From sequence record PQ464595.1: a DNA stretch of 64,000 nucleotides; one strand, 5' to 3'. Below are positions 1 through 64,000 of this stretch, in pieces. Made by a program: the position numbers and the translations under genes. A model generated the notes under the pieces. It was not told the DNA's origin. It was given only the letters and a program-made list of their open reading frames with translations, and did not search any database. Numbering within the stretch: the first letter of the stretch is position 1; the number at the start of each line of letters is the position of its first letter.

Positions 1-165
1 AGCATTACTGGCCTTTAGTAAGCAAAAAAAATTTGCATAGTCTTTCGATGTTATATACAGAAAAGTCAAGGGATTACCTGTTCATTTTAAAAGTCAACCA
101 TTTTTTAGTTGACTTAACTATTTTTCAGATAATTCCTAAAGTACTGTAATCCTTCGTGTAACGCT

Positions 166-366
166 CTACACGCGGCGTACCGTACAGCCTGAGCCACCGT
201 ACTCTACGTGGTACTCTGAGCCAGCAGCCAGCCGCTGAAGGGCGTTGCCTAACGTGCGTAGCTTCTTATCGCTTAGTGGTATCTGTTGCTGTACGATAGT
301 GATAGCCTCGTCAGTACTGTTAGCCTGGCCTACGATAGATCCTAAGCAACCAATGACAGTGAACAT
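166..366 (-). CDS. hypothetical early protein
   Basis: ORF with GGAG RBS, on the strand used by all neighbours. Confidence 0.6.
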   Translation of the reverse strand: MFTVIGCLGSIVGQANSTDEAITIVQQQIPLSDKKLRTLGNALQRLAAGSEYHVEYGGSGCTVRRV

Positions 367-434
367 GTTTAGTACTCCTATAAAAGAATAAGCCCCGCTA
401 GATTAGCAGGGCTTGTCGGTACTGTCAAGGACTA

Positions 435-842
435 TTACAGCCCTAAGATGATACGGGCTTCGCCCTTCTCACGGATAGCGTTAACGATGAATGATAACGT
501 ATCGGAGTTAATGTCGCCATCAGCCATCGCCTGACGTGCTGGCTTAGTGTAAGCACCGAAGCCGCAACGGTTAATGGTAATGTCATCCAGGTTAGTGACG
601 TACAGGTTAGACAGTACTTTCTCTGCCTTGAATACCGCATCAATGGTATACTCTACGTTACCGTCATTGACGTTCTGTAACTCGATAACCTGACGAGCCG
701 CCCAACGTCTACACTCTCTTACCAGGGCAGGGAAAGCAACATCTACAGTACTGTTCTGTACAGCATAATCCAGGGCAGCGACGCCAAAGTTTTTAGCCAG
801 AACCAGAACATCGTTGAAAGAGTTAGTAGTGAATGTAGCCAT
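435..842 (-). CDS. hypothetical early protein
   Basis: 135-aa ORF, AGGAG RBS, followed by terminator hairpin. Confidence 0.8.
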   Translation of the reverse strand: MATFTTNSFNDVLVLAKNFGVAALDYAVQNSTVDVAFPALVRECRRWAARQVIELQNVNDGNVEYTIDAVFKAEKVLSNLYVTNLDDITINRCGFGAYTKPARQAMADGDINSDTLSFIVNAIREKGEARIILGL

Positions 843-899
843 GATGAATCTCCTGATTAAGAGCGGGAAGCGGTATTGCCTCCCGATGTGTTTAATATA

Positions 900-1166
900 C
901 TACTGTTCGACCTGGGACGCAAGTACTTTTAACTTATTTTTTAAACCTTGTACAACATAAGTTACCAGTACTGTATTGCCATTAATATCGGTAAGCTTAT
1001 ACATTCCATCCTGATATAAGCGAAGGAAGTAAGTAGGCTCGGCTGCATCTTCTTCTGTATCAATAGACCAGAATTCAATTGCTGCATCTTCTTCGTCCTT
1101 AACGTCCATCATATCGCCAAGGGCATACTCGCCAAACAGTTTCTTAATCAGTGTTGTTACTCTCAT
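900..1166 (-). CDS. hypothetical early protein
   Basis: GAGG RBS and TTGCGT-17-TATACT promoter upstream. Confidence 0.8.
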   Translation of the reverse strand: MRVTTLIKKLFGEYALGDMMDVKDEEDAAIEFWSIDTEEDAAEPTYFLRLYQDGMYKLTDINGNTVLVTYVVQGLKNKLKVLASQVEQ

Positions 1167-1257
1167 GTTTACTTCCTCGTGTTGGGTTATGTGTTAAGTA
1201 TACTCCACCAGCAGAAGAACGCAAGTACTTTTTACGATTTAATTTATATTATTTTTT

Positions 1258-1302
1258 GGACGGATCTTGCCACCCTAGAGGGTTAGTGCGTTTCGCCGCA
1301 TT
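1258..1302 (-). ncRNA. two-hairpin small RNA motif, copy A
   Basis: TGCG-GCGAAA-CGCA, ACCC-TCTA-GGGT, tail GGCAAGATCCGTCC; directly after TTGACT-17-TATAGT. Confidence 0.7.
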
Positions 1303-1349
1303 GATAGTACTATAACAAAAGGGCTGACCGAAGTCAACCCCTTTCTGAA

Positions 1350-1547
1350 TTAAAAATCGCAATGAACTGCGTCTTCACCCTGGCCGTGCGGATACAATTG
1401 ATCTTGCACTTCGCTCCACACATCGTTATAAGTGTTCGCGTTCTCTTGAGTGTACTCGCCGAGTACTGCTTCCATTGCCTCATTGATGCCGAGGTGTTTA
1501 CGTGCGAGTACGTTGTTTGCGAGTTGCTTGATTCTTTCAGTAGCCAT
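1350..1547 (-). CDS. hypothetical early protein
   Basis: GGAG RBS, own promoter. Confidence 0.75.
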   Translation of the reverse strand: MATERIKQLANNVLARKHLGINEAMEAVLGEYTQENANTYNDVWSEVQDQLYPHGQGEDAVHCDF

Positions 1548-1618
1548 TCTGTTACTCTCCGTTGTTTCAGTACTGATAGTATATGACAGGGGCTAACTGT
1601 TGTCAACCCCTAATTTGA

Positions 1619-1927
1619 TTAATCCAGTAAACCCATACGATCCGCAACCTGCCATGCTTCTGACCCGTATACTGGTTCAATCTCATTCCAGTGATCCGGG
1701 TTCAGACTTCCACCAGCAGCAAGATGTTTCTCAATTGCCAGGATACGGCGATTCTGTTTCTCACGTACTGCCTGTTGTTCGTGGAGTTCGTGAGTCATTT
1801 CGCTAGAAGTTTTCAGGGCAATGCGACGGCCTGTTTCTGTATCCTGACCAACGATGTAAAAGCTTGAGGCTTCTTGACCGTTATACTCTACCAGGTCATG
1901 ACGTACAAAAAAGGTTAATCTAGACAT
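1619..1927 (-). CDS. hypothetical early protein
   Basis: 102-aa ORF, own promoter. Confidence 0.8.
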   Translation of the reverse strand: MSRLTFFVRHDLVEYNGQEASSFYIVGQDTETGRRIALKTSSEMTHELHEQQAVREKQNRRILAIEKHLAAGGSLNPDHWNEIEPVYGSEAWQVADRMGLLD

Positions 1928-2004
1928 TTGTTTACTTCCTGTTGTTGTTTCAGTACTGATAGAATAGCAAAGGGGCTGAACTATGTCAACCCCTTATTTG
2001 TACT

Positions 2005-2847
2005 TTATGCGGCATCTACTAATGAAGTTGCCAACTGCCACAATTTAGAGTTAAAGTCTAAATTCTTGTCGATGTTAGTCACGCCACGTGTTGTACGGCG
2101 GCGGCCTGTATCAGTGCGGCCTGATTGTCCACCAGCCATTACGTTTTGCTGTACGATGTTAAACGTACTGTAAAGGCTGTTGCTGTTACGATCAGTACTG
2201 TTCACGTTGCGAGTATTCAACAACTGTTCAGGACTGTACAGGAAGTTGATCCCTTCGCCTGGTTTTGGTAAACCTTCTTTGGCGAAGTAACCAGCAACGG
2301 CAAATGATTTGCGTTGTTTGTCGTCTAACTGGATGCGTGACATTTCGCCTTTGTAACGGTCGATAAGGTCGAAGTCTTTAACAACCTCGAATACACCTTC
2401 GATCACGTCATCCATGATGTTATGGCCTTTGTGATAGATCTTAGTGTTGCTTTGAGTGTTACCCATTACCAGGCCGTTAGCACAAACGAAACGGAATTGA
2501 CCACTGATCAACTGATAAGCACTAGTGCCATCATTAGCATTCAGAAGGATGATTTCGTTTGCTTCACCTTCTTTCATACCAGGTTGACGGAAACGCAACA
2601 TATGCTTTGTGAATTCGCGTTTTGATTCATCGCGTACACGTGCTTGCGTTGCGAACATCGGGAAGTAGTTTTCCTGAGCGAGACGATCAATCACGTCGAT
2701 AGTTGGCACTGGTGCGAACTTAGCTGAACGTGATTCGTGTGCATCGTACTGGAATACTGACGGTACTACGTCCAGCAGTTCAGTTCTGGTCAGTGGGCGG
2801 TTTTCTTTGATTGCTTTACCGTTGATACCCTGATACATCTTAATCAT
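2005..2847 (-). CDS. DUF932/DUF945 family protein
   Basis: Recognisable motifs PSVF..HESRS, FTKHMLRFR, EIILLNANDGTSAYQL..GQFRFVCANGLV. Confidence 0.88.
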   Translation of the reverse strand: MIKMYQGINGKAIKENRPLTRTELLDVVPSVFQYDAHESRSAKFAPVPTIDVIDRLAQENYFPMFATQARVRDESKREFTKHMLRFRQPGMKEGEANEIILLNANDGTSAYQLISGQFRFVCANGLVMGNTQSNTKIYHKGHNIMDDVIEGVFEVVKDFDLIDRYKGEMSRIQLDDKQRKSFAVAGYFAKEGLPKPGEGINFLYSPEQLLNTRNVNSTDRNSNSLYSTFNIVQQNVMAGGQSGRTDTGRRRTTRGVTNIDKNLDFNSKLWQLATSLVDAA

Positions 2848-2923
2848 GATTCGTTCCTCTCGTTTGGTGTAAGGTAATAGTACTGGATTTTGTTTATGTT
2901 GTCCAGTACTATTTTGAATTTAA

Positions 2924-3163
2924 TTACTCGATTCCGCCATCAACAGGCCAGCAATCACGAATGAATTTAGAACGGGATGGATCATCTTTCAGTGTCTTTG
3001 TCAAGAGTACTGCGTGATCTTCCGCACCTTTTTCAGTACTGAATTCCGCACCTGGTTGATAGTGCTGGCGGTTGTTGTCGTGGTCAAGGGCTACAACGTC
3101 GAACGGACGAGCATCGCGATCAGACCAGACTCTTACTTTAAATTCAATTCCTGATTTAGCCAT
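2924..3163 (-). CDS. hypothetical protein (start moved to MAKSGIEF)
   Basis: GAGG RBS before ATG at 3163; the track's longer N-terminus runs through the promoter. Confidence 0.7.
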   Translation of the reverse strand: MAKSGIEFKVRVWSDRDARPFDVVALDHDNNRQHYQPGAEFSTEKGAEDHAVLLTKTLKDDPSRSKFIRDCWPVDGGIE

Positions 3164-3293
3164 TTTGTTTTGCCTCATTGCTGTTTCAATAACTTCATTA
3201 TACGTTATCCTGGGTTGAATGCAAGTACTATTCACGTTTTAATTTAAAAATAATTACTGTACATTCATCCAGTACTAATAGATTTTGAATACA

Positions 3294-3332
3294 CTATGCC
3301 ACCCTATAGGGTTAGTCAGTTTCGCCTGATTG
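3294..3332 (-). ncRNA. two-hairpin small RNA motif, copy B
   Basis: TCAG-GCGAAA-CTGA, ACCC-TATA-GGGT; tail diverged after GGCA; own sigma70 promoter. Confidence 0.65.
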
Positions 3333-3376
3333 ATAACAGTATAGCAAAAAAGGGCTGAACGTGTCAACCCTTTCTA

Positions 3377-3547
3377 TTAAAATATTTGCATTTCTTTTGC
3401 TACTGCCAGGCTGTAATAATAAAGAGCATACCAGGGCTTGACAAACGTTGTGGTGCAGTTATTAATATCTGCGTGGTTAAGTGTTAGTACTCCACGATTA
3501 GAATACAATCTAACTTTGCCGTTTCTGAATGATTTAAGTTCACGCAT
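3377..3547 (-). CDS. small hypothetical protein (56 aa, not in ORF track)
   Basis: MRELKSFRNGKV...; ATG 2 nt after the upstream stop. Confidence 0.55.
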   Translation of the reverse strand: MRELKSFRNGKVRLYSNRGVLTLNHADINNCTTTFVKPWYALYYYSLAVAKEMQIF

Positions 3548-3549
3548 GA

Positions 3550-3672
3550 TTAGAATACCAGTACGAAAGCGATGATTGTAATAATAGTAAGACGGATAAT
3601 GTCTTCCATATGTTTAGCTTCAATGTGTGCTAAACTTTCTTCTGTGTACTCTACAACGTATTTGGTTTTCAT
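3550..3672 (-). CDS. small protein with C-terminal hydrophobic helix (40 aa)
   Basis: GGAGG RBS, own promoter; MKTKYVVE...IIRLTIITIIAFVLVF. Confidence 0.6.
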   Translation of the reverse strand: MKTKYVVEYTEESLAHIEAKHMEDIIRLTIITIIAFVLVF

Positions 3673-3742
3673 GTTGCTATCCTCCGTTTCAGTACTGATA
3701 GAATAGCAAAAGGGCTTAACCTAAGTCAAGCCCTATTTTGAA

Positions 3743-4321
3743 TTAAAGGTAAGTTACTGACGCGTCGCGGGGATCTTCTTCAAAGTCCATATCATTTGCG
3801 ATGATAGTTTGTTTAACTTGTTCATCGCTGATAAGATCGTAATACGCTGTATCTAAATCAGAGTAGTATTCTTTACCCTGTTCAGTGATAAAGCCGTCGA
3901 TTTCTTTTTCAAGTTCTTCATACATTTCAGACTTTTTAGAAGTCATTTCGATATACCATTCACCGGACAACTCTGCGGCTGTAGTGTTGTAGTGAACATA
4001 ACGTGAACCGTGATCGCGGCTTACTTTACAGGTAATATCTTTAATGCGAATATGCTCATGTAAGCAACGGTAATGCGTCCAGCGTTTTTGTGAACGTAAA
4101 AACTTCTCAATATCCACATTGCCAGCCGTGAAACTTGCACCGTCGCCTTGTGAACAAAACCCGGAGTACTGAGATTCTACATCTTCAAAACCTACAGCTT
4201 CCAGAATAGAATGATGTTTCTCTTTAACCCAATCATTCCATTCCTGATAGTCAACGTTAATATCTCTGTTCAGTTCAATTGCTTTTTCTTGCTGTTCTGC
4301 GTTCAGTTCGTTAAATTTCAT
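3743..4321 (-). CDS. hypothetical protein (start MKFNELNAEQQEKAIE)
   Basis: Long ORF; GAG RBS before ATG at 4321. Confidence 0.8.
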   Translation of the reverse strand: MKFNELNAEQQEKAIELNRDINVDYQEWNDWVKEKHHSILEAVGFEDVESQYSGFCSQGDGASFTAGNVDIEKFLRSQKRWTHYRCLHEHIRIKDITCKVSRDHGSRYVHYNTTAAELSGEWYIEMTSKKSEMYEELEKEIDGFITEQGKEYYSDLDTAYYDLISDEQVKQTIIANDMDFEEDPRDASVTYL

Positions 4322-4473
4322 TTTGATATTCTCGCTTAAATGATTAAGGCCATTCCCTAATCCATGTAAAAGATTATACAGTACTGGATGAATAACGCAA
4401 GTACTATTCACGATTTAATTTATAAATGTTTACCTGTACAGATATACAGTACTTTTTAGTACTAAAAGCCATT

Positions 4474-4518
4474 GGACGTAACTTGCCACCCTATAGGGTT
4501 AGTCCATTTCGCTGGAGT
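4474..4518 (-). ncRNA. two-hairpin small RNA motif, copy C
   Basis: TCCA-GCGAAA-TGGA, ACCC-TATA-GGGT, GGCAAGTTACGTCC; TTGACT-17-TATACT upstream. Confidence 0.7.
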
Positions 4519-4566
4519 GAATACAGTATAGCAAAAAGGGCTAACCGAAGTCAACCCTTTATTTTC

Positions 4567-4788
4567 TTAATGTACTGCTTTAAAATCTTCCAACGTGAAA
4601 GGCATTGCCAGGGCGTTAATCTTATCCGCGATGATCTGGCGGTTAAAACCACTTAATGCGTTATTGACCAGGAGGCAACCCAACACGTTAAACTGATTGA
4701 AATCGCATACCTGGTTAATAGCTGCGTTTGATGCGATAGTTACTTCATCAGGTTCAGCGAAAAATTCTCTTAACATATCTTCAATCAT
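4567..4788 (-). CDS. hypothetical protein
   Basis: GAGG RBS, own promoter. Confidence 0.7.
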   Translation of the reverse strand: MIEDMLREFFAEPDEVTIASNAAINQVCDFNQFNVLGCLLVNNALSGFNRQIIADKINALAMPFTLEDFKAVH

Positions 4789-4862
4789 GGTAGTACCCTC
4801 GTTTGTTTTCAGTACTGATATTATTGATCAGGGGCGAACATATGTCAACCCCTGGAATGAAA

Positions 4863-5213
4863 TTAATTACAATGATAAACGATCTTGACAGGAAGATAAA
4901 CGCCGTGTTGAGGTACTGACGTTTTCATGGTAAACATAGATCCGGCCTGTTCGATTGTGCCAGTATCATTCCGGTAGATACTGTAATCTTTCCAGAATTG
5001 AACTACGTCCATATCTGTATCTTTCACCTGAACTTCGATCACTGGTTCAGTAACAGTGATTTGAATAATATGTTCAGGAGCGGCATTATCAACTTTCTGA
5101 TAGTTACCGTCGCCAGTACCTTGATACAGTGTGTAGCTAGGGCAAGTATAAACCTGAGTACCAGCGTTCGCGTATGATGCCACCAGCAGACCTAACAGAA
5201 GAAGTTTTCTCAT
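4863..5213 (-). CDS. putative exported protein
   Basis: Signal-peptide-like N-terminus MRKLLLLGLLVASYANA. Confidence 0.7.
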   Translation of the reverse strand: MRKLLLLGLLVASYANAGTQVYTCPSYTLYQGTGDGNYQKVDNAAPEHIIQITVTEPVIEVQVKDTDMDVVQFWKDYSIYRNDTGTIEQAGSMFTMKTSVPQHGVYLPVKIVYHCN

Positions 5214-5254
5214 TTCGTTGTACCTTGTTTGTTTTTCAGTACTGATAGAATAGC

Positions 5255-5283
5255 AAAAGGGTTAACCGAAGTCAACCCTTATT
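5255..5283 (-). terminator. intrinsic terminator overlapping a sigma70 promoter (example of a repeated module)
   Basis: GGGTTGAC-TTCG-GTTAACCC-TTTT immediately after a stop codon; TTGACT in the 5' arm, TATTCT 17 nt downstream. Confidence 0.75.
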
Positions 5284-5284
5284 T

Positions 5285-5755
5285 TTAAACTGATTGTATT
5301 GCGTTCATGATAGCTTCATACTTATCATAAACATCATCTGATTCTGTGTTGTGTGCGGCGTGAAAAACTGCCTTGACAGCGGCTTGATATTGTGCTGGTG
5401 GCACGGCCTTTAATGCTGTAGTAATATCTTTAATGTACGTTGGTTCGTCTTTGAACATAGCACGTAAGACATTAGGCAGATCTTTAATAGATGGTTCTGG
5501 TGTAGGTTCGCGGCCTGGCATGAGTCCTAACGATTTAAAGTACTTTAACTTTTCATCTGGATTCATGCGGGAAGTATCTATACCCTGTGATGGCATAGTG
5601 TTTAGCTTACCTTGTAAGCCTGTTCCCTGGTTACGTGATGAATGTTCGCCACCTTCACCAGCATTATGAGAATTAGATCTACGATTGCCATGACTCCACT
5701 TGTCAGCGTGTCCAGCCATTGTAGCATCTTTTTTGTTAACGAATTTACCTGGCAT
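5285..5755 (-). CDS. hypothetical protein
   Basis: AGGGG RBS before MPGKFVN. Confidence 0.7.
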   Translation of the reverse strand: MPGKFVNKKDATMAGHADKWSHGNRRSNSHNAGEGGEHSSRNQGTGLQGKLNTMPSQGIDTSRMNPDEKLKYFKSLGLMPGREPTPEPSIKDLPNVLRAMFKDEPTYIKDITTALKAVPPAQYQAAVKAVFHAAHNTESDDVYDKYEAIMNAIQSV

Positions 5756-5802
5756 AATAAAATCCCCTATACGATTATTATAATCATATTTAGGGGATTC
5801 TG

Positions 5803-6045
5803 TCAACGTCGAGCAATGAAATTGTTATATTGTTCATGAGTCATTAGGTTAAGTTTGCCATTGTCAATTACAATACGTTCATTGCGTGATACTTCTATCA
5901 CACTGAACAAGCCACAATTCAATTTGCGTGGTCTGACTTGTCCACCTTTATATTCTCGCACAATACGAATAGCCTTGTCAAGTACTTTAGTCTGAGCTTT
6001 AAAATGGATTCGTAATTGTGTATCATCTATCATGATCTTTTTCAT
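5803..6045 (-). CDS. hypothetical protein
   Basis: GGGGTG RBS before MKKIMIDD. Confidence 0.65.
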   Translation of the reverse strand: MKKIMIDDTQLRIHFKAQTKVLDKAIRIVREYKGGQVRPRKLNCGLFSVIEVSRNERIVIDNGKLNLMTHEQYNNFIARR

Positions 6046-6095
6046 TGATACACCCCAGGAATAAACAGGGGGCATATAACCCCCTGTATCGCATT

Positions 6096-6488
6096 TTAAG
6101 AGACTTTCTGTAAGTGTTTAGCCAGACGTACCGCCGTCATACTACGACGCCATGAGACACGGCACGGCTTGTTATTTGGCGTTTTCAGAGTCTGTTCGCC
6201 GATAATACCTGGCCGCTGGTTAGTGATAGTACTGGCATCCATCATCAGACGTTCACGCTTCAGGAAGTCAATAGTACTGTCAATCGCGGTATCCATTGAT
6301 TGATGCATCTCAATCTCTGAATGCTGTACAGTTTCCTGTACTTCTGGTACTTCCACCAGCACCGCCCAACGTTCACCAGTTGCAGCGTCTTTGCCGAAGT
6401 CTTTGAACTTTGCACTTTCGGCAGTACTCTCGTTCAGGAAGTTACGAGCCAGTGTTCTTGTACCGAAAAAGTGAGTCTGAGTAGTCAT
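6096..6488 (-). CDS. hypothetical early protein
   Basis: AAGGA RBS, AGTACTTGCGT-type promoter. Confidence 0.8.
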   Translation of the reverse strand: MTTQTHFFGTRTLARNFLNESTAESAKFKDFGKDAATGERWAVLVEVPEVQETVQHSEIEMHQSMDTAIDSTIDFLKRERLMMDASTITNQRPGIIGEQTLKTPNNKPCRVSWRRSMTAVRLAKHLQKVS

Positions 6489-6559
6489 TGTTTCTTTCCT
6501 TCTGTGTGGTTGATGTAAGTACTATAACAGTACTGATTGAATAACGCAAGTATTATTTT

Positions 6560-6970
6560 TTACTTTACAAAAGCTTTACCAGTTTGATAAATGTCAATAG
6601 CTTTCTTTGCCATTTCGTGCCGTTCAACATTCAAGCCTACAGCTTGCCACAATGCCTGGTATTGTCCGTTATTATTCACAAGGAACATAACCATATCATT
6701 TAATGTCTTTAGCTTGTATTCGCGAGGATGTTCTTTATTATAACGTTCCTTCGCTCGGTTGTACAACCTTTTTCTTTTAGGATCTGTAATATTTCCGAAT
6801 CCTGAAGTCTTGCCACGGTTGATCATTTCGTTATAATAATCATCCTCTGTGCGGTACTTCCTACGAGCACCCTGCCCCGCTGTGTTACGTGCGATCTCGT
6901 CAAGGGCAGTAGCTATACCTTTCGGCAACCCATAAACATTTTGACCCATTATTTCTTTTCCAATACACAA
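6560..6970 (-). CDS. hypothetical basic protein
   Basis: ORF on the coding strand; start uncertain. Confidence 0.65.
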   Translation of the reverse strand: MCIGKEIMGQNVYGLPKGIATALDEIARNTAGQGARRKYRTEDDYYNEMINRGKTSGFGNITDPKRKRLYNRAKERYNKEHPREYKLKTLNDMVMFLVNNNGQYQALWQAVGLNVERHEMAKKAIDIYQTGKAFVK

Positions 6971-7302
6971 TTGAATGATGAATTTTCAGTACTGATAAGC
7001 CCCATCATTTCATTCTTATCAGTATTCCATAAAGGAACGGTAACAACATGATTATGCCCTACAATATCCCCACGTTCCATATTAATGATTTGTGTGGTAG
7101 TTAATGTAAATTCTTCGTTTGAAATATAACGAGAATCATCATGAGTTTTGATAGTACAATTGTAAATTGGATCTACAGTACTAACGGGATTTACAGTTAC
7201 CTTGACAACAGGTGGAGTCTTATTAGATTCTACCCAACGGCCTGTATGAATGCCAGCGGAAAAAGCCAGTACTGCGATTGCTACTACTGCGATTCTTTTC
7301 AT
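6949..7302 (-). CDS. putative exported or membrane-anchored protein
   Basis: GGAG RBS before MKRIAVVAIAVLAFSAG. Confidence 0.7.
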   Translation of the reverse strand: MKRIAVVAIAVLAFSAGIHTGRWVESNKTPPVVKVTVNPVSTVDPIYNCTIKTHDDSRYISNEEFTLTTTQIINMERGDIVGHNHVVTVPLWNTDKNEMMGLISTENSSFNCVLEKK

Positions 7303-7375
7303 TTCAATTCTCCGTTCACTTGATGTAATCATTATAAAGTACTCGCATACATAAAGCAAGTACTTTTGATAATGT

Positions 7376-7501
7376 TTACTCGCAAGTATAGCTATTGCCA
7401 GATTGACCCATTATCAGGGTACAGGTATTATTTGAATACGTGACAGTACAACCACGTAAAGCAAAGAATACCACAACGGCGATAAGTATAAACTTAAGCA
7501 T
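7376..7501 (-). CDS. small putative lipoprotein (41 aa, not in track)
   Basis: MLKFILIAVVVFFALRGC lipobox-like; start overlaps the upstream gene end. Confidence 0.55.
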   Translation of the reverse strand: MLKFILIAVVVFFALRGCTVTYSNNTCTLIMGQSGNSYTCE

Positions 7502-7694
7502 TTGCGATCTCCTGGTTATATGTTACCATCCACGCTTTTTCGTGGGCTTTAAACATCTTGGCAAGATCAAGATCAATCTTACGGAAAGCGTCATCATGTT
7601 TCCATGATCTAGCACCTTTGAGGTACTTAGCACGGCTTTCGCGGTTTTCACGAGCCGCCATAAGTGGGAACGAAATCACTGGACCGATGAACAT
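7494..7694 (-). CDS. hypothetical protein
   Basis: GGAGG RBS before MFIGPV. Confidence 0.65.
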   Translation of the reverse strand: MFIGPVISFPLMAARENRESRAKYLKGARSWKHDDAFRKIDLDLAKMFKAHEKAWMVTYNQEIANA

Positions 7695-7836
7695 ATTGCT
7701 ACCCTCCATGCGATTCACCGTGAACCGCTTCGATGTGATAATAGTACTACTAACAGAAAACAAAAGCAAGAGTTATTTTAAAGAATGCAAAAGAAAAAGC
7801 CCCAATTAAGGGGCTTGACTTTTCAGTACTGTTATG

Positions 7837-8706
7837 TTACTTCTGGCCTGGTAGTGAAACACCAGTCAGTGAGCTATTAGGCACAACAGTAGTCGGGCTA
7901 ATACCGTTCCACGTGGTGGCGTAGGTATACGCTACGAGAGTATCGCCAGCCTGTTTCAACGCTTCGCCTTTAGCACGGATTGCCGATGCTTCTGCGTCGC
8001 CTTTCGCCTTGATACCGTTCGCCTCTGCTACTAACTGAGCATACTTAGAATCAGCGGCGGCTTTCGCATTAGTCAACTGGATCTGAGAAGTAATTTTAGC
8101 TTTTTCCCATTCCTGCTGTGACTGTTCAACGGCTACCTGTGCCGTCATACGAGTTTCAACCGCTTTATCATATGCTGGCGAGAAAGACAAGCCCTCGATC
8201 TGAATACTGGAGATCGTTACAGGTTCGTTCTTCATAGCCTCTTTCACGGCCTTGTTAACGTCAGCCACCAGCCGTGTGCGATCCTGTACAGCACTGATTG
8301 CTGTATACTGACCGAATACGTTTTCCAGGGCTTGCGGAATCTGGCGATCAATAACACGTGCGATCATCGCTTCAACAGTGTTATATTTCTTATACAGATC
8401 CTCGACCTGACCAGGCGTTACGTTGAACGATACAGATACTGCCATATCTGCTGGCTGCTGATCGCGGCTATATGCCTGGAGCTTTTCCCAACGGCGTGAT
8501 TCGCCAGTTACGGAAATGTCTTTAGTACTGGTAACAAACGGCATCACCAGGTGGAAACCGGGTTGAGCCACTTCGACGAATTTACCGTTTCGCAGTACTA
8601 CAGTACGCTCTGTTTCTTGCGTGGTGAATGACGACGCGATAGCTGAGATTAACAGTACTAACGCACCGAAACCAACCAGACCCCAGGACACAAATTTCTT
8701 TGACAT
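7837..8706 (-). CDS. SPFH/band 7/prohibitin family membrane protein
   Basis: N-terminal TM, VVLRNGK...PGFHLVMPF, SPFH core and Ala/Lys coiled coil. Confidence 0.92.
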   Translation of the reverse strand: MSKKFVSWGLVGFGALVLLISAIASSFTTQETERTVVLRNGKFVEVAQPGFHLVMPFVTSTKDISVTGESRRWEKLQAYSRDQQPADMAVSVSFNVTPGQVEDLYKKYNTVEAMIARVIDRQIPQALENVFGQYTAISAVQDRTRLVADVNKAVKEAMKNEPVTISSIQIEGLSFSPAYDKAVETRMTAQVAVEQSQQEWEKAKITSQIQLTNAKAAADSKYAQLVAEANGIKAKGDAEASAIRAKGEALKQAGDTLVAYTYATTWNGISPTTVVPNSSLTGVSLPGQK

Positions 8707-8715
8707 AGTATTACC

Positions 8716-8904
8716 TCATGTTATTTTACCGGATGAATTGTACAGGAAAGATGGAATATCTTTCTTGTTTAAATCTACTACAAAAGAAGGATCGATTGCT
8801 TTACAATGTTCAATCGCTCTTTCCATTGTCATTTTTGGTGCATCAGACTTCTGACGTAAATCGTTCTGAGTCTGAAACATTCTACGAATTGGGATAACTC
8901 TCAT
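8716..8904 (-). CDS. hypothetical protein
   Basis: Coupled to neighbours. Confidence 0.55.
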   Translation of the reverse strand: MRVIPIRRMFQTQNDLRQKSDAPKMTMERAIEHCKAIDPSFVVDLNKKDIPSFLYNSSGKIT

Positions 8905-9125
8905 TTAAAATATTCCTTCGTGATTTCAATGTCACTAATGATAACAGGCTGTTCAGAAGTATGCAAGTACTTTTCAACATATTTTTCAGCTTGTTCTTTC
9001 AGTACGAAAGTTTTAACCTCAAACGAATTATACGCAGGAATCGCATTACATGCAAGGAATTGTCCAGAAATAATTCCACGTCTACCATTAAGTAAAGAAC
9101 TTTTAAAACTAATCGCAAAAGCCAT
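8901..9125 (-). CDS. hypothetical protein
   Basis: GAGG RBS, own promoter. Confidence 0.65.
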   Translation of the reverse strand: MAFAISFKSSLLNGRRGIISGQFLACNAIPAYNSFEVKTFVLKEQAEKYVEKYLHTSEQPVIISDIEITKEYFK

Positions 9126-9240
9126 TTAACAAATCCTCTTAAGTTGATGAAAGAAGTATATCAGTACTAAATCATAAACACAAGGAATTTATTCAAAAAC
9201 TTTTCCTTGACAACAGCATCACGTTCCCCTATAATTACTA

Positions 9241-9287
9241 CATAGACGCGAGAAAGCGGGAACCCCAGGGGGTGGGATAATCCGTCC
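9241..9287 (+). ncRNA. two-hairpin small RNA motif, copy D (antisense to gene flow)
   Basis: TTGACA(9207)-17-TATAAT(9230); CGC-GAGAAA-GCG, ACCCC-AG-GGGGT, GGGATAATCCGTCC. Confidence 0.7.
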
Positions 9288-9346
9288 ATAAGTTATAATG
9301 CTGTATATAAAAACAGTACTGGATATTTCACCAGTACTTTATGTTT

Positions 9347-9646
9347 TTAGCTGAAAATGTAACGTGATCCGCCGAAGTAATCAACGTTGACCATAACAGC
9401 TTTATCTGTTACAATCGTGTGTTGCGTAGTCCAGCCAATCAGGTTAGTACCTTCGAATAAGGCCATATGACCATAACCATATTCGACAAGTGCTGTCAAG
9501 TCGCCTTTTTCTTCAACGACACGCCAGGCATAGGGGGAACCGTCTTTCAGCCACAACGCACAATCTGAATAATCAGGACTGAGCTTATGTTCTTTGTCAG
9601 AAAGTACTTTTGCGACTTCTGCCATCAGTACTGCTAACTTATCCAT
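9347..9646 (-). CDS. hypothetical protein
   Basis: GAGG RBS before MDKLAVL. Confidence 0.7.
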   Translation of the reverse strand: MDKLAVLMAEVAKVLSDKEHKLSPDYSDCALWLKDGSPYAWRVVEEKGDLTALVEYGYGHMALFEGTNLIGWTTQHTIVTDKAVMVNVDYFGGSRYIFS

Positions 9647-9724
9647 CTGTCTATCCTCTCGCTTAATGTGTAACTTCATTATAAAGTACTCGCATTCAAT
9701 AAGCAAGTACTTTTGATAATGATT

Positions 9725-9916
9725 TTACGCCGTGCGGATCACTGTGATATTAGTGTCAATATCAATTGACGTTCCCACTTCCAGATCGATGATAGCACAC
9801 AATTCATCGTTGGTCAAATCTGGTACAGTACTGATAACATCCAGCAGATTTAACCGATGATCCGTGTTATCATCATTGCCGATAGTGTATTCACGTTTCA
9901 CCATTTGAATAGCCAT
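9725..9916 (-). CDS. hypothetical protein
   Basis: GGAGG RBS. Confidence 0.65.
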   Translation of the reverse strand: MAIQMVKREYTIGNDDNTDHRLNLLDVISTVPDLTNDELCAIIDLEVGTSIDIDTNITVIRTA

Positions 9917-9918
9917 TG

Positions 9919-10116
9919 TTACGCCTCCACTGATGACCAGGACGGCTTAACCATTGGTGTATCCATTTCAGCCTTGCGACGGGCGACTTCTTTATCAGCC
10001 AGATCGCGGGTGGCATGAGCAGAAACGAAAGTACCGCAGAAACGAATAACAAACTCTTTCTTTGGTGCTCCGGTGAATTCACCCTGTACTGAGTAACGAC
10101 GATCTTTCTGAGCCAT
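9919..10116 (-). CDS. hypothetical protein
   Basis: GAGG RBS. Confidence 0.65.
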   Translation of the reverse strand: MAQKDRRYSVQGEFTGAPKKEFVIRFCGTFVSAHATRDLADKEVARRKAEMDTPMVKPSWSSVEA

Positions 10117-10203
10117 GATAACTTCCTCTTAATTAATGGTTAGTGTGTTTCAGTAAGTTCATTATATAGTACTCGCATAAGAAAGCAAGTACTATTATTG
10201 AAT

Positions 10204-10434
10204 TTACAGCATAATAACTTTGTGATAACCTGGCAAATCAGACACAAATACTTCATTGCTGTTATTCAGTTTTTCAGTACTGATAGCAATGTTACCATGA
10301 TACTGGTCATTTGCCCATAACTGGATTAAACGGCTTGCTTCTTCCAGGTTATGATATTCTGTCAGTACTAATACTGTATCAGTTCCCGCTGTACCGATTC
10401 CAGTAGTGGTTACTGTTGCTTTAAACTGTGCCAT
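10204..10434 (-). CDS. hypothetical protein
   Basis: GAGG RBS. Confidence 0.65.
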   Translation of the reverse strand: MAQFKATVTTTGIGTAGTDTVLVLTEYHNLEEASRLIQLWANDQYHGNIAISTEKLNNSNEVFVSDLPGYHKVIML

Positions 10435-10445
10435 GATATATCCTC

Positions 10446-10514
10446 TTAATTAAATTCAACAGACAGCATTATAACAATAAAGATAAACAAAAGAAACTCT
10501 ATTTTGCGACTCAT
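10446..10514 (-). CDS. 22-aa hydrophobic micropeptide
   Basis: GAGG RBS, promoter upstream; MSRKIEFLLFIFIVIMLSVEFN. Confidence 0.45.
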   Translation of the reverse strand: MSRKIEFLLFIFIVIMLSVEFN

Positions 10515-10608
10515 TTCTTTATCCTCGTTTGCCCTTCCATGTGATACATATTACCATAACCAACGAACAAAGCAAGTACTATTTTCATTTTAATTTATAA
10601 CTTTTTTT

Positions 10609-10653
10609 GAACGGATCTTGCCACCCTATAGGGTTAGTCAGTTTCGCCTGATT
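10609..10653 (-). ncRNA. two-hairpin small RNA motif, copy E
   Basis: TCAG-GCGAAA-CTGA, ACCC-TATA-GGGT, GGCAAGATCCGTTC; own promoter. Confidence 0.7.
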
Positions 10654-10706
10654 GATAACAGTATAGCAAAAAGGGATTGAACTTGTCAACCCCTATTTTT
10701 GAATCT

Positions 10707-11009
10707 TTACAAATCGCGGATCGCCGTGGTATGTGTAATGTATGGGGAATGACCCATCAAATCCACCTTTGCCATCAGGGATATATGATCCCCTGCTGTT
10801 GGTAATGCTAACGCTTCCTGTACTGTGATCACTTCACCGAAAGAGTACTGATATTGTACAAAGCCCAACCAGCTATTAAAGATCTCGCCTGGTTTACATC
10901 CGTGCTGTACTAAGCACACATTATCAATAACAATCGGTTTACCTGTATGATCTCTCGTAGTACAGCTATAAGTAAATGCTTTCGCGAAGTTATCAATGTT
11001 ATCAGACAT
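10707..11009 (-). CDS. hypothetical protein
   Basis: ORF coupled to the upstream gene. Confidence 0.65.
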   Translation of the reverse strand: MSDNIDNFAKAFTYSCTTRDHTGKPIVIDNVCLVQHGCKPGEIFNSWLGFVQYQYSFGEVITVQEALALPTAGDHISLMAKVDLMGHSPYITHTTAIRDL

Positions 11010-11250
11010 TTTCTAACGTTACCTTAAGTGATTGTGTCATACGATGCCGCATTGCTTTTAGTACCATGCGACACGCTAACACTTTACCTTTATCATCCAG
11101 ACGTTTAAAGCCTGGCCGTTTCATCGTATGGGATTGTAACTGGGTCCAATTGTCTACCCGTTGTCCCTTGCGATAGATTATACAATGAATCTTGTCAGAA
11201 CTACAAGTAAAGATTACAACTAATCGTCTAGTACTATAGAATAGATCCAT
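11002..11250 (-). CDS. hypothetical protein
   Basis: AGGAG RBS. Confidence 0.6.
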   Translation of the reverse strand: MDLFYSTRRLVVIFTCSSDKIHCIIYRKGQRVDNWTQLQSHTMKRPGFKRLDDKGKVLACRMVLKAMRHRMTQSLKVTLENV

Positions 11251-11297
11251 AAGCTCCTGTACAGCGTTTTAAGAGGGGGCAATATGCCCCCTAGTGA

Positions 11298-11675
11298 TTA
11301 TACGTCTACCGTATCGTAAACTGTGCCAGTACCGATCCAGACGCTATAGCGTGGCAATGAATCCCATTGGTCGGAAGTCATGCCCAACGTGTGAAGATAG
11401 TCAGTATTTGCCATGCCTTTGACATTGTGAGCAGTACTGTATAACTTGCCCTTGTATTCATACGCCAGGCACATTTTGCGACTGTTCACATTACAAAGCA
11501 TTGATGTAACCAGGGTATTACATGCGAAGCGTTCACGAACTAATGACAATTCAGTACTGATACGCTTATTCAATCTGTCAACTTCTTTTTTACATTCAGC
11601 TTTTGTTTTCCCCATCATTTCGATATGGGAAAGTGCACCTACAATGTCAGCCTGGATTTCGTAAATCTTATTCAT
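11298..11675 (-). CDS. hypothetical protein
   Basis: AGGAG RBS. Confidence 0.7.
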   Translation of the reverse strand: MNKIYEIQADIVGALSHIEMMGKTKAECKKEVDRLNKRISTELSLVRERFACNTLVTSMLCNVNSRKMCLAYEYKGKLYSTAHNVKGMANTDYLHTLGMTSDQWDSLPRYSVWIGTGTVYDTVDV

Positions 11676-11736
11676 GTGATAACTCCTTTCGTTTAGTGTG
11701 AATACATAGTACTTGAAACTGACATATAACGCAAGT

Positions 11737-12333
11737 TTAAATTGTAGTTTTTATTACTTTCGCAGTGTCATTATTCCACCTTGCCCGATAAAAAGCATTT
11801 ACCACTTTACGATTACAGCCATAATCTAATAACTTAATATTATCATTTCGATCTTTACCCAAGTTGGATGATTTAATATCACCCTCATTACATGAATCAG
11901 AATGTAAATCAATGTCTTTTATTGATTTAAAGAATTTTGAATTTTTAGGGTTATATCGTTTAGCGGCTGCTATTAACCCTTTTTTTGTTTCTGTACTATT
12001 AATTAAACGTTGCATTACAATAAACCGATAATCAAGAGTATCGCACATTTCAGGATAAAGTTTAGCAAAGTACTTTTTATAATGTTCGCATCCAATACTT
12101 AAAGAATCCCATAACCGATATTCACATTCATTTTGTTCTACCCCAATTTCTGATAGACAAATTTTAATTACCCAATTATCGTTTAATTCAAAAACGATTC
12201 TACTAGACCACTTGTTAACTTTGCCTAATTGTTTTAGTCCAGCAGCACGACACATAGCAATGATTTCATCATTGGTTCTATGGTGTAAGCTATTAACAAA
12301 CTTTTTCCAGTAACGCATTGTATTGAACCTCAA
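11737..12333 (-). CDS. protein kinase-like protein
   Basis: SRIVF...WVIKI (subdomains I-II), G..QN..E (helix C), DIKSSNLG (catalytic loop), KLLDYG (DFG-like). Confidence 0.75.
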   Translation of the reverse strand: MRFNTMRYWKKFVNSLHHRTNDEIIAMCRAAGLKQLGKVNKWSSRIVFELNDNWVIKICLSEIGVEQNECEYRLWDSLSIGCEHYKKYFAKLYPEMCDTLDYRFIVMQRLINSTETKKGLIAAAKRYNPKNSKFFKSIKDIDLHSDSCNEGDIKSSNLGKDRNDNIKLLDYGCNRKVVNAFYRARWNNDTAKVIKTTI

Positions 12334-12412
12334 AGAGTATCTGATATAAAGATATTACCATATCCAACAAACAAAGCAAGTACTATTTGCGTTTTAATTT
12401 ATAATATTTTCA

Positions 12413-12458
12413 GGACGGATCTTGCCACCCTATAGGGTTAGTCCATTTCGCTGGAGTG
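12413..12458 (-). ncRNA. two-hairpin small RNA motif, copy F
   Basis: TCCA-GCGAAA-TGGA, ACCC-TATA-GGGT, GGCAAGATCCGTCC; own promoter. Confidence 0.7.
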
Positions 12459-12512
12459 ATTACATAGTACTATAAAAGGGATTGAATAGTCAACCCCTTT
12501 TTTTGTAAAGAT

Positions 12513-12695
12513 TTAAACTTCTTGCCAGCGTCCATTATAGAACGTATGCGTTTCAATATACATGTTGTTAATGTTGCTGATATATCCTACACTATCGGCA
12601 GCCCTGCGAGTAGCGGCATTCTTTGCTCCACGTTCGGACTTCACCTGGATAGGATAAGCCTTAGAACCGATCCCAATTGCGTATACTTTAGCCAT
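12513..12695 (-). CDS. hypothetical protein
   Basis: AGGAG RBS before MAKVYAIG. Confidence 0.65.
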   Translation of the reverse strand: MAKVYAIGIGSKAYPIQVKSERGAKNAATRRAADSVGYISNINNMYIETHTFYNGRWQEV

Positions 12696-12855
12696 TTTTA
12701 CGCTCCTGGATGCCTTTACATTCGCGAGGTAAACGACACTCGCACAACCAACGGGAGACGCCGCCAACATAACGGGCTGTAGGGCATTTGTTCGCGTTCT
12801 CCTGAGTGAACAAAGGCCATTCCACATTACCCCAGGTAGGTCTAACAGTTTTCAT
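12688..12855 (-). CDS. small Cys-containing protein
   Basis: GAGG RBS before MKTVRPTWG. Confidence 0.55.
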   Translation of the reverse strand: MKTVRPTWGNVEWPLFTQENANKCPTARYVGGVSRWLCECRLPRECKGIQERKNG

Positions 12856-12870
12856 TTTAAAACCTCGTTT

Positions 12871-12936
12871 GCTTAAGTGATAACTCATTGTAAAGTACTC
12901 GCCAGTAATAAGCAAGTACTTTTGACAATTAATTAT
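12871..12936 (-). repeat. 66-bp promoter cassette, identical to 13204-13269
   Basis: Exact direct repeat containing TTGCTT-17-TACAAT and two AGTACT sites. Confidence 0.9.
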
Positions 12937-13189
12937 CGGTGTAATTATAATCTAATTCACCTGATTCAATCAGATTATCAACGATCCGAATAACGCGATC
13001 ATTAGTGATCCCATACTCGCTATCTAAATTTTTATTAAGATACGCCAGTACAGTAATACACTGTTCATCTGTCAGGTTTTCCAGATGTTCAGCAGCAGAA
13101 CGAATATCGTCAGCAGTCCAAATATCTGCGACAATCTCTGCATCTTCATTGTACTGTTTCAGTTGTTCAATCAGTTCTGATACTTTCAT
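12929..13189 (-). CDS. hypothetical protein
   Basis: GAGG RBS before MKVSEL. Confidence 0.7.
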   Translation of the reverse strand: MKVSELIEQLKQYNEDAEIVADIWTADDIRSAAEHLENLTDEQCITVLAYLNKNLDSEYGITNDRVIRIVDNLIESGELDYNYTDN

Positions 13190-13203
13190 TTTTACATCCT
13201 CTC

Positions 13204-13269
13204 GCTTAAGTGATAACTCATTGTAAAGTACTCGCCAGTAATAAGCAAGTACTTTTGACAATTAATTAT
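13204..13269 (-). repeat. 66-bp promoter cassette, identical to 12871-12936
   Basis: Exact direct repeat. Confidence 0.9.
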
Positions 13270-13652
13270 AGATCTTTTTTGCGTTTCACGTCTGCCAGGT
13301 TTTCAGATACTGGAATATCATGTTCACGACAAAAACGTGATAACGTGCCGCAATCCGGTACTGGATAAGTACACGCCGCATCAAACAACGCCAGGGCAGT
13401 CTGGTCGAAACAACGCTCATAACCATATTGGAACGTATCTTGTGCCAGGTCGATCCATACTGTACCATCTTCTAACGGGCGATTGTACACGTTAGCTACA
13501 AGCTCGTTAGCACGTTCTACAGGCACCAGGACGCTAACATATACAGAATGATATGTGTTACCATCGCCACGGTTCCACCAGCGTTTAGCCGTCATAGTGA
13601 CCGCGTGAACGTCAGCGAGGTTAACAGTCTGGAAAATGGTTCTGTGTGTCAT
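13266..13652 (-). CDS. hypothetical protein
   Basis: GAGG RBS before MTHRTIF. Confidence 0.7.
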   Translation of the reverse strand: MTHRTIFQTVNLADVHAVTMTAKRWWNRGDGNTYHSVYVSVLVPVERANELVANVYNRPLEDGTVWIDLAQDTFQYGYERCFDQTALALFDAACTYPVPDCGTLSRFCREHDIPVSENLADVKRKKDL

Positions 13653-13761
13653 GGGTATATCCTCAATTAAAAAGTGGTTCACTGCTTCAGTACTGCCTAT
13701 TATACAGATTACTCATTTATGATCAAGTACTATCTCGTTTTAATTTACTTTATTTTAAAAC

Positions 13762-14075
13762 AAAAAATGCCCCAGGCTATGGGGCATTAATTGGTGAATA
13801 CGGTTTCCTTTCGGAAAGTCTAAGACGGCACGAATGCGATCATTAGAACTTCACACCACGCGGCTATTTAATAAGTAAGTTTGTTTAATTTATTAAGTAC
13901 CTGATAATCTTTCAGTACTAACCACAATCACCCTGTAGATGTGCTTTCGCTTTGTGGTTCCTGGTATAGACTTATTTTGTGTGCTATACGTCTTAGGGTT
14001 CTACGTACTGCCAGCAGGATATCAGCCTACTGGTTTCAATCTTAACTCCTTTGGCGTCTCGCCGTGTCGTTTCGA
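13762..14075 (-). ncRNA. candidate ~310-nt structured RNA
   Basis: TTGATC-17-TAATAT promoter, several hairpins, GCCCCA..TGGGGC-T6 terminator, no ORF of 60 aa or more on this strand. Confidence 0.5.
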
Positions 14076-14177
14076 TGTAGCTATATTATCATAACCAGCG
14101 AACCGATCAAGCGATTTAATTACTTATTTTCGATTCTTTTTCCTTGCATTCCTTATTCAGTACTGGCATAATACCTA

Positions 14178-14222
14178 CATACCGGCGAAACGGGAGACTC
14201 TAGAGAGTGGCAAGTTGCGTCT
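14178..14222 (+). ncRNA. two-hairpin small RNA motif, copy G
   Basis: TTGCAT(14144)-17-CATAAT; CCG-GCGAAA-CGG, ACTC-TAGA-GAGT, GGCAAGTTGCGTCT. Confidence 0.7.
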
Positions 14223-14243
14223 AAAATTCATTACTAATTCACT

Positions 14244-14289
14244 GGACGGATCTTCCCACCCTTGAGGGTTAGACCATTTCGCTGGATTG
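14244..14289 (-). ncRNA. two-hairpin small RNA motif, copy H
   Basis: CCA-GCGAAA-TGG, ACCC-TCAA-GGGT, GGGAAGATCCGTCC; convergent with copy G. Confidence 0.7.
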
Positions 14290-14341
14290 ATAGTACTTTA
14301 ACATAAAGGGCTAACCGAAGTCAACCCTAGATTTGTAAAGA

Positions 14342-14557
14342 TTATCTAACTTTCGGATTTACAATTTCAGCTAATCGGATCTGAATGTTTCCGTTGTTTA
14401 GTACTGAATCAGTGAGATCCTTCGCGGGTGATAGTTCCAGGAGTAAATCAGTGTCCAGGTCATCACTCCAAAACTTAATATCTGGATCGAGGTTCCCCGA
14501 TTCTTTCGCCAGCTTGTTAAGTTTCTTCAGTACTTTTCTAATCTCACTTAATCTCAT
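14342..14557 (-). CDS. hypothetical protein
   Basis: GGAG RBS, own promoter. Confidence 0.7.
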   Translation of the reverse strand: MRLSEIRKVLKKLNKLAKESGNLDPDIKFWSDDLDTDLLLELSPAKDLTDSVLNNGNIQIRLAEIVNPKVR

Positions 14558-14634
14558 TTTTGTAACTCCGTTTCCTTAGTGTGATACTAAGGTATCATAA
14601 GGGCTTGATGATTACAAGCCCTGAATTGTAAAGA

Positions 14635-15297
14635 TTATAACTTTTCTAATGCTTCCCTGATCCGTTCCTGTAGGTTCGTCGTGACAATGTTTTCCAGTGT
14701 CAGATCGTCAGGGTAGTTAATATCTGAGTTTTTCAGTACTTCACCCAGGCTAGGATCTTCCTGTACAATCCTCGCCGCCAGGCTATACCAAATTTGGTTG
14801 TTCTCAAAGTCCAGAACATCCCAAACGGCTTCATTAGCAGAATCACGCCATTTCATTTCTGATAACGCGAGGTTATAGTAATGCTGATACATGGTTTCAG
14901 TTAATGGCGTTTTCATCTTCTCTTTAAAGTACTGAATCAGACGATCCACCAGCTTGATCCGGTTCCCGCCGTGGATCGTGTCGTCGTCGTACAAGTTACG
15001 TTGAGCCGTGTACGCAATCCGCATATGATCGCGATTGTCGTTACTCATACCCTCCACCGGATAGGCATGATCTAATCCCATTGCTTCAAAGGCATCACAA
15101 AGAAAGTTAGTGCCGATCCCTGTTACGTCCTGGTTAGGCGTATGGGCGAAAACGTGCCAGCAGATCCCAAAAGTACGGGTAAGGTTGAACGGCTTACCTT
15201 TAACAGTGGTGTAAGTGTCGCCACGGTCTAAGCAGTCTTTCATCTGCTCCAGTACTTCTAAGGCCATTCTATACTGCTCTAATTTAAATGCGTTCAT
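14635..15297 (-). CDS. hypothetical protein
   Basis: 220-aa ORF, GAGGAG RBS. Confidence 0.8.
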   Translation of the reverse strand: MNAFKLEQYRMALEVLEQMKDCLDRGDTYTTVKGKPFNLTRTFGICWHVFAHTPNQDVTGIGTNFLCDAFEAMGLDHAYPVEGMSNDNRDHMRIAYTAQRNLYDDDTIHGGNRIKLVDRLIQYFKEKMKTPLTETMYQHYYNLALSEMKWRDSANEAVWDVLDFENNQIWYSLAARIVQEDPSLGEVLKNSDINYPDDLTLENIVTTNLQERIREALEKL

Positions 15298-15437
15298 GTT
15301 TACTTCTCCTCGTTTCGATAAGTTCTATTATCCATATTTGAACGGACAATGCAAGTACTGATTTACTTTTTTATTCACAAATAAGAAAACCCGCTAAAAC
15401 GCTCTGTAATGCGTTCTAACGGGTTTTATATGTTAGC

Positions 15438-15707
15438 TTATGCCTTTAGTGATTCTGCGTTAAAAGCCCCGCTAATGGGCTTACATTGGAGATTTACGGC
15501 ATAGTTTACTTTCTTGTGAATGATATACATACACGAATCAAATTGATGTGAATAGGGCATATCATAGATCCGACGCTGTACAAGTACGCCGCCAACTACA
15601 AAAGCCAGGTAGCCGCTAAACTCTGTAGTACGCGGCCCCGTTGCGGTCATAGTCTTTGCGATCCTGGTACGCGGATCAATCAGGTCTGAAATGGGTTTAA
15701 GTTCCAT
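15438..15707 (-). CDS. hypothetical protein
   Basis: GAG RBS. Confidence 0.65.
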   Translation of the reverse strand: MELKPISDLIDPRTRIAKTMTATGPRTTEFSGYLAFVVGGVLVQRRIYDMPYSHQFDSCMYIIHKKVNYAVNLQCKPISGAFNAESLKA

Positions 15708-15851
15708 AGGCGTTTACTCTCAATTAAAGGTAGTCTAAAACGCTCTAGGATTGATTCTAAGCGTTTCTAACAGTACTGTGACCCGATGATATTACAGTAC
15801 TGTTAGAACTGCTTAAGGGGGCATATAGCCCCCTTAGTTTACGCCGTGGGA

Positions 15852-16535
15852 TTACTCGCCAGCGGTTTCAGTTTCGACTTTGTACTGTTTGATAAAGTCG
15901 TCGCGGTCGAGCTTGCTTTCTGACAGAATCGCTTTGAGTTCGTTACCCATGTTACCTTTTACCGGCATATCGTACTGTTTGCCGTTGTATTCAACAGTAA
16001 CACGTTCGTAAGACACTACCGGAGCCGCCGCCGCTTTCAGTTTCGCTTTCGCACCAGCTTCAACCGCTGCTTTCGCCATCGTCAGATCCATACCTGAATC
16101 AATCAGCAGTTTCAGCATGGCTTTCTTCTCTTCTTCCAGTGCCTTTTGTGCGGCCTGGGCTTCCGCTTCGCGTTGTGCTTTCGCGGCGTTGCGTGATGCT
16201 TCGCGTTCCTGTTTACGTTTAGCGATGTTTTCCGCTTCGCGTTCCAGTACTGCCGGAATCAGTGCCACCGTCGCAGACAGCAGGCGGGAAATGATTTCTA
16301 CGCTGTCAGACTTATCAACCAGATAATCAGCCAGGGCGTTAGACTGTACGCCGACGAAAGTCGCAACGTCGCTTTCGAACTGAGCCAGTACTTCAGCAGT
16401 ATGTTCGGTCTGACCTTCTGGCAGGTTAGGCAGAACCGGAGTAGTCGCCAGAACGATGCTGTTCAGGGTTACTTTCGGAGCTTTAACAGCAGTTTCAACG
16501 GTAGCAGCAACAACAGTTTTGTTTGACTTAGACAT
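15852..16535 (-). CDS. H-NS/MvaT-like nucleoid-associated protein (putative)
   Basis: Coiled coil ending KAMLKLLIDSGMDL (cf. H-NS MLIADGIDP), flexible linker, C-terminal domain YNGKQYDMPVKGNMGNELK...LDRDDFIK; high-expression codon bias. Confidence 0.55.
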   Translation of the reverse strand: MSKSNKTVVAATVETAVKAPKVTLNSIVLATTPVLPNLPEGQTEHTAEVLAQFESDVATFVGVQSNALADYLVDKSDSVEIISRLLSATVALIPAVLEREAENIAKRKQEREASRNAAKAQREAEAQAAQKALEEEKKAMLKLLIDSGMDLTMAKAAVEAGAKAKLKAAAAPVVSYERVTVEYNGKQYDMPVKGNMGNELKAILSESKLDRDDFIKQYKVETETAGE

Positions 16536-16674
16536 AATATATACCTTCTTAAAAGTGATTGATTAAATTGTTTGTTTGTCTGATTCGCTCTTGCGTCTCA
16601 GTGATTACATCTTACAACATTTCGTTTCTTTCGGTCAAGGACTTTTTCAACTTTCTAGAAACTTTTTTTTCGTT

Positions 16675-16822
16675 TATCTCCAGGCGGTAGATAGGACGCT
16701 AACAGTTAGTTAGCCTTTATAACGCTGCGTTGCCTTACTGGTCATACGCGGTAAACAGTACTATCTAATCTAGCCCTGTTACCGTTTCCGTATCATGCGG
16801 CGAACCTGACCGCCTTTCGATA
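16675..16822 (-). ncRNA. candidate ~150-nt structured RNA
   Basis: Own TTGACT/TAGAAT promoter; closing helix AGGCGGT/ACCGCCT plus internal hairpins; no ORF. Confidence 0.45.
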
Positions 16823-17216
16823 ATTGACATTCTACACTACTCAATCTGACAGTCAAGTACTTTCGCAAATCTTTTTCGCGAAACCGCGTAAGTGTTTGTT
16901 TCAGTACTGAATGCCAGGTTTTTAAAGAGCGGTGTTTCGTGTCGTTGGAGCTATACTATCATAACCATCGAACCATGCAAGGACTATTTCACTATTTCTT
17001 TAAAATACTTTCGATCCTCGCTTTCCTTCCTTATATGCACTTATTGGTTCCTGTATCGCGTTCTAAGCCCTTTAACAGTACTAAGATACATAATCGCCCC
17101 GCTGTGAACCTGGTACGCTTAAACGGCTTTATATTACGTATAAGGAAGGGCTAAAAAGTTTTGTAAAGATTGTAGAAAGTCCTTGCATTATGATCTCAGT
17201 ACTGGCATAATACCTA

Positions 17217-17263
17217 CATAGACGCGAGAAAGCGGGAACCCCAGGGGGTGGGGAGTTGCGTCC
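17217..17263 (+). ncRNA. two-hairpin small RNA motif, copy I
   Basis: TTGCAT(17183)-17-CATAAT; CGC-GAGAAA-GCG, ACCCC-AG-GGGGT, GGGGAGTTGCGTCC. Confidence 0.7.
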
Positions 17264-17284
17264 AAAATTCATATAAAAAACTAC

Positions 17285-17328
17285 AGACGGATCTTGCCAC
17301 CCTCTAGGGTCGCCCATTTCGCTGGTGT
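17285..17328 (-). ncRNA. two-hairpin small RNA motif, copy J
   Basis: CCA-GCGAAA-TGG, ACCC-TAGA-GGGT, GGCAAGATCCGTCT; convergent with copy I. Confidence 0.7.
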
Positions 17329-17499
17329 GTGGATATAGTACTATAAATCGGCCAGGGATGTCAAATTTATTTTTATTAAAAAAAGTACTTGCATCCGTCG
17401 CTCAGTGTGATAATATAGCTCTGTCAACACGAAAAGACAGCTACTGATTCTGCCTGGTATTAACCAGACGCGGAAGGGGAGCTAATGGAAAAAAGCCAG

Positions 17500-17690
17500 A
17501 AAAAACCGTTTAGCCGTCTAAACGTCTAGCCACCTAGACGGATAGCCATCTAGCCTTTTAGCCGTCCAGAAGGATAGCCGTCTATACGTCTATACATCCA
17601 GCTATCTACACTTCCAGAAGTCTATCCATCTTCTGACAGCAGACGGGATAACTCCGTCTATCGAATACCTATACAGTACTATAATTGTAT
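17500..17690. repeat. cluster of short TAGCC/GTCTA iterons
   Basis: TAGCCGTCTA, AACGTCTAGCC, TAGACGGATAGCC, GGATAGCCGTCTA and similar units in a non-coding tract. Confidence 0.6.
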
Positions 17691-18602
17691 CTATAGGACT
17701 CTCTCAATTAAAATTTAACAGTACTGGCACTATACTCTCTAGGGTAATATCTACCGTACAAAAATATAATACCAGTACTGTCGAAGTGCATCAAGTGCTA
17801 CTCAAATACGCTTAGTACTCAATTTCCTAAGCAACGCAAGAAAGGAGGAAAAACTATGAACACGAGGGTTCAAGTCACCAAGCAGTCTACACCACAGGGC
17901 TAGGCTTCAGTACTGGTACGTGTTAAGCACCTCCTGAACCATGTGTGTATATTACCCTATCCCCAGCCTGGACGCAAGGACTTTTCGCAGCTATTTTCAT
18001 TATTCTTCTAGTACTGTACAAGTATCCAGTACTGTACATATACACATGGGTGCTAGAGGTTCGAACATTAGTTACAACATCTTGTTCTATATTCTTTCGG
18101 GGATAGTCTAGTACTGAAATGATTTCTAGCACTATTGAGATTTAGGCTGGAGGTTCAAAGGTACTTCAAAATTTCTAGGATCGGGATTTAGGATAGAGTA
18201 CTTTCCAGATTTTAGCTGAAGTGAGTTCTGGATTTTTCAGTACTGAGATTTTCGTTCGACTTCAGGAACAGATATAGCGGAAGGGGGTTGACAGTACTGA
18301 ACGGTGTATGCTAGGGTATTTCGCACGGTACTGTACGTATCTTCAGTACTGATAACTTATACATAATGTGTATTTTCACAGTACTGTATATTAATACATA
18401 GAATATCGCGAACGCTATTTTGGCCTGTTTGAATCCTTTCGATATCGCTCATGCGTATCTACAGGAATCAAACTAATGGATTGTAGAGCGTTCTATGAGG
18501 TTCTAGGGGGTATATTAGTACTATCTATGATGTTCTTTACTAGGTCGTTGTTTTCCTTATATGGGTAAATACGTATAAGATTTTTATATAAGGAGAGAAA
18601 GT

Positions 18603-19775
18603 ATGTTACCATTTCCACAATTAGTAGTATACGGAAATTCTACAACTCCGATACTGTCTATTAAAAAGTTTGCGACGGGTGCTGCTAATACCGGATTATT
18701 ATATAGTAATGGTGAATTATACATGGGAGGTATAAATTCTAATTATCAGTTAGGATTAGGTACTAACACGACCATGAATGGAACACATAATTTAAGCTTA
18801 ACAGGAGTTGATACTTTTTACATACATTATTATGCTACGATAGCGATAATGAATAATGGTACTATAATGTTTGTGGGAAGGAATGCTAATTTCTTTGGCA
18901 CAGGTGGTAATAGTACAGTATGGATTGATTGCACATCATATTTCAGTTCTAAAGGTTTAACTACTGGAAGTATTTCAGATATACAGATGGGCAATAATGG
19001 TACGGTAGTACTTGACACATCGGGTAATATGTATGGTATAGGAACTAATCAGTACGGGGAGTTTGGTAGAGGTAATTCTACGGCATTAACATCTTTAACA
19101 TTACTTGACACATCTGTACAGAAGATTAGTTATGTAGCTGATTCGTTATATTATTTGAAGGGTAATAATTTATATAGGGCTGGAAGAAATACTAGTGGAG
19201 AATTAGGTGATTCTAGTACTACTAACAAGAATACGTTTTCGGTTTTAACTGGCACGAATTTTAATGGTTTAATAATTGACGTTAAGGGTGGAACTAACAC
19301 CTGTATGATATTAGCAAATCCAGCTACTGGTTTAAGATATTACTATACTGGTTCAAGAGCTTATGGAGTACAGGGGAATGGAGTTGATGCGGCGGCGATA
19401 TCGACATTTACGAATCAATCATCAATGAACAATAAGATTACTGCGTTAACTACTAACACATCTGGAACATCGAATTACATATCACATGTATATGCTACTG
19501 ATGGGATATATGGATGTGGATATGATAATGGTGGAGCGGTAGGTACTGCTGGAGTTGGAAGGAGTGGTTCACCGGTTCGAATATTATCATGGACATTATG
19601 TGCGGGGATACCGAGTACTGACTTAAGTACTATAAAGTTTTTTAGTTCATTTGATGGTATTAATGCTACATTTTTTTCATACAATGATAGTTTATATGCT
19701 TGTGGATTATCGGCCTTTACCGGATTGCCGAGTAATACAACTTCATTTACAAAATTAACAAACACACCATATTAA
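18603..19775 (+). CDS. MLPFP-family protein 1, RCC1/BLIP-II-like beta-propeller; putative virion or adhesin protein
   Basis: Repeats such as G.N.YGEFG.G and AG.N.SGELG. Confidence 0.8.
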   Translation: MLPFPQLVVYGNSTTPILSIKKFATGAANTGLLYSNGELYMGGINSNYQLGLGTNTTMNGTHNLSLTGVDTFYIHYYATIAIMNNGTIMFVGRNANFFGTGGNSTVWIDCTSYFSSKGLTTGSISDIQMGNNGTVVLDTSGNMYGIGTNQYGEFGRGNSTALTSLTLLDTSVQKISYVADSLYYLKGNNLYRAGRNTSGELGDSSTTNKNTFSVLTGTNFNGLIIDVKGGTNTCMILANPATGLRYYYTGSRAYGVQGNGVDAAAISTFTNQSSMNNKITALTTNTSGTSNYISHVYATDGIYGCGYDNGGAVGTAGVGRSGSPVRILSWTLCAGIPSTDLSTIKFFSSFDGINATFFSYNDSLYACGLSAFTGLPSNTTSFTKLTNTPY

Positions 19776-19787
19776 GGAGAAAGAGGA

Positions 19788-21812
19788 ATGTTACCATTTC
19801 CAATATTAAACTATTACGGGAATAATATAGTACCTCCTGTTAAGTTAATTAAGAGATTTTCAATATCATCTAATGGTTCAGGAGTACTATTACATTACAC
19901 TAATGGTGATTTATATGCTTTAGGAACAAACACTTCTGGTAAGTTTGGTACAGGTGATACTACTGCTATCACGGGTGCTTGGAGATTAATAGCAAGTAAT
20001 GTACGTAAGTACGTATGTTCTCATAACTTTACTATAGTAATACACAATGATGGTACTGTACTGTACAGTGGTAATGTGGGTGGTATATTCACATCGGCAT
20101 TAGGGTATTCATTTCCTAACAGTACTGTCTTTGCGGATATGACTTCGGCGTTTAGTACATTTGATATATCTGGCATTAAGTCCTTAGAGGCATGTGAGGA
20201 TTCGGGCACTAGATTCTGGTTAATAGACAAGGATAATGTTCTATGGTGTATAGGTTCAAATCAGTACTACGCACTAGGTTCATCATCATCGTTAGCGACT
20301 GTTAACTGGACACAGGCGGTGAATGGTACTAATGTTGAAAGAGTTATGCCAGGATTACAGGCGGTATGGATTAAGAAGTTAGACGGTACTTACTGGAGAG
20401 CTGGGACCAATGCTTATGGAACATTAATGGGTTCAAATAGTACGGCGACAAATACTACATTTACTATGCAGAATACATATACTGGAACATCAGATGCGAG
20501 TACTATAGTGAACTTAACTATGTCTCAATACAACATGTATCTATTAATGAAGGATGGTACAGTACGAATATATGGTAATAAGGGTGCAGGGCAGGTTGGT
20601 GATGGAACAACAACTGGTACAGCCTTTTCGCCATTCAATCCTAGTCTTACCGGAATAACTAAGATACAAGATAGTACTGGTTCGTTTTACAGTTCATACT
20701 TGGTTGGTCCGAATGGATTATTAGTTTCGGGTCAGGGTACAAACAACATGTTTGGTTTAGGTACTGGAGCATCGCCTACTACATTCACATTATCCAATAC
20801 AGGTGTAATTACCAATTTAGATTATGCTAATTTAGATTACGTTAATTTTGTCACCTCGAACGCGGGATATGTGGTTGTTGGAGATGAAGTATATGCGGCG
20901 GGGAATACTACTTATACATTAGGTGCTGCGGCATATAATACATGGACATTGATGAACACGCCATTGAGTACACATTGGGGTACTGCTGGATTAGTTAGTA
21001 CTGTTACAAATACGAGTACTACATCACCGACAATGACTAGGTACAGTCATAGTAGATGTTCATACGGGGATGATAAGTTCATTATCTATGGTGGATACAA
21101 TGGTAGTACTATTTTCAATGACATTAACATATATGATGGTACAACAGGAACATGGAGTACTGTACCGGTGACGGCGAGTACACAGGCGAGATTTGGTTCA
21201 GGAATTTGTACTATTGGAGATACTATGTATGTCTTTTGTGGTAACAGTACTACATCGACTGCGACAAACACGGTATACTCGGTGGATTTGATTACAGGCG
21301 AGTGGACGTTACTTACAACAACTGGAACACCTACTGCGAGATCGCATGTAAGAGCTTGTACTATAGGAAATATGATATACTTATGGGGTGGTGAGAGTGT
21401 ATCCACGTGGTATTCATTTAATCCTAATACTAATGTGTTTACGTCTATGACGAGTTCACCACTTACTGCGACTATTGATTCGGATATGGTTACTGATGGA
21501 AAGGACATATACATTAACAATAATACTGCTGGATTTTACAAGTACAGTTTCAAGACTAACAGTTGGGTGACATTATCGAACAAGAACAGTGCTGCGATGA
21601 AGATGGCATACAGTAACGGATACATTTATTGTACTATGGCTGGCAATACATTTATGTTCGCATATAAGGTAAGTACTAACATCTGGACGCAATTACCTAA
21701 TCCTTCATTGATTAGTACTAGTCGTCAGTGTTTAGCATCGGCGGCGGGTAAGGTAGTATATACTGGCGGTATAGCTAGTACTAACAGTAATAACTGTTTT
21801 ACAATAACATAA
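19788..21812 (+). CDS. MLPFP-family protein 2, RCC1-like plus Kelch beta-propeller
   Basis: RCC1-like repeats followed by Kelch repeats (IIYGGYNG...YD, YVFCG, YLWGG). Confidence 0.82.
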   Translation: MLPFPILNYYGNNIVPPVKLIKRFSISSNGSGVLLHYTNGDLYALGTNTSGKFGTGDTTAITGAWRLIASNVRKYVCSHNFTIVIHNDGTVLYSGNVGGIFTSALGYSFPNSTVFADMTSAFSTFDISGIKSLEACEDSGTRFWLIDKDNVLWCIGSNQYYALGSSSSLATVNWTQAVNGTNVERVMPGLQAVWIKKLDGTYWRAGTNAYGTLMGSNSTATNTTFTMQNTYTGTSDASTIVNLTMSQYNMYLLMKDGTVRIYGNKGAGQVGDGTTTGTAFSPFNPSLTGITKIQDSTGSFYSSYLVGPNGLLVSGQGTNNMFGLGTGASPTTFTLSNTGVITNLDYANLDYVNFVTSNAGYVVVGDEVYAAGNTTYTLGAAAYNTWTLMNTPLSTHWGTAGLVSTVTNTSTTSPTMTRYSHSRCSYGDDKFIIYGGYNGSTIFNDINIYDGTTGTWSTVPVTASTQARFGSGICTIGDTMYVFCGNSTTSTATNTVYSVDLITGEWTLLTTTGTPTARSHVRACTIGNMIYLWGGESVSTWYSFNPNTNVFTSMTSSPLTATIDSDMVTDGKDIYINNNTAGFYKYSFKTNSWVTLSNKNSAAMKMAYSNGYIYCTMAGNTFMFAYKVSTNIWTQLPNPSLISTSRQCLASAAGKVVYTGGIASTNSNNCFTIT

Positions 21813-21821
21813 GGAGAGAAT

Positions 21822-22973
21822 ATGTTACCATTTCCAATATTATTAGAATACGGAAATTCTGTACAAGCTCCACCAACTATAGAAGCATTATATGAAGTTA
21901 GTCCAGGGACGTACTTACTGTATAGTACTGGAGAATTATTTTATAGAGGTAGAAATACGGGTGGAAAATCTGGTATAGGTACTGGTATAAAAAATGATCA
22001 ATGGTATGCTAGTAATACTAATGTACAGATGATTAATTTTGGTGATGGGCCAGGTTTTCTAATGAAAACCGATGGTTCTTACTGGATTACTGCTTCATCT
22101 AACGTGTTAGGAATATCTGGTTATGTAAGTTCTACATGGTCAGATTGTACATCAAAGGTTACTGCCTTTGCTGCACCAGGTGAAATTAAAGCTATTAGTG
22201 GTACTAGTGGTGGTATAGTCATATTAAAAACAGATGGTACTATTTGGGTAGCAGGTTCAAACACTAACGGTCAATTAGGGTTAGGTGCAACGAGTAGTAC
22301 TCAAACATTTACGCAGGTTGCGTCAGATGCGATTTCAATATATTGTTCTCCACAGAATATATTTTATATTAATTCAAGTAATCAATTATTTGGTACAGGT
22401 TATAATAACTTAGGTCAATTAGGCGATGGCACAGTAAATTCAAGTACTACATTTAAGCAATTAACATCTGGTTCGTTATCTACATATCCATATGTACATT
22501 CGGTATCTGGTATTAGTTCCAATACTATATTAATGTGTAGTGCTACTTCAACATCGGAAAAGGTATTATTAGCATGTGGTTCAGGAAGTAATATAGGATT
22601 AACTACTGGAACATCACAACAAAATTCATTTGTTTTAGTTCCATCAATGAGTTCTAGTACTGCTAGAGTGATAAAGTTAAGTCCTTCGATGGGTTCTGCG
22701 TCGAACATGTTTGTATTAACAACGGATGGATTATATTTCATAGGTAATAGTCAATACAATCAGAGTGGTATAGGAAGTACTGGACAAACATTATATACTA
22801 AGGTTACTACATTACCTGATAGTATAGATAATGTTCAAAACATTTCATATTTTGGTTCAAGTTCTGAGGGTTCAGCAATTCATTATAATAATAAAGTTTA
22901 CAGTACTGGTGCTGCTGGAGCATGGGGTTCAGGAAGTTCCACATGGGTATTAAGAACAGACACACCATATTAA
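21822..22973 (+). CDS. MLPFP-family protein 3, RCC1-like beta-propeller
   Basis: AGSNTNGQLGLG and TGYNNLGQLGDG repeats. Confidence 0.82.
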   Translation: MLPFPILLEYGNSVQAPPTIEALYEVSPGTYLLYSTGELFYRGRNTGGKSGIGTGIKNDQWYASNTNVQMINFGDGPGFLMKTDGSYWITASSNVLGISGYVSSTWSDCTSKVTAFAAPGEIKAISGTSGGIVILKTDGTIWVAGSNTNGQLGLGATSSTQTFTQVASDAISIYCSPQNIFYINSSNQLFGTGYNNLGQLGDGTVNSSTTFKQLTSGSLSTYPYVHSVSGISSNTILMCSATSTSEKVLLACGSGSNIGLTTGTSQQNSFVLVPSMSSSTARVIKLSPSMGSASNMFVLTTDGLYFIGNSQYNQSGIGSTGQTLYTKVTTLPDSIDNVQNISYFGSSSEGSAIHYNNKVYSTGAAGAWGSGSSTWVLRTDTPY

Positions 22974-22985
22974 GGAGAAAAAGGA

Positions 22986-24140
22986 ATGTTACCATTTCCA
23001 ATAATAAATCAGTACGGGAATACTGTACTTAAAAATCAAATAAAGAAAGTAGTGGGTTCAGGTAGAGTTGCTGGATTATTATATAATAATGGAAATTTAT
23101 ACATGAGAGGTTCAAACCAGTATACTAATTTTGGTATAGCTGGTGCATCTGATTATAAAAATTGGGTACTAGTGCATACTAATGTAAAAGAGGTATGGTT
23201 AAATAATTATCACACAGTGATACAGACATATGATGATCAATTCTTATGTGCTGGATATGGAAGGGCAATAGGATATGGTGGAACGAATTATTTGTGGATG
23301 GTGTATGATAGATTATACACATTAACATCTACACCAGCAAGTACTGTTCAGCAAATATGTTTGAATCAATATGGTACATTTGTATTATTGAATACTAATA
23401 ATTTATATGCTTTAGGATTTAACGCAGCTTACTGTTTAGGTGTTGGTGCGTTGAACAGTATTAGTACTGCGTTCACATTAACACGATCCGCGACTAAGTA
23501 CATTCATAGTAATATCAATGGCACTTTTGCTATAGGAACTAATAATTTACTATATGCACGTGGTTCAGCGTCGAACTTTAGGATGGGTAATAACAGTAAT
23601 ACTGACATGTCATCTTGGACTCAGATAACATTACCTACTGGATACACGTATCCAATTTTAGCGTTTGAGGGTTATATACATACATTAATATATGCTGCGT
23701 CAGATAGTTCTTTAAGTAGTACTGCGATATTATATTGTGGTTATACCTCGACCAACCCAGGCGGTGCTATTCCACCATATGGTTCTAACTATACTCCTAT
23801 TTTTAGAGTTGGGGCTGGTGGTACAAATAATTCATTTTCATCATTTGGTACTGGATATCAAGATACAGGCCATAAATCATTTTATACTGATTTTGGTAGT
23901 ACAAATTTATATTCTGCGGGAACTGCGGGACCAAGTTTAGGATCAGCTACTAATAAAAGTTCTGGATTTACTATTATGCCATTACCAAGTACTGGAATAA
24001 CTTCATTTTGTACTGTTGGCACGACTGATACAGTAGGTGCAACATTTGCTGTACATAATAATTTATTGTATGCGTGTGGAGATAGCACATGGTTAGATGC
24101 TACCACATACAATTTTGTTTTACAATCTGTACCAGAATAA
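22986..24140 (+). CDS. MLPFP-family protein 4, RCC1-like beta-propeller
   Basis: RGSNQY.NFG and LGFNAAYCLGVG repeats. Confidence 0.8.
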   Translation: MLPFPIINQYGNTVLKNQIKKVVGSGRVAGLLYNNGNLYMRGSNQYTNFGIAGASDYKNWVLVHTNVKEVWLNNYHTVIQTYDDQFLCAGYGRAIGYGGTNYLWMVYDRLYTLTSTPASTVQQICLNQYGTFVLLNTNNLYALGFNAAYCLGVGALNSISTAFTLTRSATKYIHSNINGTFAIGTNNLLYARGSASNFRMGNNSNTDMSSWTQITLPTGYTYPILAFEGYIHTLIYAASDSSLSSTAILYCGYTSTNPGGAIPPYGSNYTPIFRVGAGGTNNSFSSFGTGYQDTGHKSFYTDFGSTNLYSAGTAGPSLGSATNKSSGFTIMPLPSTGITSFCTVGTTDTVGATFAVHNNLLYACGDSTWLDATTYNFVLQSVPE

Positions 24141-24152
24141 GGAGAAAAAATT

Positions 24153-24662
24153 ATGTTACCATTTCCAATAATGAATCAATATGGAAATATCATTGTACGT
24201 GATGATTATGAGAGGTTTATCCTGGAGTTAACATCTAGCAGTACTAATAAGTTAGTGACGTACAATCAATCTTATAGTCTACTAAATGCGTCAGGAGCTT
24301 ATGATAGAGTTTATATGTATGGTACGTCTTCTGTATCAGGAACTATGTGGGGAACACCTTATGGGAATAAAATGACATGGGATAGTACTTTTTGTAGAGT
24401 TATACAACATGCTTTCCCAACTCAAGATTTATATAATGATTTTATAGCAAATGGTTCTAATAGAGTAGTTTGTTTTGTACGTTCTCCTATTACTTCTATG
24501 TCAAATTACATTTCATTAACTAGAAATGGATATACTAGTTCAACATATTCTACATTTAGTGGGTGCACTATAACACAGTTTATATATTATGATAATAATT
24601 CTGGCAGAGTTATGACATATGATCCTAGTACTATTAGTACTCCAACATTTTATTATCCATAA
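24153..24662 (+). CDS. MLPFP-family protein 5, unrelated small C-terminal domain
   Basis: Shared N-terminal peptide, GGAG RBS. Confidence 0.75.
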   Translation: MLPFPIMNQYGNIIVRDDYERFILELTSSSTNKLVTYNQSYSLLNASGAYDRVYMYGTSSVSGTMWGTPYGNKMTWDSTFCRVIQHAFPTQDLYNDFIANGSNRVVCFVRSPITSMSNYISLTRNGYTSSTYSTFSGCTITQFIYYDNNSGRVMTYDPSTISTPTFYYP

Positions 24663-24671
24663 GGAGGATAT

Positions 24672-25841
24672 ATGTTACCATTTCCACAATTAGTTCAGTA
24701 CGGGAATATAGCACCACAACCCTTACCGATTAAAAAATTACTTACTCACAATAATTCTGTATTTGTTCTTATGTTCTCTGGTCAATTATATGTCAGAGGA
24801 TTTAATACATCGGGCCAATTAGGAGTAGGTAGTACTACAAACGTAACCACCTGGACATTAAGTACTACAAGTGTAGATGATTTATGGGTTGGTGGTACTT
24901 CTACATTAATACGAAAATATGATGGCTCTTATATGTTCGCAGGTAATAATACTGGTGTTGGTAATGCCAACGGTACTAGTACAACGACATGGGCAGCGTG
25001 GACAGTGAAAGATACATTAACTTTAGGTATTATAGATATTGCTCTCAGTACTGGTTCTATTAGCGTATTACTAGAAGATGGTACTATTAAATCAGCAGGC
25101 ATTGGTTCTAACGGTCAATTAGGAAATAACACAACAACAAATAATATAGTTAGTTCATTTGTTAATAGTATTATTCCTGTTGGTGTTACGCCAGTTTCAT
25201 TATTAGCTTCCAATACGATGCATGGTTTTATTGGTGATAATAACAGATTATATCATACTGGTACAATTAATGCGGCAAATACAGTGAGTCCTGGCACAGC
25301 ACAATATACAACATATACATTAAATCCAGTAATAGGTAGTACTAATGCAGTACTTAGCTACATGAACAACTCAAACGGTTTAGCTATGGGTTTAATAAGA
25401 ACGTCAGGAAATGTTGTAAGAATGTACTTTGGTGGCTCTCAAATATTTGGTCAAATGGCTGATGGTGTTAACGGTAGTTTATCAAATTTAAAAGCATTTG
25501 GTGATTTTACTGGTACTCCATATCCATCTGGAACAATTCTTGATATAGCTACAGGATATTCATATTATGCTCAAATGGTTATTACCAGTACTGGTATATT
25601 TGCTGCTGGTCGAAACACAGGTTCTCAGGCTGGAGCATTAAGTACTGGTATTGCGTCGGAGGCATTAACATATACATCGTGTGTATTACCTTCTGGATTT
25701 GATACTACCAACGCTAAGGTTTCTATGTGTCAGGGAAGAACATATTTAACAGATGGCAATTTCATTTATAGTTCAGGTACATTAACAACTTATGGTGGCC
25801 CAAGTACTACTACATTTATTTTAGATGACCCAAGATATTAA
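24672..25841 (+). CDS. MLPFP-family protein 6, RCC1-like beta-propeller
   Basis: RGFNTSGQLGVG and AGIGSNGQLG repeats. Confidence 0.82.
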   Translation: MLPFPQLVQYGNIAPQPLPIKKLLTHNNSVFVLMFSGQLYVRGFNTSGQLGVGSTTNVTTWTLSTTSVDDLWVGGTSTLIRKYDGSYMFAGNNTGVGNANGTSTTTWAAWTVKDTLTLGIIDIALSTGSISVLLEDGTIKSAGIGSNGQLGNNTTTNNIVSSFVNSIIPVGVTPVSLLASNTMHGFIGDNNRLYHTGTINAANTVSPGTAQYTTYTLNPVIGSTNAVLSYMNNSNGLAMGLIRTSGNVVRMYFGGSQIFGQMADGVNGSLSNLKAFGDFTGTPYPSGTILDIATGYSYYAQMVITSTGIFAAGRNTGSQAGALSTGIASEALTYTSCVLPSGFDTTNAKVSMCQGRTYLTDGNFIYSSGTLTTYGGPSTTTFILDDPRY

Positions 25842-25850
25842 GGAGTAATT

Positions 25851-26468
25851 ATGTTACCATTTCCACGAATGCTACAGTACGGCAATACAGTACTGAATAT
25901 ACCGAAATATGAATATACATTTTCAAATAGCACATCTGTAAGTTCTGGATTATTATCTGGAACAGTTAGTGGTGGTTCATATATTTCAGTTCCCGTAAGT
26001 GGTTATACTACTGGTATAGGTGGTGCGACATTAACATTTCCCAGTGCTTTATCTATTGGTACTGGTGATTATTACATGGAGGCCGAATATTACAATAACA
26101 ACAACGTTGTTGGATATAGTATTATCTCCACTTTTAATCAGAATACTGGATTCAGGTACGGTGATGGTGGATATGGAAACCGTATACAGTACGCAGGTAA
26201 TGCAGGAAATCAGGCATTACAGTATGCGGTTCCTAACACACGAAGCAGTACATATCAACAAGTACTTAAGCTTAGATGGGAGCGTAAGTCTGGAATATCT
26301 AAGTTTTACGTAAATGGGGTACAGACTAATTTTGCGATAGGAACTAGTACTACGTACAGTAATTCTGAGATTCAGGACACAATGGATTTTGCCACATTGA
26401 CGCCATTAACTTCTTTAAATTTAGGAAGTACAGGTATGGCATTAATTAATTTAAAATTAAATTTTTAG
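25851..26468 (+). CDS. MLPFP-family protein 7, LamG/lectin-like beta-sandwich (tentative)
   Basis: IGTGDYYMEAEYY...LRWERKSGISKFYVNG resembles a ConA/LamG-type sandwich. Confidence 0.65.
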   Translation: MLPFPRMLQYGNTVLNIPKYEYTFSNSTSVSSGLLSGTVSGGSYISVPVSGYTTGIGGATLTFPSALSIGTGDYYMEAEYYNNNNVVGYSIISTFNQNTGFRYGDGGYGNRIQYAGNAGNQALQYAVPNTRSSTYQQVLKLRWERKSGISKFYVNGVQTNFAIGTSTTYSNSEIQDTMDFATLTPLTSLNLGSTGMALINLKLNF

Positions 26469-26477
26469 GAGAAGAAT

Positions 26478-27116
26478 ATGTTACCATTTCCACGATTATT
26501 AACATATGGAGTTCAGCCGGGTCCAATATATAAAGTAGATCATAATTTTAGTACTAATACAAGTACTGGATCATTAACATCTGTATGGTCTGGTGGTTCA
26601 TATGGAACAATACCAGCAGTCCCAACTAACACATATGGTTATACCCAAGGTGCTACTTCTGGAACATTAACAGTGTCTAGCGGATTTAATATAGGAACTT
26701 CTGATTGTTTTATTGAATGTATATTTTATGTTAATTCAAACTCTAGTACGTTAAATCAGTCATTTCTTAGTTTTGGTGGTCCATATCCTAGTACATCATT
26801 TACTGGAATGCAATACGGTGATTCAGGGCAGAAATATAGATTATCAGCATTTTTAGGTTTAGGTTCAGATGGTAATAAAGTTCACTGTTTAGACAGAACT
26901 GCCAATACTGATTATCAAAATGTATTAAGATTTAGATTAGAAAGAAAATCGGGAATAGAGAAATTATACTTAAACGGAATTCAACAGAATTTTGCTCAAG
27001 GTGGTAGTACTACATATATTCAGAGTATAGCTAATAGTGTCAGTATATCTAATCAAACTTCAATATCGGTAGGTGGTGCTAATTTATATCTAGCACGTTT
27101 AATAATAAATTACTAG
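26478..27116 (+). CDS. MLPFP-family protein 8, paralog of protein 7
   Basis: IGTSDCFIEC...FRLERKSGIEKLYLNG. Confidence 0.65.
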   Translation: MLPFPRLLTYGVQPGPIYKVDHNFSTNTSTGSLTSVWSGGSYGTIPAVPTNTYGYTQGATSGTLTVSSGFNIGTSDCFIECIFYVNSNSSTLNQSFLSFGGPYPSTSFTGMQYGDSGQKYRLSAFLGLGSDGNKVHCLDRTANTDYQNVLRFRLERKSGIEKLYLNGIQQNFAQGGSTTYIQSIANSVSISNQTSISVGGANLYLARLIINY

Positions 27117-27138
27117 GAGAAAATAATATGGCAAATAA

Positions 27139-27170
27139 CAAAAAAAACCCGCTCAAGGCGGGTTTTTTTG
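27139..27170. terminator. bidirectional intrinsic terminator
   Basis: A-run-CCCGC-TCAAG-GCGGG-T7 between convergent genes. Confidence 0.85.
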
Positions 27171-27695
27171 TTATTTGACTGATGGAAGCGACTCAACCAA
27201 CTCGACATAACGTTTGAAAGCTGCGTTGATCATTGAGTCGTTATATCCAACTTCGCAGTACTCATTACGACGCAGGCTGATTAACTGCCCTTCCGTATAT
27301 CCAGTATTGTTAGAGGCATAAAACTTTTCGAATGGTTCAAACAGATTAATCATTCGCATATCTTTATGCTGATTATCAGTGCGATACGGCTGATAGAACT
27401 CATGCTTAATTGATTCAGTATGAGTTATTTTTACAATCTGTAGCTTGTACTTCAATACGATTTCTTTCTTTTCGTCATGAAGTTCTTTGAGCTTAGATTG
27501 TGCTTCTTCAATGGTATTGAATGACAACGGTGATTGCCATTCACGGTCGCGTTCACTGAGGCTTACGAACCGATAACCGCCCATTGTATCGAACAGAACA
27601 GTACTAGCATCATTATCTTTGCTGATATAGAATGATGTACGTACACATTCTGGAAACTTATTAGTACTGATGATATGCATTTTCATATTACCCAC
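27171..27695 (-). CDS. hypothetical protein
   Basis: 174-aa ORF. Confidence 0.7.
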   Translation of the reverse strand: MGNMKMHIISTNKFPECVRTSFYISKDNDASTVLFDTMGGYRFVSLSERDREWQSPLSFNTIEEAQSKLKELHDEKKEIVLKYKLQIVKITHTESIKHEFYQPYRTDNQHKDMRMINLFEPFEKFYASNNTGYTEGQLISLRRNEYCEVGYNDSMINAAFKRYVELVESLPSVK

Positions 27696-28353
27696 CGAAG
27701 CTACGTGAACCAGAAGAATGAGAACTGAAAGAACTTGAGCTATGCGATGATGAACTCATTTTACTTACAGTACCACCAAATCCACCACGTGTTGTTGTGG
27801 TAGTTGTCGCTGCTTTAGGTGCGAGTGAACTTTTAGGAACACTAGCAGTACCTTTAGAAGTAAAGGAACCGAATGAAGTACCTTTACTATCTACGAACTT
27901 ACCGTACATCGGAGAGTTATAACTCCGAGAACTGTACAGTGGTTGGCTTGGATAGTTCGCATGTGATGAACTATAGCCTGACATTAACGGGAACCACATA
28001 AAGGAACTATGAGAACCGTTAGTAGTACTGACATTGTTCGCAGTACTTTGCTGCGAGTTACATTGTCCAATACCGAATTCATCTTCACAGTCTTTCTGAG
28101 AAGAATACTTAGGTGCGACTTTCGCATTTTGAGATAATGCGTTCTGGTAATCCAGAGCACATTGATCCTTTGCGGCCTGATTAGCAGCACTACTTTCACA
28201 GTCCTGGATAGTTTTGTACACTGAAACACTTTCAGCGTCATCACAACCAGTAAGGAACATAGAGCCACCAACAGCAATGAACAGAGCACTATATTTCCAG
28301 AAGGTATGTACTTTGCGAAAACGAGAATAGTTCATTACTTTAGTACGTTTCAT
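27688..28353 (-). CDS. DUF1190 (YgiB/YjfM-like) lipoprotein
   Basis: LTGC lipobox, YKTIQDC...APKY...DCEDEFG..QC, PLMSGY, SQPLY, RGGFG, SFGG C-terminus. Confidence 0.88.
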   Translation of the reverse strand: MKRTKVMNYSRFRKVHTFWKYSALFIAVGGSMFLTGCDDAESVSVYKTIQDCESSAANQAAKDQCALDYQNALSQNAKVAPKYSSQKDCEDEFGIGQCNSQQSTANNVSTTNGSHSSFMWFPLMSGYSSSHANYPSQPLYSSRSYNSPMYGKFVDSKGTSFGSFTSKGTASVPKSSLAPKAATTTTTTRGGFGGTVSKMSSSSHSSSSFSSHSSGSRSFGG

Positions 28354-28517
28354 TTCTTTTTCTTCCCGAATTTCTTTTTCTTCTTAGGACGGTTCGTACC
28401 TACTTTACCACGATCATCACGAGCCAAATGACGTGGGGCAGAATACGTTTGCATAGTACCCATTGTTGCTAAGGTCAATGCTTGGAGAACGATGCGATCA
28501 GCTTCTGAACTATTCAT
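28350..28517 (-). CDS. small basic protein (55 aa, not in track)
   Basis: GAGG RBS; ATGA overlap with the DUF1190 gene. Confidence 0.6.
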   Translation of the reverse strand: MNSSEADRIVLQALTLATMGTMQTYSAPRHLARDDRGKVGTNRPKKKKKFGKKKK

Positions 28518-28567
28518 AATAGTATCCTCTCAATTAAAATTCCCCGTACTATGTACGGGGATAGTTA

Positions 28568-28891
28568 TTACTTCTGTTCGTCTTTCAGCTTACCTTCTTC
28601 GAATTCAGCATCAGCTTCTTTCGTTGGTTCAGCGGTTGCTGCGTCGCGTTTGGCGGATTCAACATCGAACAGAATGTCGAGTTCAACTTCTTTGTACTCA
28701 TAGTACGCAGTGTACGCCAGGTACGCGATGAACATAAGTACTAACCCCAGCCATGACGCCCACAGCAGGCCAGACAGAGCGAGTGCGATGTACAGCGGTG
28801 AACATTCAATGAACTGTTTGAATTCATTCTTTACTTCAACCAGTACACGCTTACCTACCAGTACTACTACATCTTGTGTGTTCTCGTCCAT
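28568..28891 (-). CDS. membrane protein
   Basis: GAGG RBS, central hydrophobic helices. Confidence 0.7.
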   Translation of the reverse strand: MDENTQDVVVLVGKRVLVEVKNEFKQFIECSPLYIALALSGLLWASWLGLVLMFIAYLAYTAYYEYKEVELDILFDVESAKRDAATAEPTKEADAEFEEGKLKDEQK

Positions 28892-28933
28892 CGTTGTTTC
28901 CTCTCGTTTAGTTGATATACGTAGTATACGGAA

Positions 28934-29332
28934 TTACTCAGAGTCCGTCAAGGACTTTTTACGGGCTTTTTCTTCGCGGCGAGCGATGCTAGTATTGCGT
29001 AATTTGGTCAATCCTTTAATCAGTATTGCGAAGCCTACCATAAACACAATGAATGCGATTACCAGAACGCCAAATAAGTTCGCCATGAGGCCGAAGAATA
29101 CTGGATCAAATGGAATAGTCATTAATTTACAGAAGCAACCAATTACAGTTAGCAGTACCAATGGACCAGATGATTCAATTGGTACATAACGACCATAGAA
29201 ATCAAAAAGTTTATTCATTGCGTCACTGACTTTATCAAAACCGAATGACCAATCAACAACGAACAACACAAATACACCAATCCAGAACCACTGATATACA
29301 TCAGCAATGTTTACAAGAATAGGGTTAATCAT
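28934..29332 (-). CDS. membrane protein
   Basis: Three hydrophobic segments. Confidence 0.7.
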   Translation of the reverse strand: MINPILVNIADVYQWFWIGVFVLFVVDWSFGFDKVSDAMNKLFDFYGRYVPIESSGPLVLLTVIGCFCKLMTIPFDPVFFGLMANLFGVLVIAFIVFMVGFAILIKGLTKLRNTSIARREEKARKKSLTDSE

Positions 29333-29682
29333 TAGTTCTTACCTCGTTTTTCAAGACACCAATCCCTGATACATGATAGGAATGACAGGAATAAAATTAT
29401 AGCAACAATCAGTACTACTACACATAGCCACAGTGTCCAGATAGCATAGAAGAATGCTACTGGTGGAGCTACAGCACCCCATAGTACGAATGGGATAGTC
29501 AAGACTACTGACACTACTATATGTGTGATACAAACACCTACAGCATCATCAGTATCAAAGAATGTTTCTTCCAAGAAGTCATATAGATCAGTTCCTAGAG
29601 TCCACAGTACTAACACGATGCCAGCCATTACCATAATGATATATGACGGCACAGGTGCGTAAGTCATAAAGAAGTTGTACAT
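29332..29682 (-). CDS. 3-TM paralog family member
   Basis: GTDLY motif, C-terminal WCLEKRGK. Confidence 0.75.
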   Translation of the reverse strand: MYNFFMTYAPVPSYIIMVMAGIVLVLWTLGTDLYDFLEETFFDTDDAVGVCITHIVVSVVLTIPFVLWGAVAPPVAFFYAIWTLWLCVVVLIVAIILFLSFLSCIRDWCLEKRGKN

Positions 29683-30026
29683 TAGATTTTACCTCGCTTT
29701 TCTAAGCACCAAATGTTGAATGAATGTAGTACATTCGTTACTAAGCGAACACCATACACAAACAGTAATAGTGAACACCAGATGTTCCACGCAGCCCAAC
29801 CATAGATGATATATTCAGTGAAGATAAAGCCAAAGGCGTTAATCACTAATGACCACCAGAAGTACACTTTCATGAAGTCCAGTGAGTTCCACCATAACTT
29901 CTTGAAACGATCATACCAGTCTGTACCGAACAGCCACATCATGTATACTAACAGTGTCAGTACTACATAGATTGCTGATGGTACATAAATGTATGGTTCT
30001 ACGAATAACCAAATATTATGAATCAT
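29682..30026 (-). CDS. 3-TM paralog family member
   Basis: GTDWY motif, WCLEKRGK. Confidence 0.75.
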   Translation of the reverse strand: MIHNIWLFVEPYIYVPSAIYVVLTLLVYMMWLFGTDWYDRFKKLWWNSLDFMKVYFWWSLVINAFGFIFTEYIIYGWAAWNIWCSLLLFVYGVRLVTNVLHSFNIWCLEKRGKI

Positions 30027-30358
30027 ACACGTCCTCGTTTATTTGCGAAGTACTGACGAAGATCAATAATCTTATTACATACAAATACTGCTACAACGAT
30101 AAAAATTAAACAACATATGTATGAAAAGTTTACGTATGGAGCATTGCCAATACCATTGAATGATAGACCAATAACAATCGAGGCAATACTGATTGCTAAT
30201 GAGAACATCATGTGCATGAATAATGGTAAACCATCTTGATAGTCATTAAGTTTATAATAATAGTCAGCACAGGTTAACCAACCAATACCAATTACTATCA
30301 ATGACGATACATTCATGAACAGGCAGATAAGTTCTAGTACTTCAAAGAAGTTTGTCAT
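30023..30358 (-). CDS. 3-TM paralog family member
   Basis: ADYYYKL, YFANKRGR. Confidence 0.75.
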   Translation of the reverse strand: MTNFFEVLELICLFMNVSSLIVIGIGWLTCADYYYKLNDYQDGLPLFMHMMFSLAISIASIVIGLSFNGIGNAPYVNFSYICCLIFIVVAVFVCNKIIDLRQYFANKRGRV

Positions 30359-30406
30359 TTCGTTATCTCGGTTAACAAAGAACTCCCTTGCGGGAGTTCT
30401 TATAGA

Positions 30407-31186
30407 TTATTTTACTTCTTCCAGGTACTGACTACGCTCGTAGATCCAGTCCATGTAGTGAAGCAGATGGCTACGCTTACGCAGCGTTGGATTGGTGCGG
30501 ATTTCGTGAATCGCTTCATCCCAAGTAATGGTTGTGCGGTTCAGTTCAGTCAGAACATCACGACAGTAACGTTGACCAGCATCACATGCTCCAGCACGGT
30601 TTAACGCACGAGCACTGATAGTACGGTTCTTGAAGTCACGCCCGATTTTACGGAATTCTTCAGTAGTCAGGTAACGGAGGTTACGAGTAACATCGGTTCG
30701 TGACTTCAGTACTGCCAGCCCTTCATCAGTAAACATGAAGTGACGGATCGCAGGATTGCGAGAACTGATCAGAATTTCGTTGAATTCACGCCAATCCAGC
30801 AATTTGATAGCATCCAGTACTGGAATGGAATCTTGCGTACAGGCGATTTGTGAACCGAAACGACGAGCATTGCGGTTGTTGCTCAGGATTTCGTTAATCA
30901 CATGGTACGGCATTTGAACAGTATCAAGTACGTTCCAGCCATCCTGATAGTACGCATTTTCCAGGATTTCAAGCCACTGTTCAGTATTCAGATTAGTTGG
31001 CGTAGCACGGTTGTTTTTGATCAGCGATTTGATGATCGGTTTTGACATTTTGAACAGGTAAGTGTTCAGGATCTCAGTGTCTACACCTTCAAGATCACAG
31101 ATACGAATGGATTTCCATTGTACGTGCGGCAGCAATGCTTTGTCCAGAGTCTGAAGTGTTGCGTCTTCAATTTGAAGTTTAATCAT
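30407..31186 (-). CDS. helical-repeat protein with C-terminal C..G...W.E domain
   Basis: LNRAGACDAG...ITWDEA. Confidence 0.75.
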   Translation of the reverse strand: MIKLQIEDATLQTLDKALLPHVQWKSIRICDLEGVDTEILNTYLFKMSKPIIKSLIKNNRATPTNLNTEQWLEILENAYYQDGWNVLDTVQMPYHVINEILSNNRNARRFGSQIACTQDSIPVLDAIKLLDWREFNEILISSRNPAIRHFMFTDEGLAVLKSRTDVTRNLRYLTTEEFRKIGRDFKNRTISARALNRAGACDAGQRYCRDVLTELNRTTITWDEAIHEIRTNPTLRKRSHLLHYMDWIYERSQYLEEVK

Positions 31187-31213
31187 TTTTCACTACCCTT
31201 ACGAAGTTAAAGT

Positions 31214-31552
31214 TTAACGACCACGTTTAGACCAGAAATATTTCCTGGATTGTTCGAACCATTCAAACAGATTAGCACCGATAAACAGTACTAATACTAT
31301 CATGTTTACTGTACCTACAATACCAAATGAAAAGTTGTGTGTCCATTCAGCACTGCGAGTTTGTGTGACTGAAGCCAATACCTGAATAAAGCACCAGAAG
31401 AACCACACAATCGCATTACAGACTGCTAGTATTCCGACGAAATCTTGATTCAGTTTAAAGTAATAGTTAGCACCTGTCCAGTACCCTACTAGGGCAACAA
31501 TCAAGAATGCTAGTACTACGAATGACAGTACTACACAGATTTCAATGAACAT
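31214..31552 (-). CDS. 3-TM paralog family member
   Basis: ANYYFKL, YFWSKRGR. Confidence 0.75.
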   Translation of the reverse strand: MFIEICVVLSFVVLAFLIVALVGYWTGANYYFKLNQDFVGILAVCNAIVWFFWCFIQVLASVTQTRSAEWTHNFSFGIVGTVNMIVLVLFIGANLFEWFEQSRKYFWSKRGR

Positions 31553-31890
31553 TATAGTTTACCCCGCTTTTTGCCGAAGTATTCTTTCAGTTCACAGAAC
31601 CCATAATATAATCCAAATCCAATACCTATTGCGTATATGAATAGGGATAAACCAGTGCACCAGCCTAAGCCATAACGAAAGCCTTTGTAAATGCTTTGTT
31701 CGACTAAAGCCACCAACATAAAGTTCGCCAAGAAACAACCAGCTTGAACGCCGATGATCATGTTAAACATTTGCCGCGTGTCGTGTGCCAGTTTAGTATA
31801 ATAGTCGGCGTATGTCAAGTTCCCGACAAAATAAATTAGTGTGATTCCAATCCACAAAATGAAATTAAGTGGGGCTAACAGATCATACAT
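31552..31890 (-). CDS. 3-TM paralog family member
   Basis: ADYYTKL, YFGKKRGK. Confidence 0.75.
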   Translation of the reverse strand: MYDLLAPLNFILWIGITLIYFVGNLTYADYYTKLAHDTRQMFNMIIGVQAGCFLANFMLVALVEQSIYKGFRYGLGWCTGLSLFIYAIGIGFGLYYGFCELKEYFGKKRGKL

Positions 31891-31892
31891 AG

Positions 31893-32225
31893 TTACACCT
31901 TATTCCGCTTACGTCCGAAGTACTGACGAATGCCACCAGAATGACGCACGAACAGTACTACAGCACCGATTGATAGTATCCATGAACATAGGCAACTAAT
32001 GCCAGTGTACATATCCCAGGGACTTACTTTTTTAACAGCATCTGGCAACGCAGCAGCGAATATCACAAAGGATATTAACGCTGTTACTATTGAAAGGATT
32101 TTGTAATCCATCATGAATTCATCTGAGAACTTGTCATAGTAATCAGCATATGTCAAGTAACCAACGTACAGTACTACGAGGGATACGAGCCATAGATTTG
32201 TCACAATTAAACCATAGACTTCCAT
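31893..32225 (-). CDS. 3-TM paralog family member
   Basis: ADYYDKF, YFGRKRNK. Confidence 0.75.
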   Translation of the reverse strand: MEVYGLIVTNLWLVSLVVLYVGYLTYADYYDKFSDEFMMDYKILSIVTALISFVIFAAALPDAVKKVSPWDMYTGISCLCSWILSIGAVVLFVRHSGGIRQYFGRKRNKV

Positions 32226-32234
32226 AGAATCTCC

Positions 32235-33023
32235 TTATGATTCTAAGCAGACTTTCTCTGCATGTTTTTCCCACTTACTAGGGAACTGAGTATATAAACC
32301 AGCCAACTGTACTGGCATACGCAACGATGGCATACGAAGTTTATCACAGTTATCAAGCATAAAGTTTAGAATATCATCAGCACCTTTCTGATCAATACCA
32401 AGACCTTTCACGATGTTCGTAGTACGCATGATGTTCTCAATGTGAATCATAACACTTTCATTGTCATGGATTTCCAGGTCAATGAACGCACCACGAGTCA
32501 TAAGAGCACATACATGTGGAGCTAATGAACTACGGCCTTTAGAAATCTTAACCAGATCTTTGTTCGTAATGAATACTACTTTACCATTGAACTCGAACTG
32601 AGTAGGAATTCCATTATCACGAAGTACCTGAGAAGAACTCATGTAAGTAATGATACGCTTGTCATCTGATTCCAGTGATGCTTTCAGAAGGTTCAGTTTG
32701 TCTTCGGTATCGAATACATCAACGTCATCCATCAGCAGTACTGAACCCAAATGACGAGCATTATACAACGCCTGGTATAAACCTAAACCAGTACATTTAC
32801 CATTAAGGTAAAAGTAGTTACAAAAACCAGTATCGTGTGCTTCTTCTAAACGCTTAATGACATTGTAAGATTTACCAATACCACTAGCACCTGTCACGGT
32901 CATAGCCTTGATAGGGTTGAACGGATTCAGGATACATTCTACCATATCCATCATTGCGTCGAAGTTATCTGCGATACGTAATTTCAGTTTTTCACGATGT
33001 AATGACATATTGACCTCTCTCAC
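32235..33023 (-). CDS. P-loop/AAA+ ATPase
   Basis: Walker A GASGIGKS, Walker B LLMDD, FITN sensor. Confidence 0.85.
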   Translation of the reverse strand: MREVNMSLHREKLKLRIADNFDAMMDMVECILNPFNPIKAMTVTGASGIGKSYNVIKRLEEAHDTGFCNYFYLNGKCTGLGLYQALYNARHLGSVLLMDDVDVFDTEDKLNLLKASLESDDKRIITYMSSSQVLRDNGIPTQFEFNGKVVFITNKDLVKISKGRSSLAPHVCALMTRGAFIDLEIHDNESVMIHIENIMRTTNIVKGLGIDQKGADDILNFMLDNCDKLRMPSLRMPVQLAGLYTQFPSKWEKHAEKVCLES

Positions 33024-33103
33024 TTAACGGGAATAATTGTATCATCCTGGTAAGCCTACGTCAAGCCAAAAACGAAAAAAGGGAGCCGAAGCTCCCTTTT
33101 CTT

Positions 33104-34102
33104 TTAAGCGATCATTGCCTTGACCGCTTTCACAATCTTCTGCCAGAATGACAGTTCAGCAGGAATCAGAACCATATGTTGTTCATGAACCTTCTGTTGC
33201 ATCTCTGCGGCCTGACGTTCAGTACTGGCAATGTTCTGCTTACGAATAGCATCACGGCGTTCAGCAGCAGCGTTTTTACCTAAATCGAATACTGCTGATT
33301 GAATCTTATTATGAACCAGATTCAGGAAATCATCAGCAGTCATTTTCTTTTTGTTGTACGTCTTGTACACTGAGAAGTTGACTTTCGGATTCTCAATGCG
33401 GAACTTATGTTCACGTTCAATACGACGCACAACCAGTTCATTCATCAAGTCATTCCACGCATCGGTATTATAACGTGTCAGCAATAAATCACTGGTGTAG
33501 TTATATACGTTTTGTGAATCCTTTGAATTGCGAACGAACTTACCTTGTTTCATATACATCTCTACAAGATGTTTACGAAGTGCTGGTGGAAATACTGAAC
33601 CTTTCGCTAAATGCTCCAGGTCTTTCATTGATCCAATATTCTTATTGAACTCAATGTAACAGAAGTTTTGTACCAGCGAACGTGCGGCATTGTACGGGTT
33701 ACGACCAAATGATAATTGTTCATGGAACCACGTTTTAAACTCCGAATACTCCGCGAACAAATTACCACGAGTACTGTTACAGCGTTCACACAACAAATGC
33801 TGATTTTCCAGAGTGTCTGGACCTGCCAGTGATTTCAGGGTATCATGATCCATAGTCATGGCAGTTGGTTTCTTCTTATACAACTGAGAAGATACTAGTA
33901 CTAAACCATGCTGTTCATGAATGGTGAAGTACAGTTTATCATCACCGCAACAATCACATTTCAATCCATCGCGTTTAGCAATGTTGATCAGCATTAAGTT
34001 TCCGCTAGTGATTTTGATTTGTGAACGAACTGCTTCAGTGTTATCCAGGACGTACTGAGCTTTTACTTTCACGTTATTCATGCTATCTGCTAATGCTTTC
34101 AT
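33104..34102 (-). CDS. HNH endonuclease domain protein
   Basis: CDCC...MDHD..KSLAG...N..LLCERCN. Confidence 0.75.
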   Translation of the reverse strand: MKALADSMNNVKVKAQYVLDNTEAVRSQIKITSGNLMLINIAKRDGLKCDCCGDDKLYFTIHEQHGLVLVSSQLYKKKPTAMTMDHDTLKSLAGPDTLENQHLLCERCNSTRGNLFAEYSEFKTWFHEQLSFGRNPYNAARSLVQNFCYIEFNKNIGSMKDLEHLAKGSVFPPALRKHLVEMYMKQGKFVRNSKDSQNVYNYTSDLLLTRYNTDAWNDLMNELVVRRIEREHKFRIENPKVNFSVYKTYNKKKMTADDFLNLVHNKIQSAVFDLGKNAAAERRDAIRKQNIASTERQAAEMQQKVHEQHMVLIPAELSFWQKIVKAVKAMIA

Positions 34103-34193
34103 ATCAGTTCTCTCTTAAAATTTACAGGGAGTCTTTCGTTTCAGTACAGATATAATAGCAAAAGGCTCGCCGGATGGCAAGCCCTTTTTGTGT

Positions 34194-34538
34194 TTACTGT
34201 GGAGTGATTGATTTGCGGTACTTGATCAGTGCCTGAACGATAGCAACCAGAACAAACACGATGCCTAAAATCGAACCACCAAATATAAATGTAAATCCTA
34301 ATGGTGATAATTCTTTAGAAGGTACATCAACTATTGCTTGAGCAACTAGCATAACTACGGCTACTAACCAAAAGAAAACAGAACAAAACAGAGCGTCTCC
34401 ATCAGTTGTGAAGTACTTATTAGCTAATGTTTCTTTCTTGAAATAAATCAGTATCCATCCAATTGATACATATAAAATACCAAATGAAGCAATGAATGGT
34501 GATACTAAGTTACTAAAATGTATTATGTTTTGAAGCAT
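34194..34538 (-). CDS. membrane protein
   Basis: Three hydrophobic helices. Confidence 0.7.
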   Translation of the reverse strand: MLQNIIHFSNLVSPFIASFGILYVSIGWILIYFKKETLANKYFTTDGDALFCSVFFWLVAVVMLVAQAIVDVPSKELSPLGFTFIFGGSILGIVFVLVAIVQALIKYRKSITPQ

Positions 34539-34777
34539 TACGATTCCTCCCCAAATGGAGAACGCAGGTTACGGTTACGCTCACAACGCAGTTTAATACA
34601 TGCGTGAGCAACATTTGAACTGACTTCAGTGAACAGGTATTCAGCAATTTCAGAACGAGAATAACCCTTAGCAAAAAGGGTATTGAATGTGTCCTGTACT
34701 GTTTTAGAGAAAGCCCTTGATACTTCTTCGTTAAGTAATGGACCATTCGGTAGAAGGTCTTTGTTATGGTCTTCCAT
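34538..34777 (-). CDS. hypothetical protein
   Basis: GAGG RBS. Confidence 0.65.
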   Translation of the reverse strand: MEDHNKDLLPNGPLLNEEVSRAFSKTVQDTFNTLFAKGYSRSEIAEYLFTEVSSNVAHACIKLRCERNRNLRSPFGEES

Positions 34778-34828
34778 AGTACTATCCTCTTTAAAAAAGA
34801 AAAGCCCAACGATGTTGGGCTTTATTTG

Positions 34829-35215
34829 TTACTGAACCAGGTCAGGATGATTTTTGCGAATACTCGCCACGATTTGGTCAATCGGTGCGACGAACTGTTT
34901 ACCACCTTTACGCAGAACCATGTTCGTTTGTTTCATGCCGATCAGTTCGAAGTTATCATTAGCGTAGGTAATTACCGCACCGCATACTTCTTCTTTCAGA
35001 CCATACATTGGAGCGTGTGAACGGAGTTTAGCCATCTCTTTCGAGTCGCCGCCAGCGAATACTGCGGAGAGTTTCATTTCGAAACCGTTATCCGTGAAAG
35101 TACAACGTCCACGTTCCAGTTTATCCAGACCATGTTTCGCAGCAATTTGTGCCAGAGCTTCATTCAGATCGATGGTGACTGCGGCGATTTTGGCACGGAT
35201 TTCTTGGTTGCTCAT
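34829..35215 (-). CDS. hypothetical protein
   Basis: GAGG RBS, own promoter. Confidence 0.75.
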   Translation of the reverse strand: MSNQEIRAKIAAVTIDLNEALAQIAAKHGLDKLERGRCTFTDNGFEMKLSAVFAGGDSKEMAKLRSHAPMYGLKEEVCGAVITYANDNFELIGMKQTNMVLRKGGKQFVAPIDQIVASIRKNHPDLVQ

Positions 35216-35282
35216 GATATAACCTCGTTCAGTTAAGATAGTGCTATCTTACACGATAGCTCAGGGTTCGTCAATGAATATT

Positions 35283-35717
35283 TTAAAGTAAATCCAAATA
35301 GTAAGAAGGTAAATCAGTACTGGTATACTTATACCAGGTTGGTTTCATGATAAGTTTCTCAATAATACGAGCACGAGATAATTCAATCTCAGATTCAGTA
35401 GGATTGTAATCATTACAGAATTCACGTGGCAAATCACTAATGCTGTTAATAGCAGTATTGGTAATTTTGATACCACGCCTTAAGCATTCTGTAACTAGAT
35501 CTTCATGACGTTGTTTAAGATACAACAGTTTATCATAAAAGAATGTAACATGACCAGTACCTAACAAATAAGTACTATTGATCTTAAAAGAACTTTTACT
35601 TTTACCTTCCTGAACGTGTTTACGTACAGCACCAAAGACACGTGGCAATTCACGGTACTCAGCCATCAGATGTTGGTCAGCAAGTTCAGTAACAGGGATC
35701 AGATTAATACGGGTCAT
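35283..35717 (-). CDS. denV: pyrimidine dimer DNA glycosylase / endonuclease V
   Basis: MTRINL...[29 protein letters not shown] match T4 DenV. Confidence 0.95.
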
Positions 35718-35787
35718 TTGATTATTTTCACTTAATTTTCAGTACCAGTAGAATAGCAAAAGGGTTGACATGAGTCAACCCTTTTTT

Positions 35788-36027
35788 TTATTTTGATTCG
35801 ATGTGCGTTACTTTTTCAGGATAATAAATGTGGTCAGAACCATCTTCGCCTACAAAGAACCGATAGTTATTAAACCGGCCTTGCTCCCAGGTAATATTAC
35901 CTGTGAAGATTGAACCGTCATCAGTTTTAAACCTGAATGAATCATCATACTCTGGTTTAGAGTATAACGAATCACATGATGCTTGATCGCCGCCAAATTT
36001 TACCCATTTGATTTCTTCAGTACACAT
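35788..36027 (-). CDS. hypothetical protein
   Basis: GAGG RBS. Confidence 0.6.
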   Translation of the reverse strand: MCTEEIKWVKFGGDQASCDSLYSKPEYDDSFRFKTDDGSIFTGNITWEQGRFNNYRFFVGEDGSDHIYYPEKVTHIESK

Positions 36028-36041
36028 AATCGTTATACCTC

Positions 36042-36377
36042 TTAAACGTAAAGTGCGGTGATATTGTAAACCAGCTTATTATCTTTACTGATAAGTGCTT
36101 GTTCGCGTTGTTTTTCAAGATAATCACGAGCGAAAATAGCTAACGCGGTGGCAGTTTCTGAATCAACATAATTCAGATCAGTTTCTGAATCAGCAACATA
36201 ACAATGCGGTTTACCTGATACTGAAATAAGAACGCGAGTACCAGTACGGACATGTTGAATAAAATACGAGTCAGTACGACCATCACTATCAGATTTTACA
36301 GTGAAGTCCTGAGTATATTCAGTCAGCATTTTCAAAAACAGTTTCCCAGCTTCAAACTTTTCCATGATGATCTCCAA
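36042..36377 (-). CDS. hypothetical protein
   Basis: ORF after a terminator/promoter module. Confidence 0.7.
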   Translation of the reverse strand: MEIIMEKFEAGKLFLKMLTEYTQDFTVKSDSDGRTDSYFIQHVRTGTRVLISVSGKPHCYVADSETDLNYVDSETATALAIFARDYLEKQREQALISKDNKLVYNITALYV

Positions 36378-36439
36378 TTAATTTAACAGACCCCATAATA
36401 GCAAAAGGGCTGACTCTCGTCAACCCTTTTTTTTGAAAA

Positions 36440-36718
36440 TTATTGTCCAGTACGGAAAGCTTTATCATTACCTTGTGGGATTCCAGACGAAGCAATTACA
36501 CTGAATGCGTGAACTGGATTTTTATTGTCACCATTAGTATATACTTTAGCGTCATTACGATCAAGTACTACATTAGTTCTTCCATCACGGTCAGTGAATA
36601 CTCTATGATCACCAAAAGAAGCAGTTTTGTTAAAGTTAAAACCTTGTTTCTTTAGCATACTTCCAAGGTCAGCGACTGGCACAGATTGCCATTGTTTGAT
36701 TGCGTTTAAATCAGCCAT
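36440..36718 (-). CDS. hypothetical protein
   Basis: AAGGA RBS. Confidence 0.65.
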   Translation of the reverse strand: MADLNAIKQWQSVPVADLGSMLKKQGFNFNKTASFGDHRVFTDRDGRTNVVLDRNDAKVYTNGDNKNPVHAFSVIASSGIPQGNDKAFRTGQ

Positions 36719-37054
36719 ACTATAATTCCTTTATTCTATGGTTATTATGGAATTATTTATTCTCTAAGCAAAGCTGAACTAAATCATGTACTGGTAAGGA
36801 TAAATCAAACGTGCCTACATTATCTGAACAAAAGCGAATGGCATTACCAATGTCAGTACCGTTCTGTTGTAACTTTTTAAGCTGCTGAATTATCATCTGG
36901 TAAATCACGTTTAGATCCTTTCGTAGTTGGTTCAATTAGACCATTAGCACAGTCAATGATGAACTGACGTTTTTCTTCTCTGCTTAAACCACTAGGCATT
37001 TCAAAGAAATCATCTTCTTCTGCTATGCGGTTCAATTCATTGAATGTTTCTTTG

Positions 37055-37321
37055 CTAAACATTTTTCAGTTTCCCAATAATATCATAGTACTCTAAATTA
37101 ATAAGGTACAATAAGTAATCAATGTATTTGATTTCATCATCATACCTGGAACGTACTTTGGCTTTTTCAGCTTCAGTCTTAGCATTCCGAAGTTCCTTAT
37201 TACGGGTCTTCTGTAGAAGTACTAACTTTTCTTTCTGCTGTTGAATAGTACTGTTAACCTCATGGCGTGTTTTCCATGAAGCCTTGTACTTATTCATTGC
37301 CGCTGTTACGCTCCGTTTCAT
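37055..37321 (-). CDS. hypothetical basic coiled-coil protein
   Basis: Coupled ORF. Confidence 0.6.
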   Translation of the reverse strand: MKRSVTAAMNKYKASWKTRHEVNSTIQQQKEKLVLLQKTRNKELRNAKTEAEKAKVRSRYDDEIKYIDYLLYLINLEYYDIIGKLKNV

Positions 37322-37505
37322 CGCATTTCACCTTAGATACGTATTTCATTTTATAATACAGGTTATCTAAACGCACAGTATATATAGTATCAGCTATAAG
37401 TGCGTCCACTTCCTGTTCTGTTTCAGCACGGATCTGAATAGGAATTTCTTCGTATATATCTTCACCGAACTTTAAACCTTTTAGAAGTACATTATATACT
37501 AACAT
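37290..37505 (-). CDS. hypothetical protein
   Basis: GAGG RBS. Confidence 0.55.
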   Translation of the reverse strand: MLVYNVLLKGLKFGEDIYEEIPIQIRAETEQEVDALIADTIYTVRLDNLYYKMKYVSKVKCDETERNSGNE

Positions 37506-37521
37506 GAAATGTTATCCTCTG

Positions 37522-37833
37522 TCAAGCAGATTCTTTTGCGAAATAGTTTTTAATTAGTACCACAAAATACCAATATGATCCTACCACAAGAGCGACGTTA
37601 ATACCAGCGTCCAATTCAATATTGTTCAGGAAAATCACGTTTATGAAGTTCACCAGACCAATACCAACTATAGTATATGATGCATAGCTATTTAGCTGCC
37701 ACTTCTTTCTAAACACTGAATCATCAAAATTCGTATTGAAGATCAATTGAACCAGATTACTTAGATTGGCATATAAGAATAGTGCTGCTGGAATTATGGC
37801 AATGATTAGAATTACGGATAGAATAAAATCCAT
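37522..37833 (-). CDS. membrane protein
   Basis: Hydrophobic helices. Confidence 0.65.
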   Translation of the reverse strand: MDFILSVILIIAIIPAALFLYANLSNLVQLIFNTNFDDSVFRKKWQLNSYASYTIVGIGLVNFINVIFLNNIELDAGINVALVVGSYWYFVVLIKNYFAKESA

Positions 37834-37879
37834 TTATATTTCCCTATAAAAAGGGATACCGAAGTATCCCTAAGTTTGA

Positions 37880-39070
37880 TTACATGAAACCTGAACCAGT
37901 CATGCCTTCGGTGGCACGTTCGTTCATAACTTCTGCGAGTGATTGATGTTCTGCGGTACATACTTCAACATCAAGACCCAGGAACTGGCGAACGTTGAAC
38001 TGCTGTTCTTGTTCGAGTTTAAGGAACTCCAAAGTTTTGAAACAACGTCCAGGACGAATCAAAGCACTGTCAATGTCTGCCAGATTCTTGATATTCGTAC
38101 TGATGATGATCTTAACATCAGGTGATGCTAGACCTTCGGCGGCGTTCAACAGTCCAGCCATAATATCATTACCTTCTTCACGTGAATAAAGATGACGATC
38201 CACATCTTCAAAGATGAAAATATCTTTGTGTTTAGATGTGTAGATATTATTAACTAGTTCAGGAGAGTTCATAACTCCTGGAGTGTCGATAACACTTATG
38301 GTACGTTCGTCTGCGAACCCAATTCCCTGTAACATACGTTTGATGAACGTAGTTTTACCAGTGCCGGGATCTCCGTACAGTACCAAAACATTTGGTGCTG
38401 CTGCCATAAACGCACGTGCGAAATCTTCTGGTGATTCATTGAACCACGGATACATGATATTCGCTGGCATGTTGATTTTTGGTGCGTTGAACAGGATACT
38501 ATTCTCTACCATGTTTCCACGGTTATCCATACTTAGACGAGTAAGGATAGGCGTATCATTGATGTTCTCACGTTTGCTAATAGCAGTTTTGAAATCATCT
38601 GCTAAAGCAATATCCAACATGAAGGTGAACCCGAAGGTCTTATCTGTACAGTAGTTGAATTCGATACAACCATGTACTTCGTTTTCACTATAGATAAGTT
38701 CTTGGAAACCCATACTGATAGCACCCAGGTTATGTTCTTCACAGAACTTCTGGATTACTTCTTTGTAGGTTTTCTTACCTTCTTTTTCGTTCTCACTGAC
38801 GTAATAGATAGTCTCACTATGTGAATTAATGAAACGACCAGCCAGTTTATAACGAACTACGTCGCGGAAACGCAGGTTATTTGAATACTCAAGAGATGCG
38901 TGAACAATGTCTTGTACTTGTTCACGTACAGATTGTGATAGATTAGTCATATCAGGTAATTCGATCCTCGGAACGGGGTTTAAATCAATTGCGGTGCGTT
39001 GATGCTGAGGGGTTTCAAGTTTAACCGTGATTCCCCTGTCAGCAAGATAGTTTCGTAGAAGGTTACTCAT
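37880..39070 (-). CDS. AAA+ family ATPase
   Basis: GDPGTGKT, FEDVD, ISTN, IDSALIRPGR second region of homology. Confidence 0.9.
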   Translation of the reverse strand: MSNLLRNYLADRGITVKLETPQHQRTAIDLNPVPRIELPDMTNLSQSVREQVQDIVHASLEYSNNLRFRDVVRYKLAGRFINSHSETIYYVSENEKEGKKTYKEVIQKFCEEHNLGAISMGFQELIYSENEVHGCIEFNYCTDKTFGFTFMLDIALADDFKTAISKRENINDTPILTRLSMDNRGNMVENSILFNAPKINMPANIMYPWFNESPEDFARAFMAAAPNVLVLYGDPGTGKTTFIKRMLQGIGFADERTISVIDTPGVMNSPELVNNIYTSKHKDIFIFEDVDRHLYSREEGNDIMAGLLNAAEGLASPDVKIIISTNIKNLADIDSALIRPGRCFKTLEFLKLEQEQQFNVRQFLGLDVEVCTAEHQSLAEVMNERATEGMTGSGFM

Positions 39071-39389
39071 TCTCTTTCTTTAAGTCTGGTACTTTCCATT
39101 TGTAGTACAGGTAAGTACTGATGCTGTACATTGTGATATACCACAACCAAAATAACCCAGCGGTTATTACTTGGAAGGCAGTAATGAAGTTACCGGATAA
39201 TAGTCCAAAGAACCATAACACGGCAAGTGTATAGAACGGGATTATCGACGCTAACGGCGATAACCCCACTACAACGGTCATTGTGGAACCCCACAATGAC
39301 TTACGTTGCTGGAATTTGGTGACGTACAGATCGAACAGGAACAAACTGTTAATCAATGTAGTACCAACCACAAATCCAAAGATGGTCAT
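39063..39389 (-). CDS. membrane protein
   Basis: Hydrophobic ORF coupled to neighbours. Confidence 0.65.
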   Translation of the reverse strand: MTIFGFVVGTTLINSLFLFDLYVTKFQQRKSLWGSTMTVVVGLSPLASIIPFYTLAVLWFFGLLSGNFITAFQVITAGLFWLWYITMYSISTYLYYKWKVPDLKKENE

Positions 39390-40219
39390 TAATTACCGCC
39401 TAAGATGGCATGTGACCACCACCAATTCAGATGTTCCATGATTTCATGATTTTCATATGACTCAGGATTAGCACGAATGTAGTTCACGGCTTCATCCCAA
39501 GTAATGGAATCTTTCTGACCATTAGTTACCGTTGCGATCCATTTCTTCGCAATCCGCGTTCCGTGCTCACAAGCGTCACGACGACGCAGGAACGATGGAG
39601 AGAGATCACAGATTGGAGAATAACCTGCTGATTTCAGCATATGGTTATGTACAAGTACTGGATACTCGTCGTGCTCATAAGCATCTTCCAGTACTTCGTA
39701 GATGTAGTTAAGCAACGATGGATACATAACACCATCAAACGCAAATGGTGCGTTGAATTCATCCAGAGTAGTTTTCGGGTTTGCGAGGAACCAATAACCA
39801 TCTGTTTGATACTGGAATTGATCACCATGTTGATGAATGAACGCAGTTACTGATTCACCATCAATTTCACCAGTTTCAATCTTATAGGCAAATTCAAATG
39901 CTGAGAACCATTCGGAATGATTCGTCATCATAGCACTTTTGGTTTCTAAATTTGCTGAACGCCACAACTGTTGAGCAACATAAGTTTCATTGAACGCAGC
40001 AACCACATTCCAGAATGCCAATGGCTTAGAAGTGTAATCATGGAGGTGTCCATTAACAAACTGGCGACCTTCGATAGTCAGTTTGCTGTACGTTTCAGCA
40101 TCGAGATATTGCATCTGCTCGTCGAATGGAAAAGAAGCCCAATCAATGTTCTGGACTTCTTTGCGTTTCAGTTCATTGAAATTCGAATCAGTTTTAACGA
40201 GTAACTTAATCTTAGCCAT
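39389..40219 (-). CDS. protein with C-terminal C..G...W.E domain
   Basis: FLRRRDACEHG...ITWDEA; GAGG RBS before MAKIKL. Confidence 0.75.
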   Translation of the reverse strand: MAKIKLLVKTDSNFNELKRKEVQNIDWASFPFDEQMQYLDAETYSKLTIEGRQFVNGHLHDYTSKPLAFWNVVAAFNETYVAQQLWRSANLETKSAMMTNHSEWFSAFEFAYKIETGEIDGESVTAFIHQHGDQFQYQTDGYWFLANPKTTLDEFNAPFAFDGVMYPSLLNYIYEVLEDAYEHDEYPVLVHNHMLKSAGYSPICDLSPSFLRRRDACEHGTRIAKKWIATVTNGQKDSITWDEAVNYIRANPESYENHEIMEHLNWWWSHAILGGN

Positions 40220-40223
40220 TACT

Positions 40224-40754
40224 TTAATCCTCAATCTTAATAAGTGAAGTACCGAATAACGGATGTTTGTATTCTTGATACTTAACACCATTCATTTCAA
40301 CGATACGTGTAGGAACTGATTTATTCTGGCTCGGAAGTACTGTAATGTTTGAATCAGTACTCGGAGTACTTTTAGATCCGAAACCTTTGTTAAGGCGAAG
40401 GAATGATCCGCTACGTTTAACGGAAGCACCACGCTTAACAAAAACCTCTGTACTCTTTGGCTTCTCACGTAAGTATGAGAAGTTTTTAACTTTAGGTAAT
40501 GGTTCATCTGACCAGTACCAGTCAATATATTCCTGGAGTCCAGCAAACAAATCAGCACGAGTCTGATTACAATCGTAGCACATGGACACGAGGTTGTCAA
40601 GGGAATTTGAACCACCGAGTGAGCGAAGTTTATCATGGTCTAGCGTGTGACGAACTAGAGTACCATCTAAGCGTTGGAAGTACTTAGGCGATACCTGCGG
40701 GATACCACAGCAAGCACAGCATGTATTACGATATATAATGGCTTCATTAATCAT
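40224..40754 (-). CDS. HNH endonuclease domain protein
   Basis: CACCG...LDHD..RSLGG.N..DNLV.MCYDCN. Confidence 0.8.
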   Translation of the reverse strand: MINEAIIYRNTCCACCGIPQVSPKYFQRLDGTLVRHTLDHDKLRSLGGSNSLDNLVSMCYDCNQTRADLFAGLQEYIDWYWSDEPLPKVKNFSYLREKPKSTEVFVKRGASVKRSGSFLRLNKGFGSKSTPSTDSNITVLPSQNKSVPTRIVEMNGVKYQEYKHPLFGTSLIKIED

Positions 40755-40827
40755 TTTGGACTCCTTTCACGTTGAATAGGAGTCCATTTTATATACAGAG
40801 TTGACACGTGTCAACCCTTTTTACGCC

Positions 40828-41622
40828 TTACTGGTCGAATAAGTCCAATTCATCAGCGACGGATTCAGCCAGCCAAACCAGGTCACACTTAGCAGAATCA
40901 ACCGCATCAGTACTGGACATGATATGACGAGCAATAAATTCATTCCATGAGTACTGAACATCTGAACGGCCCGCCCACTTCATGGTACGACGCCAACCTT
41001 CAGCACAAGGTTCATGAGAACGAAGTTCTTCAGAACTCATTGGTGGACGAACCTTACCAAACAGTTTACGACTATCGTTGTCTGAAAGAATCAGAGAACC
41101 AAAAGTAATAAACAGATGGTACTGGAAGTCTGTTACTTCTTCGTCTTGTGTACCTGGCAATTCATCCCATGACTTGACAATGAACTTAGCCCAATCAGGA
41201 TTACGAGCTTCGCCAATAGCATTAGCAAGTTCTTCGGGGTCGAAGTAATCACCAGTAGTCATGATAGTTTTGAATTGTGCCAGAGACAGATTCTGATTAG
41301 AGATAAGACCAGTTTTCTCATAGTCAATATCAGTACTAGCAATGAGTTTCTTGATCATTGAAGGCTTGAGCTTAGAATGAAAAATGAAATCATCGTAGTC
41401 TAGACCAGAAGATACAAGTACTTCTACAACTGCGTCAGGTAGTTCTTCCTGTACTTGTTCAAGTACATCCTGATAGATCAGATGGCGGTACTGACGAGGG
41501 TTCATGTTCTCGAAAAGTTGTGTGAATTCCTCTAATGAGATTGGTGATTCGAAACGGTAATCTTCGATATTCTGAGCGACTTCTACAATATCGAATTGAC
41601 CAGTGATTTGAATATGTGCCAT
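40828..41622 (-). CDS. helical-repeat protein with C-terminal C..G...W.E domain
   Basis: ELRSHEPCAEG...YSWNEF. Confidence 0.75.
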   Translation of the reverse strand: MAHIQITGQFDIVEVAQNIEDYRFESPISLEEFTQLFENMNPRQYRHLIYQDVLEQVQEELPDAVVEVLVSSGLDYDDFIFHSKLKPSMIKKLIASTDIDYEKTGLISNQNLSLAQFKTIMTTGDYFDPEELANAIGEARNPDWAKFIVKSWDELPGTQDEEVTDFQYHLFITFGSLILSDNDSRKLFGKVRPPMSSEELRSHEPCAEGWRRTMKWAGRSDVQYSWNEFIARHIMSSTDAVDSAKCDLVWLAESVADELDLFDQ

Positions 41623-41638
41623 TATATACTACTTTCCT

Positions 41639-42163
41639 TTATGCGATGATTTTCAGTACTTCTTCACGAACATCAGTTTTTTCTGATACGCGGAGTAAAC
41701 TACGCATATCCAGTTGTGCGTGATACTTCTGAACAAATGCTACGTCAATGCTTTTAACACGTTCAACGTGATACAGCGAGATCAATTCCTGTTCAGCTAA
41801 GGTATTCAATTGTTCGATACTTACGTCCAGAGATGGAATCTCGATGAACAGTTTCTTCTCGATAGTTTTGTTGGTGAGTTCTTCGATCAGTTGCGGTACT
41901 GAAATACCAGCTTTATTAGAAAACTGTTCGAGGAAAGTTGGACTACGGAAAGCTGCGATTAGCAGACCACGTAGAGTTTCATCATTAGCGTTCTGAAACA
42001 ATTCAGTATACGCTTCAACGGTGAAACCATGTTCTACTGAATTCTCAATAATATCAGCGAACCATGAACAGGTAATATTTTCAAAACCAAAGTTACGTCC
42101 AGCGGCTACAATCTCATTGATAGAGTTGATGCCAACTGTTTTAATTGCGGTGATTGTTGCCAT
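41639..42163 (-). CDS. helical-repeat protein
   Basis: xFVxKYxxxLD-type repeat. Confidence 0.7.
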   Translation of the reverse strand: MATITAIKTVGINSINEIVAAGRNFGFENITCSWFADIIENSVEHGFTVEAYTELFQNANDETLRGLLIAAFRSPTFLEQFSNKAGISVPQLIEELTNKTIEKKLFIEIPSLDVSIEQLNTLAEQELISLYHVERVKSIDVAFVQKYHAQLDMRSLLRVSEKTDVREEVLKIIA

Positions 42164-42218
42164 GTTGCTTCCTTTGTTTACTCAATTAAAAAGCCCAACT
42201 ATGTTGGGCTGTATATAC

Positions 42219-43454
42219 TTAGTCTTCGTCGGGTTCATCAGTTCCCGATTCATCCGGTTCAGATGAAGCTGGTGTATCAGTACTGCTACCCGCTTCCATG
42301 AATCCACTGAATGTAGGCATCCGCAGAATTGGATTGAAGAACGTAGGCTCCCTCATGTATGGAGCCATCGGTTGTACCCGAAGTGTGGCGACATTTACAG
42401 CTTCCGTTTCAGCCATCACCTGATTGATAGCTGCGAATGCTGCTGCTGGATTAGCATGTGGAGCTTCACCAGTATTATCAGAAGTACTAACTACTGGTTC
42501 AGGTTGTGCTGGTGGAGGATCAATAACGTCAGCGAACTCAACGTTATAATCTTCGTTACCAGTACTTTCATCAGTACCAGTAATGTGACGGTACGCATCA
42601 CGTTCTACACGTTTAGGGTTGAAACTTAAACGTGCTGGGTACTGAGCTACTTCCTCTGGTGTATTCTCCAGGCAGCGACCCATGATCCAATCAACATATC
42701 CGTTCTGGTTCAAACGTGGATGTGATTTCATCAGCGTCAGCATTTCGTTCCACGTTGGATAGTCATTTACACGACCAGTGACGCGACGGAACTTACGAAG
42801 CCAGATAGTGAATGAACGTTGACCATCATCACACGGCTGGCCTGACATGATACGTTGTTCAGTAATCACTGTATCGTAATAGTCCGGTACTGGCTGGTCC
42901 AGGTCTTCCAGTGCTTCACGGTTCAGATAACGCATACTACGTGATTGCATAATGAAGCGACGGAACATACCATCTTTATACATCAGGAACTCACGAAGTA
43001 CATCTGAATCACGAGCCTGAAGGAAACGATCAAAGAAGCGGTTATAGCTAATCTGATGTTCGAACTTCTCCAGGAATTCAGGAGTAATACTCAACTGCTG
43101 GTGAGCATGATCCAGATACAAATGACGTGCGTTGTTAGTCAGGAATTCCAGACTATACTGCTTGCCATTACTCCAAATATCACTATCCAGATGGAAGCTT
43201 GAACGTGGTGATGCCTGTTTACGAGAACTGATAACGAACTCAAGGGCAGGTTCTTCCATTACGTTGAGGATAGAACCCCAATCAATCCATTCGGCAATTG
43301 TGCGACGAGCCGCATAGTTGACACGAGCGAGGAAGTTCAGATCATTGAAGTCCTCCACGAATTCACTTGGCTCAATATGATGCCAAGCTACACGGCGAAG
43401 TTCAGCGATTGTTAAATCACGTAAACTTGTCTTTTCAGACGTTACTGTTAACAT
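42219..43454 (-). CDS. helical-repeat protein with C..G...W.E domain and acidic tail
   Basis: YSLEFL, ITPEFLEKF, IMSGQPCDDG...PTWNEM. Confidence 0.75.
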   Translation of the reverse strand: MLTVTSEKTSLRDLTIAELRRVAWHHIEPSEFVEDFNDLNFLARVNYAARRTIAEWIDWGSILNVMEEPALEFVISSRKQASPRSSFHLDSDIWSNGKQYSLEFLTNNARHLYLDHAHQQLSITPEFLEKFEHQISYNRFFDRFLQARDSDVLREFLMYKDGMFRRFIMQSRSMRYLNREALEDLDQPVPDYYDTVITEQRIMSGQPCDDGQRSFTIWLRKFRRVTGRVNDYPTWNEMLTLMKSHPRLNQNGYVDWIMGRCLENTPEEVAQYPARLSFNPKRVERDAYRHITGTDESTGNEDYNVEFADVIDPPPAQPEPVVSTSDNTGEAPHANPAAAFAAINQVMAETEAVNVATLRVQPMAPYMREPTFFNPILRMPTFSGFMEAGSSTDTPASSEPDESGTDEPDED

Positions 43455-43478
43455 GTTTATTTGTCCTGTTAGTTGTTA

Positions 43479-44282
43479 TTAGTCGTCGAAACCGAGCATA
43501 TCGAAGAACGGTCCACGGAAGTATGAGTTAAACCAAGTATCTGCTAAACCATCAGCACCTGATTCTTTACATTCATCAGTGTATTCTTCCCAATTGGTGT
43601 ACTTCTCTTTACGAGAGTTATTACGCCAGTACTGAGTTACTACGTCTTCACGGTAATGAGCACGTTCCTGATCTTTATAATCATTGATCAGTTTTTCAAT
43701 ATCAATCGGGCAATCGAACCACTGGTTCAGGAACTGATGAATGTTCTGAAGAACTTCAGGAGTATAACCACAGTTCTGAACGGCCTGAAGAATAGTCGCT
43801 TTACTTGAACGCCATGAAATATGACGACGCAGGTAACGATTACAGAGTTCAGGAGTAACCAGGAAGTCCAGTGTATCGCCGAAACGATCACGGTACTGAA
43901 GCAGTGAACCAACATGTAAACGCTCATGGAACTGACGAGCGAATTCAGGCGTAATGTTACGCTGACCTTCGATGTTCAGACGTGCTAGTTTTTCACCATG
44001 TTCCATAAGGAATTCAGAACTGTACTCATGAAGCTGGCCTATGTCATCCCAAAGTTCTTCACTATTGCGAACGATAGTTTCACATTCTTCTTTAGTCAGA
44101 CGTTCATAGCGATGGATGTAGTACTGAACATGCGTTGTAGTTGGGATCTGAAGCAAAAGATTACGATGACCAGCACGAATCAGTTCGTACACTTCATCAC
44201 AATCTAATTGATTGATATTGAACTGGCTAATGTTCTCTGCTGTAACATTAGTCAGATCTGCTTTCAAATAGATAGTACCCAT
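43479..44282 (-). CDS. helical-repeat protein
   Basis: YSSEFL, ITPEFARQF repeats. Confidence 0.72.
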   Translation of the reverse strand: MGTIYLKADLTNVTAENISQFNINQLDCDEVYELIRAGHRNLLLQIPTTTHVQYYIHRYERLTKEECETIVRNSEELWDDIGQLHEYSSEFLMEHGEKLARLNIEGQRNITPEFARQFHERLHVGSLLQYRDRFGDTLDFLVTPELCNRYLRRHISWRSSKATILQAVQNCGYTPEVLQNIHQFLNQWFDCPIDIEKLINDYKDQERAHYREDVVTQYWRNNSRKEKYTNWEEYTDECKESGADGLADTWFNSYFRGPFFDMLGFDD

Positions 44283-44389
44283 TATTGTTGTACCTCTTTC
44301 CTATTAATGAACCAGTTAAATTTCGTTGATGGGATCGTACTTTACTCGCCTCGCTCTTGCGAGTCAAGGATTTTCTTTCGCTTCGCAGC

Positions 44390-44920
44390 AAGAAAATCTA
44401 AATTAAAATCTAATTTACCTCATTTACATCTGACGAGATTTGTTGAGGCATTTTCATCCCCCCGCTGGGGGCTTGAAACCTGACGATGATAGTCGTCGGC
44501 ATTATTGTATTGAGAATTACTTTTGGAGAAGTGCAGAAGCGGGTTGTTCGGTATTCTTCTTATCTCAGTTCTAACAACGGTCGAGGTCTTAGCTCGCATA
44601 ATACTAAATCTATACAATCAAATCTAGTACTTGAAAACAGCAAAATTTGGACGTGACTATATTGTACAAATTCCGGTGCTTTCTCCCTTATCGGTTATTG
44701 GTAAGGTAGCATCCTTATATGTCTATCGAGGAAGTACGTGACGATTGTAGTACTTCTTTATAGAGCCGCATTGCCGTGGACGGTACAAACTATGCCGATT
44801 CCTAACGGGTTTCTTTTGCTCTTTGAACTGCCTGAACTTCTCAACTATCCAATTACATTGTCATCGGAAATAGGGTTACAATATTAGGGACAAATTGCCC
44901 CTATCAAACAGAATTGTATT
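44390..44920 (-). ncRNA. candidate ~530-nt structured RNA
   Basis: Extended -10 TGCTATAAT, many hairpins, no RBS-supported ORF. Confidence 0.45.
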
Positions 44921-44972
44921 GGTACATTATAGCACAGAAAATCGTGCCGTTTCATGTTTCTGTTAAATTTTT

Positions 44973-45134
44973 TCAGTCACCAGTGACCTCAAATTTAATA
45001 ACATTATAAGTTTGTTCAGAAATTTCTTGCCAAAGATGACCATCATAATTTTCAACTGACCAGAAGAATTTACCATCTTCTTCTTTAATATGAAGACCAC
45101 CATATGCATTTCCAACTTCACAATCAGTAATCAT
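44973..45134 (-). CDS. small hypothetical protein (53 aa, not in track)
   Basis: GAGGT RBS; MITDCEVGNAYGGLHIKE. Confidence 0.65.
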   Translation of the reverse strand: MITDCEVGNAYGGLHIKEEDGKFFWSVENYDGHLWQEISEQTYNVIKFEVTGD

Positions 45135-45138
45135 AATT

Positions 45139-45399
45139 TTACCTCAATTGAGAATCTTTAGACCCACGACGATTGTACGTTTCTTTGAAAGTACTTTCAT
45201 GTGTACTCTGACACTTAACACAGTACTTAACACCTTTCAATGCTAAGCGACGTTTTTCTGGAATCTCATTCCCACAATCCAGACAATACATTTCTGATTC
45301 ACCTTGCGGTAATTGGGAACGAGCAAAGTCGATCCCATTATCTAATGTAGCCTGGATTGTTTCCTGAAAGTTATCTACTGAACCGAAACCACTTGCCAT
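45139..45399 (-). CDS. TraR/DksA C4-type zinc finger protein (YbiI-like)
   Basis: MASGF...CLDCGNEIPEKRRLAL.GVKYCVKCQ. Confidence 0.92.
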   Translation of the reverse strand: MASGFGSVDNFQETIQATLDNGIDFARSQLPQGESEMYCLDCGNEIPEKRRLALKGVKYCVKCQSTHESTFKETYNRRGSKDSQLR

Positions 45400-45410
45400 G
45401 ATTTTCCACT

Positions 45411-45761
45411 TTAATAATAGTTATCATTATCGTATAGTTCAATCATACCAGGTTCATAAATGAACCCCATTTTCTCTAAGATATTGATTAATTTTTCAAT
45501 ATCAAAAAGTGAAGTACAATCTGAACCATTGGGATGAATAGCACATATTACACTATTACAATCTACAATGGTATAACCAAAATCATTTTCACCTTCAGTA
45601 AAACCGACTGATTGATATGTTACACAATCAATAAGTTCGTTATTTTTTTCCCAATGATATTTTGGGACAAAGGCTAAACTGTTAAATTCAAATTCACCAT
45701 CTCCTTTGAGAACATCGAACAGAATTTGCGTTTCATTTATATCTAAATCTAAGAGTGTCAT
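45411..45761 (-). CDS. hypothetical protein
   Basis: ORF on the coding strand. Confidence 0.65.
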   Translation of the reverse strand: MTLLDLDINETQILFDVLKGDGEFEFNSLAFVPKYHWEKNNELIDCVTYQSVGFTEGENDFGYTIVDCNSVICAIHPNGSDCTSLFDIEKLINILEKMGFIYEPGMIELYDNDNYY

Positions 45762-45770
45762 AGAATCCCC

Positions 45771-46019
45771 TTAAAAGCCTTCCAGATTCAGTTCAATTTT
45801 TTCAATACCTGCCTGAACCAAGTACAAAGGATCTTTAACTTCGTTCCAAAACTTAACTGCTTTAGACAGAAAGGCTTTACCCTGAACTTCAGTACCATCA
45901 GGCAAAGTCAACGTGTAGTTGATGTTTTGCATCTTTGGTGGTGCTGATGGGCGAACCATTTTACCAACAACTTGATTGGTATCATTGTCAACAACAGCGT
46001 ACATATGGATGATAGTCAT
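45771..46019 (-). CDS. hypothetical protein
   Basis: GAGG RBS. Confidence 0.65.
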   Translation of the reverse strand: MTIIHMYAVVDNDTNQVVGKMVRPSAPPKMQNINYTLTLPDGTEVQGKAFLSKAVKFWNEVKDPLYLVQAGIEKIELNLEGF

Positions 46020-46086
46020 TTCTGAATCCTCTCAATTAAAAGCGTGAGTGAATAATATCACTCCGCATCAGCCCCGTCAAGGACTT

Positions 46087-46338
46087 TCAATCGCCATTCA
46101 TGAATTGAATAGCCATTGTATCACCTACTATACCGCCACCAAACGCACTACACATCGCTATTGAGCAATCATCGTCCATATCAGCTTTGGCTTGTTCTAA
46201 ACGCTTCTGCTCAGCCTGGATGCGGCTATATGGCGTTACTTTGGGTTGTTCTGGTTTAGGTTCATGAATAGAAAATAACAGAACTTCTCCAGCAATAAAC
46301 ACCAGTACTACCAATAATGCTACACAGAATTGTTTCAT
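46087..46338 (-). CDS. membrane-anchored protein
   Basis: N-terminal TM. Confidence 0.6.
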   Translation of the reverse strand: MKQFCVALLVVLVFIAGEVLLFSIHEPKPEQPKVTPYSRIQAEQKRLEQAKADMDDDCSIAMCSAFGGGIVGDTMAIQFMNGD

Positions 46339-46347
46339 AGTACTTCC

Positions 46348-46722
46348 TTAGATTAGTACTGAATCGTCGAACATACAAACGCCGTTCTCAAATACTTTCT
46401 TACCATCACTAATCATATAGCGAGATGTATTTGATACTGTATCAATCAACAGGAGAATACTATTCTTCGTATATTGTGATTTGTAGGTAACAGCAATAGC
46501 AGTACCACTAACTTGTTCACCTTCGTGGTAGTACTTTTCAGCACCGAATACAAATGAACCACTGTTCGTGTCAGCTTGTACATGTGTGATAGTTGGTGTA
46601 GTACCTTCTTTAATACAGTTCAGGTTATATACACCTGGAGATGGACTAACAGAAGCAGTACTGAAGAATGAAGCACCCAGCAGGGCAATACCTAAGAGGA
46701 ATTTTCTCATAATAGTTTCCAA
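46348..46722 (-). CDS. putative exported protein
   Basis: Signal-peptide-like MRKFLLGIALLGASFFSTA. Confidence 0.65.
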   Translation of the reverse strand: METIMRKFLLGIALLGASFFSTASVSPSPGVYNLNCIKEGTTPTITHVQADTNSGSFVFGAEKYYHEGEQVSGTAIAVTYKSQYTKNSILLLIDTVSNTSRYMISDGKKVFENGVCMFDDSVLI

Positions 46723-46751
46723 AAGAAAGTGGGGCTATTGCCCCACAATGA

Positions 46752-47459
46752 TTAACATGAACAGGTAAAGAAGGAACCGCGATCACTGTCGTCAGTGGTA
46801 CGTCCACGGACAATATCATAGTGATTCCAGAACTCGTCTGATACGTATTCACCTTCCAGCAGTCCACCGTAGCACAGGTAGTCATGATAACCTTGTACCC
46901 AGCGATCTGCGTAATCCATCAGTACATCACAATCAATGCCGAGATTGTCAGCATAGTTATTGATCCACTGAATGGCTGATTGTTCAGTACTAGCACGTTT
47001 TTGTGCTTCAAGCAGTTCAGTATTAACTGGTTCTGCTACAGTACTGACAGTGTTGTTCTGAGCCAGGCGTTTCTGAATTTCCAGCATCAGTTCTTCACTA
47101 CTCATGTCAGCAATTGATTTCTCTTTTACTGAACTTGGGAAATCAGGATGTTCCCACACATGAGCCAGCGAGGTAATCTGACGTGGATACACCACTAACC
47201 AGAACTTTTCACCTTTCTGTACTTTCTCGGTCAGGAATGGGTCAACAATACCCACAGCTTTGATGTACTGATTGAAGTCTGAACCATACGCTTTACCGTC
47301 TTCGCCGATCCCGATGTTTGAACCAACAGTAAGGTCTTCACCAGCTTCCACAGGTTCAACACCTAAGTGGATTGCGTCGCGACGTTCTTCGCGAGTGTGA
47401 ATAGTGCCGAGAGTTTCAAGAGCATCAGTAGCTACTGAACGTTTATCTTTGTGTGCCAT
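46752..47459 (-). CDS. hypothetical phage protein
   Basis: 235-aa ORF, GGAG RBS. Confidence 0.8.
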   Translation of the reverse strand: MAHKDKRSVATDALETLGTIHTREERRDAIHLGVEPVEAGEDLTVGSNIGIGEDGKAYGSDFNQYIKAVGIVDPFLTEKVQKGEKFWLVVYPRQITSLAHVWEHPDFPSSVKEKSIADMSSEELMLEIQKRLAQNNTVSTVAEPVNTELLEAQKRASTEQSAIQWINNYADNLGIDCDVLMDYADRWVQGYHDYLCYGGLLEGEYVSDEFWNHYDIVRGRTTDDSDRGSFFTCSC

Positions 47460-47462
47460 GTA

Positions 47463-47960
47463 TTACTCCGGGATCAGCTTGTTCAGATGCTTAGTAAGCA
47501 CTGGACTGTTCGGGTTAGTTTTCATGTAGTACGCAATCATTGCTAAGCGTAAACGTTTCTGATATTCTTCAGAAAGGTTACTGTTACTGTTAGACAGATA
47601 AGAGCTTACTTTATTACGCATTGCTTTATCTGTTTCCAGTACTTCAACAATTTGTGGTACTGATTTGAAACGTAGTGACGTTGGATTATTTTCAACCCAT
47701 TGCTCACGCCTTGCCTGGATGTTCGCATTAACACGTGCTGCTGTTTCTGCTTTGCGAACTTTCCAACGTTCAAGACGAAGGATGCGGAACAAGTCATATG
47801 ACAGTTTCGCGTGTTCGCGTGTTTTGTCATTCATGTTTTGGTTGTTACTGTACAGCTTTACTTTGTTTTCCAGTTGAGGATCAACAAGCATTTTATTAGC
47901 AAGTTCTTCAATTGTAAAATTGTTGATACTTGATACTAAACCGCGACGACCACCAGCCAT
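47463..47960 (-). CDS. hypothetical protein
   Basis: 165-aa ORF. Confidence 0.75.
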   Translation of the reverse strand: MAGGRRGLVSSINNFTIEELANKMLVDPQLENKVKLYSNNQNMNDKTREHAKLSYDLFRILRLERWKVRKAETAARVNANIQARREQWVENNPTSLRFKSVPQIVEVLETDKAMRNKVSSYLSNSNSNLSEEYQKRLRLAMIAYYMKTNPNSPVLTKHLNKLIPE

Positions 47961-47971
47961 AATATATACCT

Positions 47972-48967
47972 TTAATCAAAGTTGATATTGTTACGTTCAA
48001 CGATGCGACGTACTTTATCCATCATATCATTGTAACGACGAGAGAGAGTTGCTTTAGAAGTTACGAACTTACCTTTACCATCAATATAACCGGATGAAAT
48101 GATTTCATCAAAGGTATGCATCTTATAACCATCTAAGCCATGACATAAACCAAGTAACACACGTTCATGTTCTTCCAGTTCATCCATGATTTCATCCATC
48201 ACGGTAAGGAAGTCTTTGTTCATAACACGTTCATCAACTACATAATCAGCACTATCAGAAGTAATCACATCTTTCAGTGTTTGTTCTGAACCTTCTTCGC
48301 CACGATTCATCGGAGTGTCGATGCTGAATGTGTTTGCGTTGTAGTTCATTATACGCTTCACAGCCCGAATGTCAATCCCTGAGCCAGCAGAAATTTGCTC
48401 ATTCGTTGGATAGCCAGTGTTTTCTGTCATGTAACGTTCAATGAATGCCTGGATACGGATGTTATCACGCGACAAGTGTTCTGGTAGGGCAACCATACGT
48501 ACTTCGTTGTTTCCATTGCGGTACATATGCTGACGAATAGTAGTAGTTGCGTAAGTACTGAAACGTGTAGTGAATTGACCGTTAAATCCGTAGATCGCTT
48601 TCATCAATCCTTCGAAACCATATTGCACTTTATCCTGGAAAGGAATGTTACAGGTACAGTTCTTCGCTTCGTTGTAAACTAGACCGCTATTGAACAGAAT
48701 GATCTTGTTCTTCGCTTCTTCTACATTTACACCTTCTTGAACCATTTTTACTAGTTCTTCGTTGCTGATATATTGTTCCGCTTTAACCGCCGCTTTGAGT
48801 TTATCCAGAGTTAGACCACCTTCAGGAACTGAATCATCTGAACCTTCTTCTTCATCGTCATCCGACAATTCCAAAAGATCATTGTTTTCATCTTCGAAGC
48901 ACTCATTCAGTACTTCATCTTGGATTTCTTCTAAGTTTAGTTTTTTCGGACCCACAGCAATCTCCAT
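47972..48967 (-). CDS. sigma70-family RNA polymerase sigma factor
   Basis: Region 2 (N.GLV...AK, D..Q.G..GLMKAI..F...RFSTYA...IRQ), region 3 (PT.EQI, SIDTP), region 4 (L.E.ER..L.L..G). Confidence 0.88.
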   Translation of the reverse strand: MEIAVGPKKLNLEEIQDEVLNECFEDENNDLLELSDDDEEEGSDDSVPEGGLTLDKLKAAVKAEQYISNEELVKMVQEGVNVEEAKNKIILFNSGLVYNEAKNCTCNIPFQDKVQYGFEGLMKAIYGFNGQFTTRFSTYATTTIRQHMYRNGNNEVRMVALPEHLSRDNIRIQAFIERYMTENTGYPTNEQISAGSGIDIRAVKRIMNYNANTFSIDTPMNRGEEGSEQTLKDVITSDSADYVVDERVMNKDFLTVMDEIMDELEEHERVLLGLCHGLDGYKMHTFDEIISSGYIDGKGKFVTSKATLSRRYNDMMDKVRRIVERNNINFD

Positions 48968-49044
48968 GTATATATTTTGTACGACAATTTATTTCCAATA
49001 AAAAAGGCCATCATATGATGGCCTTTCATCTTTCTTAATAGTTA

Positions 49045-49194
49045 TTATGCTTCGCGAGTAGTACGAATGATAATATCATTCCCCTTCTCACGCTTCGCAG
49101 CGGTACGTGCTTCTTCCGGTGAACGAGCACCCTGACGAGTACTGAGCGGAACAGAACTACCTTTCTGGAAGTACTCAACGATGTATTCTTTCAT
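49045..49194 (-). CDS. small hypothetical protein
   Basis: AGGGG RBS before MKEYIVEY. Confidence 0.55.
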   Translation of the reverse strand: MKEYIVEYFQKGSSVPLSTRQGARSPEEARTAAKREKGNDIIIRTTREA

Positions 49195-49198
49195 AGTA

Positions 49199-49420
49199 TT
49201 ACCCCTTTGGAGATACGTTGATTTCGACATTGAAGCCCAGGGCTTCTACACAGTTCAGCAGTTCATCGACGGTGAACATGTACAGACGTTCATCCAGAAG
49301 ATTTGAAACACGTGCTTGATGGAGGTCGAACTTACGTGCTAGGTCACGTTGACCAAGACCCTGCTCAGCAGCAGTGACTTTGATAAGATTGACCAGACGA
49401 ATTTTGATTTGATTGCTCAT
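49199..49420 (-). CDS. XRE-family helix-turn-helix protein
   Basis: LGQRDLARKFDLHQARVSNLL...FTVDELL..VEALG. Confidence 0.85.
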   Translation of the reverse strand: MSNQIKIRLVNLIKVTAAEQGLGQRDLARKFDLHQARVSNLLDERLYMFTVDELLNCVEALGFNVEINVSPKG

Positions 49421-49444
49421 GATAACACCTTACTTAAAGAAGTT

Positions 49445-49560
49445 CAATTAAAAGTTGCCGGATTTCTCCGGCGGTTCGGTTACGACGTTTATCGTCTCAC
49501 CTTCCGAAACACCTTTACCGCACTAGGGCTGACCATCTCACAGGTAGTGGGGAATCTATG
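49445..49560 (-). ncRNA. structured leader or small RNA
   Basis: TTGACA-17-TATACT promoter; hairpins GACG-ATAAA-CGTC and GCCGGA-GAAA-TCCGGC. Confidence 0.4.
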
Positions 49561-49599
49561 CTTTACAGTATAGTCGGCTGTTCCCTGGTTGTCAAGGCC

Positions 49600-50545
49600 A
49601 GATGTGACTTATGGAACACATCGCAGAGACAACTCATTTTTGAAGAACGCTATGTGCTAGTCCTCTCCGAACAGATTATAGCACACAACTTCGTAGTACT
49701 TCAATCCTGGATTGGTCTTTGTTCGGAAAGACCGGACATACATCGCTAATCAAGCACTCTCGAAAGAGGTCAGTACCTACGCTGTACTGATAATGTATGC
49801 TGAAACACTCACGGCATGGTCTATCACCGTACCCCATCAGACGATTAAGGAAAGCCCACTGTTGGCTTCATCTAACTATGATCAGTTAGTCGTGTTTCTA
49901 CTCATATACTATGCGACTGGTAAATCCCTTCCGACCATCATTAAAAATGTGAATCGGACAAGACGTACACTACCCGCAATGCTCACTACATTTTCGCAAT
50001 TCCCCGCACCAATGCGGCGGGGTATTGTATATTCGAGTTCAGGTATCGACGCTATAAACAGTCATCCTCTTTATACCGGAGATATTATCCCATTCTCGAA
50101 GTTGTTTGCCATTCATATTGAATGGCGAAGTCAGACATGAACAGGTTTCACAGAATCTCTATCGGGCAAAGCCCAACTTCATCTCCACCTTGGATCTCAT
50201 AGTATCCTAAGTTCATTCGCAATTTGTCAGTTCTTTCTACATTATGAGCCATACGTATTTGCTTAACGTACCTCTGTCAGACAAGAACTCGCATCATTTA
50301 TAAGTAAGTTTGGTTGAAACGTTAATTACTTCATGACGGCGATCTCCTATAGTTCCGATTCGCGGGGCTACGCTGCTCCCGCTAGGGTTCTACACGGCAG
50401 TCTACACGCTGTAGTACTGCTACTTTTGCTCATTTAGAGCCGCAAATTCAAGAGTTTTCTAAGATCAGTTTTGGTTTAGATTATCTGTTACATCTGCGTT
50501 CAATCCTCTTTGTCAGTTATCGTCGTTTTCACGTTCACTTCAGAG
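49600..50545 (-). ncRNA. candidate large (~950 nt) ornate ncRNA
   Basis: No minus-strand ORF of 60 aa or more, at least 11 hairpins, three tandem consensus promoters upstream. Confidence 0.6.
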
Positions 50546-50550
50546 TCTTC

Positions 50551-50783
50551 ATCATACTATCTAGCGAATCGGCTGTCAAGTACTTTTTCTATTTCTTTCA
50601 ACTTTTCACCCTTAAGTACTTTTAAGTACCAGACAGTGCGAGTTAGCTTCCTGTCTTGAGGTGTCCAGTATATCACACCAGGTTAGGGTGTCAATGACTT
50701 TTTTACATCTTTTTCACCATCAGGTATTTTGGTGAACTTCCTTCTTAGCAATTCCAGTATATCAAGTCCAGATGGTTTGTCAA
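50551..50783 (-). promoter_or_regulatory. three tandem sigma70 promoters
   Basis: TTGACA at 50778-83, 50689-94 and 50574-79 with -10 TATACT, TATACT and TATGAT (spacers 16, 16, 17; first two with TGn extension). Confidence 0.75.
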
Positions 50784-50787
50784 GGAC

Positions 50788-50871
50788 TTAATTGAAAAGA
50801 TGCATCTCAGGTGAGACAACTAACAAGATGATAATCAATATCATCAGTACTAATTCTTCACCCCAGGACAT
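50788..50871 (-). CDS. 27-aa hydrophobic micropeptide
   Basis: MSWGEELVLMILIIILLVVSPEMHLFN with weak RBS. Confidence 0.4.
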   Translation of the reverse strand: MSWGEELVLMILIIILLVVSPEMHLFN

Positions 50872-50924
50872 AATGCTTCTCACTTAATAGGAGGGGATAC
50901 TTCCCCTCGATGTAGAACATCTTA

Positions 50925-51191
50925 TCACTTCACCGCTTTCGCGTCAAGCACCCATTTGCCTTTTGAGTTCTGTACGTAGTGGCAAGTACTCTTTACAATT
51001 TCCTGTAACTCGACAACTTCATGGACATGGTGAGTACTAACCAGCATGAACTTCCTGGCGTACTCTACAGCGGCTTCAGCCGTTTCGAATAGCTTCGCAT
51101 CACTTTGTACATTTGTTCGTACTGGAGTCTCCCAGCGGTCTTCACGGATGTACTTATATTCACTTTCAGTCTGAACACGAATGAAGAACAT
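50925..51191 (-). CDS. hypothetical protein
   Basis: GGAGGT RBS before MFFIRV. Confidence 0.65.
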   Translation of the reverse strand: MFFIRVQTESEYKYIREDRWETPVRTNVQSDAKLFETAEAAVEYARKFMLVSTHHVHEVVELQEIVKSTCHYVQNSKGKWVLDAKAVK

Positions 51192-51192
51192 G

Positions 51193-51753
51193 TTAACCTC
51201 CGATACGGAATGACTTGAATTTACGATCCACATCATACATTATGTGTTCACGAATGACAACACCTTCTTCGATATGGAACACACGTTCAGCATTTGGAGT
51301 ACTTATAGTGATCTGTTTCAGATCAGTAAGTTCCAGGGCTACTTCACCAGAGTACTTAATGAAACCGTACTTCTTGCGATTGTAAGTATACGCCACTGAC
51401 TTAGGCTTAATGGTAATCTCAGTAACCCCTTCTTCTTCGATGGTATTACCATCTTGATAGGTTACGATGATTTTGAATGAACCATAACCCGATTCATCAA
51501 CTGTTTCAGTATGTTCCTCGTTACGTGGAATTACTTCAAAACATAATATGATTTCACGGTTATAGATACCACAGTCTGTTGATTTACCATTCAGAATAAC
51601 ACACTGAACATCACCTGACCCATTAATTTTAGAAACTTGAATTTTCTTGTTTCCAATACTAGCAACAATTTCAGCATTGCTACTATGTAATGAACAGAAT
51701 AATGCTTTATCTTTTAAACGAATGTAATCACCAACATTAACTAAATTAGCCAT
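51193..51753 (-). CDS. hypothetical protein
   Basis: GAGG RBS. Confidence 0.75.
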   Translation of the reverse strand: MANLVNVGDYIRLKDKALFCSLHSSNAEIVASIGNKKIQVSKINGSGDVQCVILNGKSTDCGIYNREIILCFEVIPRNEEHTETVDESGYGSFKIIVTYQDGNTIEEEGVTEITIKPKSVAYTYNRKKYGFIKYSGEVALELTDLKQITISTPNAERVFHIEEGVVIREHIMYDVDRKFKSFRIGG

Positions 51754-51804
51754 AGCATGTTCCTCTTAATTAAAATGTCCAGTACTGAAGTACTGGACTA
51801 TGAT

Positions 51805-52257
51805 TTACTTGAAATCAATGAACGGGCAGATCTTACGCTTCTTCGCCTTAATGAACTCGACCGTTACAGAAGGCTTATACGTACCTTCCTCGATCTTGAC
51901 TTCACGACGATACTGAGTGTAAATCCGTAGGAATACACCGCCAACCAATGTTGTCCAGATCAACAGTGACGCAACGATGAAACGCCAGTTGAATTCGCCT
52001 TTCGGTAGAATCCACGAATCCGGTAAGAATGAATGGAACAGTGTCATAACAAACCCACCAACCGCATAGGTAAGGAACCACAACAGACCAATACATACAC
52101 CAACCACGACCAGTGTACCTACCAGGATCATGAATGGTGCAAGTACCATTTGCCAGAAGAATACACACAGTGACGGTGAAGGATCAATGTCGAAGAACCC
52201 CCATGCTTTAGCCGTCATGCGATACACGAACGAACTCTTACTTAGTGAAAGGCTCAT
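51805..52257 (-). CDS. membrane protein
   Basis: Two to three TM segments, GGAGGT RBS. Confidence 0.75.
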   Translation of the reverse strand: MSLSLSKSSFVYRMTAKAWGFFDIDPSPSLCVFFWQMVLAPFMILVGTLVVVGVCIGLLWFLTYAVGGFVMTLFHSFLPDSWILPKGEFNWRFIVASLLIWTTLVGGVFLRIYTQYRREVKIEEGTYKPSVTVEFIKAKKRKICPFIDFK

Positions 52258-52371
52258 TACTTACCTCCCAGGATCGAGTTCACACAGTCACCCATTGTCG
52301 GGGCTTTAGTACCGAGTTGATAGCCACCATAGGCAGCACCAGCGGCAATGATTGCGATTAACAGCAATGGT

Positions 52372-53085
52372 TTAAGCATCGTCTTTCTCCAGTTCAGTTA
52401 TGATTGCTGACAGTTCAGCATACGTTTTTTTCATATGCATGATACTTTGGTAATACATTCCACCAGGCATACGAGAATTATCAACTTCTTCTTGCGTTAA
52501 GTATAACCCATTCTCGATGTAGTAGTCAAGCACAATTTTCCAGGCTTTCGCCGTACACAGTGCTAATTCTACCAGTACTGGATCGTCGGTCTTACGAACC
52601 AATGTGATGAATGAGTACTCACAGATTGGATAAGGAGTACGCCAGTGATCACCACCCCAACGTTTATCTTTCTCTGAATTGGTTTTAGCAATGCTTTCAG
52701 CAGCAACCATTTCTGGATTGAAATAGTATTCACGATCCATGAGTTTGAACTCTGGAATTGCGTATGCTGCTTTAGCATCACGTACCATTTCTAGAATACG
52801 TTCAGGTACTTCCATATCTTCGTAGTCAGCTAAGTACTTGTCATATTCAACCGCTGTTTTATTATAACGGTCAGTATGATACTGAACTGCTTTATCGAAG
52901 TCGTGTACCTGTGATTCCAATAACCCTTTACCATCATAGATTGGTCCACGTACTGGATCATAATCATAACCATTCCCGATTACAAGGAATAAATGATCCA
53001 GTTGTTCAAGGGCAGTTTCTGAAATAGTATTGTATTCGTATTTCGAGAAACTTAAGTTCGTAAGAAGATTAATTAGCGATGACAT
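52372..53085 (-). CDS. hypothetical protein
   Basis: 237-aa ORF. Confidence 0.75.
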   Translation of the reverse strand: MSSLINLLTNLSFSKYEYNTISETALEQLDHLFLVIGNGYDYDPVRGPIYDGKGLLESQVHDFDKAVQYHTDRYNKTAVEYDKYLADYEDMEVPERILEMVRDAKAAYAIPEFKLMDREYYFNPEMVAAESIAKTNSEKDKRWGGDHWRTPYPICEYSFITLVRKTDDPVLVELALCTAKAWKIVLDYYIENGLYLTQEEVDNSRMPGGMYYQSIMHMKKTYAELSAIITELEKDDA

Positions 53086-53086
53086 A

Positions 53087-53332
53087 TTACTCCAGTAATG
53101 TTTTCAGGATCACATTCTTTTGTGAACGAACGTGAGCTTCGAGTTTTGCTTTTGCGTTAAAGGTACTGTCAATCTGTTTGTACAGTTGATCAATTTCAGA
53201 AGTGCGAACGCCATTGGTCGCAACGAAAGCTAACGTGATTTGATCGTACAATCCTTTAACACGATTGCTCATGTCATTGATCTGTACTTCAACGTCTTTG
53301 ATGTTTTGTGCGATACCAGAAAGATGATCCAT
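53087..53332 (-). CDS. hypothetical coiled-coil protein
   Basis: GGAG RBS. Confidence 0.65.
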   Translation of the reverse strand: MDHLSGIAQNIKDVEVQINDMSNRVKGLYDQITLAFVATNGVRTSEIDQLYKQIDSTFNAKAKLEAHVRSQKNVILKTLLE

Positions 53333-53408
53333 TTTTTCGAACTCCAGGCTTGTTTAAGATGATACGATTATACCCGCTCACAGCCAGGCTGTCAACGGGT
53401 ATTTTCGA

Positions 53409-54056
53409 TTACCAGTCAGAACTTGATGACGAGCTTGAACCGCTGTCATACGAAGAACTTGAAGAACTTGAAGAACTCCATGATGAACTTGAATCATCAC
53501 TTGAAGAACTCCAACGTGAAGAAGATGAACTATCATCACTTGAAGATGAACGCCATGATGACGAGCTATCATCCGAGGATGATGAACGCCAAGATGAAGT
53601 ACTGTCATCTACAGAACTAGAACGACTAGAAGATGTATCAACATCAACTGATTTCGATTCAGTACTAACAGGTGCTTCCCATCGTGTTTCACGTTCTTCA
53701 ACGAATGATGCTTTTTCAGTAACTACTTCAGGAATAGATTCAATGGTTGTTTGAATTTCTTCAATAGCGTTGTTCTGCTCAGTTACATCCTGAACAATAT
53801 CATCCATCTGATCCATATATACATTCGCCAGTACTACCTGAGTTACCAAGTCTGGAGAAGTACCAGGATCAATAATAGAACTGGTAGTATATGAAGATTG
53901 TGTAGCACGACGCAGTTCACTTTCTTTGAACTTTGTACTGTTACCAACAATCTTATAACGTTCCTGCCGGAAGATATTTTTAGTCACTGCTTCAATGGTA
54001 CTGGACTCGCCAGTACTTACTACTTCAACTTCATCACCGATGTTAAATGCTGCCAT
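53409..54056 (-). CDS. protein with Ser-rich low-complexity C-terminus
   Basis: FNIGDEVEV N-terminus; SSSW(R)SSSSDD repeats ending in SSSDW. Confidence 0.75.
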   Translation of the reverse strand: MAAFNIGDEVEVVSTGESSTIEAVTKNIFRQERYKIVGNSTKFKESELRRATQSSYTTSSIIDPGTSPDLVTQVVLANVYMDQMDDIVQDVTEQNNAIEEIQTTIESIPEVVTEKASFVEERETRWEAPVSTESKSVDVDTSSSRSSSVDDSTSSWRSSSSDDSSSSWRSSSSDDSSSSSRWSSSSDDSSSSWSSSSSSSSSYDSGSSSSSSSDW

Positions 54057-54066
54057 AAATGCCCTC

Positions 54067-54501
54067 TTAGGTTTTCAGTACTTGTACTGATGCTTTGCGA
54101 ACGATGCTACTATGCATCATCCTGAACGTCATGATGTTGAAACCGATGCCGAGTAAACCAATACTTACTAAGTAGTAACCGTATTGGAATAGGATTCCGG
54201 TCATCAGGAATACAACAATCTGCCAAGCAATGCTTAGCTGTTTATCGCCTAACGCATTGTATAATTCTACACGCATTTGACGACATGACTTATCGACTTC
54301 GAATAACAAACAAAGGTGGAATGGTACTAAGCACCATGACGCCATTGAGAGTAACGAAACCAGTACTGCTGTCAGTGTATACCATTGTCCTGAAAGGAAC
54401 GTTGGTAAATGGAACTGAGTAGCACAGAACTTATAGAAGAAGATCGCCAGGATTGCGAATACTCCGATAAGTGAATTTTTGAGTGTACGTGAATATGACA
54501 T
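54067..54501 (-). CDS. membrane protein
   Basis: Four hydrophobic helices. Confidence 0.7.
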   Translation of the reverse strand: MSYSRTLKNSLIGVFAILAIFFYKFCATQFHLPTFLSGQWYTLTAVLVSLLSMASWCLVPFHLCLLFEVDKSCRQMRVELYNALGDKQLSIAWQIVVFLMTGILFQYGYYLVSIGLLGIGFNIMTFRMMHSSIVRKASVQVLKT

Positions 54502-54512
54502 TGTATTGTTCC

Positions 54513-54977
54513 TTACAGTAAGTCATCTGAACTGTTTAACACAACGGGCTTACGTGCCTGAATCTTTGCTTCTTCGATTTCGTATTCTAAAGCATACTTG
54601 TTCTGGTTATCACGGTGAACATAGTTGTGAACCCAAAACATTAAGCAACCCATGATACACCACGGCCAGGCACTAACGTAGAAACAAAGTACTGCGAACA
54701 GAAGGAAATGGTATGTGAATAGAAAACCCACACGCTCTTGTCCAAATGCTTCAAGGTATTTTTTACGTTTAGTATTCGGACCATCATCTGCAATTGTAAC
54801 TAAGTGGAATACTGACAGTACTGTAGCACCCACATACAGGATGGTACATACGAGCCAGTATTTGAATTCCAAAGTACTGTTAATGAAACGGAACTTCTCG
54901 TTGAATTCAACACCCAATACGATCAATTCCACAATAGCAGCTAAGGAAGTAAACATAACAATATTAGAACGCTTCAT
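54513..54977 (-). CDS. membrane protein
   Basis: Four hydrophobic helices, GGAG RBS. Confidence 0.7.
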   Translation of the reverse strand: MKRSNIVMFTSLAAIVELIVLGVEFNEKFRFINSTLEFKYWLVCTILYVGATVLSVFHLVTIADDGPNTKRKKYLEAFGQERVGFLFTYHFLLFAVLCFYVSAWPWCIMGCLMFWVHNYVHRDNQNKYALEYEIEEAKIQARKPVVLNSSDDLL

Positions 54978-55020
54978 AGCATCTCCAGTTAAAAAAGGGG
55001 AACGATGTTCCCCTTTGTTG

Positions 55021-55554
55021 TTATTTGAGGGTTACGCCCCAATTCTTCGCCATCGCTTCTTTGAGATTCTTAATCTCCGCGTTGCTCAGTACTGTTTTGT
55101 CGGCTTTACGCTGTACAGGTTGTGCTACCTGAACATCAACACCAACTGAAGTACGACGAGTTAGCCCTTCCGTTACGAACTTCTGAACAGCTTTCGCGTT
55201 CATGAACTTACCATTAACGATATGACCGAACGTAGTATTACTGTTACCCGGCATCACGCCAATTTCAGAGATAGGTACTTCGGTTTTACTAAGAATAGCA
55301 ATCTTCACGAAGCCATTAACCAGTTTATCCGCTTTTACATCACAGACAACTGCGAACGGTACACCTTCCCAATAGCAAACCCATTTGTTAAAGCTTGCGT
55401 CCTGAACTTTCAGGCAGTCTTTGAAAGTGTAGTACATGAAACTTTCATCGAAAATACCCAGGAAACCACCTTCATCAGTAATAGTTTCCAGCGGAATATA
55501 ACCAGCACGGTTAATCATCGCTTTAGTAATTTTAGTTGCGAGTACAGATGACAT
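55021..55554 (-). CDS. hypothetical protein
   Basis: GAGGT RBS. Confidence 0.75.
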   Translation of the reverse strand: MSSVLATKITKAMINRAGYIPLETITDEGGFLGIFDESFMYYTFKDCLKVQDASFNKWVCYWEGVPFAVVCDVKADKLVNGFVKIAILSKTEVPISEIGVMPGNSNTTFGHIVNGKFMNAKAVQKFVTEGLTRRTSVGVDVQVAQPVQRKADKTVLSNAEIKNLKEAMAKNWGVTLK

Positions 55555-55622
55555 AGCGGAACCTCTCGTACAGTTAATTTTGTTTACATCTTGGATTATA
55601 GCACATACGCTAAGTATGTCAA

Positions 55623-56105
55623 TTATATTACACGTTTCCGCTTAGATTCTTCTTCACGGTTTTCTTCATCCAGAAGTTTTTCGTACACTTTCTGTGCTAA
55701 GAAAAACACTGATGGAGAAAGTATAAAGTACTGACCATTTATTTCACTACGTTGAAATCCAAAATGTACTGTTTCCGATGAATTGTCCAGCTTACGATCT
55801 TTTTGGATACGTAGTGTTTTAGCACCATCATCCCGCCAACTGGTAGAATATCCAACACCAACTTCTTCAGTTAATGCTAGAGATAACAACTTCTCTAGTT
55901 TATCATTAACTTCAGGAATGAAGGTTTTGAATTCATGTATCTGTTTGTACGTTAAGTGGTAAGACCACAAGTAGTTCTTAACGAATGCCAGTACTGAATT
56001 AGAAACCTTATAGGCATATACTGACCGTAAGATAACACCGCCACTCATAAACGCATGTACGATGCTGAATATGATTATGAAGGTATAGATGACTATTCCA
56101 ATCAT
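55623..56105 (-). CDS. membrane-anchored protein
   Basis: N-terminal TM. Confidence 0.65.
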   Translation of the reverse strand: MIGIVIYTFIIIFSIVHAFMSGGVILRSVYAYKVSNSVLAFVKNYLWSYHLTYKQIHEFKTFIPEVNDKLEKLLSLALTEEVGVGYSTSWRDDGAKTLRIQKDRKLDNSSETVHFGFQRSEINGQYFILSPSVFFLAQKVYEKLLDEENREEESKRKRVI

Positions 56106-56407
56106 GGCATCCTCCGCTTATAGGCTTCTTCGCATTTAGTGATTAGATTATTGCTGATAGCTACATCAGTACGAACTAACTCTGAACCGCTTTGATAGTA
56201 TTCAGAAGTGATGGCATCAACATCTGGCTCTTGTACTTTAGAGTCGAAGTAGAATTGCATATCGCGATAGTACTTCATCTTATATACTTGAGCCATCTTA
56301 CCTGCGTACCCTGAACAGTACGCATTGGTATGTATTTCACTTGCTTTCGCTTCTGGAGTAATAATGTAAGCCACCAGAATAATAAAAAGCAATGTACAGA
56401 ATTTCAT
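56102..56407 (-). CDS. putative exported protein
   Basis: Signal-peptide-like N-terminus. Confidence 0.65.
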   Translation of the reverse strand: MKFCTLLFIILVAYIITPEAKASEIHTNAYCSGYAGKMAQVYKMKYYRDMQFYFDSKVQEPDVDAITSEYYQSGSELVRTDVAISNNLITKCEEAYKRRMP

Positions 56408-56408
56408 T

Positions 56409-56987
56409 TTATGCCCCTAAAGCAAGATCTTGTAGTGGTTTCAGAATACTAATTACTGGATAGTTCTCAATCTTCTCACGACCTTCAGCACCAGTCATGA
56501 TAGTTGGAATTGCCGCAATTTCTGACACGAGATTATAACCCTCGAATGTGAATTCCTGGCACTTCTCGTTATACAACGCCCACAGTACTATGTCAGCTTT
56601 CTTTTGAATCTTAGTAAGTTGACGAGAACTAATACATGGACCGAATCGTAACCATGAACCGTACTTAATACCTTTCACTTCAATGCGAACGCCACCTACA
56701 TAGAGATCACATTCCCCTTCACGCTTTTCATCCTGGAACGCAGGATCGATATTGAGATCACGATTAGTCAATGCTTCAATCTCATTGAACAGTAACCACG
56801 ACGCATGTTCCGCAGCCATCCCAACTAAGTGAGAGTGAGCATGATTGAAGCCATAAGGCGACTTTCCTGCTGGAGCGATCTTAGAGAACTTATCAGCCTT
56901 AGCAATTGCTTTAGCCATAAAGGACTCCGCTTCGTCATGATGTAAACGGATCTTCATTTTATCTTCACGGATGATTAGACGTGTCAT
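56409..56987 (-). CDS. PD-(D/E)xK nuclease-fold protein (tentative)
   Basis: GMAAE...CDLYV...IEVK spacing; GAGGT RBS before MTRLII. Confidence 0.5.
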   Translation of the reverse strand: MTRLIIREDKMKIRLHHDEAESFMAKAIAKADKFSKIAPAGKSPYGFNHAHSHLVGMAAEHASWLLFNEIEALTNRDLNIDPAFQDEKREGECDLYVGGVRIEVKGIKYGSWLRFGPCISSRQLTKIQKKADIVLWALYNEKCQEFTFEGYNLVSEIAAIPTIMTGAEGREKIENYPVISILKPLQDLALGA

Positions 56988-57164
56988 ATTTTGTACCTCA
57001 ATTAATTGAACCCCATTATAACAAAATCTTATCCTCCCGTCAAGGAGGAATATTATTGGAGGCTCTTTTGCACTCCATAAAATAATAGCATTTATGTGCC
57101 GAAAATTCAAGGAAAAATAAAGAAAACGGGATAAATACTGAAAATAACTTCGGAGGATACCCAT

Positions 57165-58298
57165 ATGGCTCACCCAATAGCAGGTGTTAATGAATATAGA
57201 TATGGTGAATGTGGTTATATCGTTGATGGAGCATTACTTAAAAATAATGTTAAGTTAAAGAATATACGCATTTATAAACAACGTTCAGTAAACATCTTTG
57301 ATTTAATGGACTATGATACAAATGTCATTTATCAGTATGTACGTATTACCGGTTATGATTCTAATACTGATGTTCTTGATTATTCAAAAACTGATGATGA
57401 ACTTTTAAATGAAATTCCAGTTAATACATTCTTTGTTCGTGGATATAATAATGACATGTCCGTAACAGGTTTTGTTATTCGTTTCCAAAACAATAAAGTC
57501 TGCCTAGCAGATGGTAGATACATGTTTGATATGTACGTACCTGAATGTAGCATTGGACCAGTTGATATTGGTGAAGTAACTGTTAGTACTATCGCAATCG
57601 GAACAACTACTGTAACTGGTACTATCAGTGCTGTTAGTGGTTCTCTAGATACTACTGGAATGGTTGTTACAATGGAAATCGACGGTGTTACTTATACAGC
57701 AACACTAGATGGTCGTAACTTCACATTCACTGATGTTGTAGTAACTTCTACTGGTACTGCTGTAATTACCATTACCTCTCCAAAATACAACACTAAAGAA
57801 GTTGATGTACCTATCGTTGCTGACGCCGATACTGATTACGTAACAATGTACGCAGTTGCTGGTTCTCAAATGACTGATAATGGTGACGGTACTTATACCT
57901 TCACACTATCTAATACAGTACACAACCGTGGTTCTAATGTTGTAGTTCAGATTCAAAACATTGTTGGTACTATCTATAATCCTGATGTGAGTGTAGATAA
58001 TGCTGGTAACATCACCGTGACTCAAACTGATAATACAGATTATGATATTATAATCGTTGGCCCAACTAATGTAAGAACTGTTTACAGTACTGCTCTAGCA
58101 TGGACTACAAGTGGATCTAATTTCACTATGACTATTCCATATAGCACTCACTTGAAACAAAGCCCATCACTATCAGTATATGATTCTGCTGGTGAAATGG
58201 TTCAAGTACTTGTTAGTATTGACAACACCGATAATATTACTCTTGAAAGTTCTGAGAACTTCATAGGTAAAGTTGTTATCACTGGCGTAACCGCTTAA
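57165..58298 (+). CDS. putative virion structural protein with Ig-like beta domains
   Basis: Thr/Val-rich beta repeats, isolated plus-strand gene with GGAGG RBS and terminator. Confidence 0.65.
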   Translation: MAHPIAGVNEYRYGECGYIVDGALLKNNVKLKNIRIYKQRSVNIFDLMDYDTNVIYQYVRITGYDSNTDVLDYSKTDDELLNEIPVNTFFVRGYNNDMSVTGFVIRFQNNKVCLADGRYMFDMYVPECSIGPVDIGEVTVSTIAIGTTTVTGTISAVSGSLDTTGMVVTMEIDGVTYTATLDGRNFTFTDVVVTSTGTAVITITSPKYNTKEVDVPIVADADTDYVTMYAVAGSQMTDNGDGTYTFTLSNTVHNRGSNVVVQIQNIVGTIYNPDVSVDNAGNITVTQTDNTDYDIIIVGPTNVRTVYSTALAWTTSGSNFTMTIPYSTHLKQSPSLSVYDSAGEMVQVLVSIDNTDNITLESSENFIGKVVITGVTA

Positions 58299-58313
58299 CG
58301 CAAAAAGGCACTC

Positions 58314-58853
58314 TTATGAGTGCCTTTCTTTTTGGTATACTATTGCTCTTGATTTCTGGAACTTACACTGATGTACTTCCAGCCATATAGCAGGATCAAT
58401 CACGTGCGAATTAGGACGTATCAATATAAGAGTATCAGTGTAAGTACTTAAAGCATATAACAGCTTTTGACGGTACGACTCTGGTACTAAATCAAATGCG
58501 TAACTACATATGATTACATCGTAACGCTTTTCGAAGATACAATTAAAATCGGCTATATCTTCAAAGGAATAAGGATAGCATACAAATCCAGTTTCCTCTG
58601 TATATCTATCATGCATGTACTTATCAGCACCTTCAATATCAGATACGCCACGGTGTTTAAGTAGATTGCTTACAAGGCCATTGCCACAAGCTAGATCCAG
58701 TACTGAAGCGTCTTCAGTGAAGTACTGATAGAACGAGTTCATTAAGCAATCATTGACATAATCCTGATGTGGATTCTCATATGTAGCTTGTGTATTAGGA
58801 TCTTGATAGTACTGTTGAACGCCAAGCGTTCGGTACTGTTCAGTTATTTTCAT
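58314..58853 (-). CDS. class I SAM-dependent methyltransferase
   Basis: VLDLACGNG motif I, GAD motif II, YDVIICSYAF. Confidence 0.85.
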   Translation of the reverse strand: MKITEQYRTLGVQQYYQDPNTQATYENPHQDYVNDCLMNSFYQYFTEDASVLDLACGNGLVSNLLKHRGVSDIEGADKYMHDRYTEETGFVCYPYSFEDIADFNCIFEKRYDVIICSYAFDLVPESYRQKLLYALSTYTDTLILIRPNSHVIDPAIWLEVHQCKFQKSRAIVYQKERHS

Positions 58854-58907
58854 ATAACCTCAAACGTAAAAAGGGAGCCATAGGCTCCCTTTGTGTTGGT
58901 TTGCGAA

Positions 58908-59582
58908 TTAACGCAGGATTTGAGCAACAATCTGGTTCAGAGTCAGGCTGCCGTTCTGACGAGCGAACTGGAACACCTGGTCTTTACGAACTGCGATTAC
59001 TTCTTCAACCTGAGCGTCAGAGTAGAAACGACGCAGTTGAGCTACCATCGCCTGAACACGTGCGTCAGACTCAATCAGCGAAGCTGCTTTGTCTTCAATC
59101 GCGGTACGCAGTGCTGCGTCGGTCAGGTCAGATACTACAGTGTCAGCAGCATCGGTACGAGCGGTACGGTTAGTACCGAACACGTCATTCGCTTCGGAAG
59201 CGGTAGAACGTGCCGCTGGACGAGTGGTAGAAGCACCACGACCGCCAGCCAGAGCCTGTTCCAGAATATCGGTCAGGGTGGTAGCAACGTCTTCGGCAGA
59301 CTTCGCAGAGCTTGCTTTGGTCACTTTTGCTTTCGCAGAACCGAACAGACCGGACAGCAGACCAGTTACGGCAGCAGCCGCTTCGGTGATGACGCCAGAT
59401 ACTGAGCCTACGGAATCCAGTACTTCGCCGAGTTCAGCCTGAGCTTCCAGAGCTTCAGCTTCGGTATCGAAATCCAGATCGATTTCTGCGTTTTCCAGAA
59501 CGATGGTCAGGGTAGAACCGTTAACAACGGCGAAAGCGAACAGAGCGGAATCGAACAGAGCGTTTTTGAATTGAACTTGCAT
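58908..59582 (-). CDS. hypothetical, probably highly expressed protein
   Basis: Strong codon bias, GAGGT RBS, Ala/Ser-rich linker. Confidence 0.8.
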   Translation of the reverse strand: MQVQFKNALFDSALFAFAVVNGSTLTIVLENAEIDLDFDTEAEALEAQAELGEVLDSVGSVSGVITEAAAAVTGLLSGLFGSAKAKVTKASSAKSAEDVATTLTDILEQALAGGRGASTTRPAARSTASEANDVFGTNRTARTDAADTVVSDLTDAALRTAIEDKAASLIESDARVQAMVAQLRRFYSDAQVEEVIAVRKDQVFQFARQNGSLTLNQIVAQILR

Positions 59583-59640
59583 GGTGTTACCTCTATGGTT
59601 TATTGAGTTTCTTTGTTACATTCATTGTACTACAAATTTT

Positions 59641-59765
59641 TGGCATACGCAACAGGAATTTCACCTGTATCCCCAGAACCCCTCGTGGGCGAACCAGAAT
59701 CCTATCTAATCTATTATATCCCTTCTTTGGACAATACGCAAGATTAAACATTAGACGATACGTAA
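59641..59765 (-). pseudogene. tRNA-like remnant
   Basis: Acceptor TTACGTA/TGCGTAT-G-CCA and T-arm ACAGG-TGAAATT-CCTGT; no proper anticodon arm; internal promoter. Confidence 0.35.
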
Positions 59766-59837
59766 TATCATGAAGATGGTCAAGCGTGTTGACCCCTGGC
59801 AGCAGCCAGCCGTAAGTCGTACTTTTCAATCTTCTAG

Positions 59838-59910
59838 TGGAGCTATGCGGATTTGAACCGCAGACCTACTACGTGCAAGGCAGTTGCTCTACCAACTGAG
59901 CTATAGCCCC
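59838..59910 (-). tRNA. tRNA-Ala(TGC)
   Basis: Cloverleaf GGGGCTA/TAGCTCC, anticodon loop CT-TGC-AC. Confidence 0.95.
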
Positions 59911-59991
59911 TTATCACGTCCTTACTTATACCGAGTCGGCTTTCGGGCAGACGTGATACACCCCGAAGCACATTGGCTTTGTATAAGTTTG

Positions 59992-60064
59992 ATGCGGGAG
60001 AGGGATTTGAACCCCCGACCTCCAGGTTATGAGCCTGGCAAGCTGACCGCTGCTCTACCCCGCA
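59992..60064 (-). tRNA. tRNA-Met(CAT), initiator-like
   Basis: TGCGGGG..AGCAG, anticodon arm CCAGG-CTCATAA-CCTGG. Confidence 0.9.
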
Positions 60065-60201
60065 TTTCCTATGTGATTATTATACCACATTTTTTTGAGC
60101 CGTTCCAATTTTTTTCAACATTTTTCAATTTCAGAATCAAGCGGCTATCTCTCAATTCATGCTAACATTATACCAGAATTTTTCTAGTCGTTCCAACTTT
60201 T

Positions 60202-60396
60202 TTACAACGCTAAGAAAAAACTTAACGCGGGTAAACCAATGAACAGTACGATTAAACCTAACCAAAATAACGTGTAGTATTTCAGTTTGAATTTTTTAGT
60301 ACCGTATTGCGGGGCAGCAATGCCAAAGTTAATGAAGAACAACAACCCTACTACCCAACAGATTACGCTGAACAGTACTGCTACAGTGATGTACAT
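60202..60396 (-). CDS. small membrane protein
   Basis: GGAG RBS before MYITVAV; two TMs. Confidence 0.6.
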   Translation of the reverse strand: MYITVAVLFSVICWVVGLLFFINFGIAAPQYGTKKFKLKYYTLFWLGLIVLFIGLPALSFFLAL

Positions 60397-60416
60397 TGTA
60401 CCATCTCCATCATTAG

Positions 60417-60489
60417 TGGTCAATACTGGATTCGAACCAGTGACAGCGACATTATGAGTATCGTGCTCTACCAACTGAGCTAATTGACC
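60417..60489 (-). tRNA. tRNA with CAT anticodon (elongator Met or Ile2)
   Basis: GGTCAAT/ATTGACC acceptor, CGATA-CTCATAA-TGTCG. Confidence 0.9.
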
Positions 60490-60683
60490 CTTGGATAATT
60501 TTGTACGTTGTGAGCTAGTGCTTTGATCTCACAACGTGCTTTGTTGATATTACTAACAGCACGATTTTGGTACTCATTAGTAACTGGTTGTACTGAGCTA
60601 TCAACAATTATATACTGCTGTAGCTCATGTTGTAAAGCCATTAATTCACTCTCAATCTGTACTAACCGTTCAGTACTGAGCAT
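60480..60683 (-). CDS. hypothetical coiled-coil protein
   Basis: GAGG RBS before MLSTERL. Confidence 0.6.
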   Translation of the reverse strand: MLSTERLVQIESELMALQHELQQYIIVDSSVQPVTNEYQNRAVSNINKARCEIKALAHNVQNYPRVN

Positions 60684-60757
60684 GATTTTATCCTCTCGCT
60701 TAAAACGTGTAAGCATTATTACACGTTGCCTCGCACTCGTCAAGGACTTTTTTAAGA

Positions 60758-60834
60758 TGGTGGGCTTTCAGGGATTCGAACCCTGGACCGTCACTTTAAG
60801 AGAGTGCTACTCTAACCTACTGAGTTAAAAGCCC
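60758..60834 (-). tRNA. tRNA-Lys(CTT)
   Basis: GGGCTTT/AAAGCCC-A-CCA, loop CT-CTT-AA. Confidence 0.93.
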
Positions 60835-61187
60835 ATATCCTTAACTGCTCTCGTTAAAATGTAATTGAAGCGACAGCAATCATAAAACGTTAGACCGAAC
60901 CTTTCTTCCTTCACTATATCACGATATTCTACGATGCTTAGTTTATCTTTTCCTGAATCATCTAAGTTCAGTAGTAGACCAAAATCAACAACGCATACTA
61001 GAATGTGAAGATCACCTTCATCATCATAATATCCAAGTCGTAGTAATGGTACTGGTGCATCTTCTGCGAAGTACATAACGTATGTAGTGCCGTTATAATC
61101 AATAGTACCATCTTCATAACGTAAGAAATGATGATAGTTAGTATCGAAGAACTTCGCTATATCCTTTAGTGAGTTAAGTTCGTTCAT
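60825..61187 (-). CDS. hypothetical protein
   Basis: AAGGA RBS before MNELNSL. Confidence 0.65.
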   Translation of the reverse strand: MNELNSLKDIAKFFDTNYHHFLRYEDGTIDYNGTTYVMYFAEDAPVPLLRLGYYDDEGDLHILVCVVDFGLLLNLDDSGKDKLSIVEYRDIVKEERFGLTFYDCCRFNYILTRAVKDMGF

Positions 61188-61219
61188 ATATATTTCCTTA
61201 TATATACAGTTCATTTTAG

Positions 61220-61296
61220 AGCGTGGAGAGGGATTTGAACCCCCGATTTTACGGATTTGCAATCCGTTCCAATTGACCAGACTCTGGCATCCACGC
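61220..61296 (-). tRNA. tRNA-Cys(GCA)
   Basis: GCGTGGA/TCCACGC-T, ACGGA-TTGCAAA-TCCGT. Confidence 0.93.
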
Positions 61297-61304
61297 TAGA
61301 TTCT

Positions 61305-61895
61305 TTATAAGTACAGGTGTACTTTTATATCAGGAGTAGCTTGTACAAGTGAACCAAACTCTTTACAGCGTTCTAATATCTCCCAAATGGCAATACATTC
61401 AGGTAATTCCAGTATTAAACCATCAGTGGTCATACGTTGGAAATGAGATTCTTCTGAATCTGGAAGTACCTTATATTCGGTATTTAATGTTGTCTGAAGT
61501 TCCTTGGTATTAAAAATAGTACCGTCAGGCCGCTGCTTAGCAACATATGAGAATCTTATCCAGTTGTTGTCAGCACCAGCATTTACCATACTGAACTTCC
61601 CATTGAGAAATCTAATAACTTCAACTTCTTGGTTATAAGAATTCTGTACTTTTCTATAACCACTACCACCAGGTACGGCAAAGTTATGATCAACATATTC
61701 TTCTTCAGTAACAGTACATCCTAGTACCATTTTGAAAATGAGTTCATTTGTAGCAATGATTCTAATTATCTTGAGTTCTTTAGTTCCAATAACTGTTCTT
61801 TCAGTATTAGAAAGCTCTCTTGATAATTCCATGTTAGGCATTTCACGAATGAAACGCCTAACAATGTTTGTTCTGTTTATTAACGAATCTTCCAT
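61305..61895 (-). CDS. hypothetical protein
   Basis: 196-aa ORF. Confidence 0.7.
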   Translation of the reverse strand: MEDSLINRTNIVRRFIREMPNMELSRELSNTERTVIGTKELKIIRIIATNELIFKMVLGCTVTEEEYVDHNFAVPGGSGYRKVQNSYNQEVEVIRFLNGKFSMVNAGADNNWIRFSYVAKQRPDGTIFNTKELQTTLNTEYKVLPDSEESHFQRMTTDGLILELPECIAIWEILERCKEFGSLVQATPDIKVHLYL

Positions 61896-62413
61896 TTAGA
61901 TTCTAAATCCTTTAATACAGCTTCCTTTATTTTACGAATATCAGTAAGACATTCAAATGGAAGTACATTATCATGTACTGTCATTTGTTGAAACCATTGT
62001 TCTTCAGTTTCATAGTAACGGTACTTTTTATAGGTAACATGTTTTTTAGGTTCACCAATTAATAATGTTAACTGGTTTCTAACCATAGATGCCATAACCG
62101 AACGAATAGAAGGATCAGTTTGTTCATCTAATGTTGAATTGAGAATTTCTGCATAATGAGCGTACTGTACTTTTCGTTGTTCATATTCAAGTTGTGATAA
62201 TGAATCGTTTAACGCATCACCATAAATGTCACGAACTTCAATTTCTGTATCAGTAATTCCTAAACAATATCCTTCATTAGAACTAAGGCGTATAGTTCCA
62301 TCTGGATCAATTTCGTATTGATACAAATCAAAAGATGTATTCAGCAATTCACCTAAACCAGAAAGTACTGCTATTGTAAATTCTTCATTATTAGTAACCG
62401 TAGTTTCTTCCAT
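61880..62413 (-). CDS. hypothetical protein (C-terminus resembles 61305-61895)
   Basis: EEQWFQQMT...LPFEC vs EESHFQRMT...ELPEC. Confidence 0.7.
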   Translation of the reverse strand: MEETTVTNNEEFTIAVLSGLGELLNTSFDLYQYEIDPDGTIRLSSNEGYCLGITDTEIEVRDIYGDALNDSLSQLEYEQRKVQYAHYAEILNSTLDEQTDPSIRSVMASMVRNQLTLLIGEPKKHVTYKKYRYYETEEQWFQQMTVHDNVLPFECLTDIRKIKEAVLKDLESKWKIR

Positions 62414-62458
62414 ATTGTACCTATAAAAATAGGGAGCAATTTGCTCCCTTCATAATCA

Positions 62459-62647
62459 TTAATTAGATTGGTTTTGACTTGGGTCTACTGGAGCATCAGG
62501 TTGAACAGCAGATTCGTCAGTACTTGGTGCGTCAATGCCATTAGGATCGGCAGGGATACCAACATCGAGAACTGAATTTTCAGGCTCTTTGTTGAGTGCG
62601 GCAAATACTGATTTGATCCAAGACCAAATTTTACTTAATAGATTCAT
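62459..62647 (-). CDS. small protein with amphipathic N-terminus and acidic tail
   Basis: AGGAG RBS. Confidence 0.6.
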   Translation of the reverse strand: MNLLSKIWSWIKSVFAALNKEPENSVLDVGIPADPNGIDAPSTDESAVQPDAPVDPSQNQSN

Positions 62648-62723
62648 GTAAGTACTCCTAAAATGAACAGAACTTTGTTCTGCTAATTATTTAATTCAAG
62701 AGTACTTACACAGAAGGTAAATT

Positions 62724-63302
62724 TTATTTTCCAGTTGTAACAGTTGTAACAGGAGGCACTTGTTCCTTCTTCATATGTACATTAACTGCTGGAACACAGC
62801 TTACGGATGTATCCCAAGTTACACTATTGGAAACCACGTAACAATTAGCATCCGGTTGTTCTACTTTTTTCATATAGTAAACATCTTTGCCCGAAGTACC
62901 GATAATCTGAAGCTTACCAGCATTAGGAGCCAGTTGAGGTGAATCATCTTCTGATTCCTCTTGCTGAACTTCTGCTGGTTCAGGTTCTTCCGGTTTAGCT
63001 ACTGGAGTATTCTCAGAACTGGTGCTTTGAACTTCCTTTTGCTCAACAACCGGAGCTTCGTCTACTGAAGTACTAGTTGTAGTACTTGTCGTAGGTGACG
63101 CATCAGACTGTTTCTCCGTACCAGATGTGGTAGGAGTATTAACCGCTGGAGCTTTCGCTTGTTCAGGTGTTTTAGTCGGTTTATCAGCAGCAGGTGATGA
63201 TACCGGAACATCTGAAGGAAACGGTTCACAACCGGATAGCAGTACTGAAGTTGTTGCTACTACGAGTGTCATAACTATTGCTAAACGTTTCATTATATAC
63301 AT
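62724..63302 (-). CDS. putative lipoprotein with low-complexity linker
   Basis: LLSGC lipobox, P/T/S/E-rich middle. Confidence 0.7.
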   Translation of the reverse strand: MYIMKRLAIVMTLVVATTSVLLSGCEPFPSDVPVSSPAADKPTKTPEQAKAPAVNTPTTSGTEKQSDASPTTSTTTSTSVDEAPVVEQKEVQSTSSENTPVAKPEEPEPAEVQQEESEDDSPQLAPNAGKLQIIGTSGKDVYYMKKVEQPDANCYVVSNSVTWDTSVSCVPAVNVHMKKEQVPPVTTVTTGK

Positions 63303-63504
63303 ATACCCTGTTAGTGTTTGTAATCACCTGGTACTTCTTACATTTCACCTAAGTAGCGAGCTACAATATAGTAATCTGGAGTTTCTTCAGGTAAATCTTT
63401 ATTACATTCAGTTACAGCAGCATTGGCTTCTTCAATGGTATCAAAACCACGATGCCAAATTTCACCCCAACCACGTTCTGATTCAATATACTTAACGATG
63501 TGTT

Positions 63505-63939
63505 TCATACAATATCCTTCATAAAGTCAAACCATTTAAGATGTTTACTAAGAACACTTGTTCGTTGATCATCACTATCACGTTCAACCGCAGGTATTAT
63601 TTCTTCATCATAATTTCCGTCTTTAACTAATTCAATAAAAATTGAACCTTCATCATAACCAATGATAAGTTCTTGGTTATCATAATCGGATGGCAATTTT
63701 TTGTTCAGTTTATTTTTCATAAAACATGAAGATAAACTTAAAGCTTTTTTAAAATTTTCATATGATTTTTCACTTTTAAAATCATCACGATGAATTAATG
63801 ATTCATCGGCAACATTAAAATATCGCTGCTCAGCACCTGTTACTTTGTGTACAGGTTTATCCCAGCGACTGTACATAACTATTGTTAATTGTTTAATATC
63901 AACAACAGAGTCGTCATCTTCAAAGCTAAATCCCCACAA
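63505..63939 (-). CDS. hypothetical protein (may start outside the window)
   Basis: ORF on the coding strand. Confidence 0.6.
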   Translation of the reverse strand: MWGFSFEDDDSVVDIKQLTIVMYSRWDKPVHKVTGAEQRYFNVADESLIHRDDFKSEKSYENFKKALSLSSCFMKNKLNKKLPSDYDNQELIIGYDEGSIFIELVKDGNYDEEIIPAVERDSDDQRTSVLSKHLKWFDFMKDIV

Positions 63940-64000
63940 TCCAGTGTACGGATTACGTTCAATTCGTGATACGGTATTGCATAGATTTCCACTTTTGAAT

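Follow-up and report, generated by a model that had tools for sequence, protein, structure and literature searches.

A candidate family of large structured non-coding RNAs upstream of the sigma factor genes of Enterobacterales jumbo phages

The minus strand of the Erwinia jumbo phage Kaldavass carries, at positions 49450–50544, a locus that is best explained as the gene of a stand-alone non-coding RNA of about 1.1 kb, which would be made early and abundantly, would act in trans and would represent a previously undescribed family (probability about 0.6 for the whole explanation, expression and action in trans included). Positions are those of the window, the whole 64,000-nucleotide stretch of DNA analysed, whose coordinates are identical to those of record PQ464595.1. 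That the locus specifies a structured, functional RNA is nearly certain, and action in trans is favoured on balance. We infer the transcription, timing, abundance, trans action and molecular partner of this RNA from the features described below.

Extent, signals and modules of the predicted RNA

The RNA lies in a gap of 1504 nt (49421–50924) between a minus-strand gene at 50925–51191 and a minus-strand HTH gene at 49199–49420. The longest minus-strand ORF in this gap encodes 53 aa, in agreement with the original prediction, made from the letters of the sequence, that approximately 1.3 kb is free of minus-strand ORFs of 60 aa or more. The element had been placed there at about 950 nt with an end at 49600; the predicted RNA measures about 1.1 kb from P3 and extends to about 49450, where a conserved hairpin is followed by UUUU. 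The features are as follows.

50756–50783 (−35 at 50783–50778), minus strand: P1, TTGACA-16-TATACT with a TG extension, 11/12 to TTGACA/TATAAT
50667–50694 (−35 at 50694–50689), minus strand: P2, TTGACA-16-TATACT with a TG extension and an A-rich upstream tract, 11/12
50551–50579 (−35 at 50579–50574), minus strand: P3, TTGACA-17-TATGAT with an A-rich upstream tract, 11/12
49450–50544, minus strand: predicted RNA body of about 1095 nt between the P3 start and the U-tract of the terminator, with conserved promoter and terminator
50485–50508, minus strand: 5' block GAGGAUUGAACGCAGAUGUAACAG, nearly invariant, with an SD-like GAGG and an AUG-UAA start-stop
50232–50484, minus strand: variable 5' expansion with hairpins at 50397–50420 and 50362–50381 and a conserved AUG-AAG-UAA mini-frame
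50103–50231, minus strand: mid domain, belonging to the universal core, with the hairpin GCCAUUC/GAAUGGC at 50108–50126
49901–50102, minus strand: lineage-specific expansion, including the hairpin CCCCGC/GCGGGG at 50002–50022
49644–49900, minus strand: 3' domain, two multi-branch junctions and two terminal hairpins, 13 helices
49721–49726, minus strand: loop CCGAAC, proposed kissing partner of GUUCGG, six bp possible in 13/13 sequences
49675–49704, minus strand: P-int, promoter-like TTGAAG-18-TGcTATAAT with an extended −10, 10/12 with TG
49667–49672, minus strand: loop GUUCGG, proposed kissing partner of CCGAAC, six bp possible in 13/13 sequences
49473–49643, minus strand: structured tail module M2, carrying P4
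−35 at 49595–49590 and −10 at 49572–49567, minus strand: P4, promoter-like, inside M2, in Mimasvirus
49450–49472, minus strand: terminator-like hairpin GCCGGA-GAAA-UCCGGC, then AAC and UUUU, conserved in position
49199–49420, minus strand: downstream HTH gene (Pfam HTH_37, E 3e-16), the sigma gene next to it

The three tandem TTGACA promoters of the original prediction are all present and, as consensus matches, are predicted to be very strong, but conservation within the family is limited to P2 and P3. P1 lies within a 97-nt insertion and is absent from XbC2, the metagenomic relatives, GAP32, CBB and BF; on this alignment, it is an insertion specific to Kaldavass. P2 is aligned in Kaldavass, XbC2, two IMG/VR contigs, GAP32, CBB and BF, and the P3 motif (cTTGACA...TAnAAT), approximately 115 nt from P2, is kept in 12/12 full-length sequences. 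Transcription from P3 is predicted to start near 50544, while a transcript from P2 or P1 would reach about 1210 nt or about 1300 nt; in relatives, the RNA length is 0.7–1.1 kb. Sites matching at least 11 of the 12 consensus positions number 18 in the window, compared with 3.7 ± 1.6 in simulated sequence, and four of them are situated within this 1.2 kb. In CBB, RpoD-like promoters with UP-like elements were reported in the early-gene region containing this locus (PMC5259590).

Two further promoter-like elements are located inside the RNA. P-int, possessed by all members, sits within a covarying terminal hairpin; its TTG, TG and TAt.AT do not vary among 13 sequences, its spacer covaries with 49654–49661, and it may be a DNA promoter or an RNA motif. 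The hexamers of P4 are contained in hairpins; these covary in BF, which no longer has the promoter consensus. Since the invariant positions of the internal elements are those relevant to sigma-70, their conservation may be partly at the DNA level.

At the 3' end, all members possess a GC-rich hairpin of differing sequence followed by (A/C)CUUUUAA, 35–40 nt before the next gene. Because P2, P3 and the terminator are conserved together with the RNA, the terminator stems being unrelated and the following gene differing, the RNA quite probably forms a transcription unit of its own. The terminator has just four U, separated from the stem by three nt, so that much transcription may read through, and with such read-through the RNA could be chiefly a 5' leader. 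The HTH gene, with no room for its own promoter beyond the terminator, would be reached by read-through or from P-int or P4.

The modules are distributed unevenly among relatives. The 5' block, occurring once in the window, takes the form GAGGATTGAACGCA[A/G]ATGTAACAG in 11/12 sequences and a divergent form in contig 3300042923. The variable 5' expansion is partly missing in CBB and BF and missing in Yen9-04 and contig 3300042923, and the expansion at 49901–50102, found in the Kaldavass and GAP32 lineages, is reduced or absent in CBB, BF and Yen9-04. M2 belongs to the Kaldavass, CBB and BF lineages and is missing from GAP32, Yen9-04 and contig 3300042923. The lineage of contig 3300031417 is without the 3' domain, which is thus not essential.

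Conserved structure and coding content

Comparative folding across related phages, the check proposed with the original prediction, demonstrates from covariation in the aligned sequences an RNA structure that is conserved and strongly strand-specific. In the 3' domain, 93.7% of cells pair, and 39 of 78 pairs contain compensatory double changes, compared with 7–16 in slid controls; none of 500 shuffles scored as high. Across the whole core, 39 of 83 pairs covary. G-U outnumbers A-C by 95 to 18, an excess that assigns the structure to the minus strand, and the predicted fold of 49640–50544 reaches −271.3 kcal/mol (z −4.7) on the minus strand versus −236.5 (z −2.4) on the opposite strand. In the mid domain, 94.6% of cells pair, against 29–50% with slid partners, and double changes occur in 8/25 pairs; in M2, they occur in 9/36 predicted pairs.

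All nine hairpins named in the original prediction were found, seven of them with compensatory changes in relatives. The stem at 50002–50022 covaries among the lineages carrying it. The hairpins at 50397–50420 and 50362–50381 are confined to the Kaldavass/GAP32 lineage and vary little, with a single compensatory change in GAP32, where the former has ACAGU/ACUGU at its base instead of GCAGU/ACUGC. Independent lineages are few (about ten), so few events support the helices in lineage-specific parts. A six-bp contact between the loops CCGAAC and GUUCGG probably stabilizes the 3' domain; the loops of Yen9-04 read CCAAAC and GUUUGG, which counts as one compensatory event for this pair. A pairing between the 5' block and the 3' strand of the mid domain, obtained from single-sequence MFE folding, was rejected, as substitutions in CBB and contig 3300042923 break it when inspected by eye.

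The tract is non-coding. No conserved ORF exists on either strand of 49421–50924, and a Pfam search of the gap ORFs gave no match. The plus-strand ORF at 49712–50140 (142 aa), singled out in the original prediction as possibly translated, bears no coding signature: its mismatches are spread evenly over the codon positions (16/11/14 against XbC2 and 34/38/31 against GAP32), the indels in this region relative to relatives are not multiples of three, and GAP32 contains 5 stops in its frame. Six-frame tblastx of the gap against relatives gave equal similarity in all frames, with frame switching. A protein product, whether the 142-aa ORF, CDS0114–0119 or micro-peptides such as that of AUG-AAG-UAA, is therefore extremely improbable, even though CDS0114–0119 are annotated as small hypothetical proteins in PQ464595, antisense ORFs of 74–185 aa recur in relatives and two SD-plus-mini-frame motifs are conserved; the annotations of XbC2 and CBB call no gene at the locus. 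In GenBank records, the region is occupied by six or seven tiny "hypothetical proteins" that are spurious and should give way to an ncRNA feature.

Distribution and comparison with known RNA families

Mimasvirus and Eneladusvirus jumbo phages and four metagenomic lineages likewise have a gap with the RNA, and synteny and collinear conserved blocks extend over about ten phage lineages. The RNA always has the same orientation, just upstream of a small-protein and sigma cluster to which the 49-aa protein gene and the sigma gene belong, and its position is fixed across genera. Of the XRE HTH gene and sigma factor gene originally described directly downstream, an HTH gene (HTH_37 match) and the adjoining sigma gene are confirmed in Kaldavass. 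The following gene is the HTH gene in Kaldavass, GAP32 and CBB, an inserted gene of 138–155 aa in contig 3300042256 and pEa_SNUABM_50, and a homologue of the 49-aa protein (listed as "unknown function" in PHROGs) in BF. An obligate pairing of the RNA with the 49-aa protein was rejected: Hallingskeid has a probable homologue upstream of sigma, and neither covariance model finds the RNA there. A DksA-like protein gene is situated 4 kb from the locus. The original prediction had linked RNAs of this kind to tRNA genes, a link that does not hold here: the nearest tRNA genes (59838–61296) are 9 kb away, and none is annotated at the locus in relatives.

Between Kaldavass and GAP32, the identity is 77% in the RNA core, 76% in the sigma gene and 45–60% in flanking genes, which suggests purifying selection on the core. 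The covariance model of the 3' domain (R1) has one match in the window, at 257 bits, and that of the mid domain (R2) recovers three members outside its training set (E 3e-11, 3e-10 and 0.015). Neither model has a match near the sigma gene of Munch (±4.5 kb), 121Q (±4.5 kb) or Hallingskeid (±20 kb). A pattern scan of GTDB, taking a single genome for each of 185,579 species of bacteria and archaea, did not find the RNA; pattern scans of IMG/VR, JGI metagenomes and GTDB returned only close relatives or added nothing, and blastn with the most divergent member gave no new phage genera. As a separate observation, element B (44283–44972) is a second structured RNA candidate, more widespread than the RNA at 49450–50544.

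Rfam 15 gave no match at the RNA when the whole window was searched at the gathering threshold, GOLLD and ROOL included. With permissive filters at E ≤ 10, the region 49300–51000 matched neither GOLLD, ROOL, OLE or introns nor RNase P, tmRNA, 6S, riboswitches, ribozymes or cis-regulatory models; the only permissive matches were chance-level snoRNA/sroH at 14–17 bits, versus gathering scores of 37–101. The original prediction of a GOLLD/ROOL-like or new large RNA is thus upheld for a new RNA by the absence of a coding signal, covariation, synteny and a conserved promoter pair with a conserved terminator, and not for GOLLD or ROOL; identity with OLE, group I/II introns, tmRNA or RNase P, for which it proposed the Rfam check, likewise fails. 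In the literature searched, no description of an RNA at this locus and no transcriptome of these phages were found; fragments of the RNA may be among the 10,006 unnamed candidates of PMC10690425.

Similar architectures exist among known large RNAs. Like GOLLD and ROOL, the Kaldavass RNA belongs to the size class of 0.6–1.1 kb, is phage-encoded and combines many covarying helices and conserved loops with a modular core and expansions. However, GOLLD and ROOL derive from Firmicutes, rumen or lake sequences, whereas this family comes from Enterobacterales jumbo phages, is not tRNA-adjacent and is preceded, in an early-gene region, by tandem sigma-70 promoters of consensus type. By cryo-EM, GOLLD and ROOL form RNA-only multimeric cages (bioRxiv 10.1101/2024.12.08.627333). 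The loop–loop contact of the Kaldavass RNA could, in principle, also be intermolecular. OLE and raiA resemble it in their large, highly conserved structure recognized by comparative analysis and in probable abundance; these and similar RNAs are chromosomal and occur in Gram-positive bacteria, while the Kaldavass RNA is without an Rfam match and absent from the bacterial and archaeal genomes scanned.

The E. coli rRNA operons utilize tandem P1–P2 promoters with UP elements to drive stable RNA. Two predicted strong promoters with A-rich upstream tracts ahead of a structured non-coding RNA would form a comparable arrangement here, a likeness of expression architecture only, the sequences being unrelated. 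For 6S RNA, the sigma factor, HTH and DksA-like neighbours would suit a regulator of the sigma-70 holoenzyme, and −35/−10-like sequences exist in the RNA; however, no model matches, the Kaldavass RNA is about six times larger, and a long helix with a central bubble was not identified. A 6S-like role is no more than a lead. Three other roles were rejected: a CsrB/RsmB-type sponge (GGA counts at z −1.0 to +0.6 in 13/13 members), a ribosome sponge (SD-like motifs not enriched) and antisense control of a nearby phage gene (nothing in the window is complementary to the 5' block).

Alternative readings and biological meaning

In the preferred explanation, host sigma-70 RNA polymerase would read the minus strand from the conserved tandem P2 and P3, to which Kaldavass adds P1. 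The RNA would fold into a universal core (5' block and mid domain), a 3' domain and lineage-specific expansions, and transcription would end at the short-U-tract terminator shortly before the next gene. It would accumulate early in infection and act in trans as a folded RNA particle, which might scaffold a protein of host or phage or serve it as a decoy, perhaps in connection with the adjacent transcription take-over genes. Transcripts of the downstream HTH and 49-aa protein genes would meanwhile come from leaky read-through or the internal promoter-like elements.

The terminator and the following start codon are only 35–40 nt apart, which leaves too little space for a promoter, the short U-tract makes read-through likely, and the unit always lies directly ahead of the small-protein and sigma cluster in the same orientation. 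These features would also fit a giant structured cis-acting 5' leader, in which the hairpin and UUUU attenuate the HTH and 49-aa protein genes, much as T-box, riboswitch and put/nut leaders lie upstream of same-orientation genes with a hairpin and a U-tract before the start codon. Such a leader is nevertheless unlikely, as the next gene is not constant and Hallingskeid has the 49-aa protein and sigma pair without the RNA. Furthermore, bacterial cis-regulatory RNAs generally measure a few hundred nucleotides at most, a size far exceeded by a conserved multi-domain structure of 0.7–1.1 kb, several-fold larger than the leaders named and without any Rfam cis-regulatory match; it would also be surprising for a small regulator gene to be driven by two or three of the region's strongest promoters.

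Five promoter-like sites in 1.3 kb, with internal elements invariant at sigma-70 contact positions, could alternatively serve chiefly at the DNA level, as five co-directional promoters or a transcription-primed R-loop replication origin. There are precedents: in ColE1 RNA II and the T4 and T7 origins, transcription primes replication and the transcript forms an R-loop, the T7 primary origin is preceded by tandem promoters, and ColE1 has a structured primer RNA. Against this quite improbable reading, no GC-skew switch or strand switch exists at the locus and no AT-rich unwinding tract was noticed, while at least 13 helices covary with abundant G-U on one strand only, which indicates selection on a folded RNA beyond the needs of a promoter array. 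The complex multi-domain fold with its conserved loops and loop–loop contact, and the homing endonuclease genes nearby in relatives (GAP32_491), would be compatible with a degenerate or unrecognized RNA that is mobile or catalytic, for instance a free-standing ribozyme or what is left of an intron. This is very improbable, however, since the Rfam intron and ribozyme models are unmatched at E ≤ 10, no gene is interrupted, the position is fixed across genera and the RNA has its own predicted promoters and terminator.

It is rare for a new class of large bacterial or phage RNA with an intricate fold to come to light, and the mechanisms of OLE, GOLLD, ROOL and raiA are all unsettled. The present RNA is hosted by cultivated lytic jumbo phages of the easily grown Erwinia, Cronobacter, Pectobacterium, Serratia and Yersinia and, with its E. 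coli-type promoters, is open to direct expression, deletion, probing and imaging. In a broader and rather doubtful reading, this RNA and element B would be unrelated large RNAs flanking the take-over genes and forming a new host take-over RNA machinery. The former would be transcribed by the host's sigma-70 polymerase as infection begins and would be either a decoy of the sigma-70 holoenzyme that mimics promoter elements or an RNA-only particle assembled through CCGAAC/GUUCGG, as in ROOL and GOLLD; element B, which is conserved throughout this group of jumbo phages, would start after the phage-specific TGAAACG-type promoter. The position next to the sigma gene, with a second structured RNA candidate a few kb away, suggests a role of RNA in jumbo-phage take-over, a part that, if so, has been missed by protein-centred annotation.

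A non-coding gap and its relatives

Erwinia phage Kaldavass (PQ464595.1) is a 366.6-kb jumbo phage, with window coordinates identical to those of the record. A 1504-nt gap separates a conserved gene (50925–51191) from the HTH gene (49199–49420; HTH_37 in Pfam, E 3e-16), both flanks lying on the minus strand, and the longest minus-strand ORF within the gap is 53 aa. In the GenBank record PQ464595, seven tiny "hypothetical proteins" are placed across this gap, all but one on the opposite strand; the annotations of XbC2 and CBB call no gene in the corresponding gap. In tblastx against relatives, the similarity of the gap is equal in six frames and switches frame between blocks, giving no coding signal, and a Pfam search of the gap ORFs yields no match. 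In the 142-aa plus-strand ORF at 49712–50140, mismatches are even across codon positions (16/11/14 versus XbC2, 34/38/31 versus GAP32, and 41/42/39 versus a metagenomic relative), indel lengths against relatives are 1, 2, 4, 5, and 11, and in most relatives 2–7 stops break the homologous frame. Element A, the candidate ncRNA of the minus strand (49450–50544), is without coding capacity, and the six plus-strand calls CDS0114–0119 (window 49409–50659) are very probably spurious, situated in non-coding sequence.

The equivalent gap occupies the same position in Xanthomonas phage XbC2, Cronobacter phage GAP32, and Pectobacterium phage CBB (Mimasvirus), in Serratia phage BF, the Erwinia pEa_SNUABM phages, and Yersinia phage fHe-Yen9-04 (Eneladusvirus), and in several IMG/VR and metagenome contigs, upstream of the small-protein and sigma-factor genes, with the HTH gene present or absent. 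Similarity between relatives runs in collinear blocks with variable stretches between them; Kaldavass and GAP32 are 77% identical in the RNA core and 76% in the sigma-factor gene, versus 45–60% in the surrounding protein genes. Searches near the sigma genes of Munch, 121Q, and Hallingskeid, which are more distant, did not find element A; nor did a pattern scan covering one genome from each of 185,579 species of bacteria and archaea, and blastn with the most divergent member reached no further phage genera. The family is small (~ten lineages) and, within the range of these searches, limited to Mimasvirus, Eneladusvirus, and two uncultured lineages related to them.

Several small genes border the locus. 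At 50788–50883 (minus), a small hydrophobic peptide ORF (MSWGEELVLMILIIILLVVSPEMH..., ATG at 50871), preceded by a hairpin and possessing its own SD-like sequence, shows conservation across Kaldavass, XbC2, and a single IMG/VR contig; situated immediately before P1, the outermost promoter, it may be a genuine gene for a small membrane protein. A conserved 49-aa basic protein (window 49045–49194, minus; 4134–4280 in the relative L017), assigned to PHROG 36312 (function unknown), holds a constant position just upstream of the sigma-factor gene, where Hallingskeid has a probable homologue (33% identity). A perfect palindromic hairpin with T-runs at 49003–49026 (AAAGGCCATCATATGATGGCCTTT), a strong terminator, stands between the HTH and small-protein genes and the sigma-factor gene. 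In two relatives, L009 (4060–4476) and L004 (4011–4478), an extra 138–155-aa gene (starting MNNLRYIRWG or MFTNFRYIRWD) is inserted directly after the RNA terminator, before the HTH or small-protein gene.

Ends, modules, and conserved fold of element A

Element A is modular, with five parts: a 5' block, a mid domain, a 3' domain, lineage-specific expansions, and an optional tail module. Its mapped features are as follows.

Features of element A in Kaldavass
50508–50485, minus: 5' block GAGGAUUGAACGCAgAUGUAACAG, nearly invariant
50103–50231, minus: mid domain, 94.6% paired versus 29–50% in slid controls
49644–49900, minus: 3' domain (alignment A2), model of 78 pairs in 13 helices
49704–49675, minus: internal promoter-like TTGAAG-18-TGcTATAAT, in all members
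49595–49567, minus: internal promoter-like TTGACA-17-TATACT, in Mimasvirus
49472–49450, minus: terminator hairpin and U-tract, the Kaldavass form of the end common to all members

The observation that opened the analysis is confirmed. The three tandem promoters of the original prediction are real, each with 11/12 consensus matches; their -35 hexamers are at 50783, 50694, and 50579, and a fourth such site lies at 49595. Near-consensus sites number 18 in the window versus 3.7 ± 1.6 expected, four of them inside the 1.2 kb of this locus. The tandem arrangement is conserved in part: P3 exists in every family member and P2, ~115 nt further upstream, from Kaldavass to BF, each with an A-rich upstream tract, but P1 is unique to Kaldavass, within a 97-nt insertion. 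In CBB, RpoD-like promoters with UP-like elements are concentrated in the early region containing the locus (PMC5259590). At the other end, all members carry a GC-rich 3' hairpin, whose sequence is unrelated from one member to another, and then (A/C)CUUUUAA, 35–40 nt ahead of the next start codon. From these conserved ends, the predicted unit is ~1095 nt from P3, ~1210 nt from P2, and ~1300 nt from P1, so that the ~950 nt first proposed gives way to ~1.1 kb. In the smallest relatives, the RNA unit is ~700 nt, and a natural variant from one uncultured lineage (IMGVR_UViG_3300031417_000002; ~3883–4530) is without the entire 3' domain, although its promoter, 5' block, and mid domain are retained together with the terminator. 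Both internal promoter-like elements overlap covarying helices, and BF has lost the promoter consensus of the second (49595–49567), with its hairpins kept; the two elements may be real internal promoters, RNA motifs, or both.

All nine hairpins listed at the outset exist in the sequence, seven with compensatory changes; those at 50397–50420 and 50362–50381 lie in an expansion restricted to the Kaldavass/GAP32 lineage. Comparative folding across related phages, proposed as a check, bears out the conserved structure through compensatory changes. In the core alignment of 13 sequences (A1), compensatory double changes occur in 39/83 consensus pairs (RNAalifold). In the 3' domain, 93.7% of cells are paired, 39 pairs are double-changed, and the covariation score is 0.389, versus 36–47%, 7–16 pairs, and 0.06–0.11 when partners are slid by 1–3 columns; in 500 shuffles, values as high as those observed never arose. 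The tail, which links the 3' domain to the terminator, is likewise structured, with 9/36 pairs double-changed. For the mid domain, a covariance model trained on nine sequences recovers three left-out members (E 3e-11, 3e-10, and 0.015). The structure is that of the minus strand, because G-U cells exceed A-C cells in the 3' domain (95 versus 18) and the minus-strand RNA folds at lower energy (-271.3 kcal/mol, z -4.7) than its complement (-236.5, z -2.4). The hairpin loops CCGAAC (49726–49721) and GUUCGG (49672–49667) are complementary in 13/13 sequences and are altered together in Yen9-04 (CCAAAC and GUUUGG); this co-change is a single event, so a loop–loop contact is suggestive only. A second possible contact, of loop CGUAG with CUACG at 49696–49692, is compatible in all sequences.

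Element B and other ORF-poor stretches

A second candidate for a large structured RNA, element B (~600 nt), occupies an ORF-poor gap at 44283–44972 (minus). Its conservation extends over 62 phage records, among them jumbo phages of Escherichia, Salmonella, and Klebsiella, and each genome has 3–5 matching places. Homologous sequence also occupies the gaps near sigma for which there had been no explanation in 121Q, Munch, Hallingskeid, and Yen9-04. In a ten-lineage alignment, 61 of the 141 predicted pairs have compensatory changes and 93.6% of cells are paired. Its start directly follows a TGAAACG...TATAAT motif, which is of the type reported as a phage-specific promoter in CBB and GAP32 (PMC5259590). 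An Rfam search of element B gave no match, and by covariance-model search, elements A and B are unrelated.

Two further ORF-poor stretches, 13653–14341 and 16536–18602, are full of tiny annotated ORFs. The 5' part of the former (~230 nt) is conserved in Eneladusvirus and Yersinia phages, and its 3' part (~100 nt) is a repeat that the window also contains at ~1257, 4470, 10608, 12413, and 17180. The latter stretch spans 2 kb and includes a switch in gene orientation. Hallingskeid (PQ464590) has runs of tiny opposite-strand ORF calls, as at the Kaldavass RNA loci, at 34131–34742, where they overlap the element B homologue, and at 38042–38609.

Identity and proposed working of element A

At gathering thresholds, Rfam 15 finds only five tRNAs in the whole window, all outside element A, and at E <= 10 nothing meaningful in 49300–51000. 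GOLLD, ROOL, OLE, group I/II introns, RNase P, tmRNA, 6S, and known riboswitches or ribozymes are ruled out because no Rfam 15 model matches; of the original prediction of a large ornate ncRNA, either GOLLD/ROOL or new, the second option is thus the one supported, with the further correction that element A is not tRNA-associated. Like GOLLD and ROOL, element A combines its size and phage origin with a modular covarying architecture and unknown function, but it matches neither of their models, is not adjacent to tRNA genes, and has other hosts. Element A represents a new family within this known kind of large structured RNA from phages, and literature searches found no description of the locus. 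A replication origin is rejected, there being no GC-skew or strand switch at the locus, as is a CsrA-type or ribosome sponge, with GGA and SD-like motifs at chance level. No complement of the invariant 5' block exists elsewhere in the window. Between a leader and an independent gene, the latter is favoured on comparative grounds because the downstream gene varies, being the HTH gene, the inserted 138–155-aa gene, or the 49-aa protein gene; Hallingskeid has the pair of 49-aa protein and sigma factor without the RNA.

Between conserved promoter and terminator sequences in an early-gene region, element A has a multi-domain fold that is conserved and specific to one strand, and we put the probability that it is a functional structured RNA at about 95%. 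It probably forms its own transcription unit. The tandem promoters of E. coli rRNA operons carry UP elements, and those of element A resemble this arrangement. Host sigma-70 polymerase would transcribe element A at a high rate at the very start of infection, and the RNA would accumulate as a folded particle that may well act in trans; the downstream genes would be supplied by read-through of a weak terminator or by the internal promoter-like elements. A sigma factor and an HTH regulator lie in the neighbourhood, with a DksA-like protein 4 kb off; given these neighbours, the most attractive guess links element A to transcription take-over.
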